Positions 1-64,000 of a DNA stretch of 64,000 bases are shown here, in pieces. This DNA is from Octopus vulgaris (taxonomy: Eukaryota), in NCBI GenBank assembly GCA_951406725.2, contig OX597823.1, positions 73,284,001 to 73,348,000 on the forward strand. Direction: 5' to 3'. The position numbers and the translations under genes were made by a program. A model generated the notes under the pieces. It saw only the letters and a list, made by a program, of their open reading frames with translations. It did not search any database and was not told the origin of the DNA. The stretch's first letter is position 1; every line of letters starts with the position of its first letter.

Positions 1-1099
1 GAGTCTAAAAGCGCGATAGTACTTACTTGCCCCCTACGACTATGGCGTTGTGAATATAAATATTGATTGATTAAATGTTACACGCTGCAATTTACCTGGC
101 GGGTATAAGTGTTTCGATCTTTGAATCTAAATACATACTCGTTTAATCAAAACGGGTAAGCAGTATCTAAAACAACGAGAATAAATATCACAATAACAAC
201 ACATAGTATACAACGGAATACTAGCATTCTAAATCTTTATATTGAAAAGTGTTGCATTTAGAAATTCCTAGAAATTCTTCTACTTGTGAATGGAGGATCG
301 CGTGACTGTTGAAAGGTTGTGAAGATGAAAATCAAGATGAAACCACTAGTCTCAATATATCAGATGCATATTAATAATTGCTCATCTGATATGAGATGTT
401 TAGAGTTTCTCTATCCACCTGCATCGTTTCTGGATAATTTATGCATTTGTCTTCTGCCAGATATATGCGTTAGTTAATACGTGTAATTGAATATAAGTTT
501 CTTCACATGTGCTTTCGTGTCTACGTTTCTGTATGTATTGTCATGTTATTAGTATGTTATATGTGTTTTATTTTTTCTGATTTTGCTCTCTATAATCTTG
601 TCAATAAAATTCCTGGACGCATTTCCAGGCAGTGAACACCACTCCCAAGATCAAAAGCAAATAAGATTTTCAATTCTCTATATCTGGATGATTCTCTAAT
701 GTAAAGAGTCAAACTTCAGATACAGCATCGAATCAATCAGCAAAATATAAGAAACACATCACATTACTTTCAGTTGATTACAACTGGAGAAGACATCGGT
801 CATAAAACATTCCTTGAGAGATTTCTTTTATCTCTCTGACAATCTACCTAAGGTCATCAAATACTTTAAGGTTTATAAATGTTACCGGAATAATTGTTTT
901 CCCACACCCACAAATCATCATTTTCAGTAGGCTATAATCATTCGCAGAATAATATTTTTCAATTCACACATACATCATTTCCCAAATACGCTCAGCAAAC
1001 TGATAAAAAGACCATCTGTAATCCATTTAAGAAGGGAAAAAATCATCTCATCATGATTCACAACGCACGCATGCGTGCATCAAGGTGCAGATCACAACA

Positions 1100-1364
1100 G
1101 GTATATCCATATTACGTCATAATGCACATATTTGTACATATGTATGTGTGTGTGTATGAGAATGTCTGTTTCTCCTGCAGGAAGCAGTAATCACACATAA
1201 ATATATACGTATATACATAGTATACAATGTGTGATTGAATATATATACAGGCACACACATACATACACACACGCACACGTACACACACGTGTTTATGTGT
1301 GTGTGTGAGGTAGGTTAACGTGTGAGTTTGTGTGTGTGCCTGTGCATGTGTGTGTGTGCATGAG

Positions 1365-1395
<31 letters not shown>

Positions 1396-1447
1396 AAGAG
1401 ATACATCCATGCACACGCTCACAGGCACAAGCACACACACACTCACA

Positions 1448-1516
<69 letters not shown>

Positions 1517-2025
1517 GAGAAGAACCTGCAGTCGATCGGTTGATGCGTTTCTGCATCTGGAATATACATTGTTTATATACATCTGCATATGTGTATATTA
1601 TTATATTCGCATGCACGCTTGACTGCGAATTCTAATTAATACTAGAAAGATGGCTAACTTTGCCTAGCAAACAAAATATTGTATTGGCAGCCAATTTGTT
1701 GCAGTGTATGTTTATGCATGTTTTATATTGAATTATAAGGAGACCATGCCCGTATGATTTGTTTACGTATATGTCTTGTATATCTGAACATGTTATTTTC
1801 TCAGTTTCTTGAAGTATGCATGCATGATTGTATAAGTCAGGATGCATTTTGTTATTTATACATACGCACATGCACACACAGACACACATGCATACATATG
1901 TACATACACGCATTCATACACACATGTATGCATACATGCATATATATATACGTACATACATACTTACATAAATACATACATACATAAATACATACGTAAA
2001 TACATACATACATACATACATACTT
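1100..2025. repeat. Representative compound (CA)n/(TA)n/(CATA)n microsatellite field; similar tracts recur every 1-3 kb across the window
   Basis: Direct reading; explains the [12 protein letters not shown] ORFs. Confidence 0.95.
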
Positions 2026-2420
2026 CGTTCTTGTATATGGCTTACAAAACGCTGGGCAGGAATTCGTTTTGAAACAAATCTTGCTGTGCCTTCGTAGGAT
2101 AACTACGCCAGTAATACTAAACACACGCACTGGTTCAACATCACTTCCTACATCTGAGTTAATCGATTCAATATCTAACCAACTAACTAATCGATCGTTT
2201 GTTAAATGTGTTGGTTGAACATTCAATTGATTGTTTCTTTGTCATACTCCCTTCCTCTCTATTCATAATCTCATTAAAGACATACCCTCTCTCTTCAAGC
2301 TCTGCTTTGCGTCTGATAATTACTCTTATGCCTTTGTGAACGTACGCTTGCATGTGTGTATGTAGATGTGCCATGCGTACAGGATAAGGGAATCGTGAGA
2401 TTAATCGAAGAGTATGTGTA

Positions 2421-2632
2421 CGAGGAAGTACTGAAAAGTTCCTGGCTTTAAGGGTATCACGAAAGCTTGGTTGGAGGCCCAAACTTCCGAGATCTCTTAC
2501 AGGGCTTAGAAAACAGGACTGCAGCAATAACTGTGAGAATCTGAAAGGGGAATATATTGGATAAAATAATAATTAATTGATCCTCCTGTATTTTCTTTTG
2601 CATAAAGCCATGAAGTTTTCAGCACTCTCTCA
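2421..2632. mobile_element. Mariner-derived MITE (~210 bp)
   Basis: TA-flanked imperfect TIRs: CGAGGAAGTACTGAAAAGTTCCTGGCTTTA versus TAAAGCCATGAAGTTTTCAGCACTCTCTCA. A second, inverted copy is at 44014-44210. Confidence 0.8.
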
Positions 2633-3239
2633 TACTTGGGGGAGTATAAGGACAGGAAACAGTTGCCCATACTGTAGTACCATGCCAAAGATCAACATGG
2701 TGGTATTAGGTGGATCAAATTACCACCGAAATTTTGTCTAAACATCCGAGTGGACCTTCAACAAAATGACCGAACCATTAAAGAGGTCGCAGATAACCAA
2801 GGCACGCACTCGCAAATGTAGAAACACACATTACAGGTAGGCACTCATGTGTACACGCAGAACCACAAGCAGACCTATGCACACACTTACACTTCGTTTA
2901 CTCCCTCCTTTCCTTTATCTTGTAAGCACGACGCACCTATACATACACATACAAACATACATACCCACAAGTAGAAGAGTGATTCTCTGACAGATTCAAG
3001 ACAGATCCAGAAGAGAGAAATCTAGTCATTAATAAGGTCACGAAGAACGATGAAAGGGATTTGATAAACAAACAACCGATTAAATATCAAAACCGACACA
3101 TAAAACAAACAATCGATTTGTTTTTTATTTAGATATTTAACTGATCAGCTAACAATAAGGAAGTGATATTGAACCATCGTTTGTACTTGTTATTATTCGC
3201 AAAACATGATGCATACACACACACATACACACACAAATA

Positions 3240-4114
3240 CAGGGTGCGTGAATATAGTGTCGTCTAAATTACGCCAAAATGAAAATAACACTGACATCTC
3301 ATTTTACCAGATATATTTACCAAAATTACATTAAAATATTTTAAAATACGAAAGAGTAACTTTATTCAATAAAATCGCCATTGGTTTCAACCACAGCCTA
3401 CAGAAGACTTCAGAATATTCTGCTACTCTTCTGGACGGTCTCTTTCTTTGAGTTGGTGAATGTTACCATAATCCTTGCTTTCAGTTCATCTTTGGTGTTA
3501 CAAATACTTTTGTTGGTCACTCGCTCAACTGTATCCCACACATAATAATCAATGAGGTTGCAATCTTGGGAGTTAGGTGGCCAGGTTTTAGGAGTAATGT
3601 GCTTGAAGAAATTGTCCGACAGCCATGACTGGGTTCTCCTGCTTGTGTGGCATGGTACAGAGTCCTGTTGCCAGTCATAGAGTTTTCCAGCAGTCACCCT
3701 CACCAGGCAGCACTGGCTCCTCCAGGCACTTGATATAGGCCTCCGTGTTGAGTGTGAGGCTGTGTGGGAGGATGAATAACGCCGCTATCACAAGTGGTCA
3801 CTCCAAACATCATGATGTTGACTGGATGTTTAATATTTATCACTCTCGGTACATGTTCTCAGGTTACACTGTCACCAGATTGACACCCAAACACTCTGAA
3901 ATGTTCGTACTGCAGCTTCCGGCACGAATGCCAAGCAGTACAGCATGTCGTTTCCAAATTTCTGGCAGAGGGAATTGCGTCATGGTGGTGTTTTTCTCAC
4001 AGACGGTACTCAACTGACTCTACTATACTGTGTAGTCAAATAAATCAAAAATAAACGATGCGCAAACGCGAAATTATAAATAGAAAATGACGTCAACTTA
4101 CCTATCGCAACCTG
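3240..4114 (-). mobile_element. Internally deleted Tc1/mariner element, DD37D (maT)-like transposase remnant
   Basis: TA-CAGGGTGCG...CGCAACCTG-TA ends. ORF 3410-3703 has WQQDSVPCH and WPPNSQDCNLIDYYVW, the catalytic D and WPPxSPDLNPxDY motifs. Confidence 0.85.
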
Positions 4115-4130
4115 TATGCGTATATGTATG

Positions 4131-4164
<34 letters not shown>

Positions 4165-4403
4165 TGTATGTATGTATGTATATATATATATATGTATGTA
4201 TTTATGTGTGTATATATATATATAGTCCAACCTATGTTAGCAATGAAAACAGAGGTTATGTGAAAATGATGATGACAATACATATGTGTATATATATATA
4301 TATATAGATATATAATATGCATATATATGAATGTTTATATGTATAACTATTCGTATATTTATACAAATTTACATATGTATACATATATATATATATATAG
4401 AGA

Positions 4404-4660
4404 TATCCGGACTGTTGCCATAGTAATGAAGCTGGATACAGATTAACCCTGAACTCTGCTGTGTATACCCATTACGTTTTAATGTTCTAGCTCACCTCTG
4501 CTGTTTACACCAGTGCTTGAAAGAAGGAAAGTCTGTAGCGTGTGATCGTCACATTGACCATGACAGAGGAAGCTGAGCAGAGAATTTTCATCAAATTTTG
4601 CCAAAAGCTTGGCGATACATGCTCACAGGCCTACACAAAGTATCCAAAAAGTTTTCAATA
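4404..4660 (+). mobile_element. Mariner 5' end fragment (same family as 39845-40691)
   Basis: Encodes MTEEAEQRIFIKFCQKLGDTCSQAY (mariner N-terminal HTH start); visibly aligns to 39860-40130. Confidence 0.8.
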
Positions 4661-5393
4661 TATATATATATATACATCACTACACTTTGGTCATAGTCTC
4701 TATTATATGCATGTTTATAAACTCGTAGAACATTGCAAGTATTTTCTCCATGCAGGGTTAGAGATATGCCTCTTTCTCTATTCATTTATGAATTTGCAAC
4801 AATAATCTACACTCCACTATTCCATTCCTACGTTTCCCTTTGTTTCTACCCCTCTTCTTTCTGTGTTTTCTCTCCGTCTATCTATCTTTCTCTTTCGTTT
4901 GCTTGCCCTTTCTGCTTTACAAGCACACCTACAAATACAAATTGACGCTGCACACACACACACAATTGCATATAATATCATATATTCAAATACAAAAGAC
5001 ATACACAAACAATGAGGAAAACCCATTGTATTCTTCTCGCACATTACCATGACACCAACACACAACTCGGCCTCTCTCTTGTCTACTACACTGTGCACGA
5101 CATCTATTTCCGGTTTGGTAATCAAGCGTTGATGTAAATTTCTCCTTCATATATTCTTTGTACTTCATTCATGCATTCTTCGAGAATTCTGCATCAAGAA
5201 ATTGAGAAGATGCTGCTCCATATTCTTATAGCGTCTTCTTTTCTTTTCTTTTTTATTACGTAAACGACTATGGGTGTCTGTATATGAACATAACTTTATT
5301 CATTTGTACAAACACAACTGCATGCGCACTTAAATACGCATACATTTACACACAGATTCATATATACGCATGCATGTATGTATGTATGTGTGA

Positions 5394-5437
<44 letters not shown>

Positions 5438-5466
5438 GTATATTTATATATCTTTATCAATATACA

Positions 5467-5520
<54 letters not shown>

Positions 5521-5870
5521 TGTATGTTGATAAAGATATATAAATATACATTTTTATACCTGTTTATTATGTATATAAACATGTATGTGTATGTGTGTCT
5601 TCGTGTGTGTGTGTGTGTGTGTGCGTGTATGTGTGCAGAAAGAGGGATATAGTAAAAGACACAGATGCAGGCATCGATAGAAAGATAGATGGAATGTTCA
5701 AGATTTACAATGAAAGAATAAGAGTACTGAATGGATATTACTATTTTATTCTTTAATTAATTCCAGCTTGACAGCTGTAGCCATGATGGAACAGCAGATT
5801 ATATTGCGTATTTTTTTGTCGCAACTCAAGTTTTACGCACACGATGTACAGACAATAACTGAAAACCGGG

Positions 5871-5925
5871 TTAATGCGTCCGTATAGTTTCATAATAGTT
5901 GTATATATTTTCTTGTACCTTTGCC
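5871..5925 (-). other. Candidate coding exon (terminal) of a minus-strand gene/pseudogene
   Basis: Acceptor gtttttag. Joined to 6135-6212 it reads ...KIFLW-AKVQENIYNYYETIRTH*. No homology recognised. Confidence 0.25.
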
Positions 5926-5978
5926 CTAAAAACACTGTTATGTGCAATTAACGTTTTTACTTTTAATCATGAGAAACT

Positions 5979-6063
5979 ATTGACGGGTAAGTATTTAGGT
6001 ATGTCCTAATTTTAAATTTAGATATGTCCTATTGACGGGTAAGTGTTTAGATATGTCCTAATT
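5979..6063. repeat. Short local direct duplication
   Basis: ATTGACGGGTAAGTRTTTAGRTATGTCCTAATT occurs twice with a partial third copy between. Confidence 0.8.
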
Positions 6064-6134
6064 GTGTAATGGTTAAAATTGTTTGTCTTTAAAAGTTTAT
6101 AGGTAGAATAATTTATCGCTTGCAATAAATATAC

Positions 6135-6212
6135 CAAAGGAAAATCTTTGGAATAGCTCTTTGTTTTCCAACACGCCACACTGGAATTTGCTTGGCTACC
6201 GTTACCGCGAAG
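6135..6212 (-). other. Candidate 78-bp coding exon
   Basis: ttag acceptor and gtatat donor; open in two frames (FAVTVAKQIPVWRVGKQRAIPKIFL or LRGNGSQANSSVACWKTKSYSKDFPL). Confidence 0.25.
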
Positions 6213-6592
6213 CTAACATATTTTTCAATATCGGGATAAGTTGGGCCTATCAGAGGGTTTGAAATTTCAACAAAACAGTTGTATTACTTTCACTGAGATC
6301 AGTATCACTGATTTTATATTGCAATGCCATTCTTATGACATTCAATAGGATAGCATAGTATCTACAGAGTTTCAATGAGGACCTTTATAATACTTTTCAA
6401 GTAATGAAATCAATTTAAGCTTGAATAATTTACCTACAAAATCAAGCGGATTTGAAGCACTTTATAAACCAGGTTTGAATAACATTATAAACTAGATTCG
6501 AAGCACTACAAAACCAGGTAGAATTGAGTCAATAGATATCTTTTTATCTACCATGTATCACAAGTCATTAAAATTCAATAGATGAAGATTTT

Positions 6593-6651
6593 TCATGTTT
6601 TGACGCCATTGCTACGGCATCTCTTAGCGTTGTTTATATGGTAAGATAAAC
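6593..6651 (-). CDS. Candidate phase-1 exon ending in a stop codon
   Basis: Strong acceptor cttcattttcag; continues the frame of exon 10547-10621 as RLSYHINNAKRCRSNGVKT*. Confidence 0.35.
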
Positions 6652-7090
6652 CTGAAAATGAAGATGGCATCACCATACTCCCAACTTGTTCAGTTTTATT
6701 CACATTATTTGCGATAATGATCCGCTAACCCGCTGGAACTTTCTACTCACATTTGTCTGTTGCCTTATCTCACACATCATAAGTTCGCTTCTACTTTCAA
6801 ATGACTTTCAACTGCACAATGCTGAAATGCGGTATAGATTAAAATTCATCTCTAATCGTAGCTCGCATTACGTTTTGCTGCAAAATCATAAAACATATTT
6901 TCATCATTACTTCTTTATCTATCATTAATTGACAAATCACGTTCATACATAAGTTCAATAACAAAATGAAGTGCTTTTATATGTATGAATTTACGGCGAT
7001 GTATGTGTTTTTGCATATAAATGTTTTGCTTTGTGTGTATATATATATATATATATATAGACACGTACATACACACACAGACACACACAG

Positions 7091-7130
<40 letters not shown>

Positions 7131-7316
7131 GTATATCTATCTATCTATATATATATACATATATATATATATATACGTATATTGAAACTAATATTTTGCC
7201 AAGAGAGTTGTAAAAGGTTTTTAATTGCTAAACACTTAAAGCAAAAATACAGTTGTATTATAAACACGGCATGTGTGAATGTCTGTGTGTACGTGTATAT
7301 CTACATGTGAACATGT

Positions 7317-7367
<51 letters not shown>

Positions 7368-8027
7368 TATCACATGTCTTGATCAGCACAAAACAGCAAG
7401 ATCTAGTTAAATATATGGAAAGCTTTTTTCCTAATAGTGAATAAGGCTACCGCAATGCTGGTAACTCTTCGGTGTCTTTGCCGTGGCTAGCATTTCCTCC
7501 CCACGGCGCTTAGCTTGTAAGTTTTGTTTATGTGTGACAGCAGACTAAACCGTCTACGGTGTCTTATCAACCACAGTCACTTTCAACTGGTTTTGGCTGT
7601 CATTGCTATCTCTTCAGTATCTTTTACCAGCCGTTTTGGCTTCTAAACCGATCTGGCTGGAAGACTACAACAGCCGATATCAAAAGAGAATGTGGCTGCT
7701 TGCCAACATTTGACAAAAGCTGCATCAACGAATTCATGATATTTACATGGACACACATACACTAACATATACGCACGCATGCACACAGACACAGGCACAT
7801 ACATACACACACACACACATACATACACACATATATATGTGTGTGCAACGTTATAGCTGCTTGCAACGTTATACTGTTAAGGAAAATTACAGTCGTCAAC
7901 TAAACTTGACTAAGTGTATGAATAACACATAGATTGCTAGAAATAGGAACCAACATGGTCCGATATATATATACATACATACACACACGCGCGCAAACAC
8001 ACACACACACACATACACACACACACA

Positions 8028-8106
<79 letters not shown>

Positions 8107-8369
8107 TCTTTTTTTTTTTCGAAACGCGTAGTGGATGAAACAGGGACAACTGAAGAAGGGGAATATTCCTCATGTTGTATGTCTTGTACTCTGTTTTTTT
8201 CGTTGTCTGAAAAAAAGTTCGTTTCTGTGTTTTTGTTTTTATGTTTTCGTTTCTCATTGCGTTCTACGTATTTTTTATGTCTTGTACCCATATATGCATG
8301 TATATATATACATATATATGTAGGTGTGTACATATATGTTTGTATATATGTATACATTTATATATTATT

Positions 8370-8417
<48 letters not shown>

Positions 8418-8642
8418 ATGTATGTATATATAAAAAAGATGAGGATCGAAATCCTTCAAAGGGTTGTCAAACATCAAAGTCCACCGCTACAAACCAAGCA
8501 AAGAATATATATAAAATATATATTCAGTATTTGCAAAATCAATAAATGAAGTATAAGATTGATAATGTTTTAATTTGATCGACTTTACTTTTTATTGAAA
8601 CTGCCTCTATTGTTATTGTTTTTATATCTCCTAACATAGGAT

Positions 8643-9046
8643 GACGGCGAGCTGGCCGAATCGTTTGCACGCCGGGCGAAATACTTAGCGCTACGTTCTG
8701 AGTTCAAAATCCGCCGAGGATGAATTTGCCTTTCTTCCTTTCGGATTCGATTAAATAAGTATCACTTTCGCACTGGGGTCAATCTAATCGACTTAATCCC
8801 TTCCCCCAAGCTGCCTTTGTGGCAAAAAGTTGAAATCATTATTTCTCTTAATATAAAAAAGGCGGCGAGCTGGCAAAGTCCTTAGCACGCCGAACAAAAT
8901 GATCTCAAAATGGACACAAATTCAATCGCTTTTGCCTTTCGTTCTTTTGGCGTCATAACATAAGAGCCAGTTAAATACTGGGGTCGATGTACTCGACTTA
9001 ACCTCACCCTTGAAATTGCTGGCCTTGTGCTAAAGTCTGCAACCAT
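8643..9046 (+). mobile_element. Two tandem tRNA-derived SINE copies (family A)
   Basis: Heads GRCGGCGAGCTGGC at 8643 and 8861, B-box-like GAGTTCAAA, central GCCTTTC...GGGGTCGAT block shared with the best copy at 36310-36541. Confidence 0.8.
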
Positions 9047-9426
9047 CATTACCTCCGCCTTAGCAAAGGCGGAGGTACTGTTTTCAGTTGCGTTTTTTTG
9101 TTTGCTAGTTTGTCCGTGGACAAGATATATCAAGAACTGCTGGATGGATTCGGATGAAACCTTCAGGGATATTTAGCTTCGTGACTCGTACGAACTGATT
9201 AGATTTTGGGATCGATCAAGTACCGGGCAAGGATTCTGGACTATTTTCCTGTTTTTTTTTTTACTTAATTTTTGAGAGCGGTCGGGTTCATTTTTAGTAT
9301 TCACGCTTGTGAGAACAGTCGAGCTTATTTCAGATTATTCTCATTTTAAACATCATCTCTGGCTAATCGTTGACAGGACGTTGATGCTGCCTCGGTGGAG
9401 GTCTGCTCTCTCTGGGTGCTCTTGTT
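9047..9426 (+). mobile_element. Non-autonomous Helentron/HINE (DINE-1-like) element
   Basis: 5' palindromic subterminal repeat ACCTCCGCC-TTAGCAAA-GGCGGAGGT; 3' subTIR GGTGGAGGT followed by a short GCTCTC-TCT-GGGTGC hairpin and T-rich end. Confidence 0.7.
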
Positions 9427-9446
9427 ATTATTATTTCTTTTACCAA

Positions 9447-9615
9447 AGCAGCGAGATGGCAAAATCCTTAGAACGCCGGACGAAATACACAACAGCATTT
9501 TGTTCTGAATCCAAATTCTGCCGAGGTTGACGTTGACTTTCATCCCTTTGGGATGATGTAATCGACTTAGCCGCTCCCCAGAATTGCTGTCCTTGTGCTA
9601 AAATTTGAAATCATT
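9447..9615 (+). mobile_element. SINE family A, degenerate copy
   Basis: AGCAGCGAGATGGC head, CCGAGGTTGAC, CTTTCATCC and GATGTAATCGACTT blocks. Confidence 0.7.
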
Positions 9616-9934
9616 ATTATTGTTATCATTATTACTACTTTTATTATTAGCAATATTGTACAAATACGATGCATTCTCTCCGTCACCATCATCATTGCTA
9701 CCACCCTTACTCCTATCCAAACCTATTTCTAACTCATCTTTCAAATAGTGGCCAAGCAGAGAAATATGTAGCAAAACTATACATACATACAATTTTTATT
9801 ACATATTCCTCTTATATATTTTTACTATTAACTTTGTTAAGGTTAATATCTAACTATTAACACCGAAACCAACATATTTTACCTTCTATATGTATCTTTC
9901 GCATTATAATATTCTAATGTGTTTGTGTCTGTTT

Positions 9935-10280
9935 TCTACTCTTTCTTTTACTAGTTTCAGTCATTTGATTGCGGCCATGCTGGAGCCCCGCCTTTTAGTC
10001 GAATAGATCTACCCCAGGACTTATTCTTCGTAAGCCTAGTACTTATTCTATCGGTCTCTTTTGCCGACCCGCCAAGTTACGCGGACCTAAACACACGAAC
10101 ATCGGGGGCATAAACACAGACACACAAACACACACATAGGCTTCTTTCTGGTTTCTGTCTACTAAATCCACTCACAAGGCTTAGTAAGAATAAGTCCTTG
10201 GGTGGGTTTGCTCAACTAAAGGTGGTGTCCAGTATGGTTGCAGTCAAATGACTGAAACAAATAATAGCGTAAAAGAATAT
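9935..10280. mobile_element. SINE family B 3' part (-) followed by an inverted 3' fragment (+)
   Basis: 9935-10182 matches 26931-27400; 10185-10280 is the reverse complement of the same tail (CAGTCAAATGACTGAAACAA). Confidence 0.8.
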
Positions 10281-10546
10281 ATATATACGAGAACTATTGT
10301 AGTTCGCTTGAAGCATTGTATATTGTTTGTAAATAATAAACTATTTTGAATGACACAACAATGTACTATAATACAAACAATGGACTATAATAATTGTAAT
10401 TTAATCATTCATAGTCTGATATGATATTTCGGCATAAAATTCCTTCATCAGATATCCCTAGGAATTGATGGAGTCGCTGCTATAATCGGTTTTCCAACGG
10501 CTTTTCTTTGTTTTTTTTTTCGGAAGCGTCTTAGCAGTGGACTCAC

Positions 10547-10621
10547 GAATTTCTTTCCGGAATTCCTCATGAGAAATTCTTGAGGTCAGCCATGTCTGAA
10601 TCTCGAGTTTGCTGTCACATC
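10547..10621 (-). CDS. Candidate 75-bp phase 1-1 exon
   Basis: Donor C|GTGAGT, acceptor ctctaag (weak pyrimidine tract); reads GCDSKLEIQTWLTSRISHEEFRKEI in frame with 12377-12595. Confidence 0.4.
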
Positions 10622-10662
10622 CTTAGAGCTGCTTCTAAGTTATGTGTTATACGTGCAGCTTT

Positions 10663-10715
<53 letters not shown>

Positions 10716-11262
10716 ATTGACTATCCCTTCCGCCAAAATTGCTGGTCTTTTGTCAAAGTTTGAAATAGATAGATAGATTGATTGATTCATTCATTCATTT
10801 ATTCATTCATTCATTCATTTTCTCTTTCATATAACCCTGTTTATATTGATCTTATCCTTCATCCCTCTCTTTCCCTGTTCTTTCGATCTTTCTTCATTGT
10901 TCGCAATCTGTTCATTAATGCTTTCTTTGAAATCCCCATCACAGTTGATTTATACCACTTTGTACAGTAATACACATATTTAAATACTCTTACTTCATCG
11001 ACCTGACAACTATCTGGCTATAGAATGTCAAGAATGATCAATTTGAAAATTTAAAACTGTCATCTTTACCATTTATATTTACTTATTCGTCTTCTTTTTG
11101 GTTTTTTTTTGTTGTTTTTTTTTCTTGTCCAACAAAATATAGGCTATACTCACCAAATTGACTATATGTGAACACAAGGTGAATTCATTCAAGCTTTTCT
11201 CTTATAAATTTATGCTTTCGACCATGATGAAAAGACTGTGGGAGTTGCGTTGTACAATCAAT

Positions 11263-11572
11263 GTTAAACGATAAACGTCGCCTTTTTCTAGCCTATCCAT
11301 GCTCATGGACCCGGTTTCTGTGGCATATGTGTTCCACCCAGCTGACGGGACACCACTCCATCGCAGCGTTACTCAAGAAACAGGAAGATAGAGTGAGAGA
11401 AAGTTGTGGCGAAAGAGTACAACAGGGGTCGCCACCACCCCTTGCCGGAGCCTCGTGGAGCTTTTAGGTGTTTTCGCTCAACAAACACACACAGCGCCCG
11501 GTCTGGGAAACGAAACCGCGATTCTCCGACCGCGAGTCTGCTGCCCTAACCACAGGGCCACTGTGCCTCCAC
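11263..11572 (-). mobile_element. tRNA-derived SINE family C with V-domain-like tail
   Basis: Head GTGGAGGCACAGTGGCCCTGTGGTTAGGGC...GGTTTCGTTTCC; 9-bp TSD ACAATCAAT at 11254-11262 and 11573-11581. Confidence 0.85.
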
Positions 11573-12376
11573 ACAATCAATATTACATAATCGTTACTTA
11601 TATTCATGTTATCCAGCTCGTTATTAATTTGAGCGATATGTTGTTGAAACGGTCGTAACCATAGAATAAATGTTATACCAGTACCCCCATTCATCTGGTT
11701 GTTACACACTCACACAAACATACAATTGTATATATATATTTATATATATATATACAGGCATACATGCGCAAGGTGATATGTGTAGATATAGAAACAATCT
11801 TTCTCTTTTGTCACAATACCTTCGTGTTCATAAACTTACATACACACCTGTATCTCTCTCTCTCTCTCTGTAAGAGTATGTGTACGTGTACGTCTATGTG
11901 CATGCCTCTATGTGTGCGTATTTCTCTTTCCTACAATCTGAACAATCAGATATAAAGCAGCTGTTTATATCTTTCATTTTGAACTTTCACTCGTTGATCT
12001 TCCCCTTCTCTTCATTTCATGTGCGCTAAAATACACGCACACAATGAGAGAGCGTGCACGTGTTTGTGCGTATGAGTGCGTGCATGCGTTTCTACATTCT
12101 TCACCCTGTTCATTCAATGCCTTGTTTCTTTTATTGTGATCCTTCTCTTCATCAAGATATACGTTCATTTAGTTGTGAGTCTCTTTAAAGTGTACTTTTT
12201 CTTCTTCCTCTCGTACATATATTTCCCTTTCATTTCTCTCCTTTTAATCACCACTTTACTGTATTCTTTTAGATGTTACTCTGCGCTTCGAATTCACTTG
12301 ATCATTAGTCAGACAGTAGGACTGGAGCCAGGAAGAACTAATTAATATGATATCGACAATATCATGAATTACTCGC

Positions 12377-12595
12377 CTATTCCCACTCCTCTATAATAGC
12401 TGCTATGTCCATTACAGTTCTTATCGTGATTTTCTTTCATCGTCATCATAAACACTTCTGCAGATTTCTCCACGTAGTCGTTCGTCATGCGAGAAATATC
12501 AAACACATCTACCGAAAAACCACACCTAGTGTCACCAAAGGGAAAAGTCACTTTGGATAATGTATCGCATGATTCACGGGATTCAGAATACACTC
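12377..12595 (-). CDS. Candidate 219-bp phase 1-1 exon, product unknown
   Basis: Acceptor ctttaatttaag, GC-type donor AG|GCGAGT; 73 open, non-repetitive codons (GVYSESRESCDTLSKVTFPFGDTRCGFSVDVFD...YYRGVGI). Confidence 0.45.
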
Positions 12596-13021
12596 CTTAA
12601 ATTAAAGATGGAATAATCGTGAACACAGTTGCAGATTGCTAATAAGCCCGTTTGATTAAGATTCACCTGGGAGCTGATCAATAGTAAGAACAGTAACTAC
12701 AACAACGCAAACCTTTCGGCTTTAAAACTGGATATATTGTGTTATGTAGAATTGGATACACAAATGGAAAATTACAGTTTGAATATCTTTGATTATAGGT
12801 TTGTTCTACTGTGTTGATCTTGAGCTAAACAACAAGAACTCAGCAATATTATTTCATTGAATTACAGGTAGAAAGGATCAATGAGCTCCCAACTCTTATA
12901 GAGGTCGGGCGATTAAGTATAAAATAAGCAAATAATCTACATTGTTAAGATATAAAGTAACGTGTATATCAGATCCGGGCTTGGTAATCACTCGTAGTAC
13001 AATAAGAACAGTACTTCTTAT

Positions 13022-13063
<42 letters not shown>

Positions 13064-13214
13064 CCTTTAATAAACACAATATATATTTTTTGAACGAGCT
13101 ATTAATATTTTCATGCCATGCGAGAAAGACCTAATCAGACACCATCTTGCAACATCTCTGGTGCCTTCACACGATCCGTAGGCTTTGCCTGCATAACATG
13201 ACAAACTAAAAAAT

Positions 13215-13407
13215 TTAATTTGTTATGCCTTGTAGGCAGAGCCTGAAGGCACCAGACGTGTTAGAAAATGCTGTCTGAGTAGATTTTCATCGCACAAAAC
13301 TGTTAGAAGCTCATAAAAAAACCTTAATACTGAGTTTATTAAATAATATTCATCTATTTTTGTTGATCTTAACTTGACGGAACAGCATACTACATATATT
13401 TGTATCT
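13215..13407 (+). repeat. Left arm of a 193-bp near-identical inverted repeat (partner 15202-15394)
   Basis: Direct reverse-complement match with only a handful of substitutions. An older, diverged inverted copy sits at ~13045-13200. Confidence 0.9.
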
Positions 13408-13422
13408 ATCTCTGCCCCCACC

Positions 13423-13474
<52 letters not shown>

Positions 13475-13478
<4 letters not shown>

Positions 13479-13690
13479 AATGTGACCTCGTGTGTACTGT
13501 TGGCGATTTTTTTCCTCTGTCTTCCCTTCTCTGGATCTTTCCTTCTCCTATGTTTCCGACGAAGAGCTCCGCTCGAACGTTAAACCCTCCTTCTTTCCTT
13601 CTTTCCTGAGCGTCCAATAATACTATATTTGTTCCACGTCCTCGCGTTGTTGTGTATTTTTGTGCTTTCTTGTTTGGATTAACTTCATAT
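13475..13690 (+). mobile_element. PLE pLTR-like repeat with degenerate hammerhead (13552-13585)
   Basis: GTTT-CCGACGA-AGAGC-TCC-GCTC-GAA-CGTT-AAAC; the 3' part recurs at 15063-15122 (+) and 38350-38452 (-). Confidence 0.6.
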
Positions 13691-13704
13691 ATATATATAT
13701 ATAT

Positions 13705-14755
13705 TTAAAGATGATGGCAGCCAGACCAATCTTACAACAAAATAAATTTAGCCTGAAGTGATAATGAAAGTTCGAAAACGCAGTTATGGTGCAAGAACAG
13801 TTTAGGAAGGAATTCCAAACAGACTCACATATGCGTCTTACCAATACTTCAATTAAAGATGACTTTCAAGCTGGTGAAACTATTGAGAATACTAAAAGCA
13901 TTTTCCAGAGTTCAAGAAAATCTACGCATCATGCGAGTCACAATATCGGAATGTGGAAATGCAAAGTCCATCGCATTTGAAGTGCTACCATTGGAAAAGT
14001 TACATTCCAAAGATAGCTCATGCGCTTAACAAAGATGATTTGTACCGAAGACTAGAGTTTTGCTTGTGGTATTTGCCACGATGTGTAGGAGATACGCTCT
14101 TTCCAACAAAGATATTTTGGAGAAGATACATTTTACTTTTATGCTTTGTCTAACCACCACAATTGCACTTACTGGGAACCTAAGAATCCGCATATTACGG
14201 AGGGACAAGGCGTTTATTTATCATGAGTTACAGTACAGAACAGTTTATCATTAAAAATATCAATTGGACTGTCCTTTTCGAACGCTACTGAGATGAGTCC
14301 CATTTGCTTGAGCCTACTACGACAATCTATCATGTCATGCTTTCAAGGGGACTTTGAAGAGATGAAGTTTTATTTCCAGTTAGGTGTAGTTTCCCCACAC
14401 TATCATAGTTATATAAGGGCCCACATTCATGAGATTTTACCTAGTCAGTGAATTGGGCGAACAGGTTCAGTGGAATACCATTCTGAGTTCACCTAACCTC
14501 ATACTACTTGACTTTGGTACGGAGATATTTAAACGATAAAGTTTATGATACAAAATCGACAACATTCGTCGAACTGAGGGCAGCCATTGAACAAGAATAC
14601 GCACAACTACCGAGCAAAATGTTTCTTGACATTTGCAGTTCCATTGCTTTATGTTATTAGCAGTGCCTGGGCCAGAAATATCTGAAATGTATTTTAATGA
14701 ACACTGACTATATAATCATGCAATATCTGCTTACCTTTTTAGGAGGACATCTTAT
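13705..14755 (+). mobile_element. Decayed Tc1/mariner transposase, DD41D (rosa/VS)-like
   Basis: Frameshifted peptides VHRILKCYHWKSYIPKIAHALNKDDLYRRLEFC, NHHNCTYWEPKNPH, FYFQ..SPHY and IGRTGSVEY, typical of this family. Confidence 0.75.
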
Positions 14756-14823
14756 ATATTTTTATACATGTGCATGCATACATACATACATACATATATG
14801 TATGTATTGATTGGAGATTTGTT

Positions 14824-15030
14824 ATATAAAAGATGGCGGTGGAAATAGCATGAACCCCAGACAGACGACAAACTGTTTTTACTTTCAATTTTTAAATTGA
14901 TAAGAAGAGATGATCATTGAAACCTGTAATGTTTTCTTTATATAAATTGTATATCATTTTATCTAATTACTTCTTAAATTGAGACGGCTTAGATTTTTGT
15001 TTGTGCTATTTCCACCTCCATTCTTTATAT
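14824..15030. mobile_element. Small TA-flanked MITE
   Basis: TIRs ATATAAAAGATGGCGGTGGAAATAGCATGAAC versus GTTTGTGCTATTTCCACCTCCATTCTTTATAT. Confidence 0.75.
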
Positions 15031-15033
15031 GCG

Positions 15034-15069
<36 letters not shown>

Positions 15070-15118
15070 TCACGTCCTCACGTTGTTGTGTTTTTTTTGT
15101 GCTTTCTTGTTTGGATTA

Positions 15119-15201
<83 letters not shown>

Positions 15202-15206
<5 letters not shown>

Positions 15207-15394
15207 CAAATATATATAGTATGCTGTTCCGTCAAGTTAAGATCAACAAAAATAGATGAATATTATTTAATAAACTCAGTATTAAGGTTCTTTTATGAGC
15301 TTCCAATAGTTTTGTGCGATGAAAATCTACTCAGACAGCATTTTCTAACACGTCTGGTGCCTTCAAGCTCTGCCTACAAGGCATAACAAATTAA
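15202..15394 (-). repeat. Right arm of the 193-bp inverted repeat
   Basis: Reverse complement of 13215-13407; continues into unique sequence to ~15870. Confidence 0.9.
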
Positions 15395-15876
15395 GATCGA
15401 GCTGGATGGCGAACAAAAGTGAGGAGTGGAGTGAAAGCGTTTGAAGAGGCCAAGATAACGCATGTAAAACTCAAAAGAAATAATGTTATGATCGAGAAGG
15501 TGAGTGACACTGATCTTTTTGGGTGCACAGTTTGTGACAGACCATGCCTTTCTTTTGCTGGGCTCAAATCTCATTTGCGAACCCATCGAAAATGAGCCTC
15601 CACCAACTATTCTGCTTATATATCTGTGCATACCTTTGAATGCAGTGTATGCCAGAAGGTTTGCAAATCTAATGGAGACCTCAAAAGTCATTTTAAAATC
15701 CTCAAAGATTAGAACTTATCTGCAGCTCTTGGTGGTCCAAATCGGATATGCAATCAATGTGGGTATCTTTTCAGAACATTGTCTGGTTCAAAAAGCCACA
15801 TTAAATGCCATGGTGGTTCTAAGGTGTAGGTAGAGAAGGTGGTCAAACTCTGCATAAGGAGTAGACGACTACCACG

Positions 15877-15927
<51 letters not shown>

Positions 15928-16339
15928 GGGAAAGAGAGAGAGAGGGCTGCTAAGAGAACCTCAGTACGGTTGAATTACGTAGATAACTGATAATATATTC
16001 GTAGATAAAATATTCTTAAAGAGGAGACAGAAACGCCCACTTTGCCTTTAATCAGACGTCTGTCTCTCTTTCTCTCTTTTGTATCTTCATAACATCACAG
16101 TAAACGTGAACCAGATTTCACCATGGGATTATTATCACAACCACTATACCTGCCTAATGAAATATTAAATAAATCTAGCTATAAATTATTAGTGTATTAA
16201 AAGCTTTTAGTTTCATAACTATAGAACACATATATAGCTTGATTAGCTAAGACTGCATATTACGATAAATGTAAGCAATACTTCTGTATACATAATATAG
16301 TGTTGGTCAGAAAAAGTGGAAATTATCTTTTCTTTTTAA

Positions 16340-17036
16340 TCTTTTTGCTTGTTTTAATCAGTTAACTGCGGCCATGATGGGGGTTATAGTCGAACATATC
16401 GACCTGTGGACTTTCTTTAAGCATAGTACATAGTACATAGTCTTTTTGCAGAAACCGCTAAGTTACGGGGACGTAAACGCATCAACATCGGTTGTCAAGT
16501 GGTGGTGAGAGAACAAACGCAGGCACAAAATCATACGCATATATACATATATATATATATACATATGTGGAGGCGTAATGGCCCCGTGGTTAGGGCAGGG
16601 GACTCGCGGTCGTAGGATCGCGGTTTCGAATAACAGGCCGGGCGTTGTGAGTGTTTATTGAGCGAAAACACCTAAAGCTCCACGAGGCTCCGGCAGGGGG
16701 TGGTGGTGATCCCTGCTGTACTCTTTCACCACTCTTTCTCCCACTCTTTCTTCTGTTGGCCTGCTCGCTTAGCTAGCGGGGTGGCGTCATTCGAAGGCTA
16801 AAACAATGCGAACGCATTGTGACCAGCGATGTGTAACAACATCTGATGGTTTGGTCGGTCACGTGATCACGTGATATATACATATATATATATATATTTC
16901 AGTTTCAGTTTCCATCTACGAAATCCGCACTCAAGGCTTTGGTCTGCCCAAGGCTATAGTAGCATATAGTAATGCAGTGGGACAGATCCCTTAACCATGT
17001 GATTGGGAGATAAACTTCTTATCACACACCCAAGCC
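16340..17036 (-). mobile_element. SINE family B (CORE-like), interrupted by a family C SINE
   Basis: Both halves match 26931-27400 on either side of 16567-16875. Confidence 0.75.
16567..16875 (+). mobile_element. tRNA-derived SINE family C (tRNA-Arg-like head)
   Basis: A-box TGGCCCCGTGG, anticodon-loop-like GACTCGCGGTC, B-box GGTTTCGAAT; ends in CACGTGAT x2. Confidence 0.85.
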
Positions 17037-17849
17037 AGTGAAATTCGTGATCAGGATTTCATTAGCAAGTTTCTACCCGCTTCAACTACCCGCTAACAGT
17101 ATATTTGTAAGCCTCTAACATTACAAGTTACAGAAAGTGTAGAGACCAATTATCTTATTCAACGCTTTTACCAAAGAGTGGATAATCTTTAGGACACAGC
17201 AATATTGAAATAACGATGTAATTTGCAACATTTTGGTGAATTTACTTGGTTTATGTAATAAATCAATTTTAGATGATTTAAATATTACTGATATATAATC
17301 AAAATCCATTTATGCATAAGGAATGCGATATCTACACAGCAGTGAAGCATACCAAAGTTTTAAGTCGTTTTCGTCACGCTTAAGTGAAGTTTGATTTTCT
17401 GCCACATCATATTGTATGAAATTTTCCAACAATTCGACGCACGTACATTATTTCTTATAACAGGAAGAGACTAAACACACATACACACGCAGACACAAAC
17501 AACAGAGTAGATTTCTATCTTATAGTATGGCTTTCCTGTATGGTTTTAATGTCATCTTGATTCAGATCGGCTATTTATAATTAGTTAAAATTGAAGGTGC
17601 AAGTAAATTAGCTTTGGCAAATTTCTAATCATAATTGCAAGCTAACGATCTGTCCATTAATTAAATAGTGTGATATGGTCTATACATTGCTTCCTTATTA
17701 TCTAATTTCCACAAGCTAAACTGAAGTAAATATTGCTTTCTGTTCAAAGCTATGTTATTTCACCTAGGGCAGTTATTGATATTCTACGTGGTCTTTATGC
17801 AGCTTTCTGCATTGTGTCTAGCTAATATGCACCCCTCAACGCAACGCAC

Positions 17850-18251
17850 ATCTTCATTACCCTAACAGATATTAAAACCATTCGGCTCTTCATTAAAAGT
17901 CCCTTTCAATATATATAAAACTTCGCCTCGTTCTTTATCAATTGCTGTCCTGATTAGTTCCAAGAAATCATTTTTTTCCTTGTTCCAACTTCCCCACAGC
18001 ATTGAAGATCAAAAACAAACGAGAATATTTCGACTGTGCTGAACTCAATTGCGTATATATTCCGCTTTTGATGACTTTCGCCAAAAGGCAATAAGTTAAT
18101 TACTATTATTATAATTAGCTGCATTCATTACTACATTTTCTATCTGCAATTCATTGTCCTCTTATCCAGTAATTTGACTGCAGTGACACCCTCAAGGTTT
18201 TTGTTAACTATATCAGCCCCTCCATTTTGCTTGCTACATATTTTATCGACC
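17850..18251 (-). pseudogene. Decayed coding-like sequence including an ankyrin-repeat-like segment
   Basis: Acceptor cttttcttacaaag, then VDKICSKQNGGADIVNKNLEGVTAVKLL (GADxNxKNxxGxT ankyrin pattern); downstream frames are broken by frameshifts. Confidence 0.3.
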
Positions 18252-18386
18252 TTTGTAAGAAAAGGAAAAAAAGTGGGTCGGAATGAAATCACACAAGTCA
18301 TTTTTGTTCGACGCACTAATTTTTCCGGATTACACCGTAATACACACGGGCACACACCCACATGCATACATACATGTGGGCGCACA

Positions 18387-18426
<40 letters not shown>

Positions 18427-18922
18427 ACACTCACACACACACACATACACACACTCACACACACACACACGCACACACACACATGCACATGTACACATGG
18501 AAAATCATTGTCATGAACGAGAGAGTACTCAATATAAGAGACCTGGATGTAATTTCTGAGTCCAGTAAGAGTGACATGTTGCTAATATCAGTTTTAAACA
18601 GCTGGATAAAAAACAGCAGGTGATCATCGGGAGTCCCGACCTGATCCGTGGATGAGAAAGAATGTCGCTTGACCAGCATAGAAAATATTTGTTACAAGAA
18701 AAATTGGAAAAAGAAATTTCCCATGACGATCGTAAAGGAAATAAACTATACTCGTTGCGTTGTCCATATCTTTATGTCTTGAGTTTTACGACTATCATCC
18801 GATCAGCCTGATGATAACCGAATATATTCTCTCAAACTGTTAAAAGTAAGCAGCAGCAACGATCTGACTGATATGTTCATAGTATTTTAATTGGGTGCCT
18901 GTGTGTGTGTGCACGCACGCAA

Positions 18923-19225
18923 GCGTGCATGGCTTACTGGTTAGGGTGTTGTACTCACGATTGCAAGATTGTGGTTTCAATTCCCAGACAGGCCGCTGCA
19001 TTGCTTTCCTCAGCAAAGCACTCCATTTCATGTTGCGTTGCAATCATTTCGTCATGTGACATGTATCATGTCGTGCACCTGTATATATAATGTCGATTTG
19101 ATGGCGGGAGTGAGCTTATGTGAACTCATATGTTTGATCACTATAAACAAATCATCTATGTGGTTATTCAGCAAGAAATTGCACAGGCCTCATACTTCAA
19201 CTAATGACTGGAGAGTCCACGATGT
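18923..19225 (+). mobile_element. tRNA-derived SINE, head related to 20012 with a different tail
   Basis: TGGCTTACTGGTTAGGGTG...GTGGTTTCAATTCC head. Confidence 0.7.
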
Positions 19226-19251
19226 GCGTATGTGTACACATGCATGAATAT

Positions 19252-19718
19252 AAAGTTAAATTAAGTTTATTTTTTGGCTCAAAAAGCAAAAACAAGGCCA
19301 TGTAGGGGGACATGGAGTTATGTACAGGGAGGGTGTTGATGCAAAGATTTCAGGCCAGTTCTGGTCAAGAGAGACTTTGAACCGAGCGGTCGTCGGCATC
19401 TTCACTATCTCGTCCGGCAGCTTATTCCACGGATCTGCAACCCGGACGGAGAAAGCCCCTCTCCTTCGATTGAGATGAAATCGTCGCAGATAGAGCTTTT
19501 CGGAGTGACCCCGCAGCCGACACTCAGGAACCGGAGTGAAGAACAGCCCTTTCTAGAGGTTACACTTTTCCGCTTATGATGTTGTGAGCGAGAATGAGAT
19601 CACCACGACGTCGTCGTTTTTCTAGAGAATAAAGGTCTAGCGTCTTCAGCCTTTCTTCATAAGACAAATGCTTGAGACCAAGAATCATGCAGGTAGCCAG
19701 CTTCTGGACTCTTTCGAA
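19252..19718 (-). mobile_element. CR1-type LINE 3' end
   Basis: ERVQKLAT..ILGLKHLSYEERLKTLDLYSLEKRRRRGDLI, LRGHSEKL and FSVRVADPWNKLP, the CR1 ORF2 C-terminus, plus a short 3' UTR. Confidence 0.92.
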
Positions 19719-19924
19719 TATATCTACATACACACATACACATATATACATTTACACACTTACATACATATATATGTATGTATGTATGTATAAATGTACA
19801 TATTTATATAAATATACATATACATGCATATGTGTATATACGACGAGTTTTTGTACTGTTTAAGTTTGCCACAGTTTTCTCGCCACGAGGATGTAGTACA
19901 CATATTCAATGTACAACACATATT

Positions 19925-20965
19925 CCATGGACTGCAGCCCCCTACTACAATAATGCCCTAAGCAATAGTGACTGTAAGGATAAATTTAAAACCCCTCTAA
20001 ATAATAATAACGTGGAGGCGCGTGGCTTAGTGCTTAGGGTGTCAGTATCATGATCGTAAGATTGTGGTTTCGATTCCTGGACCGGGCGACGCGTTGTGTT
20101 CTTGAGCAAAACACTTCATTTCCCCACTCAGCTGGCAAAAATGAGTATCGCTTCGATGGACTAGCGTCCCGTCCAGCTGGGGAACGCATACGCCATTGAA
20201 ACCGGAAAACCGGGCCCATGAGCCTGGCTAGGCTTTAGAAGGGCGCGTTTATTTTTATTTCTAATAATAACAACAGACCAAAAATAGGATCAGGAATACA
20301 ATTTGGTTACTCCGCCCCCACTTAATGTAAAAACTAACATAGGGAAAATATTCTGTCTCCCTTAGGCAAACATTTTCCAGAAAATCACAGCTACTGGAAA
20401 ATACTTAACAAGCGCTCAATGAAATTATTATATAGTTGATGCCTCAATATAAACAGCATGCGTACACTTGTACAACACCAAGAGTCCACACCCAGTTGTA
20501 ACTGTCGAGAAACTAGGAACCTATCCATTCGACCAGGGGTGTATGATTGAATCAGTCATATTTGAGGCAGAAGTTACGTCAACGCTAGATTATAACACAG
20601 CCGATAAGAAGATCTGTATCGGACTATGTGAGGACGAATTCAAAAATCGTTTTGCTAAACACATATCCTCCTTCCGTCACAGGGACAAAATACAAACTAC
20701 TAAGTTGGCTAGCTACGTATGCGCTTTGAAGTCGAATGCCACACCACATACGATAAAGTGGAAAATAGCCGAAAAATTCATACATTCCAACTTTTCTACC
20801 TACCTCCTTCTCGCGTTTTCTCGCTTTTTCTCTCATCTTATCATCCCAGTTTTAGTTTGTAATGCTAAGTGAGCAGCGCCTGAATATTGTGCTGAGACAT
20901 CAGGCGTGTTGAAAAGTAATGTTTGGACTACTCTCATCACATGAAACTAATAGTAGCACATCAAA
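19925..20965 (+). mobile_element. Penelope-like element 3' fragment: RT-thumb/linker, GIY-YIG endonuclease and pLTR start
   Basis: AAPYYNNALS, NVKTNIGKIF, KHFPENHSYWKILNK, and ORF 20468 with IGLCEDEFKNRFAKHISSFRH..TKLASYVCALK..IKWKI. Degenerate HHR at 20888-20960 (TGTG-CTGAGA...GAAA-CTAATAG-TA-GCACA). Split by the SINE at 20012-20261. Confidence 0.85.
20012..20261 (+). mobile_element. tRNA-derived SINE with V-domain-like tail, inserted into the PLE
   Basis: A/B boxes, CGATGGACTAGCGTCCCGTCCAG block, 10-bp TSD TAATAATAAC at 20002-20011 and 20262-20271. Confidence 0.85.
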
Positions 20966-21060
20966 ACATGTACTGTGCTTATTAAATAATATCTAACACT
21001 CACCAGATGGACAACCTTTTTTTGTTGAACTTATCACGGAACAGTACACTATATATATAT

Positions 21061-21101
<41 letters not shown>

Positions 21102-21155
21102 AGCATACACAGAAACACACACGCATATATATGCATACATAAAAATATATATATG

Positions 21156-21204
<49 letters not shown>

Positions 21205-21261
21205 CCTACTTAGAAATGGATGCGTCGCTTTCAATCATATAATAATATAAATAATGTGTAC

Positions 21262-21336
<75 letters not shown>

Positions 21337-21819
21337 TATATACATATATATATGTACATACTTACATATATATGTATATACACGTGCGTATATGGGCACG
21401 TGTCAGTGTGATATATAATATCTTATATTCCCTGCAAGAACTAATTAATATCCTGGTTTCCATATCCTATATACTTTTCACGTATCTTTCTCATACTGAA
21501 TTCAATCTCTTATTCACGTGATAATTTTCTGCCATTTCCTTCAATATTCATTTTGTTTTCTGCCATTTTCTTTCAGTTATAATGGAATAGCTTAGTCTTA
21601 AATATGCTTTAATCTCATGAAAATCAATCTGTGTTACGCTTAGACAAATATTCGATTAACACCAGGAATTGGACTTTGGTCGGTACCCGCTAAAATAAAT
21701 GCTTCAATTTACTCGAAAGAAGTGATTTCTCGCAAAGTTAAATCTTCAACTCCGTCTGCATCTTTCTATTTCTTCAGTACTTATTGCTTAAAGTGTAGCC
21801 CTTTGTGTGCAGTAAAGAA

Positions 21820-22865
21820 ATAAGAATCTTTAGGATGCTGGACGAAATGCTTATCGGTATTTCTCCTGTTGCTTAGTTCTAAGTTCAAATTTCGCCGAGG
21901 TTGACTTTGCCTTTCATCATTTCGGGTCGTTAAAATAAGTATCAGTTGAAGACTGGGGACGATGTAATCGACTCACACCCTCCTCTAAAATTACTGCCCT
22001 TGTGGTAAAATTTGAAGCCATTATTACTTGTTGCCTGATGCAGCGAGCTGACAGAATCGTGATCCCGCCAGTCAAAATACTTAGTAATATTTCTTCTGTC
22101 TTTACCTTCTGAATTCAAATTCCGTCGGGATTGACCTTACCTTTCCTACCCTTCAGGGTCGCAAAATATGTACCAGTTGAGCATTTGATTGACCAGCTCC
22201 CTCCCGCAAAATTTCTGGCCTTCTGTTTATATTTGAAAGGTTTCTTTTTTGTAACTCAGTCGTGGGAAGGGACTGTCCAATACCTATAAATTTATATGGC
22301 ATCTGAGTCAAGCAGAAGGAAGGGTGAAAGAAAGGTAGCTTCAAACCTGTGACCTGCTCTGAAGATTTTCAGTTATCTAAGTTAAAAGCCCCAGTAGACC
22401 AGGGTGAGGTATTAAGTTTACTAACAATGTAGGAAAATATTGAGATTTAAACTCAGAACATAATAAACCGGAACAAATACCACATTGCATCTAGTCCGAT
22501 TGTGTAACGATTCTACAAGTTCCCCACCTTAGACTGGTACATTATTTATCGACCCTGGAAGGATAAAATTAACACCTGTTTGGGGCATGATTTGTAATCA
22601 CAAAAAATTGAAGTGAATATTTACTGTACAGTGACTTATTTCCTCCCATGCTCTAACATCTCTGAAGAAAAGAGGCGTTCAGAGGACAGCTGGCAGCATT
22701 ACAGGGCAACGGGTTAAATCTTCCAGCGAAGATGGCCACAGTGAAATTTAAGCTCAGAACTCAGAGAATTGGAACAAATACAAGGCAACTCTGCGGATAC
22801 TCTAACAGTGAAGCAACCCTTAGATAATAAATTATTTATCGACTCCGGAGGGATAACATGAAATT
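21820..22865. mobile_element. Cluster of degenerate SINE family A copies
   Basis: Two + copies (21820-22025, 22038-22240) and several minus-strand fragments (TTTATCGACCC, GAACTCAGAAC-like). Confidence 0.65.
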
Positions 22866-25049
22866 AAGGAAAAATATTTTTAGACTATATTTTTCTCTGG
22901 AAATATGGGACTTAAGTACTTTAGTTCAGAAATGCCTACTGTATTTTGTGCTTTCAGTACTACAGGGGATTAAATATTGTAACATTAAGTAAAACTCCCC
23001 TAATGACACTATATTGTATCTATTAAAATAATACAGCGAAGAAATGACAATAATTTTTTTCTCTCTCACTCTTCATTACTTCACCATTATCATCTTGCAC
23101 TGCTTGGCGTAAATATATTTAGTAGCATTTTCGTTTGCATTGCTATATATGCTAATCTTAAACTTTCCTTTTACATTCTTTGTCAGCGGAAAGATTTTTC
23201 TATAGTCAAATAAAATTACAGATGTCATAACCATCCCCTACCTTGAGGGATACGCACATCTGTGCATTGAATGCATCAGATTTTTTTCTGTGGGTCTAAT
23301 GCTCAAGTTTAAAGTTAAGTATACCAGCTTTTTTATAGTCTATCTTTAGCATGTTTTCACATTTCCAACAGATATTACTTTTAGGGAAGATAAAACTCAT
23401 ATTAAATTCATGTTTATAAATTTCCTTTCAAAGAAAATATCTTACACTGTGGGCCTCTAGAACAGGGTTATCAGCTAAAAGCATTCTATACAATGATAAA
23501 ATTATAGGAAGCATTTTTTTTAAAATTCACTTCTTGCTATATTATGATGATTTTCGTGTACAAGAAACTTTCCGATGTCCTCACGGATATAGTTATGTAA
23601 GGCTCCAGAAATCTTTGAGCTTAAGTGATGATCACTCTGCTTATCTATGTTTCTTCTTTAAGTTAAGAACTTTTCTTTTGTGCAGCATATTTAATGTGTT
23701 GTAATTCAAGAAAATCAATTTTGTACGCAGACCTTTTTGCTGCAGGTAATGCAGTATGTGTAACTATTTTTCTGACCAGCTTTCTTCTTACGGGGCTTCG
23801 ACGAAATTTTTGCAGCGAAAATAACAGCAATTCATCCACGAAGATCCAAGTAATTCATTATCATGCATCTTTAATAAACTCGAAATTCCTTCTTTTCCTC
23901 GTCTGTCTTTTTATGGTAACCTTGATATCTAAATTCTCCTGCAAGTTGAAAGCATTCAACAACATTGTTACTATTGTATGTAGTGTTCTACAACACTTTC
24001 CATTCAGATTTTACACTTCTAAATCATGCTATGGAAAAGTTTTAAATAACATACTGGTACTGTCATTGCAAGACCGTATAGACTGTTTCTTACTTAACAC
24101 ACAAACATAACTCATTAGTTGGCAATTTATAATCTACTCTAAAGATCGACTTCTGTGCCTTAGTTTTATTTTATTCTTCTTCGAACCTGATGAAGCAAAT
24201 CTTTACTTGACTTTGAATTTTGTATTTTGTTCAGTTGACCTTTATGTTTTTTCAGCATGGTTGGCCATTGCAAAATTATAAATTCATTTGATTTAATTGC
24301 TGCAAGCTCATTAATTAATTTCGGACTATTTGCAGTTTAATGCTGAAAGAATTTTTATTGCAATGAGCTCACAAATAGAAAACAGTCAAGACAACTAACT
24401 TGACTCAAGAACTTCTTTCTTTGAAACTGGGTTACAATGGATTGGGCACTTTCAACAACACAATTTGAATGTATGTATGCCATTATTCAGTATTATTTCA
24501 AGATTTCTTGCCAATAGAGAAAGAGTGAGTTTCTAAACTAGATCCAAGGCTCCTTCATTTCAACATCAACAGAGTATTACGTATGCATGCATGTATGTAT
24601 GTATGTTTGTATGCCTGCATACATGTATGTATCTACAGAGTGCATCAGTTTTTAGACCATTTGTATGAATTTAGAAAAGACGCATTGCCCATCAGAGATA
24701 TAGCCACATTACCTATTAAAGATTATTACTCTCTTTTAGTCAGTGCCCATGAACTCATAACAGAGGAACTGTAGAGAGTGAGAGAGAGAGAGTGAGAAAG
24801 AGAAAGAGTCACTGCGGGCTTGCTACCCAGCTGATCTGCAGAGGAAGGATCTCCAGTTCGGTCGGCGGCTAACAAGACTAGTGGTTTAAATGACCGACCG
24901 TACTCACCCTCACTGTGTAGATGATTGAAGAGTAATAAAGATACTTCGACACACTCTTGTTTCTGATTATTTTTATATATAGCTTAACAAAGCTATAATA
25001 TTATCAATAACTGACTGCTCATATGGCATAATCCGTCTAGCTTATACAG

Positions 25050-25310
25050 GCTTTGCTTTATGTTTCTATGGTGAACATTTAGGGCAAGATACGATCCTTG
25101 GGATATTAAGCCGTCTTGAGTTTAGAAGCGATGTATTTAGCTGAAATGTTGATTTCGTCTGATGTAACATATGTTGTGTATTTTTTATTGAAAGTAATGG
25201 AAATGGGATTAGGAATAGGCTGTTCATATGTGCTTGTATTAACGTCAGTGATGTTACTTGCTTAATCTGCTTTGAATAAACCGCTAAGGACGAAACCTGA
25301 GGTGCGAGTC
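25050..25310 (-). mobile_element. Old Penelope-like RT N-terminal remnant
   Basis: LFKAD*ASNITDVNTSTYEQ and SDEINISAKYIASKLK parallel the peptide at 37892-38205. Confidence 0.45.
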
Positions 25311-25394
25311 ACATCATTATCCCTCACACACACACACGCACACATTCATATATGTATGCATTTATGTATGTATTTATGTATGTATGTATGAAGC

Positions 25395-25438
25395 TAGGTA
25401 GGTAGGTAGGTAGGTAGGTAGGTAGGTAGGTAGGTAGG
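25395..25438. repeat. (TAGG)n microsatellite
   Basis: Direct reading. Confidence 0.95.
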
Positions 25439-26619
25439 CAGATAGGTATGTGATTCAATATTTGATAAGGTTTGATATAGGTTTGGCAAGTGACAATGCA
25501 CTCATCTCTCGGCCGTTGAGTCCCTATACCATTTCTGCCGATTAATAATATATACATATATAGATATATGTATATGCATGTGTATGCATTATGTACATAT
25601 TGTGTGCATGTTGTAGCTTATAAGTATCGCCTTTCAGAAGGATAAAGTGATTTAGATTACTTAGATTATTATGTTGTTATTATTGTCTATCACTGAGTCC
25701 AAGTTTATCCAAGACAGAATATCATTAAATGCGTTCCAGGCATCATAATTCCATATTTTGTGGGTATGTTAAACTACATCGCTGGATATGTTTGTATGTT
25801 GTTTTTTTTTTACCTCATTTAAGATACAAGAGAACGGTATGAGGATGATTCGGTTGATATTTCTAGTAGATAAATGTACTACATAGAGGCTCCTTCGTTG
25901 GCTCGTAATTTTCTTTGGATGTTCATATATAATGTTTCAAGCTTCTATACGTCTGTGTTTTCAGTCATTTTATTAAATTTCTGTGATTATTACCGCTAGC
26001 GTCTTCATGGCGACAATATTACCGGAATTATATTCTATAGCGAATGAGAATTGAAATATTTCAGCTTTTCTGCAAGATCTAATTCGTGGTTTGATCTTAC
26101 TTTTATTTCGTATCATGTCTCTTTTCATGTTTTAGACATTTTGTATTTTTTTTTTATGTCAGCTACGGTCAAAATGACTTAATTCACTTGGTGGCGTATG
26201 AGTGTTTGTGTATACCGTTACACTGCATTTTTGTTCATCTAAATTAAGTTATCGCATTCATATTAATCTTTCATGTATTGACACAACGACTGAATTACGT
26301 CATTAACCAATTCGAAGACAGTCAGCAAAATATTTTGACATTTTATAGGTAATAAAAGTAACAAGAAAACAGGTTATGTCAGTATGGCATTAGCTAATAT
26401 AATAAGTTACCATTACGATAAACCTTTATTCACTTCTGTTTACTTTAATCTGGATGAAAGTTAAGAGTATGTATAATACATTGGCTTTGGCTGGAAGGTA
26501 TTTCCCCTCACATTAAAACATATTTTTATAAAATAATATTATTTTCATATTATTTTCCTTATATATGAAATAAAATATTTCTTTCTGCTATAGGCACAAG
26601 GCCTTATATTAATTGAAAT

Positions 26620-26835
26620 GTTGATTTCAACTTTTAGCACAAGGCCAGCAGTTTCGAGGCAGAGGGTAAGGCGATTACATCGACCCCAGTATTCAACTGG
26701 TACTTATTTTATCGACTCCAAAATGATGAGAGGCAAAGTCAGCCTCGGCGTAATTTGAACTCAGAACGTAAAACCGGGCTAAATACGCTATGCATTTTGC
26801 CCAGAGTCCTAACGATTGTATCAGCTCGCCGCCTT
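26620..26835 (-). mobile_element. SINE family A
   Basis: Ends CAGCTCGCCGCC; internal blocks are the reverse complement of 36310-36541. Confidence 0.8.
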
Positions 26836-26930
26836 TTTATATTAAATTAGATATCAAAACTAATATATTGAATGATAATAGACTATCTACACTTGCAGCA
26901 GTTGTGCAACACTGTATTTTAAACATAATA

Positions 26931-27162
26931 CTCTTTTACTCTTTTTTACTCTTTTTACTTGTTTCAGTCATTTGACAACGGCCATGCTGGAGCACCGCCT
27001 TTAATCGAGCAACTCGACCCCGGGACTTATTCTTTTGTAAGCCCAGTACTTATTCTATCGGTCTCTTTTGCCGAACCGCTAAGTAACGGGGACATAAACA
27101 CACCAGCATCGGTTGTCAAGCAATGCTAGGGGGACAAACACAGACACACAAACACACACACA

Positions 27163-27226
<64 letters not shown>

Positions 27227-27400
27227 TACGACGGGCTTCTTTTAGTTTCCGTCTACCAAATCCACTCACAAGGCTTTGGTCGGCTCGAGGCTATAGTAGA
27301 AGGCACTTGCCCAAGGTGCCAAGGTGCCACGCAGTGGGACTGAGCCCGGAACCATGTGGTTGGTAAACAAGCTACTTACCACACAGCCACTCCTGCGCCT
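26931..27400 (-). mobile_element. Full-length CORE-like tRNA SINE family B with internal microsatellite
   Basis: Minus-strand head GGCGCAGGAGTGGCTGTGTGGTAAG...GGTTCCGGGCTCAGTCCC, CORE-like CACCTTGGGCAAGTG, (GTAAAAGA)n tail. May correspond to octopus OR2 (from memory). Confidence 0.85.
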
Positions 27401-27409
27401 ATAGGATTT

Positions 27410-28365
27410 TAAAACAATTTAGGTTCAACAATCGGGAAAAAATACACATCAACTTCCACTAAAATCATGTACTGACGGAACTTTTTCAAATCTAATCATG
27501 ATCAACTCTGGTGTTTCCCCATGGTTTGGTTTTATTCTTCACTTTCTTCGTATACAGTAGTGACGTCTTTCTCTCAACATCCGACAATGCTTGCTTTTTT
27601 GCAGATAATACGACCCAACATTCCCCACTTACCTCCCCGACAATGCATCATTCATAAACCTGATAGGCACGACTTGCCAAACCTACATTGATTCTATTAA
27701 CGTAGACTTTGCAAGAATCTTCCTGTAAGGCCATGCCAATATTGTCTCTTTTAATAGCATAAAAATCTTCAGCGCAGCAGCTATCCAGAAGAAGATACCG
27801 CATGACGTACTCCTAAACATAAGCTGTATCTAACTAAACACCTCGCAGTCACTCCAAATGAAGGCCTAACACAGAACGAACACAGAGCGAACGCTAAACC
27901 TTGCCGCATCTAAAGACTAGCCATTCTCTTCAAAGCAACAGTTACTAATACTCTACAAAGCTGATCTCATTAATAGGTGGTGTCACTGATGCAAACAAGG
28001 ACATTGTGGACTGTATCCAGAAAAGGACCACCTGACCGATTTTCCACCCATTTATTAACAAACTCCAGCATCTGGCACAGAGCTGTGCTACCTCCTCTCT
28101 GTCTTTTCTCAGTCACCTTGACCCCACTCCTTGTAGCTGACTTGTTTCGTAACCCATCCGCTCAGACAGCTCCGATCTTCTCGTCTCCCCATCTCTCATG
28201 TCATCCTTATTACATCCAATCATCTGGTCACATCCGAACCACTATGTTCAGACCTTCATTCCCTGAACATAGGCTTTCGAATTTTCTCTCTGTTGAAGAT
28301 TTTCCTGCAGATTTTGACTCCCAATAGTTTAAGTGTAATATCAATGGCATCAAATCCACCAGTTA
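27410..28365 (+). mobile_element. Decayed CR1-group LINE reverse transcriptase fragment
   Basis: INSGV..GLVL (GVPQGSVL-like), FFADNTT (YADD-like) and a C-terminal SSLCLF...FPADFDSQ*FKCNIN. Confidence 0.7.
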
Positions 28366-28617
28366 AGAAGGCACAAATGTTATTTTAACCCGTGATTCAG
28401 CAAGTAAAATATATCGCGGTTTTGCATATGCATTACGTATATGCTTATAACTACGGATACCAGTGCATATTCTCTGTGAAACGTTTTTACTTCCTGGAAG
28501 AATCATTATAGCATCAGACGAACTATATGCGATATCTGTGCGATTGTTTGTGTTTAAATCGAATCAGTTACACCTTTGCTTTTCATCCTTGCGCAGTCAC
28601 AGATGAGCTAAGAGAAA

Positions 28618-28689
28618 TAGCGCAGAGTGTAGCGCAGAGTGTAGCGCAGAGTGTAGCGCAGAGTGTAGCGCAGAGTGTAGCGCAGAGTG
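28618..28689. repeat. 12-bp minisatellite (TAGCGCAGAGTG) x6
   Basis: Six perfect tandem units. Confidence 0.95.
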
Positions 28690-30279
28690 CTCAGTAGCAT
28701 GTACTTGAAGGACAAAGCTTAATAATGGTATATAAGATACTATACCCTATAAAATGTTGCTTCATTGAAATCATCATCGCTTTCAGAGGAAGTACTACAG
28801 TATAGCTTGATGATAAATAAACAAACTTCGAATAAGAAGGCGAGAAAATTTCTCAACTCAATTGCTATGTCTATGTGTGTGTATTTATATATACATACAT
28901 AGCTAATAATTCCTCAATGGTGAATTTAGTCATTATAATGGTGTGGTATAATATATATTCATTTGTGTAGAGAAACATACACAGACATATAGACAAGACA
29001 TACATACATACACACACATATATATGTGTGTGTGCGTGTGTGTGTGTTTATGTGTGTGCATGTCTGCGTATGTGTATATATGAATACTGTAATATAATTG
29101 TTTCCTAGATACTGTGCTTTAAGGTAAACGCTGCTAAGGACCCTTGCCCTTGACATTATTTTGTTTTTCAATAACCCCAATACCATGCAGATGAGATTAA
29201 ACATTACTATTCCTAGTTATCCTACTTTTAGTAACTCCTCCCTTAATCCGGTAGGCTATTTGCTTAATCAAAAGCAAATATAATAAATGCTGCTTGGGAA
29301 TCAACACTCAACGAAATAAGCAAAGAGAACCACCTTATTTCTGTATTAATCGTCTGTTTGATATTGTATATTATAAGTATATACAGAAGAAGATTCACCA
29401 CAGAAAGGAATATCATGGTAATAGAAATAGAAAGAAATTACGTGAAAGAGGACAGTATGTTTATGAGAAAGAAATAGCCTTCAGGTAATCTTTCTGAATG
29501 GCTATTCAGAAAGAATAGCAAGTAATCAGCCTAGATATTATAAATTAGAAACGAAGATGGAAATAAGGAAATGAAGAAAAATATAGCAGAAAAGAAATAA
29601 TGCATGAAACAGCTAAATGAGTAAGAGAAAACATGATAAAGTATTGGAGAATAATATTTCTAAAATATGAGGTACAGTATGATAAGTGAAATTAAATGTT
29701 TCTTACTAGGAAGCGGAAACATATCGTCAACCTTGCTCTCTCTGAACCGTATTGAATCTCTTCAGTGTCTCCTTCAAAAATAAAAATATCGGTTGATATT
29801 GATTTTTAGAGTTCTTAATTTATAATCCCACCCCACCGAAAATTGTTTGATATTTGTTAGAATCAATTAGGCTATATTTTATAGGTAAAATAAGTGTGTC
29901 TTAAAAAGTTCGCGTGCTTTCCAGTAGTATTTACAATTCTTAATTTCGGAAGAAGGCCAGCATTTTGAAGGGAGGGGTTCTAGTCGCTACCAGTGACCTC
30001 AAATGGAACAGTGACTGGTACTTTATCTTTTGGATGTCCAAAATGCAAAGATGGCCTCAGAATGTAAAGAGTTCGACGATATATAGTTTTAATAATGAAT
30101 CGAAGGTTTTGTTCTCGATTCCTTTAATTCTTTGTACGTATAAAACATAAAACAAAATAACTGTTTTCTTAAATGATAATACATTTCTCTGCATTTTAGA
30201 AGAGAGATCTAGAATGCTGTGATATTTAGCTTGTACTAAGTATATGTATATTTTATTATTCGGCTCTTTACCTCTAGAC

Positions 30280-30600
30280 CAGTGGTTCTCAACTGGGGTC
30301 CATATAAGATTTTTGTGGGGTCCACACAGCAAAATAGTAAACTGGAGATTCACAATAGTATTTTAAGGGCCCCTGAAAACAATTGTTTTAGATGTATGTT
30401 TTGGTACGTAATGCTAAGTTTCTTTCTCTAACATTCTACATAGTTCAGCCTACACAAGTTAATGTATGAAAAACGAAATAGGAATTTTGAAAGACATTTC
30501 TATAAAACTATATTTTAAACATCGAATAACTATGAGGACCCACCAGAATAAAATAATGATCAAAGGGTCCATAGGTACAAAAAATGGTTGAGAATCCCTA
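30280..30600. mobile_element. hAT (Charlie-type) MITE
   Basis: TIRs CAGTGGTTCTCAAC / GTTGAGAATCCCTA; 8-bp TSD CTCTAGAC / ATCTAGAC containing TCTAGA. Confidence 0.88.
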
Positions 30601-30644
30601 ATCTAGACTGACGATCTAAGCAGCAGGGAATAATTTAATTAGGC

Positions 30645-30830
30645 ACTCATATTCTTCTTCTTTCATGGCTGAGCCTTCCAATGTTTGATGTGCAAGTTCT
30701 GTTACAAAATCTGCAAGCAAGGAGGGTGTTGCATGGATGCGGTACGTTGTCTTTCTTTCTTTGACGTTTTGCTTCGAGGTCTGCTTGACTCCTTTGTTCT
30801 TGGAAATATTTCCACGTTACCCTGTCTTTA
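30645..30830 (-). mobile_element. RTE-clade LINE 3' end
   Basis: DRVTW..FQEQRSQADLEAKRQERK, then after a frameshift CRFCNRTCTSNIGRLSHERR (RTE C-terminal C2H motif). Confidence 0.75.
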
Positions 30831-32943
30831 AAATATATGCAACATTACTAGAATACCACAAGGAAGAGAAAAAACAGAGTTAGTATGAAGCCGAAATATT
30901 CGCAAATTAAGGCTCAATTGTGCCTTTGTCTTCCGGCAGATTATCTCTAGCTCTGTTGTGCAACAAAGTACTTCATTTATCCTTTGATTATTTCTAGATT
31001 CAGGAAATAGGATTAATTATAAACTTCCTTAATATTCATCGTTTTATACAGAAGCTGGAGGGAGAGAAATTGCGCTGAATACCATCGATTTGTAATTATA
31101 CTTGGTTTAATACCTCATTTGGAACTTGATTACTTTTAGAAGAGTTCAATATTTTATAAACATTCAGGCCTAAATTCCATGTTTTCTTTTTTACTATTTA
31201 CTCTTCGAAGTTTTCAAGAGCTCCCATTCATCTAGTTATGGAATCTCTTCAGCTTCAGGAGAAATCATATTGAAGGAGACATTCCGTCTTAAACTATACA
31301 CATATGTACAGCTCATTTCTAAATGCTAAAGAAGAACCAGGCAAATTGATAGTATTATAGTTCATTATAATGAGGTTGTGCTTTAGTTGTTTATAATGAG
31401 GTTTATAATGAGGTAGTGAGGTTGTTATTAAACGCTATAATAAATGAGCGGTTTAGACTATTTTTTGTCATGTGTTTTAGGCATGGATATAGCATTGTGC
31501 TGATAATAGAATATACCTCAAAAGATTGAGATACTAATTCACTTGTCCACCATAGTCGTTCCAGACGTAACGTAGACTGCCTATGTCATGGATTACAGTT
31601 TAATGTATCATTTTATTTAAATAGTATGGTACAATTGATTTCATTATTTGATTGCTATTTTCAGTAGGTCAAGCTATGACATTGAGGACCCTTGTTCAGT
31701 TGGTTAGTACCATAGAGTAAACGTGTATATTTGCATGCAATTAGATAAAATATAAAAAATGAGCTGGTTATCCTCGAAATTTACAATGTAATATATAGAT
31801 TTATGATTTAATCTAAATGCCACTACGTATTTCAACGGCTAAGATCAAAACGGTACAATTAAACTGAGACACAGAGGAATGTTTTTGCCTGTTGTACTAC
31901 ACCCGACGGACACAACCAAATGTGATTCTTATATTGTAATTCTGGTAAAAGCAATGATATAGAATTGTGTAAAGCTTGGCGCGGTTCCAATGCTTTCATG
32001 CCTTAAATGGATGCTGATTTATGCTTCATAACTACATATCTAATATTCGCCATTTTCATACAAACGATTCGGTTTGTTTCATTTGTAGGAGTTAAGTTCT
32101 TCTCTCTAGCGCCGAATGTACTTGGAACGTTTCCAGATTATTGCTGTTGTATTCCAACACTTCTTGACTCATATTATCATAATTGCTCGTATTTAGATCT
32201 AATATTGATTTTTTTTCTAAACAAGTTTGATAATTTTACCTTCACCTGCTAAAATGACATCTTGCAACTATTACCTCGTTACCAACACTGCCCTGTTCTT
32301 TCTTTTATAGGGAGCAAATTGCTTGTGACCCCATATAAATGCGCGCAGGAGTCACACACCTAATTATAAACAGCATGTGTAATTTAAATCTGACTAGTTT
32401 TCTTAGCTTTCAGCATAATTTTGTAATAGCTTCAGCAGAGTAGATTGACAACAACAAGTGGAGTGATAGCAGTCACAGGAGAGGGTTGCACAAAATTTTT
32501 TACACTATTTACCCTTCGGCACTCAAATCTCAAATTGTGTTCGTCTTTGCATTCCATTAATAAATATGAATGCCTATTAGATATTCCACCGAACTTTTCT
32601 CTGGTTCCTAAGTGAAGCAATAGAAGCAATATTTCTAAAGCGTACCAAATATGTGTGTGTGTGTGTGTGCGTGTGTGTGTGTGTCTGTCTGTCTGTGTGA
32701 ATACACATATATATGTGTGTGTATATATATTCTTTTACTCTTTTATTTGTTTCAGTCATTTGACTGCGGCCATACTGAAGCACCGCCTTTATAATATATA
32801 TGTTTTTGTGCAAGTATGTATGTATATATACATCATATACATATACATACATACATACATACATACATACATTTTTCGAACAATGAAAAACATAGAGACA
32901 TACAATTTAAGGAATATTCCTCTTATGCTGAATATATATATGA

Positions 32944-32987
<44 letters not shown>

Positions 32988-33575
32988 ATGCATTAGTGTT
33001 AACCAGTTAACCAATATTGTGTTGAGTCATTCATGGTCTTTACAGTATGATGAACATAATGTAGAAGGAACTAATGCATTGATATTGATAAACTGGTCAG
33101 TGAGACAATATATAGTGAGCTTCCACCATTGTGAGAAGCCATTACTCTGGTGAGATTTGCTAAGCAGGCGAAACTGGTCTTTCTTAAAGATTGCATTCAC
33201 CGTAATGTTACTATTTATGGGACTTTACTTGCTTTAGATAAAATTGTTAGGATTTAGGTTATTGCTGCTCGCTGCATTAGTAAGTTTATTATCACAGTGA
33301 CGTTGTCTTGGGTATTACAAGAAGAATGATGATTGTTGTACTTTTTTTTTATGTTACTTCAAATATGTACTTTTATCTTTTTACTTGTTCTAGTTAATCG
33401 GTTGCGCACTCTTCAAAATATTGATCATGTTACATGTTACAAGCAGACATTTACTTTGTCGAAACGCTAAGTTTCAGACCACACTGACTCACACATACAC
33501 ATATATATCTACATGCATACATACATGCATATATACATATACATACATATACACTTACATACATACGAACGTAGG

Positions 33576-33632
<57 letters not shown>

Positions 33633-33635
<3 letters not shown>

Positions 33636-34848
33636 AGAAAAAAGCAACAGGAATGGATTAGTTGTTCAGTACAATTGTTTCATACGAAAAACAGCTTTAT
33701 TAAAAGCTGCAACTATTGCAGCAAATACAAGTGTCCCATATTCATCAGCCAAAACACATATGAGTTTTCCAAACATCCTAGGGGGTGAGGCTACACTCAT
33801 GAAGTATCGAAGAGAGTTCTATGAAAAGCAAAGTTAGATTGTAAGCAGACCTTAAAAGTTCTCTAATGATGCACAGTTTTATAAAAGGTTTTTAAAAAAG
33901 TTTGCTAGCTTCACAGAAAAGGTAAATCCATCCGTAATAATGCAGGTGTAATTTCCGGAGATATGAGGAGATATTTCATACTCAGAGAAGATGAATGTAT
34001 CCATAATAATGTAGATGTAATTTCCTGATATATGAGAATATGTTGATCACATTTCTATTCGTTTCACAAAACTACTATGTTGGAAGAAGAGATTGACTAT
34101 ATTGGCTAAAAAAAGTCTCAAAAGAAGTCAGTGAAACAGAAACCGCCCAAATAAGGACATTATGGGAGGAAGGGATGTAAGTACACAACCTACAAAGTTT
34201 AGTTTATTTCTGTGGTGACAGAAAATCTAGGTCAGTGTTGCAGGAATCTGAGATTTATAATTTATAAAAGAGAATATTACTTTTGACCATCATACAGCTA
34301 TTAACTGCCACTCCTACAGAGTTAGAGGCAGGTATAAGAATATACAGAGAACAAAAGAAAGTATCAAAGGGGTCAAAGGCTATCAGTAGAGGAAATTACA
34401 TTAAGAGATTTAAGTACAACACTAGAACAGGAGGTTATTTATTTATTTATTTATTATTGTTTCTATTTATACAAATGTTTATACATTGTAAGACAGACTT
34501 TAGGTCTATAACTAGAGGTCAATTAATTTCTATAGTAAAAGGTGTGAGAGTATTGTTTATTCAAAATATAGTGAAAATCATAGTGAAAATTCTTTATATT
34601 ATTATTAAGGGAGTAGCATTACTTATTAAACTAAGAATTGAATTAGGAAGTATTAGCAATTTATTTGATTTAAGTTGGGTTAATTAAATTAGATTAAATT
34701 AAATTAACTATATAGTCAATTAAAATTTTTGGCAATATTTGCAGCTTTTAATAAAATTTTTGCAATATTTGCAGCTTTTAATAAAGCTGTTCTTCGTATG
34801 AAACAATTGTACTGAACAACTAAGCCATTCTTGTTGCTTTTTTCTTGT
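33633..34848. mobile_element. PLE-like element bounded by ~90-bp inverted pLTR arms
   Basis: 33633-33720 is the reverse complement of 34760-34848; both arms carry GAAA-CAATTG-TA. Confidence 0.7.
33664..33755 (-). ncRNA. Type I hammerhead ribozyme with extended, branched stem II
   Basis: TTTTGG-CTGATGA-ATATGGGA...TTTCGTAT-GAAA-CAATTG-TA-CTGAA. Confidence 0.65.
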
Positions 34849-34967
34849 TTATAATCACCCTACATTATTTTATGGTTAATACCATATAGATTTCTGGTGC
34901 ATCTAAGTTAAGTACCGCATTCATGTGAATTCATTGGAGCCCACTTGAATCTTAATTGTTTTTACTG

Positions 34968-35028
<61 letters not shown>

Positions 35029-35330
35029 TTATATATATATATATATAATATATGATAAATTAGAGAAAAACCACTATTGTGTAAGTCAAACAATGATAGA
35101 CATAAACTATATCATATAGAAAAAATAAAATATATTATAAAACATATATCTAGATCACAAAAAGTACATAATGAATAAACATTATATAATAAGAAATTTT
35201 AATACTAAACTGAACTTTTTCCTATAAGTTTGAAGTTATACTCCCTAAAATTATATATATATATATATATCCGTTACAGCGCTTACCTAGTATACCTTGC
35301 CGTTTAGATCACCTGTGAACTAAACCCCCA

Positions 35331-35371
<41 letters not shown>

Positions 35372-36123
35372 TAAATGTACAAAGTTCAGGATTCGAGTGA
35401 ATTAGTTCCTTAAATGATAAAGCACCAAGATCGGGTCAATGAAATCGCTATCGTGTTCAGAACAAAAATAGATGAACCTTTAAGTACATGCCAGGGTAAA
35501 GACTGATTCATATTACAGTTGCATGTACGATTCCAAACGTCGGACTCAGTATACAACGAGTCTCAAGGTTGCACCTAAGTATAAAAACTGCATTAATTGT
35601 ACTGCACTCAATAGACTCCAAAATTATTATAGTGGGAAGATGAATACGGAACAGGAAATAAGAATTTGATATTTCACTCAAACTCCCAAACTCTAACTCA
35701 TTTTATATCATTTTTACTCATTAAATGGCTGGACGACAGATTTCCGACCCACCCCACCAAAAGTAAAAACACATTAATCTCATCCTTGCTGTAGATTAAT
35801 CATAACGCACCCACATACAAACATAAAGAGACATATGATAATAAATCTACTTATATACGTCAGACGAAACTTTTATTAATTGTATTAATAAAATAATATA
35901 ATAAAATAAGAATTTTGAGTGTATAACTAAATCAGTGAAACCATTAAAATAAAATAAGGGATGAAATAAAAGATAAGGTGAATGCAAAATAAAAGAAGGA
36001 AAGGATAAATAAATAAAGTTTAAAGAACACCATGTAAAGCCTGTGTATCAATAAATTTTTATGCAATATACTAAAGCTCTCGAGTGATCAAGGATCCAGA
36101 TGAAATTAGTATCAGTCCGTACA

Positions 36124-36764
36124 CTTTTACTCTTTTAAACTTTTAATTGTTTCAGTCATTTGACTGTAGCCATGCTGGAGCACCGCCTTTTTAGTCGAGC
36201 AAATCGACCCCAGGACTTATTCTTTGTAAACCTAGTACTTATTCTATCGATTTCTTTTGCCGAACCGCTAAGTTACGGGGATGTAAGCACACCACCATCG
36301 GTTGTCAAAAGGCGGCGAGCTGGCAGACACGTTAGCACGCCGGGCGAAATGCGGAGCCGTATTTCGTCTGTCGTTCCGTTGTGAGTTCAAATTCCGCCGA
36401 GGTCGACTTTGCCTTTCATCCTTTCGGGGTCGATAAATCAAGTACCAGTTGCGCACTGGGGTCGATGTAATCGACTTAATACCTATGTCTGTCCTTGTTC
36501 GTCCCCTCTGTGTTTAGCCCCTTGTGGGTAATAAACAAATAGGTTGTCAAATGATGTTGTGGTGACAAACACAAACACACACACACATTCATATATATAC
36601 ATACATATATACGACGGGCTTCTTTCAGTTTCCGTCTACCAAATCCACTCACAAGGCTTTGGTCGGCCCGAGGCTATAGTAGGAGACACTTGTCCAAGGT
36701 GCCACGCAGTGGAATGAATGTGGTTGGTAAGCAAACTACTTACCACACAGCCACTCCTGCGCCT
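36124..36764 (-). mobile_element. SINE family B interrupted by a family A insertion
   Basis: Matches 26931-27400 either side of 36310-36541. Confidence 0.85.
36310..36541 (+). mobile_element. Young full-length SINE family A
   Basis: GGCGGCGAGCTGGCAG head, GAGTTCAAATTCC B-box, 10-bp TSD GGTTGTCAAA at 36300-36309 and 36542-36551. Confidence 0.9.
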
Positions 36765-37859
36765 ATAGTACAGGAATGATATAAATATAACAGTTATATT
36801 AGAGCAATTGAATGTAACCAAATGTAACAGAAAGTGGAGAGGGAGGGAGGTCAGAGAAGTGCATTATTAATACGCTAATAATTATGCTTGAAGAACAGGG
36901 ATGGGAGTTGCAAGCGGGCTGTGGTTAAACCAGGGATTAGATGATTATGTAACCAATTTAAAGTATTTAAATAAACGACGAATTTTATGAATACACGATA
37001 ATCGAAGTTCCAATCTACTGTTGAGCAACTTCTCATTATCCCTATTCTTTAATATTTCGTATAGCTCAGTGCAGCATAGTTTGCATCCATATCTGTTATT
37101 AGAATATGGTTGAGCCCTACGAATAATGTTCCATATAATATCAAATTTTCATGGATAATGAAATATAATTGGCCTTGTGTCTAAATGAGGAAAGATAGTT
37201 GCGCAACCTCGCCTTGAAGTCACAAGAACAATCTATGTCGGTAAATGTATTAAGTATCAGTTATAAACTATATTTTTAGCTAAACAGGCTCCTCTAAGCT
37301 GACTGTTTTATTGTGACAATTACAATTCTTAAGGACCACCTTGTTATTTTATACCTCATAGCTAATATCAGTGCTAACCTTGATATTATCGTGTCTATTA
37401 CTATTAATACCTACGTCGGTACCATGGTCGCTATTAAAGATTCTGTTTACCCTATTCATGCTGTTATCTTCAGTGTGCATACGAAGGCCACCGATCGCCC
37501 CGTTATGATTCCTCCCACTAGGAATTTTATAACTAGAATTACTAATACCATTATAATCAATAGACTGCAGGTCAAAAGGCACTAAAATGGCAGCCGGCTT
37601 CTCAGTTTCATTAACTACCATCGGAGTGCTTACACTATTTGATATTGCATCAATTGGTCGAACTTAAGACAGTCGAACTTAGGAGGGTACGACCTTGATT
37701 CAGCCAAATACAAGTCATGATTCGTGCCTGTATGTGCATTCGAGCATGATAATCCAATGCTGTGGTTACTTACGGTTCCGAGCGGTCTATTGCTACTACT
37801 ATAAGTAGTATTGAGTCCAACCCCATTCCCACCGTTGATACTATTTTTATTGCTAGCAT

Positions 37860-38205
37860 TAAGAAGCAACTTCGAATTTACGTTACGCTTGTTAATTCTC
37901 GCAAGGCCTGAGTCGTTCAGTTCGGCCCACCAGTTTTAACTTACCCGTAATTTTATATGCCTCGGAGTTAATTTTGACGAGGTTGATTTTATTGGCAGTC
38001 CTATATTTCTTATTTAGTTCCTTGAGTATTATTTCACGATTTGCTTCGTAATCCGTTCTGCATCGATTTCCAGTTTTATCGGGTAGTATAAATAATCTGG
38101 TTTCAGCTCCTAATTCCATAATGAATTCCTTAAGCTTTCTCAGGAGAAGATTCTTCTTAAATGGGTGGCTTTTGAACTTGATGTTAGCTATCATCTGGAA
38201 TAAGT
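37860..38205 (-). mobile_element. Penelope-like RT N-terminal fragment
   Basis: DLFQMIANIKFK..LFILPDKTGN..ELNKKYR..KINSEAYKITGKLKL, matching the PLE region around the (A)DK motif. Confidence 0.7.
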
Positions 38206-38245
38206 CATTATCTCCCTCCCCTCTCTCTCTCGCTCTCGCTCTCTC

Positions 38246-38355
<110 letters not shown>

Positions 38356-39236
38356 ATCCAAACAAGAAAATACAGAAAAAAAGAGAAAAAACACAGCAAC
38401 GCAGGACGTGGAACAATTAAAGTATTATTGACGCTCAGGAAAGAAGGGAAGGATATATATATATACATATATATATCAAGCAGTTTTTAAAAAAGCATAA
38501 CAACCGGAAAATTTAAGAAAAACATAACTAAGGGAAAATTTGACGAGGCCAAACACATGGAAAATTCGTAGCTAATCCCGCGTCAGTCAACGTCCAAGAG
38601 ATCATAATAGTTTCGCACTGTTATCGCTATGACTACTCCTTCAAGAGAAGTGCCAGTTCACAAAAGCCTGGGAATACTTAACGAACGTACTGGACCACGA
38701 TGAAGACAAGCAAGACAGACTAAAATTATTATAATAATTATACATATACAACCCCCCAAAAAAGCCGTGCTGCTCTCGGACAGGCGAATGTGGGTAACGC
38801 AAAAGGAAATGGAAAGTCCTAAAGGACTAGAGATAAAAGGAAGGGCAGAACGAAGGAAGAAGTACACAAACCGTGGAGGAAAAAGTGAAGGAACATGAAG
38901 AGGCATGACCGACGAATGAAAAAGAATGACAGACGCGTAGATAGCCACGGGTCACGTGATAGTGGAAGGAGAGAGAAAGAGAGTTGTCGAGGGCTGATGG
39001 ACAATTAGGGAGGAAAAGATAGAGAAATACACAAAGAGGGAGAGAGAGAGGAAGGAAAAAGAGAGCAAAAAAGAAAAGATACAGTCTTGAGTATTGTGCA
39101 AAAAAATAATATATATTTACATGAATATTTCAAGCAGTTTTTCAAGATAACAACCGGGAAATTTAGCAAAAACTTAATAAACGCAAAATTTTATAAAACA
39201 GACAGACAGGCAGACAAAGAGAGAGGCAGACAGACA

Positions 39237-39346
<110 letters not shown>

Positions 39347-39844
39347 GATATGACATGATATGGCGTTATATGGTATGATATGACATGACATGATATATGT
39401 TATGATATTCTTCAGCCCACTGAAACTAACAGTTTCTATGCATTAGTCAAATATTTTAGATTAAAACAATAAAACAACACGTAATATGACATTGATAAAT
39501 GGATCATATTGTTCTGTTTAGCTAAGAGGAATCGCATTACCTAAATGTGACATACCCATACCTGGAAACTTTGTGTAACATTGTGACAAATAGATCACTT
39601 TCAAGAAAGCTAAAACTCAACCTGAAGTAGAAGCTCACCCGTTGATGCACGAAGTTACATGTATTACATACCATAACACAACATAACTAACGTTCATATC
39701 TCGCACACCACTGCATAATGCACACACCAACGCTTTAGGATAGAAACGCCTGATGTATGCAAAATACAATGCATATTATACGCCGTTTCACATAAGACTG
39801 TACGAACATGCATATTTGCCAAGATATAGATATCCGTACACATA

Positions 39845-40691
39845 CGTAGTCTAATCAATAAGTATCCGGTCTGTTGCCATAGTATCGAAGCTAAAGCACG
39901 CAGAGTAACGCTGCTTTGGCAAAGATTGACATTTACCTCTGGTGTGCATGCATCCAAAGTTTTAACGTCCTAGCGCACTTCCGCTGTTTACAGCAGTGCT
40001 TGGAATGAAGGTCTGTAACGTGTGATCGTCGCACTGAACACGACAGAGAAAGATAATCAGAGAATCTGCATCAAATTTTGCCAAAAGCTTGGCGATACCT
40101 GCTCAGAGGCCTACGCAAAGTTTTCAAAAAGTTTTTATCGTTCTCAGCACAATCAAGGAGATTTTTAAATCCGAGTGTCTTTTTGGTCAGCTGAAAGTAA
40201 TTTTGGTACAAACTTGGCAGACTCACGTCTCATACCCAAATCTTCAGTGATAGTGGACTGAACTGTACTGTAACTAAGCTGTATATCCTCTGATGACTCA
40301 CGATTTCTACTCACACCTTCACGCACATCTGGGATGTTTTTCTCAGTTCTGCTGATTGCGGGTCTCCCAGAACATTCGTCAATATCGACATTTTTTTCAA
40401 CAATCTTGGAAACGCCTGAACCACTCGTACACTTGTGTGCGAGTCATACACTCCTCACCATACACTTTCTGCAACATTGCGCAGGCCTCTGAGCTGGTTA
40501 CGCCATGACAACTTTCTCTGTCGTAGTCAATGCGACGATCACACGCTATATACCTTTCTTTCAAGCACTACTCTAAACATCGAAAGTGACCTAGAACATT
40601 AAAACTTTGCGCGCATGATCAACAGAGCTCAAGGTTTGCGCCAAGCGACTTTACTCTAGTAACAGTCCGAATACTTATTGACCAGACTCCG
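39845..40691. mobile_element. Foldback mariner derivative made of two opposed 5' ends
   Basis: TA-flanked TIRs. The left arm encodes QRICIKFCQKLGDTCSEAYAK (+); the right arm encodes MLQKVYGEECMTRTQVYEWFRRF...DLGMRRESAKFVPKLL (-). Confidence 0.85.
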
Positions 40692-41238
40692 TATTAAAAT
40701 ATAGATATCCTCTTCGTATAGCTATATGTCCTCGCATATCATATAAATATGTATTCTCACATCTATGCAACCATTCATATAGATTCTCTTTCATGTATAC
40801 ACCTTAGCATGAACCTTTAAATAAATGCACAATTATTAACGAGGAGGTAAGAAACACTCCAGAGAGCTGAATAGCAGATGCTCTCCAAAGAAGAAGAAAC
40901 ACCGCCCAGCCAATTGGTTCGGCCCTTAACCTTTTACACTCTGAGAAGGCCTGGCCGCACCCAGGTCATGATCCCTAGGTGCCCTTCTGCTGACACGTTT
41001 TAGCTGACACTTTGGATATCGGAGGCTTGTGCATTTAAATCGATTGGAGATTTCATCTATGTGGAACTCCTCTCCGTTGACTCAGCTTTCAAACTTATAC
41101 TTAAAAAAGAAATAACCTTGGTTGTCATGGTAGCGATGAAACCTCAACGCTACCACAATCACCCACACAGAATTACTTCTATTAGCATTAAAATACAAAA
41201 ATATTGCCTTCAAACGATATGGAGAGTGACACAGAGAG

Positions 41239-41415
41239 ACAGAGGTGAATAAGAGAAAATGAACTTAACGACATTCGTTATTTCACATTATTTACAATCG
41301 TTTCCACACATCGATACACCACACCCATCGTTAAACATGTAGTTTCAACTAATTGTAGAAATGTGAAATAGAGAATGTCGTTCAGTCTTTTTTTTTTCTT
41401 ATTCATCCCTTTGTA
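41239..41415. mobile_element. MITE-like element with ~55-bp imperfect TIRs
   Basis: GTGAATAAGA..AACGACATTC..TATTTCACATT versus AATGTGAAATA..GAATGTCGTT..TCTTATTCA. Confidence 0.65.
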
Positions 41416-41510
41416 TAAACGCTACGGTTACTATAGATTTACAGATGTATATCAAGTGATAGGAATATTCCCACTGTATAATAACATTCGGTAGAATATA
41501 TATATATATA

Positions 41511-41712
41511 TTCTTTTACTTTTTTTACTTGCTGGAGCACCGCGTTTTAGTCGAACAAATCGACCCTAGGATTTATTTTTTGTAAGCCTAGTACTATCGG
41601 GTTCTTTTGCCGAACTTCTAAGTTACGGAGATGTAAACACATGCAATGGGACCGAACCCGGAATCCCTGTGTTTGGAAAGTAAGCTTCTTACCACACAAC
41701 CGCTCCTGCGGC
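41511..41712 (-). mobile_element. Internally deleted SINE family B
   Basis: Head and tail blocks of 26931-27400 joined directly. Confidence 0.75.
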
Positions 41713-41714
41713 TA

Positions 41715-41827
<113 letters not shown>

Positions 41828-42983
41828 TATGTATGTATTATGTATGTATGTAATGCATGTGTCGTGTTTACATATATCTAAACTTTCTAACTTATCTTTT
41901 CAAGTAACGTGTCTCTCTCTACAATGGCTAAATAAGTGAGTATTCTAAAAACGTCAAAACTTCCCGGAAGGCTTCCCACAAGGTAAATATGCACATATCT
42001 TTCTATTGATATTTTCGATATCATTTATTAGCTTTTATATCGTACATAGAGACATGCGTTATAGCCGCAAGTAATTCGGTGGTAGTTGTAAAACACTCGC
42101 AGTGAATAAATTATTTCCTTAGACGAAATCGAAGTGCCTTTTGAAGTTGGTGTGTCTAGTTATAACATAAATCGCTTCTGGTCATTTAAAATTTTCTAAC
42201 TTAATATCTTTCCTAATAGAGCATTCAAGAGGTGTTTTTACGAGATTGTTATAACACAATTGAGCGATATGCCATGTGAGTTTCGTGGATATTTAGTTAC
42301 CATACACACACTTGAATACATACATGAAGAGCTTCACATAGTTTCTGCCAGTAAAATTCCACTCACGGTATATTATGTCAACAGAGCAGGAGACGTTTTG
42401 TCACAACCATTTTGGCACCACCTATTTGTCTTCGCTGATTCGACGTTGACTTATTTGACACCAAGCCTTCTTAATGTTTCTCTCTCGTCCTCTTTCTCTC
42501 TCTCTCTCTCTCTCTCTCACTCTTTCTCACTCTCATTCTCTATCACTCTCTCTCTCTCTCTCTCACTCTCCTCTTCCCAACTTTCTCCCTTTGTTTATAT
42601 TTGTGAGCATCTAGTCCTGAGTTTAAATCCTACAGCAGCCGACTTTGCAGCTTTCACCAGCATATAATTTTCTTGACTATCTTCCATCGAAATGTCATTG
42701 TTTTGTGCCTTTATAGGAAGTCACTATTGCGTGTAGCATCGATAATCTTTATTGACTAGATCATATGTTATGGACAAGGTTTCTGTGCAATATCGAATGG
42801 TGACACCCTTGATTACATTTACAAAATATGATCACTTAGTTCAGAGTATAAACGAGCTTGATTTCTTTGTCATCAGAAATTCTTATATTTAAATTAAATT
42901 TTTAAATAGTTATAGTAATAAGTATATCTCAGGCTTAGCTCTCTAGACGTGATATTACCTGCGATATCATTGTTGATGTTTGG

Positions 42984-43110
42984 TTGAAGAATAGGCGGGA
43001 AAACTGTATAGACACCAAATTTATTTTTGAGTTTTCATTTGCGTTTATATTGTTCGATGGAAACTCATTATCCTAACTCAACATTTAAAGACGAATTCCT
43101 GTATTGCAGA

Positions 43111-43173
<63 letters not shown>

Positions 43174-43318
43174 ACTCTCTGCTTGAAGAATAGGCGGGAA
43201 AACTGTATAGACACCAAATTTATTTTTGAGTTTTCATTTGCGTTTATATTGTTCGATGGAAACTCATTATCCGTAACTCAACATTTAAAGACGAATTCCT
43301 GTATTGCTGAACCTCTCT
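42984..43318. repeat. ~130-bp tandem duplication (period 199 bp) separated by (CT)n
   Basis: TTGAAGAATAGGCGGG...GTATTGCWGAACCT at 42984 and 43183, with two differences. Confidence 0.92.
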
Positions 43319-43433
43319 ATCTCTATCTATCTATCTATCTATCTACCTCGCTTTCTCTCTGTCTTTATATTTATCTATGTATCTATCTATCTAGCTTTCT
43401 ATCTATCTCTTCCTTCCTCTCTCTCTGTTTCTC

Positions 43434-43483
<50 letters not shown>

Positions 43484-44013
43484 GCAGAGCCAGTGATTTT
43501 AATAGAAAATCTGCCCGACCGTGGAAACCTACAGCTTTTCCTATAAGACATATGTTTCCGAAACAATGCTTTTGTGCTGTCGTAAGAAATAGTTTCTTCA
43601 GTGAATCGTTTGATATAAGAGCAGTTTCGTATTATAGCGTTTTGACATGTTTAATGTGCTGGAAGTAAACTATTAACACATCAGAGCAGATGTAGAGATG
43701 TAGTCATGTGACTTGTCATTCTAGAGAAAGTCTATACATTCTTTTATGTAATTGATTGTATATTTGACTTCTATGTTTAACAGTTGGTATTGTTCTTTTT
43801 GCTGTTGTTCAACGTCATCTCATTTCTGAACAAATAGACTTATAGTTAAATGTGTTCTAGACATAACTATTCATCTAATTTTCAGTAAATATTTCCAGGA
43901 TACATACTTCAATATGGTCTTCTTTTGAAAATGATAAGGTATTCAATAAAGGAACTTGGCTGCTATTTCTAATGATTGTAGCAACTGCACAGAGGCTCTG
44001 TTGTTAACTTATA

Positions 44014-44210
44014 TGTAGGGGTGCTGAAAAGATAATACACAAGGGTCAGTTAATTATGGTATTATTCAACATATCCCCCCTTCAGATTCACGCAATTATT
44101 GCGGTAACCTTTCAGTTTATCTAAGCCATTTAAAAGAACTCAGAAGGTCGGGTATCCAACCAGGTCTTTCGCGATACCCTTAAAGCCAGGAATTTGTCAG
44201 CAACCCCTCT
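44014..44210. mobile_element. Mariner-derived MITE (family of 2421-2632, inverted)
   Basis: GGGGTGCTGAAAAG...GATACCCTTAAAGCCAGGAATTTGTCAGCAACCCCTC. Confidence 0.75.
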
Positions 44211-44472
44211 TACGCTAAGTTTGATTCAGCCGTGAACAGTGTTTTCTGATATGTTGCAATAGTAATAAGAAATAAGCTAATTTTTGCATTCACATTATTC
44301 CAGTTAAGCATTCACCTACCAAGAAAAGAGTAACAGTGTTCCGAGAATGTCATAAACTTATATTTGTCGCTTTTTTTGTCAGATTTCAACCGTATTTCTA
44401 TATAAATAGAAATATTTATATTTACATTTATAAAATTTAGTGTATATGTCAACGTATCATCCAAACAACGAG

Positions 44473-44538
<66 letters not shown>

Positions 44539-45129
44539 GAACACACTAACTGTTTTTAGTGAAATTAATTCTATCTTTGGATTACTCCTGGCGGGAAATA
44601 TATCATGAAGTGGGAGAGAACCTTTTTTCAGACATATTTCAAAATCTTGTATATTTTGTTCTTAGATATCTTTTCCTTCTTACTTATTTTCTTTCTTTTT
44701 TCTTATATAAAGTAAAATCCTTTTTTTTTTTTCTTGTCGTTATGGTAACCACATATAGCACTATTTCAAACTTCTTGGTAATTATCAACACGCGGTAACT
44801 CTAGACACAAGTTAATTATGTTAAATTCAATCTTCTGCAAAATTACGAATTAAAATGGAAGATAGAAGACAGGAGATAGCTCACAGTTCAAAAGATATGT
44901 CTTATGTTCTTTTTTTTATCTTTTTCATTCTAATTCGTTAACTGTATAACAGTAAGAAGGGTGAAATAGTGACAGAATGTTCTTACATGGCAATTAGATA
45001 TTATCAGGGTAAGCTCAGTCTTGCAAAAAAGTCTTTTGACGTAGCTACATTTAATGTAATTGCCACGAAGTGTTCTGCAAGCCCAGTGTTGCTCTTCCAG
45101 GGTGCAGATATATTATTCTTATTCAAGGC

Positions 45130-45388
45130 CATACCTAGAATAATAATGGCTTGAAATTTTGGTACAAGACCAACAGATGTAGAGGGATGGTGTTGGTCGG
45201 TTACATCGATTCTAGTGCTTGATTGGTACTTTATTTTAACGATGCTAAATGTGCCAGTAAGAATGATAATACTCTTACGTGTGTAACAAACAAACACATG
45301 CGTACATACATGCACAAGCTCATAAATATACGTGTGTGTGTGTGTGTGCGCGCGCGCGCGTGTGTGTGTGTGTATGTGTGTGTAAAGC

Positions 45389-45427
<39 letters not shown>

Positions 45428-45650
45428 CATCAGTCTGTCTCGTATCAACAAATTTAAATGTGAATGAATTAAGGAATAATATGTTCTATCTTCAATGATA
45501 TTGCTTTCAAGTTTTGGCACAAGGCCAGAAATTTCGAGGTAGAGGAAAGGCAAAGTCAACATTGGTGGAATTTGAACTCAGGACGTAAAAATGGATGAAA
45601 TGCAGCTAAGCATTTTACCCGGCGTGCAAACGATTCTGCCAGTTCACCAA
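45130..45650 (-). mobile_element. Two partial SINE family A copies around microsatellites
   Basis: TTTTGGYACAAGRCCA tails and a GAATTTGAACTCAG...GATTCTGCCAGTTCACC head. Confidence 0.6.
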
Positions 45651-46489
45651 CGTCTTTCTTCCATAATATTGAAGCACACGCATAGCAACTTTTTATGATA
45701 TTGCATTCCTTTTGCATTGTTTCCTTTATATGGTAAAAAGCATAAACAAGGTGTGATATCGGAACGCAATTTTCCAGTTTATATATTATTTATACATTGT
45801 TGTCTGAGAAAAATGTGAGGGAGAAAAATTGTATTTGCGTATTGTATGAGATAGAGAGAACACGACAGCTGACACCTTCATTACAACTCTGAATCTTTAA
45901 GTAACTATTGTTTTGAAAGCACGGGTTTACGACCGGTGGGCATCTGATATCCAAAATCTTTCTGGATGCATCAATCTGCGTTTGTTTTGCGTCAGCGAGC
46001 AAAGTTTTGAAGATATCTGTCGAGAAATGATTTTGTTTCAAGTCAGTCAATCAAATATCGACGCTAATGTGCATACGTGTGTATTTGAGAGTGTATATGA
46101 GTGTCTATGTGCATGAGTATGCAGAGAAATCTTGAGTAACGGGAGAGAATTTTAATTAAGGTGTTTTATCTCGAACAAAGACATAATCCAGTCAGATTTT
46201 AACGTATTTATGGAAGGAATTGGAAAATCCAGTATCTCATAGTGATATACTTAGATTAATCTAAGGTTTCGGGGATTAGTGAACGTTTGGGCTTATAAAA
46301 CGAGAAACTAAATTTTCTAAAATTGTACACACACACACACACACTCACTACCATGCGCATACACTCACACACAAAATATACACACTAAAACGTTCACAAA
46401 CACACAGGCACGTATATATACTCTTAGGTTATACAAAGACAAATCTGGGGGACATACTCATAAGTATATCGGCATTTGCATTTGTGTAC

Positions 46490-46835
46490 CTACCACGAGG
46501 TTCCAGCTTCAGTTCCACAGCGTGGAATTTTGGGTGAGTGCCTTCTCCTATAGCCTCAGACCGACAAAGGTTGTACGGTTGTTTAGTAGAGGGAAACTGA
46601 ACGAAGCCTCTCTTATATATGTATATATTTATGTGTGTATGGTTATTATGTGTTTGTACCCCACCACTGCTTAACAGCCAGTGGTGGTTTGTTCACATCC
46701 CCATAACTTAGCATTTAGGCAACAGAGACCGATAGAATAAGTATCAGGTTTTAAAAGAAAGTAAGTACAACGATCGATTTATTCGTCAAAACCCTTCAAG
46801 GCCTCAGCATGGCAGCAGTCCAATTACTGAAACAT
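46490..46835 (+). mobile_element. Diverged SINE family B
   Basis: CTATAGCCTC..CCGAC, CCCCATAACTTAGC, AGAGACCGATAGAATAAGTA, CAGCATGGC..CAGTC..ACTGAAAC. Confidence 0.7.
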
Positions 46836-49506
46836 GGGGATGATAGAAGATAGAAGACATGGCTGTTATAAATGATGGAACGTTCAATACAATTTAATGC
46901 TTCCGGCAAGAACCTGTTGGACATGACGTTTTGGTAGTTGAAGATTTTGTTCGATACTGTTTGAAGTTGTTAATCAATACGTTTTACAGTATAATGGAAA
47001 CCGTACTTCGAGTAACGTGTAAAAAAATAGGAATGAATATGCGTTATAAAAATTGACTTTGATGATTCTAAATGGTCTTATAAGAAAATGTTCAGTACTG
47101 TATGTCTTTGAAGCTCATCTGGTAAGGCAGTCATCAGTAGTTTCGAGTACATATGGACGCATTTCACGATCAATTTTTGTTTCTATGTTAACAATCTTTG
47201 AAGTATGAACGCAATATAAGTGAAACTATCCCCACCCCTGCAGCAACACTTATTATTACAGATTTTAGGTTTGATTTTTACGGCAATCATCGAAAAAATG
47301 TTTTATTCCTTCATTTTCTCTTCTCTTCATCAACAGTTTCAAATTTAAAGGAAATAAATTGCTTTCTGCTTCATTCATCAATCATCTGGGCTCCACTTGC
47401 TAACCAATTAAGACAACTTTAGTCTAATAGACCGGTAAAAACGAGTGATTTTATTTCGCTAATTTTAATTCCTTTATTGTTTTTACTAAATACTAAGATG
47501 CACTGGAAAAAAAGTAATTACATCGTGTACGAAGTTTAGCCATTAGTTGATTAGAGATTTAAAATTAAACTCGATATTTTACAACTGCCAAATGATTTTA
47601 AATTCAAGAACTACAGTGTTCGGAGAATTTAATGATTTGGTTTTCACTTCGATCTGTTCAGCTTTCAATTCAACTTACAAAAAGCTATTGATAAAGACAT
47701 AAGGACAAATAAATGAATATTAGATATAAAGAGTGCAACAGAATTTTATTGTGTATCGGAAACTGAACATGATATAAATTTCTTTTGACTAGTCAGGAGG
47801 TCAAAATTTGAATGAAGAAGAGCGCGATCGAATAAGTCTCTTCCAATTATTTTTTATCTCAACCGGAAATGGAATGCAAATTCGGGACGAAGAAAGCGAA
47901 ACTAATTACTATAAAGCACAAAGAGAGAATTCTGTAGTCTTATTCGCTTTTACCATGATCATAATATACAAATACAGATATGAAGAGAAATGAATGCATA
48001 CACAAAAATGTATATGATAGTGTATCTCTTGTTGTTAACAAAGCATATAAATAGGAAGGTACAAGAGAGGTTATTCTTCCAAATGAAATTTGAAGACTAA
48101 CTTGGAATCAAGCAACCACATAATTGCTCAACTTACAATCTTACTACGTGTGTGTATGTGTGTGTGTGCTAGTAGTTTTTGTACATATATAACTATATAT
48201 GTAAATGTGAACATATATATGTGTGCAGGTATATATGTGTGTGTATGCGTATGTGGAGTAATTATGTTTGTGTGCAAGTATATATGTGTGTGCGAGCTTG
48301 CGTGTAAGTCGGTTAAGAGCCATTATGAGTGAATAAGTTTCGCTGTTTTAGAGTTTTAGAGTGGCGGATGAAATACGTTGAAATTGTTGTCTTGGCCCTC
48401 AGATTCCGTCGAGGTCACCTACCCCTTTCGTACTTTCAGAGCTAATAAAATGAGTATTAGCCTAGTGTTGATACAAGCTCCATTCTCGGGAGATAAGAAA
48501 AGTATGGTATATTCTGTGTGTATATAATTGCACAAATAGGAAAATTAAGCAATCCATTACGATGATAATCTAATTTATGACGACATTATCGAACGGCTGA
48601 ATATTCTAACAGTACGAATTACTCATTGAGTTACAGTTCGGAGTCGGAAGTAGCGGTGGATATGTAAATGCATATGTGATTGTTTCTTTGTCTTGGTAGG
48701 CTTGTGTATGAGTATATCAGTAATTTTCCGTATCTGTAGTTGTGGTGGTTGTGTAATTACTGTTTCATGGTCGGTTGGTCACCGCATCTGCTGCTGCTCC
48801 TGTTGTTGTTAGGGTTTCTCTTCACTGTGGCCTCTGGTAGTGAGACTGCTTCTGCAGTTGTTGCTAACGGTTTTAGAAGTAGTCAGGAAAGGCGACCTTG
48901 TTACTGCTGCTGTTTTACTGTTGCTGCAATTGTTAGTACTGTGGTCTCTGCTGTTTGTAGAGTAGCTATGTCTGTAGTTGTGGTGTTGGCAGCAGTGCTG
49001 CTGTTTTTCATTTGGTCTTTGTTGTTATCAAATAGCCTTCAAATTCAAATAATGTAAATAATCTAAATAATGTAAATAACGTTCCGATATGTGTGGTATT
49101 GAGTGTTGCAGCCTTCCACCGTAACCTTGCAGTTTCACTCCGCTCGGCAGTCCATTATACTCGTCCAGGTTTTCCGGTTTCACCTGTATCAAGATTTCCA
49201 ATCCTTTCCCAAACCAGTTTTCCGCACTATATTCTTTTAGATATCGAGCGGAGTATCCGGAACATCGTTTTCTAACTGGCCCCACACTGAAGTCTAATTC
49301 TGGCGAAGGGTTTTGATGTTTTAAATTTTATCACATCTAGTCTGGTAATATAGTAAGGAGTCATAGATCCTACTATCTGCACAGGGCATGTGTTTCAAAA
49401 CCAGAACTGAACTCCTGTGAGGAATCTCATTAACACGCAACTATATGCCTGATTTGAGTTACGAAATATACTTCGCTCTACGTACTATGTAAACAATTTT
49501 TCACTT

Positions 49507-49704
49507 CATTATTTGCATTTGACGATATTTGTCCTCATCTTGTTTGTTGTTATGACAACGTTTAGGCTGATATACCCTCCAGCCTTCATTAAGTGTCTTG
49601 GGGAAATTTCAAACTACTGCGCAATATGCCTACGGGCATATGGCGTAGTGGCTCAGAGCGCGGGCCACTAACCACAAGATTCTGAGTTCGATTCCAGGCC
49701 GTGA

Positions 49705-49791
<87 letters not shown>

Positions 49792-49999
49792 CAACAACAG
49801 CAGCAGCAGCAACAACAGCAACAACATCGAAAAATACTTTATGAATGATAACCCCAGGTTTGAAATTTCCCCCAGACACCTGATGAAGGCTGGAGGGTAT
49901 ATCAGCCGAAACGTTGTTTTAACAACAAACAAGATGAGGACAAATATCCGTCAAATGTAAATAATGTACATAATTCCTCATCTCTTAAATATAGAACTG
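49507..49999. mobile_element. tRNA-headed, hammerhead-bearing element (49634-49999, +) preceded by a deleted inverted copy (49507-49630, -)
   Basis: A-box TGGCGTAGTGG (49641), B-box GAGTTCGATTCC (49684), (AAT)n spacer, HHR core at 49880; 49507-49614 is the reverse complement of 49858-49966. Confidence 0.8.
49874..49920 (+). ncRNA. Minimal type I hammerhead ribozyme
   Basis: AGACAC-CTGATGA-A-GGCTG-GAGGGTATAT-CAGCC-GAAA-CGTT-GTTTT; palindromic AACGTT stem III; one mismatch in stem I. Confidence 0.65.
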
Positions 50000-51178
50000 T
50001 ATCAATTTTTCACTCGTTCGCATGCAGCATTAAAACTCTTTGGATTTTATAGGACACATACTTATATGAAGCATTTCTGCCATATAATGGTACCTGCATG
50101 TTGTGTTCAGTTGTTACTTCAGCCGATGATTTTTTTTCTTTGGCATTTCTTTAATTTCTGTCTTTGGTTTCCATCGAAACTTTCACATGGAACGATGTCA
50201 CTGTTGTAAAAGAACCAGCTTTTATAAATGTTTTGATAGAAACGTGTATTTCTGTTGTTGATGGTTATTGTTGTTGTTCTTCTTGTTGTTGCTGCTGTTG
50301 TTGTTCTTGTTGTGAAGATGGTGCTGGTGGTGGCGGTGGCAGAGATGTATCAGAAACCTCAGTGAACGCGATAATGGCGATTTCTGTGATGGCGCTATTA
50401 ATGCTGTAACTAGTGGAATGCGGAGGTGTTGTTTATGTTGTTGGTCTACTTGTCAGCAAATGTAGAATTGTTATTATAACGGCTACTGCTGTTCTTATTA
50501 CTATTTATTACTTTTTCTCGTTCTCCATGTTAGTGTTCTTGGTGGTGTTGCTGCTGGTACTGTTCTTAATTGTGATCTTGTCGACGTGGCTATTGTTATT
50601 TTTTCCTCGCGTCGTTTCTAGGCTGCGTTGATGTGATGATGACAACAGCATCGCTATCAGTTACAAGTGCAGACACTTGAACGTTAGCTGAACATCCTTA
50701 AGGAATCATTCTCATACATCCTCTGCTTCACACTTTTTTTCTTCTCTCACTGTTTTGCATTTCGTGTTCAACATTATTCTAACATCTTTTCTCTCCATCT
50801 TATTTCTTAATGAAAGAAAATTGAACTTCGTTAATTTAAGAATTTTCAACTCAAAAAACAGCCAGATTGGATTTATTCAAAAGTTGTTATTCAAAAGCAA
50901 CAACACCCGGTCGTAGCAGGCAAATTCTCAGCAAACTGGTAAAACATACAAGCAACCAAAAGAGTAAAAATCGGAAAATTTTGGCAGAATCTTATATAGC
51001 CTAAAATTAGCGTGGTTTCTCTCCCTCAATAATAATAATAATAAAATGCATGATCTACAGCTTTCTGTAGATTATGAAAAAACCGTCTCAGACAGTTGAC
51101 ATGTGATTAGAGTATGCGCAAAAACCAACCCAAATTTACAATATATACCATACGGATGATGATGATTATGATGATAGC

Positions 51179-51249
<71 letters not shown>

Positions 51250-51271
51250 CAACAACAACAACAACAATAGT

Positions 51272-51385
51272 AAATTCTCTGATGTAGTACCAGGCAGTGG
51301 CTCTCATTTATTTTTGATCTTAACTGATTGGAAGTGTTATCATATACATGATTTACCTTGGTGTAAAAGATGGGCTAATGCTGAT
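51272..51385. repeat. Partial copy of the non-coding repeat at 52856-53381
   Basis: CTGATGYAGTAC..CAGTGGCTCTCAT..ACTGATTGGAAG is shared. Confidence 0.7.
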
Positions 51386-51389
51386 ACTG

Positions 51390-52180
51390 ACAAATCCCTT
51401 ACCCATCATTGGTAAGTGCCTTCTGGCTTCACTGGTTAATTTATAAAGTCTTGGACCTGTTCCATGATAAAAACTGGTGGGAACACAAACCACCGCCTGA
51501 GCTTGGAAATGACCACATCTCACTCCTTCGGAACTTCACTGTTCAAACTGACAGAAAGACAGATGCAAATAGGCCTGACACTATATTGAAGGACTTTGGA
51601 CAAAAATCATGCCCCTTCATCGATATGACTGTCTCAATCGACATAAATTTATCTGTCAAGACCTGCCCAATACTGAGCAAGTATAAAGATATTGAAGTAG
51701 AAATTAGCAAAATGTGGAACCTGAAGACTAAAACAATACATGTTGTCATAAGTGCCCTAGGAATGATTACAAAAGTGGTTGGTTACTACCTAGTGCAGAT
51801 ACTAGAGAATGGAAGAAATCTTTTAAAAATAGTGCACATGGGAACTGCTCATATCCTACGTAATATATTGCCTTTGTAATCCCGAAAACATTTTAAATTG
51901 TAAACGGTATTAAAATATTTTTTTAAATGTCCATAATATTAGACACCTTTTATCGTCATCTTAACATCAGACAAACATCTTATAACCAAATTACTTTTAA
52001 AACGAAGTTTTGATTTGCTTATGTTTTGACAGACACTCTCTAGAACAATACTCTATGCAAAACCAAATATATGGTACCTTAATCATAACATCAACTTCAA
52101 CTTCTAAACTTGTTGTCTCTTGAGATCACTGGGTGAGACTTGGAGTCAACTTGTAGAAACACAAGGCAAAAGCCAAACAC
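51390..52180 (+). mobile_element. R4/Dong-clade non-LTR retrotransposon 3' end (restriction-like endonuclease) plus 3' UTR
   Basis: ORF 51409-51879: WWEHKP..TDRKTDANRPD..IDM..LSKYKDIEVEISKMW..VVISALG..GTAHILR; ends in (AAT)n. Confidence 0.9.
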
Positions 52181-52244
52181 ATAATAATAATATTAATAAT
52201 CATAATAATAATTATTATTATTATTGTTGTTGTTGTTTTCCTCG

Positions 52245-52672
52245 TTGTTATTAGTAGATATAAGTGTTCCCACTGATAAAAAAATATATGTCTGTAAAGT
52301 AATTTGACAAATTAAGTAAATATAAGGACCTGGAAATTGAAATACAAAAGATGTGGTATCATAAAACGAGAACTGTTCCTGTTATTGTAGATGCCGTAGG
52401 TATGATAAAAAATGGGTGTCAGAAATATCTAGATAACACCCCAGGAGAACCATGACTAAGAGAAATTCAAAAGATTGTGCTAACAAGTACTGCACACATC
52501 CCTAGAAAACCCTTTCAATTTAAATGTCTGTGTTGTATTACATGAAGATATTTCACTACTGATCTTCCTACTTACCATCCCCAAGCTTTCAGTCTTACTA
52601 TAACAGCTCTTATCCTTCACTCGCCCTAGGATGCTGGCTGTGTCTCGGCAAGTGATTGTAACAAACTTGCAG
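52245..52672 (+). mobile_element. Second, distinct R4/Dong 3' end
   Basis: LLVDISVPTDK..DKLSKYKDLEIEIQKMW..VPVIV..IQKIVLTSTAHI. Confidence 0.85.
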
Positions 52673-52855
52673 AGAAGAAGAAGAAAAAGAAAAAGAAGAA
52701 AAAGAAGAAAATGAAAAAGAAAGAAGAAAAAAGAAGAAAAGAAAAAGAAAAAAGAAGAAAAAGAAGAAGAAAAACGAGAAAAGGAAGAAGAAGAAGAAGA
52801 AGAAGAAGAAGAAGAAGAAGAAGAAGAAGAAGAAGAAGAAGAAGAAGAAGAAGAA
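52673..52855. repeat. (AAG)n / A-rich purine tract
   Basis: Direct reading. Confidence 0.95.
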
Positions 52856-53381
52856 ATGCCCTGATGCAGTACTAGATAGTGGCTCTCATGGTTTTTGGTC
52901 TTTACTGATTGGAAGCAATGTACATGTTTTGTCTTGCTACAGAAGACGGGCTACAGCAAATATTCTGCTCAGTACCACATATTTGCTTGTGAGTTGTTTG
53001 ACCTTAACCAGTTGAACATGTCTCAAATGCCTGACAACATGTGTATCTCTAATCACGAGCATGTGTTGAGAGGACGTTTTGGGGTTCGAATAATTAACCT
53101 CTGGAAACATGGGTGTTTCATTCATCATCCTTAAACAAACCTTCTTCATGGATCTTTTGAGCGGGATGGGCTACTCGACCTGAAGAAATTTGTAATTGGG
53201 CCCTATCGGCAAGGTCCTGCGCTGTTTGTCTTGAATAAGAGGTCACTATGTCGCACAGAAATGGTTGTGTTGCATTCCCTGGTGTACCCTAACCAGACGG
53301 GTAATCATGATGGGTATATTCGGCCCCGTATATTTATACCCCAGTGTCACTCTGATAGTATGTTTTGGCCTCTCACTCAAT
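52856..53381. mobile_element. Non-coding ~530-bp repeat embedded in the trinucleotide microsatellite tract
   Basis: Second partial copy at 51272-51385; ends CTCTCACTCA-AATAAT. Confidence 0.55.
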
Positions 53382-53389
53382 AATAATCA

Positions 53390-53610
53390 TTATAAGTCAA
53401 ACATAAAGGTTGCTCTTGTCACCGTAGTATTGGGTTTAATACCACCTACCTGAAGAAACATCTTGATACTTTAGAAATACTTTACAATCTTGGCGTATTG
53501 CAAAAATTGGCTTTACTTGGAACTACACGCAAACAGGATAAAGTACTGTCTGTCTGAGGTCCTTGTTTTGTCTTGACAGGCAGTACAAGACCCCGGTACA
53601 CACAATATCT
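53390..53610 (+). mobile_element. Third R4/Dong 3' end
   Basis: IKVALVTVVLGLIP..LKKHLDTL..LQKLALLGT..KVLSV*. Confidence 0.7.
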
Positions 53611-54470
53611 TCAATCTACAACACCACAATATTTGATAGTGTGCGACGTCTTCAGTAGTAGTAGTAATAGTAGTAAGTTGGGTAAGCATATTTCTAGAAA
53701 GATAATGCTACAACAGATTGGGAAAATATATGTCATGTGCGAAAATTTGAAACCAATCTCTTTATAGCAAATCCTTTGTGATGAAATAACCATTAGAAAT
53801 GCAATAAAAATATTCTAGCATCTATATTTATATAATAATACTTTAAACAAGATATAACCATTTATACGTTATACCTTCAACAAATCATGTGCGATGTGTT
53901 TGTTCTAATAACATTGCTAGAGAATGCAGGTTAACAGTTGAAATCTGTGATATTCCTTAGGGTGTTTCTCACAAAGAATGGTTTATGCATTCAACAAGAT
54001 CAATATTTATTGAATAAAAATTGTGTAATTTTTTCTATTTGATCAGGCGAGCATGAGCGCTTGTATGTAAGAGCCGAGTGGTTAAGAAATTCGCTTCGTA
54101 AGGTATTGATCTTCCTTCTAATGGATGGCACCTAGTCAAATATTTTCGAGATAGCTTCGGATCAAACCATGCCATATGAAGGGAAATGGACAGCGTAGAA
54201 TTGGGTAAAAGTCTGTTGAATAGGCTTTACTTTTAATCCTTTCTTGCCATAATCTCTAACACAGTGATTCTAGTTGTGATTTACATAAACTGTAAATCTC
54301 GCTACACAATACACCGGTTTTGAATGCATTTATACATCAGATAATGACACCTTTTGGCACGCACACACATTTATACAGCGTCTCAAACATACAGACATGC
54401 ATATGCATGTATACATAAACATACGTATACAAACACGCACTCACACAAAAATATACATATATGTATATGC

Positions 54471-54616
<146 letters not shown>

Positions 54617-54804
54617 TGGCAGGGCAAGACTGCTAGGTCTTTTTAAATTGATATTGAAATTAATATTAATTTATCTCCCTCATTATTTATATATATATAT
54701 ATATAGGTAGATAGGTAGAGTTTACGAAAAAAACAGAAGACGAAGACAGGTGCTGTACAAAACAAACAGATGTATTAGTATAACGCACAGGTATAGAAAA
54801 ATTA

Positions 54805-54838
54805 TTTTACGTTTCGAACCTACGCTCTTCTACAGAAA
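54805..54838 (-). ncRNA. Degenerate minimal hammerhead in a pLTR-like repeat (54715-54900)
   Basis: TTT-CTGTAGA-AGAGC-GTAG-GTTC-GAAA-CG-TA-AAA; one core substitution; stem II related to the motif at 13552. Confidence 0.5.
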
Positions 54839-54980
54839 GAGACACAGAAAAAACAAGAAGAGAAAAAATGTGTGTAGTGGCTAACGATCTATCATGGTGA
54901 TACATATATATATAAGAATTTTTTGCGTACTGAGATAAAAAACCAAGACTGTGTAGATATTAGAACATTTATAGATAGAA

Positions 54981-55029
54981 GTTCTTACAGCTGTTTCCAG
55001 GATATTTATTATATCCCTTCATCAGAGAC
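54981..55029 (-). ncRNA. Type I hammerhead ribozyme (PLE-type)
   Basis: GTCT-CTGATGA-A-GGGATAT-AATAA-ATATCCT-G-GAAA-CAGCTG-TA-AGA; intact core, palindromic stem III. Confidence 0.75.
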
Positions 55030-55221
55030 GGCGTGAGAGGACGGTTAAGTCATAGTTAGTTTAGATGTGATACAAAATAGAGAGTGAGGTGGAGGAAAGA
55101 AGATAGTTATAAGATATGTAGGGATATTGAAGTTTTAGATCCATTTTTAGGCAGAATGGTCTGTCTATAGCACTTACTCACCATTACCTGACACCTTTGG
55201 GTCTCAATGACACCATTATCT

Positions 55222-55280
<59 letters not shown>

Positions 55281-55384
55281 AGTATAATCTTTAAGACAAC
55301 AAAAGAATGATAGAGAACTCGATATTATGTATATAGAGGAAATTATCTGTCATATAATAAGTGACAATTATTCGGTTGCCATAA

Positions 55385-55443
55385 TAAAATTCCGTGTTTC
55401 GGATGTCGGGGCGGAAACCTGCTCCGGCATCTCTTCAGTTGTT
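55385..55443 (-). ncRNA. Degenerate hammerhead-like motif
   Basis: CTGAAGA-GATGCCGGAGC...GCCCCGACATC-C-GAAAC; long stem II, but the cleavage triplet and stem III are not intact. Confidence 0.4.
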
Positions 55444-55756
55444 GAGGCAATCAAAATATGCTATGAAAATGACCGCTAAACAAAGGGAAATTACTATGTA
55501 ACTGACGGTTATGAAGACAAAAGAGCTATTAGAATGGCCGTTAAATAAAGGGAAAACGGAAGGGGAGGGAGTAATAAGTAAAGGAGTGAAAATGCTCATA
55601 GCAATCGCGTATGCGCGCATGTACATACACACGCGCGCGCATGTGCATACCTACGCGCGCGCACCCACGTACATGTGCCTCTATGCATATGCTTACTCAC
55701 ACTCGCATGCAATACACACATACGCACTCACACATACGACAATAGATGCACATATA

Positions 55757-57047
55757 CGAGGGGCGTTCAATAAGTAATGCCCCTGACCCACTTCCCATAG
55801 CAGTAGAGCAACGAAACTTGGCACAGTTATTAGTCTTTTTCTACATAGGAACCACCCAGAGTTACGCATTTCTCCCATCGTTTGATGCAGCTCTGAAGAC
55901 CGTTTCTGTAGAAGACACCAGCTTGGTCCTCCAGCCACGACGTGACTTCAGAAATCAAGGCTGCATCATCTGGGAAACGCTTTCCTTTCAAAAACAACTT
56001 CATGGCTGGGAACAGGTGAAAATCAGAAGGTGCAAGGTCAGAAGAGTAGGGGGATGGGGGAGGAGTTCATAGCCGCACGCCTGTGCTTCTGATCTGGCGA
56101 CACGCGAGTTGTGTACCGGAGCGTTGTCCTGCAGGAGGAGGATGCCTTTGCTGATCTTGCCCCGCCTTTTGATTTTGATAGCTTCTCTTAATTTCCTCAA
56201 AACTGAAGCATAATAGGCTTCTGTAATTGTGGCACCATTTGCCAGGAAATCTGTCATCACTACTCCGTCCTGGTCCCAGAAGACTGTGAGCATGACCTTG
56301 CTAGCGGAGGGCTGCACCATTGCCTTCTTTGGAGGAGGGGAGTCACGGTGCTTCCACTGCATTGACTGGGCTTTGGTCTCTGGATCATAGTGATGGACCC
56401 TAGGTTTCATCCTGTGCAATCAGTCTTTTGAAAAATTTTGACTCATCTTCTTGGCACATCTCCAAATTCACCCTCGAGCAATCGACGCGTTCTTGCTTCT
56501 GGAAAGACGTGAGCAACCTTGGAATCCATCTGGTAGACACCTTTTGCATATGCAAATGGTCATGAATGATAGTTTCCACAGACCCGGTACTAATCTTGAC
56601 CTCATGGGCTATTTCGCGAATAGTTATGCGTCGATCTTCCAAAATGGCAGCCTCAACTTGACGGACAGATGCCTCATCAATGGCAGAAGAGGGGTACCAG
56701 ATCTGGGAGCTGTTTCCACAGAGTTCCGACCATGTTTGAATTCACGATGCCAGCGTTTTACAAGGTCATATGATGGGGCATTATCACAATAAGTTACTTT
56801 CATTTCATCAAAAGTCTCCCGTGGTGTGTGTCCTTTCAAATACAAAAACCGGATCACTGCTTGACATTCAACAGACTCCATTTCACACTTAACTCAGTTC
56901 AAACACCTGTAAATGAGAAACCACAATTAGTTTAGAGCTGTAATTTGCAACTTAATCTATAGAGATATAAATAATTGTACATGCAAAATTTCAGCTAGAT
57001 CGAACAACTTCAAGTGGATCAGGGCATTACTTATTGAACGCCTCTCG
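55757..57047 (-). mobile_element. Full-length (1291 bp) DD34D mariner with disrupted transposase
   Basis: TA-flanked TIRs CGAGGGGCGTTCAATAAGTAATGCCC / GGGCATTACTTATTGAACGCCTCTCG. ORF pieces 56624-56881, 56400-56642 and 56000-56419 give WIPRLL, QDET, QDNAPVH and HPP/YSSDLAPSD. Confidence 0.97.
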
Positions 57048-57081
57048 TATATGCAACCATGCATATACACGTATACATATC

Positions 57082-57112
<31 letters not shown>

Positions 57113-57487
57113 GTGCACATACCCATACGCGCACAGGTATATTCAAATACACGTCTAAAATTACGCACATGCTATATGCTCACACACTTGCGTGGAGCAC
57201 ATGCATGTACACCAACTTATATATGCAACCATACACATGTACATATACATGTAAATATATACATACCCGCACTCACGCACACACGCGCGCGCGCACACAA
57301 AAATTCCCATATACACGTCTATATACGCACATGCAAAGGAAAAATGCTGGGTGGAAGGTAAAATACAGAATAAATGTGTTAAATTATATAAACAATAAAA
57401 ATATTAAAATATATCTCTGTAAATATGTAAAAAATATATATTAAAAGTATGCAGAGATAAAAAGCGTATACGTGGACACACGCATAC

Positions 57488-57579
<92 letters not shown>

Positions 57580-58423
57580 TCATATACGTATACATTTATA
57601 TATGAATATGCATATGTTTGAATATATATATATATATATGTTACGTTTATGCAGATGTATACACAAACACACTTACAAACACATAACTATAAGATATTTA
57701 TCAGTTAAATTTTCCCTGTAATCATCATAAAAAGACTAGTGGAAGATCGAAAGATCATAACATATTGACCACTGGTAATTGATCATTTCGTCCTATCATA
57801 TTTCAGATTAGATCACTTAGAGTGTGTTACATTCAAAACATTCAGGGTTATACCGTGCATAAAATACACTTGTTCGAATTTTCTTCTTTTTACTAAACAT
57901 GGATTTCTCTACAGTAATATGATAATCAGTAAACGGAAAAGGACCTTTGGTTCATTATGTTCATTTCATATCTCGTATCGTTCGAAACCATAACAGACCA
58001 AGAAACTCGCGATGGTTGCAAATTAGTATCCTGTAATTATTACTGTCTTATTTTTTAAAATGTTACTGCTGAATCTAGTCCCCAGGACTATTTATAGCAA
58101 CAAGGTCTGGCTCGTTGTTACATAGGTGTATTTTTATATATGGTAGCTGTAGACACGATTTTCATGAGCTGTTTAACTCTGTTCCATATATATCTCATAT
58201 TATAATATCACAACTCTAAATATGCTAACATATTACTTTCTCTATATTGACTACGATATGGTATTACGTCTCAAATAACATCGGTCAAAATAACTTCGCC
58301 GCAAGAATATCTAACGCCTGACTCATATGAGTATGTTAGTATATGTCTGGCTGTACGTATGTATACATATATGCGTATAAATGTATGTATGAAAACATAT
58401 GCATGTGTATATGTTTGTTTGTT

Positions 58424-58485
<62 letters not shown>

Positions 58486-58570
58486 CACATGTATATATAC
58501 ATATATATATATGTGTATATATAAATTTATATATGCACATAGATTTATATACAAAATATATATTCTGTAT

Positions 58571-58792
58571 ACTCTTTTACTCTTTTACTTGTTTCAGCCA
58601 TTTGACTGTGGTTATGCTGGAGCACCGCCTTTAGTCGAGCAAATCGATCCCAGGACTTATTATGTGTAAGCCTAGGACTTATTCTATCGGTCTCTTTTAC
58701 TGAACTGCTAAGTTACGGGGATGTGAAAACACCAACATCGGTTGTCAAGCAATTTGGGGGACAAAAACAGACACATAAACATATACACACAC

Positions 58793-58860
<68 letters not shown>

Positions 58861-59028
58861 TATACGACGAGCTTCTTTCAGTTTCCGTCTACCAAATCCA
58901 CTCACAAGGCTTTGGTCGGCCCAAGGCTATAATAGAAGACACTTGACCATCGTGCCACGCAGTGGGACTGAACCCGAAACCATGTGGTCGGTGAGCAAGC
59001 TACTTACCACACAGCCACTCCTACGCCT
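58571..59028 (-). mobile_element. Full-length SINE family B
   Basis: Colinear with 26931-27400. Confidence 0.88.
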
Positions 59029-59863
59029 ACACACATGCATATATATATTTATATATGTGTGTGTGTGTCTGTGTGTGTGTATACATTTATTTTATGTAAG
59101 AGAAAAAATAAATATGATTGGCATCCAAATTAACTTAGTTTAACCACGAAAATATTTTCTCCTGTAATGGTAAAGTACCAGAAGCAAACCACGCATTCAA
59201 AATACTCTGGTCGCTTGTGTAGATCATTCGCTAAGGCTACTGGCAAGGACTGCCGCGACATGAACAGAAAGACTATCTGTTCTAACTCATCCTGACGGAT
59301 ACCACAATATGAAGTAGCAGCTAGAAACACTTGTCTCTACCTGAGACGAATATATAGAAATACTTTGCAAATTTTGTTCGGAGTGAAAACATTAACTGCA
59401 ACTACACAAAGAACTTCTTTGTTGGCAGAATTGCCTTGGACGTATTTTACCTGCGTATAAGACTTTTTCTGTTTTCTGTATTACTAAACACTTAACCATT
59501 TAGGATGAAAAGAAAAAAAACTGAAATTCGTATTTTTAAAATAAAATCTATTCTCTCTCTATTTCAGAAACTTCATGGAATGTTCAATTTAACTTGATTT
59601 GTCTCTCGATTTATGCTATGCAGATGATTCAGCTACCAACGACTAAAATCTTGAATAATTTTATTTCATGGAAAATATGAAATATTCATGTTCTTCAACT
59701 TAACTTAGTTTAACCTAGGAGAGATTCAATCCCCTTAATGCTAAATCACAAGAAGCAATCCTAGCCTGAACACACACACACACACACACGCACGCACACA
59801 CAGACGCATATGGGTGAGTGTGTATGTATGTATATAGACGTATACATAAATATACATGTAATA

Positions 59864-60087
59864 CAGAGTGCGACATAAAGGTTGCCCCGATTTCAAAGGT
59901 TAATCAGAAACAAACACAGGAAGATGTATGAAAAAACATTGGTGGTTGCCACTTAAGTGATACAATTATTAAAACTACTTGAACCAGAATGGCACTTCAT
60001 AGAAATACAAAGTTTTTCTTGTATTTTCATGTGTTTGTTTTTTTTTATTAACTTTTAAAATCGGGGTGACCTTTCTGCCTCACCCTG
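59864..60087. mobile_element. Tc1/mariner-type MITE
   Basis: TA-flanked ~40-bp TIRs CAGAGTGCGACATAAAGGTTGCCCCGATTTCAAAGGTTAAT / ATTAACTTTTAAAATCGGGGTGACCTTTCTGCCTCACCCTG. Confidence 0.85.
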
Positions 60088-61506
60088 TACATGCTTATAT
60101 ATGTGTATATATGCATATCCATACTTTATATATACATATGTATGCACATGTGAGTATGTGTGTGCGCGTGTGTATTGAAACAAACACATACGTATATGTA
60201 TATAATAGTACATATATGGTTTTACTTTGTATTTATATTCTGTGTATTCCTGAATTTTTAATTTGTCACCTTTTAAAACGTATCTGACTTCTGTATTCTT
60301 TCGCTCCAACAATTCTTTCTTAATGTCTACAGAGGGAATTGTCATCGAAAAATAGCAAATTGTCTTTGTAAGGTTGCAAAATCTTTTCAGCATTTGACAA
60401 ATTGAGAGACAAAAGAAAGGAACGAGGAATACTACAAATGTCAAATGGAAATCATTGGCTGTGTATTTCCTTTTATCTATTGTCTACTTTGTGCGCTGTA
60501 AAGTCATTTTATCTTTCACTGTCGTGTTCATTCGTGGTGTGTTCAGAGTATTATTCTAATATTCCACTGCGTACCATCTATTGTACATTAAATTACTATA
60601 GATCTTGTAACAAATGTGAAGGGAAATCAGCAGGATTTTAGTTAGAAATTACATATTATATGGTATATGTGCGTATTGGGGAATGGGCATGACTGAATAG
60701 CTAAGAAATTCGTCTCGAGATCATTGTGATCCAATTTCGGCGCTTGGAGCAAGTGTAATCTGCCTTATTTTCTAGTGGAGCTACTCATTTTCAGTGAAGT
60801 TAGAAATACAGAAACTGTATAGACATCTCAGCTTGGTAACGTAGAAAATCACCCTGACTTCGCTGAAATACTACGCTAAAGAATTATGTCAATGTAATAA
60901 CCCCCTCAGACAATAATTCAAAAGACAGCTTGCTTCATTCATCGAACAACTGAAAATGCCATTGTAAAAATCGAGAATGAAACTTTTACTTATTGTTTAA
61001 CTGGATCAAATTGCAATTTTTGTTTCAGGAACGATATGGTAAGGTATCTTCAATAGATTACTGCACTAAGATGAGGAACTTAAATAGATTACAAACTTAG
61101 ATGGGAAACTTTCACTCAAATATGTAATACATTTCAGTGAGACTTAAGATTTCAAACTGAGGATATGGATATAGATATGTTGTAATGCATATAACATGAT
61201 CAAAGTATGATTACTTCAAAACACTTCAAAAAATCTTCACAGCGCTTGCTACAATTCTATTGTAGCTATTACTGGAGGATAATATACGTACATACATATA
61301 CATATACATTATACATACATATATATATATATATTATAAGCGGGATCAGCCATCTGAATGTGGCTAGGGACAGGGCGGGGTGGTGGGGGTGTTACTGATG
61401 CATTTAGCCCCAGGCGACTATAGACGTCACTAGAAGAGTCGACACCATCACGGTGTCCTTGCTAGCCTGTAAAGGGAGATCAGCCTCCCCGAAGATACGG
61501 ATGCTA

Positions 61507-61549
61507 CACACGGACCGGTTTCGAGGTAGTCGCCTCTCGTCAGCGCATG
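61507..61549 (-). ncRNA. Type I hammerhead ribozyme, intact
   Basis: Reverse complement of 61991-62033. Confidence 0.88.
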
Positions 61550-61990
61550 GCAAGCACCGTTCTTCGTTGAGGGACTTCCTCTACAGGCTAGAAATATATA
61601 GATTTTCACAGTAAACACAGTCACTGGCGTAGAAAATCTGTTCGATAACAATAATAAATCTCTGAGCGAGGTATAAACAGTAACTGCTCTGTAATATAAG
61701 CGGGATCAGCCATCTGAATGTGGCTAGGGACAGGGCGGGGTGGTGGGGGTGTTACTGATGCATTTAGCCCCAGGCGACTATAGACGTCACACCCCCACCA
61801 CCCCGCCCTGTCCCTAGCCACATTCAGATGGCTGATCCCGCTTATATTACAGAGCAGTTACTGTTTATACCTCGCTCAGAGATTTATTATTGTTATCGAA
61901 CAGATTTTCTACGCCAGTGACTGTGTTTACTGTGAAAATCTATATTTTTCTAGCCTGTAGAGGAAGTCCTCAACGAAGAACGGTGCTTGC

Positions 61991-62033
61991 CATGCGCTGA
62001 CGAGAGGCGACTACCTCGAAACCGGTCCGTGTG
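61991..62033 (+). ncRNA. Type I hammerhead ribozyme, intact
   Basis: CATGCG-CTGACGA-GAGG-CGACTA-CCTC-GAAA-CCGG-TC-CGTGTG; predicted cut after C62027 (GUC). Confidence 0.88.
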
Positions 62034-62246
62034 TAACATCCGTATCTTCGGGGAGGCTGATCTCCCTTTACAGGCTAGCAAGGACACCGTGATGGTGTCG
62101 GCTCTTCTAGTGACGTCTATAGTCGCCTGGGGCTAAATGCATCAGTAACACCCCCACCACCCCGCCCTGTCCCTAGCCACATTCAGATGGCTGATCCCGC
62201 TTATATTACAGAGCAGTTACTGTTTATACCTCGCTCAGAGATTTAT

Positions 62247-62298
<52 letters not shown>

Positions 62299-62430
62299 GG
62301 AGGGTATCTAATAGATACTACCATGCTAGAGATAGCAGTCCAAACTTAACTCTAAAACCACTTCATGTATTCATACAGCACAAAATGAAAAGACACACAG
62401 ACAAATAAACGAGCAAAAAATTATTGGATA

Positions 62431-62488
62431 ATCCCAGATCCGGATTTCTGGATCAGTATAAAAACATACTCGGTCTCATCAGTGTGAT
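62431..62488 (-). ncRNA. Type I hammerhead, slightly degenerate
   Basis: ATCACA-CTGATGA-GACCGAGTAT..ATACTGATCCA-GAAA-TCCGGA-TC-TGGGAT. Confidence 0.6.
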
Positions 62489-62504
62489 ATACACAGGTAA
62501 TACA

Positions 62505-62535
<31 letters not shown>

Positions 62536-62537
62536 GA

Positions 62538-63323
62538 GGACATCTCCGCTGTCTGTTCCGATTAATATTTGCGGGGGGAAATCATCGTTCCCATCTCGAG
62601 CCTTGCGTGATACGCAGGGAACCGGGTTCGTGGGTAGCAACCCGTCATCAGTGTGTGATAATCATGTGCTAGTAATGAACTTTCCTTCCACACGCAAAAA
62701 TACTATATGATTTTTCCAGTGACACACTGTCGCTGATCTCAAAAAAGGAGAAATACGCAATATTAAATCTCTGACCGAGAAGTAAACAGTAGCAGCACGG
62801 AATCGTAAAATATAATTGCCAACTAAACGTGGGGGACCCATAGAAGACGATGCTACTGTTGTTTTTAGCCCCAGGAGGACCTCTCCTCCAGCTGGATAAC
62901 GCCACACTGTCTGTCTGTGTCCGATTACTATTTGCGAGGGAAAATCATCTTTCCCATCTCTAGCCTTACATGATACACACAGACCCTGGTTTCTGAGTAG
63001 TAGCCCATCGTTAGTTTGTGATATGGCTTTTCCGAGTTTTCATCGCTAGTTCGTGTTTATCACACACTGATGACGGGTTACTACCCAGAAACCCGGGTCT
63101 GTGTGTATCACGTAAGGCTAGAGATGGGAACGATAATTCCCCCTCGCAAATACTAATCGGACACAGACAATGTGTCGTTCGCCAGCTGGGGGAGATGTCC
63201 TCCTGGGGCTAAAAACAACAGTATCATCGACGTCTATGAGACTGCTACATTTAGTTGGCAGTGATATTTTATGATTCTGTACTGCTACTGTTTACTTTCT
63301 CGCTCAAAGATTTAATGTTGCCT
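62538..63323. mobile_element. Second, older ~363-bp hammerhead monomer family in inverted arrangement
   Basis: Period 363 (62558/62921) in the left arm with two decayed minus-strand HHRs (~62610-62660, ~62975-63022); right arm ~63035-63323 is inverted. Confidence 0.85.
63061..63105 (+). ncRNA. Type I hammerhead ribozyme, intact core
   Basis: CACACA-CTGATGA-CGGGT-TACT-ACCCA-GAAA-CCCGGG-TC-TGTGTG; predicted cut after C63099. Confidence 0.85.
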
Positions 63324-63330
63324 ATATATA

Positions 63331-63360
<30 letters not shown>

Positions 63361-63362
<2 letters not shown>

Positions 63363-63527
63363 ATAAAGAGTTATGAATGGTACAACAATGAACTATAATA
63401 CAAACAATGGGCTATATACTTGTTGTAATTTAGTCATCTATCAGACTATGGATGACTAAATTACAACAGGTATATAGCCCATTGTCTGTATTATAGTGCT
63501 TGTTGTACCATACAGAACTTTTTATTC
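63361..63527. repeat. Long hairpin/palindrome with ~80-bp arms
   Basis: GAATAAAGAGTT...TTAGTCATCTAT-CAGACT-ATGGATGACTAA...AACTTTTTATTC. Confidence 0.9.
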
Positions 63528-63582
63528 TTTGCAAACAATACACAATGCTTCAAGCGAACTTCAATACTCTCCTATATATACA

Positions 63583-63652
63583 TAGCGTATTGGTTATCCA
63601 CATAGTGGTTTATCCCTAGCGTATTAGTTATCCACATAGTGGTTTATCCCTA
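63583..63652. repeat. 34-bp tandem duplication
   Basis: TAGCGTATTRGTTATCCACATAGTGGTTTATCCC x2. Confidence 0.9.
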
Positions 63653-63670
63653 AATATACACATGTATAAA

Positions 63671-63735
<65 letters not shown>

Positions 63736-64000
63736 TTGTGTTATAAGATATGGATTCAGACAATCGTGTGGCTAGTCCAGAAAGCTCCCCTTACGGTCCC
63801 ACCGTACAATCCACATAGTAAATTTAGCATAGCGTAGAGTGTCAATCGAGATGAGGAGCTTATAAACTATAAGTCCTAGGATTTATAAGAAGTGAATATA
63901 TATATTTATTTAACAACGTGACATCCCTAGGTTTACAACCGTTTCTCAAACTTCTAGAGATAGGGGACATAGAGAATAGTAATCCTAACAATATTTGACC

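Follow-up and report, generated by a model that had tools for sequence, protein, structure and literature searches.

The window, meaning the whole 64-kb stretch of octopus DNA that was analysed, belongs to a 2.8-Gb genome assembly of 227 contigs in which (TA)n and other microsatellites abound. It contains an insertion of a hammerhead repeat, family B, whose two arms are joined 5′ to 5′ near 63023-63034, with their 3′ ends outward (Table 1). The minus arm was aligned to the family B unit over 472 nt (62549-63023) with a period of 363. Together with the inverted partial unit of the plus arm, this bears out the initial annotation, which had read about 1.3 minus-strand units followed by an inverted partial one.

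Table 1. Positions of the repeat insertions and their parts in the window
Feature	Position	Strand	Remarks
Family A insertion, same clan, young	61332-62250		Arms of 458 and 465 nt
Family A hammerhead	61507-61549	-	
Family A hammerhead	61991-62033	+	
(TA)n tract	62500-62535		Directly beside the minus arm
Family B insertion, two arms	62538-63325		~360-nt type I hammerhead repeat
Minus arm	62538-63023	-	1.3 units; 89% identity to B column majority
Hammerhead copy	62613-62657	-	G12 and A13 altered; likely inactive, judged by sequence
Internal copy of shared block 1	62765-62793	-	In minus arm
Copy of shared block 2	62851-62875	-	In minus arm
Hammerhead copy	62976-63020	-	Core G5 to A; likely inactive, judged by sequence
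Plus arm	63034-63325	+	0.8 unit, 292 nt; 91% identity to B majority
Type I hammerhead	63061-63105	+	Predicted cut 63099/63100
Shared block 2	63202-63226	+	
Penelope-type tail	63276-63325	+	From fixed site 1 (~63275) to site 2 (~63318-63325)
Shared block 1	63284-63313	+	Inside tail

The plus-arm hammerhead has a 6-bp stem I, a core divided between 63067-63073 and 63088-63091, and an 8-nt palindromic stem III at 63091-63098. An intact core had been annotated at exactly this position. The core bases are indeed intact and are those of the family B majority, the only such core among the three ribozymes of the locus, but stem II is closed by a mismatch (C63074·A63087).

The insertion overlaps no ORF other than ones of 64-81 aa, and it has no LTR organisation. 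A tblastn search of the 64-kb window with three Penelope-like element (PLE) proteins gave no match. An Rfam scan of 61320-63330 (E ≤ 10) returned no hammerhead, only a microRNA-type hairpin and microsatellite noise; this is without bearing on the fold, because the fold rests on covariation and motif evidence. The 3′ end of the plus arm is the downstream fixed site (site 2). That of the minus arm is short, reaching unit position ~71 and a brief remnant that abuts the (TA)n tract. It lies off the standard ends, and the locus is therefore damaged. The family B locus itself is likely dead, an ordinary decayed copy.

Just downstream of the insertion, a hairpin unrelated to the clan occupies 63392-63497 (50-nt arms, 94% complementary, with a 6-nt loop). 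A tandem repeat with a 34-bp unit is present in about two copies at 63577-63652, with a partial third copy at 63809-63836.

Related families in the genome

The family A insertion lies ~290 bp from the family B insertion and arose independently, in a (TA)n tract of its own. Its arms end at different fixed sites, one at site 1 and one at site 2, each in (TA)n. A second B/C-type copy was found at most 40 bp from an A insertion (L049:1954-2182), consistent with shared targets.

Families A and B had been described as sister families with only short blocks in common. Both blocks are present, in the order described, but the units are colinear throughout. Global alignment gave 222/372 identical columns (60%) and a score of 238; 500 shuffles scored 62.9 ± 12.1, with a maximum of 101. 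The three inter-block segments, 51-57% identical, individually beat 1000/1000 shuffles. A genome-wide search with the tail pattern yielded 780 exact matches, and 0 for a reversed control. These matches led to two further families of the same architecture, C and D, and traces of a fifth, E, were seen at L336 (period 357-358). The clan thus comprises at least four related families in the genome.

Unit lengths of A, B, C and D are 359, 359, 357 and 353 nt, with one hammerhead motif each, and the earlier view that A and B are diverged lineages of one class that keep their unit length holds. Identities between family majorities are 79% (B-C), 64% (B-D), 61% (C-D), 60% (A-C), 59% (A-B) and 57% (A-D). 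By majority sequence the nearest relative of B is C, not A, and "sister" is a loose term for A and B.

First-look searches gave 3071 candidates for B and 1899 for A (the best 40 of each were scored), 2647 for C and 2237 for D; these are not copy numbers. The family sets are best-scoring matches rather than random samples. For family B, 68 segments were 83-95% identical to the column majority (median 90%). Loci of B differ from one another at 18% of sites and loci of A at 2.35%, with 0.9% between same-arm units of A. Judged by these differences, family B is old and family A young.

Insertion ends, tail and target sites

In cut register and relative to the end of block 1, 3′ ends of arms fall either ~35-40 nt upstream or 5-22 nt downstream, giving two fixed sites 40-50 nt apart that flank this block. 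Arms ended at one of the two sites in 35/37 cases for A, 31/49 for B, 35/39 for C and 50/55 for D; the minus arm of the present locus is among the 18/49 B arms that ended elsewhere. None of the mapped arms of A-D had its 3′ end at the predicted ribozyme cut. 5′ ends are scattered. Inverted insertions with both outer ends fixed had one arm per site in 47/48 cases, for which independent and equal choice gives a probability of ~2e-13 (49/2^48), the C and D sets favouring site 2. Queries for C and D stopped at the tail, which biases those sets to site 2; queries for A and B had no such stop.

Flanks shared at least 8 nt in 18/31 non-microsatellite insertions, compared with 10/930 mismatched pairs, and some of these matches include microhomology with the element end. 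(TA)4 was present within 20 nt of the ends in 26/35 cases for A, 8/28 for B and 19/35 for C. Family D (L227-L256) is unlike A-C in having 0/43 ends beside (TA)4, and its tail is altered; it possibly uses another helper.

In vitro work placed the Penelope tail between two internal start sites of the RT (PMC11167929); the tail is found at one end only (PMC8557442), and Penelope duplications are 8-10 bp (PMC3846280). The fixed ends, one-ended tail and duplication-like flank matches of the clan are read as the Penelope signature. Because most copies stop at one of two shared sites, a Penelope mark, the clan likely spreads as RNA, probably circular, by means of a borrowed Penelope RT. EN+ PLEs and the clan are alike in the one-ended tail, a 5′-truncated inverted copy, duplications of 8-13 nt, AT-rich or microsatellite targets and a hammerhead upstream of the tail. 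They differ in that the clan has no ORF, a closed unit, a canonical rather than minimal hammerhead, and a tail of 40-50 nt where EN+ PLEs have 30-40 nt.

Ribozyme and predicted RNA domain

RNAalifold was applied to 32 natural copies from the four families, giving 39 predicted pairs, 20 of which are changed on both sides through a few lineage-level events. The structure used for covariation was placed by hand from family C. All six pairs of stem I are changed on both sides, with 94% of cells paired; the covariation score was 0.315, compared with 0.08-0.15 when partners were slid. In the helix of block 2 with the tail, 3/7 pairs are changed on both sides and 96% of cells are paired. The long rod is only 65% paired in the family C register because registers differ among families. 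Three of five whole-structure measures beat 500/500 shuffles; the other two were matched by shuffles in 418/500 and 500/500. Circular folding of the four family majorities gave MFE z scores of -4.9 to -9.2 (60 shuffles each), and the plus arm of the locus alone gave z = -1.9.

Block 2 contains a 10-nt run (63202-63211) that is invariant across all four family majorities. Its positions 63219-63226 are the 5′ strand of the predicted helix, whose 3′ strand begins the tail. On this model the shared blocks belong to a predicted RNA domain whose conservation extends over the entire unit, rather than being isolated motifs.

Stem III of the majority is a palindrome in every family and has a different sequence in each. 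Core positions 3 and 8 were U-A in 22 and C-G in 18 of 40 motif matches, with 0 mixed; these loci were sampled by position, and the count includes L320+ and L344+, which are probably non-clan. The earlier proposal that the ribozyme fold is kept with compensatory changes is upheld by stem I and by this core pair. Stem and core covariation across lineages indicates selection for the ribozyme. Closure of stem II is G-C in 57/57 copies of A, C·A in 30/48 and T-A in 13/48 of B, C·A in 24/30 of C and A·G in 31/41 of D. The T-A closure of B likely reflects CpG decay.

A U3-A8 core was seen in subfamily A′ (L067, L077, L078, L297, L303, L304) and in family E (L336:2270-3035), the latter with a fifth palindromic stem III. 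PMC4209133 describes this core in minimal hammerheads of a schistosome PLE; in A′ and E it stands in canonical type I motifs.

Pieces of the clan are present in contigs of 4/4 runs from 4 studies. The runs were guessed to be RNA, one is under a second organism label, and the contigs carry no strand, ends or circles and come with no silent control. A contig joint in runs X2 and X5 skips window positions 61909-62105, with the A hammerhead inside; it may represent a short derivative that lacks the ribozyme, or a different family.

Mode of copying and place among known elements

The locus is probably a decayed ~360-nt protein-free hammerhead repeat, a non-LTR retrozyme, likely copied in trans by a PLE RT-endonuclease. 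Tandem copies would be transcribed, and their hammerheads would cut, probably as dimers via the palindromic stem III. The monomers would then be circularised, a step to which we give somewhat better than even credence. A Penelope protein would bind the structured domain of block 2 and tail and nick both strands of AT-rich DNA. One cDNA would start at site 2 and its partner at site 1 of the same template; synthesis would read through the ribozyme site, covering as much as several units, and the cDNAs would be joined to each other at their ends.

Variants were compared between arms. Opposite arms of one locus had variants in common in 130/203 cases for A (64%) and 159/400 for B (40%), and units within one arm in 69% and 39%, respectively; sharing with other loci was 16% and 13%. 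The excess between opposite arms is small in C (21% vs 7%) and D (14% vs 9%). The predicted cut is crossed by 34/37 arms of A and 38/49 of B. The shared variants and the cut-crossing arms therefore point to one template for both arms, likely a circle or an uncut multimer. We lean towards a circular template.

A serious alternative that we nevertheless doubt is that the same helper copies linear read-through RNA, left uncut, from a tandem source locus, with ribozyme and circles dispensable for mobility. Hammerhead cleavage was not required for Penelope insertion in vitro, where ribozyme mutants inserted normally and unprocessed RNA was the main substrate (PMC11167929). It also weighs against the favoured reading that 8/9 Xenopus retrozyme dimers were uncleaved in vitro (bioRxiv 10.64898/2026.07.22.740005). 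Cut-crossing arms and low divergence within loci (0.9% vs 2.35% in A) also fit a homogeneous tandem source, and the longest B arm is 1.76 units. Set against a linear template are the selection for the ribozyme indicated by covariation across lineages, the longest A arm of 5.66 units, which would be unexpected if 5′ truncation only shortens arrays, and the accumulation of related animal retrozymes as circles (PMC7229834).

A single priming event, with the second arm made by fold-back copying and the tail at one end removed by endonuclease resolution, is unlikely. PMC8557442 does ascribe the tail to endonuclease resolution, and in about 6/16 A junctions the two 5′ ends lie no more than 35 nt apart. 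Yet the longer arm can be either one (1892 vs 288 nt, 1386 vs 141 nt), the majority of junctions are without mirror symmetry, and PMC11167929 assigns the tail to two start sites of the RT.

The blocks had also been proposed as promoter or RT-recognition signals. Recurring 3′ ends that bound block 1 favour the RT part; the promoter part is unsupported. That the blocks are DNA-level internal promoter elements, with the fixed ends due to another cause, is improbable. The invariant run of block 2 would suit such elements, as would a loose A-box-like match in B, C and D and the promoters described in PLE pLTRs. However, strict A box, B box and octamer are absent from all four families, T4+ runs occur on the sense strand of each, compensatory changes accompany the predicted pairing of the blocks, and block 1 lies where insertions end. 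A dual role as promoter and RNA domain is compatible with these results. The lack of strict A and B boxes and the presence of internal T4 runs also led us to reject a tRNA-type Pol III SINE.

An autonomous partner was searched for among 6136 GIY-YIG candidates in the genome, of which the best 150 were scored. Many have intact 781-aa frames whose translations resemble PLE RT-EN proteins, and intact PLE ORFs are numerous in the genome; we take these frames to be Neptune-like. No clan tail or unit was found in the PLE ends examined, nor a homologous pLTR of an autonomous PLE among the PLE loci examined. Autonomous PLEs carrying the shared blocks, which the initial annotation suggested looking for, were likewise not found among these loci. 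The repeat itself was rejected as an autonomous PLE: an RT and GIY-YIG ORF is continuous with it in 0/95 tail-bearing arms from 90 loci, many of the arms being short.

These results bear on a reading of the copies as 5′-truncated stumps, the pLTR ends of an autonomous PLE, to which we give very little credence. Every insertion hallmark is PLE-like, and the candidates scored were the best 150 of 6136. Upstream of the hammerhead, however, arms re-enter the post-tail sequence and the previous unit, with no ORF, and none of the 95 arms enters a PLE ORF, although many are short. PLE-adjacent copies at L124 and L062 are separate insertions beyond the PLE ends.

Individual partners were also rejected. 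At L124 a PLE ORF lies 1.3 kb upstream of a clan copy, which was judged a separate insertion because the other top copies of this PLE stop at their own 3′ end; at L062 the clan copy lies beyond the PLE's own end. At L126 other sequence intervenes between the clan copy and the PLE, and the C-rich PLE family beside L024 has a different 3′ end. At L219:883-1737 (the window's contig, from 61411355) and L024:820-1775, a clan arm has an internal PLE fragment joined directly to its 5′ end, both facing the same way. The L219 composite sits between (TA)n tracts; clan sequence was found in 0 of 29 other loci of its PLE family and 0 of 10 downstream extensions. The two cases serve as a lead only: either template switching or insertion with deletion may have produced them, and if the former, they could name the helper.

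Three PLE groups were recorded along the way. L121-L123 (e.g. L121:2245-4587) represent a PLE of high copy number that has numerous intact 781-aa RT-EN frames, an upstream 330-380-aa frame and internal repeats in the 3′ region. A very young family (L124:1800-5005, L136-L164) has 40 scored copies 99-100% identical across 1.1 kb; its copies end in (TA)n, are arranged in inverted fashion and have an AC-rich extension on one arm. The 3′ regions of the C-rich family (L168-L178) contain a degenerate minimal hammerhead-like motif ~75 nt before the 3′ end.

The non-LTR retrozyme is a known class; we assign the clan to it as a new member that likely works like a Penelope pLTR in trans. Metazoan non-LTR retrozymes (Cervera and de la Pena 2020, PMC7229834) are alike in having tandem units of 150-450 bp that encode no protein and carry a single canonical type I hammerhead, a highly self-paired predicted circle, larger TSDs (>4 bp) and two families per genome. 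Axolotl Amex1, described there with a 1-bp stem III and palindromic tetraloop, parallels family A, and Amex2, with a 2-bp stem III and U·U at the base of helix II, parallels B, C and D. Unlike those retrozymes, the octopus clan has ends mapped to two fixed sites, commonly has inverted arms, and conserves its non-ribozyme domain across families 57-79% identical. They accumulate as circles; for the clan, expression, cleavage and circles are predicted. Vertebrate non-LTR retrozymes share the class and a proposed PLE helper (bioRxiv 10.64898/2026.07.22.740005). There, the helper was proposed for 31 vertebrates, 3 insects and 1 anthozoan from co-occurrence and pLTR homology; here the basis is the insertion signature, no homologous pLTR having been found in the PLE loci examined. 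No description of the clan or of retrozyme tail mapping was found in the open-access literature searched.

Tentatively, the clan can be viewed as a portable RNA landing domain, made of the block 2-tail helix and hairpins, that would capture a Penelope protein dimer in trans on a ribozyme-made circle, with the two target strands primed at two fixed sites and family D representing a helper switch. If true, this would explain why all Penelope elements have inverted repeats and a tail at one end only. The retroelement behind the movement of animal retrozymes, and the priming of its RT on them, are questions that PMC7229834 left and that the 2026 preprint approached through co-occurrence and homology. 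To this the clan adds insertion-level evidence on Penelope-type mobilisation of retrozymes. It also offers a substrate of 360 nt that encodes no protein, has its start sites mapped and comes in natural compensatory variants, and that suits the existing in vitro Penelope assay.
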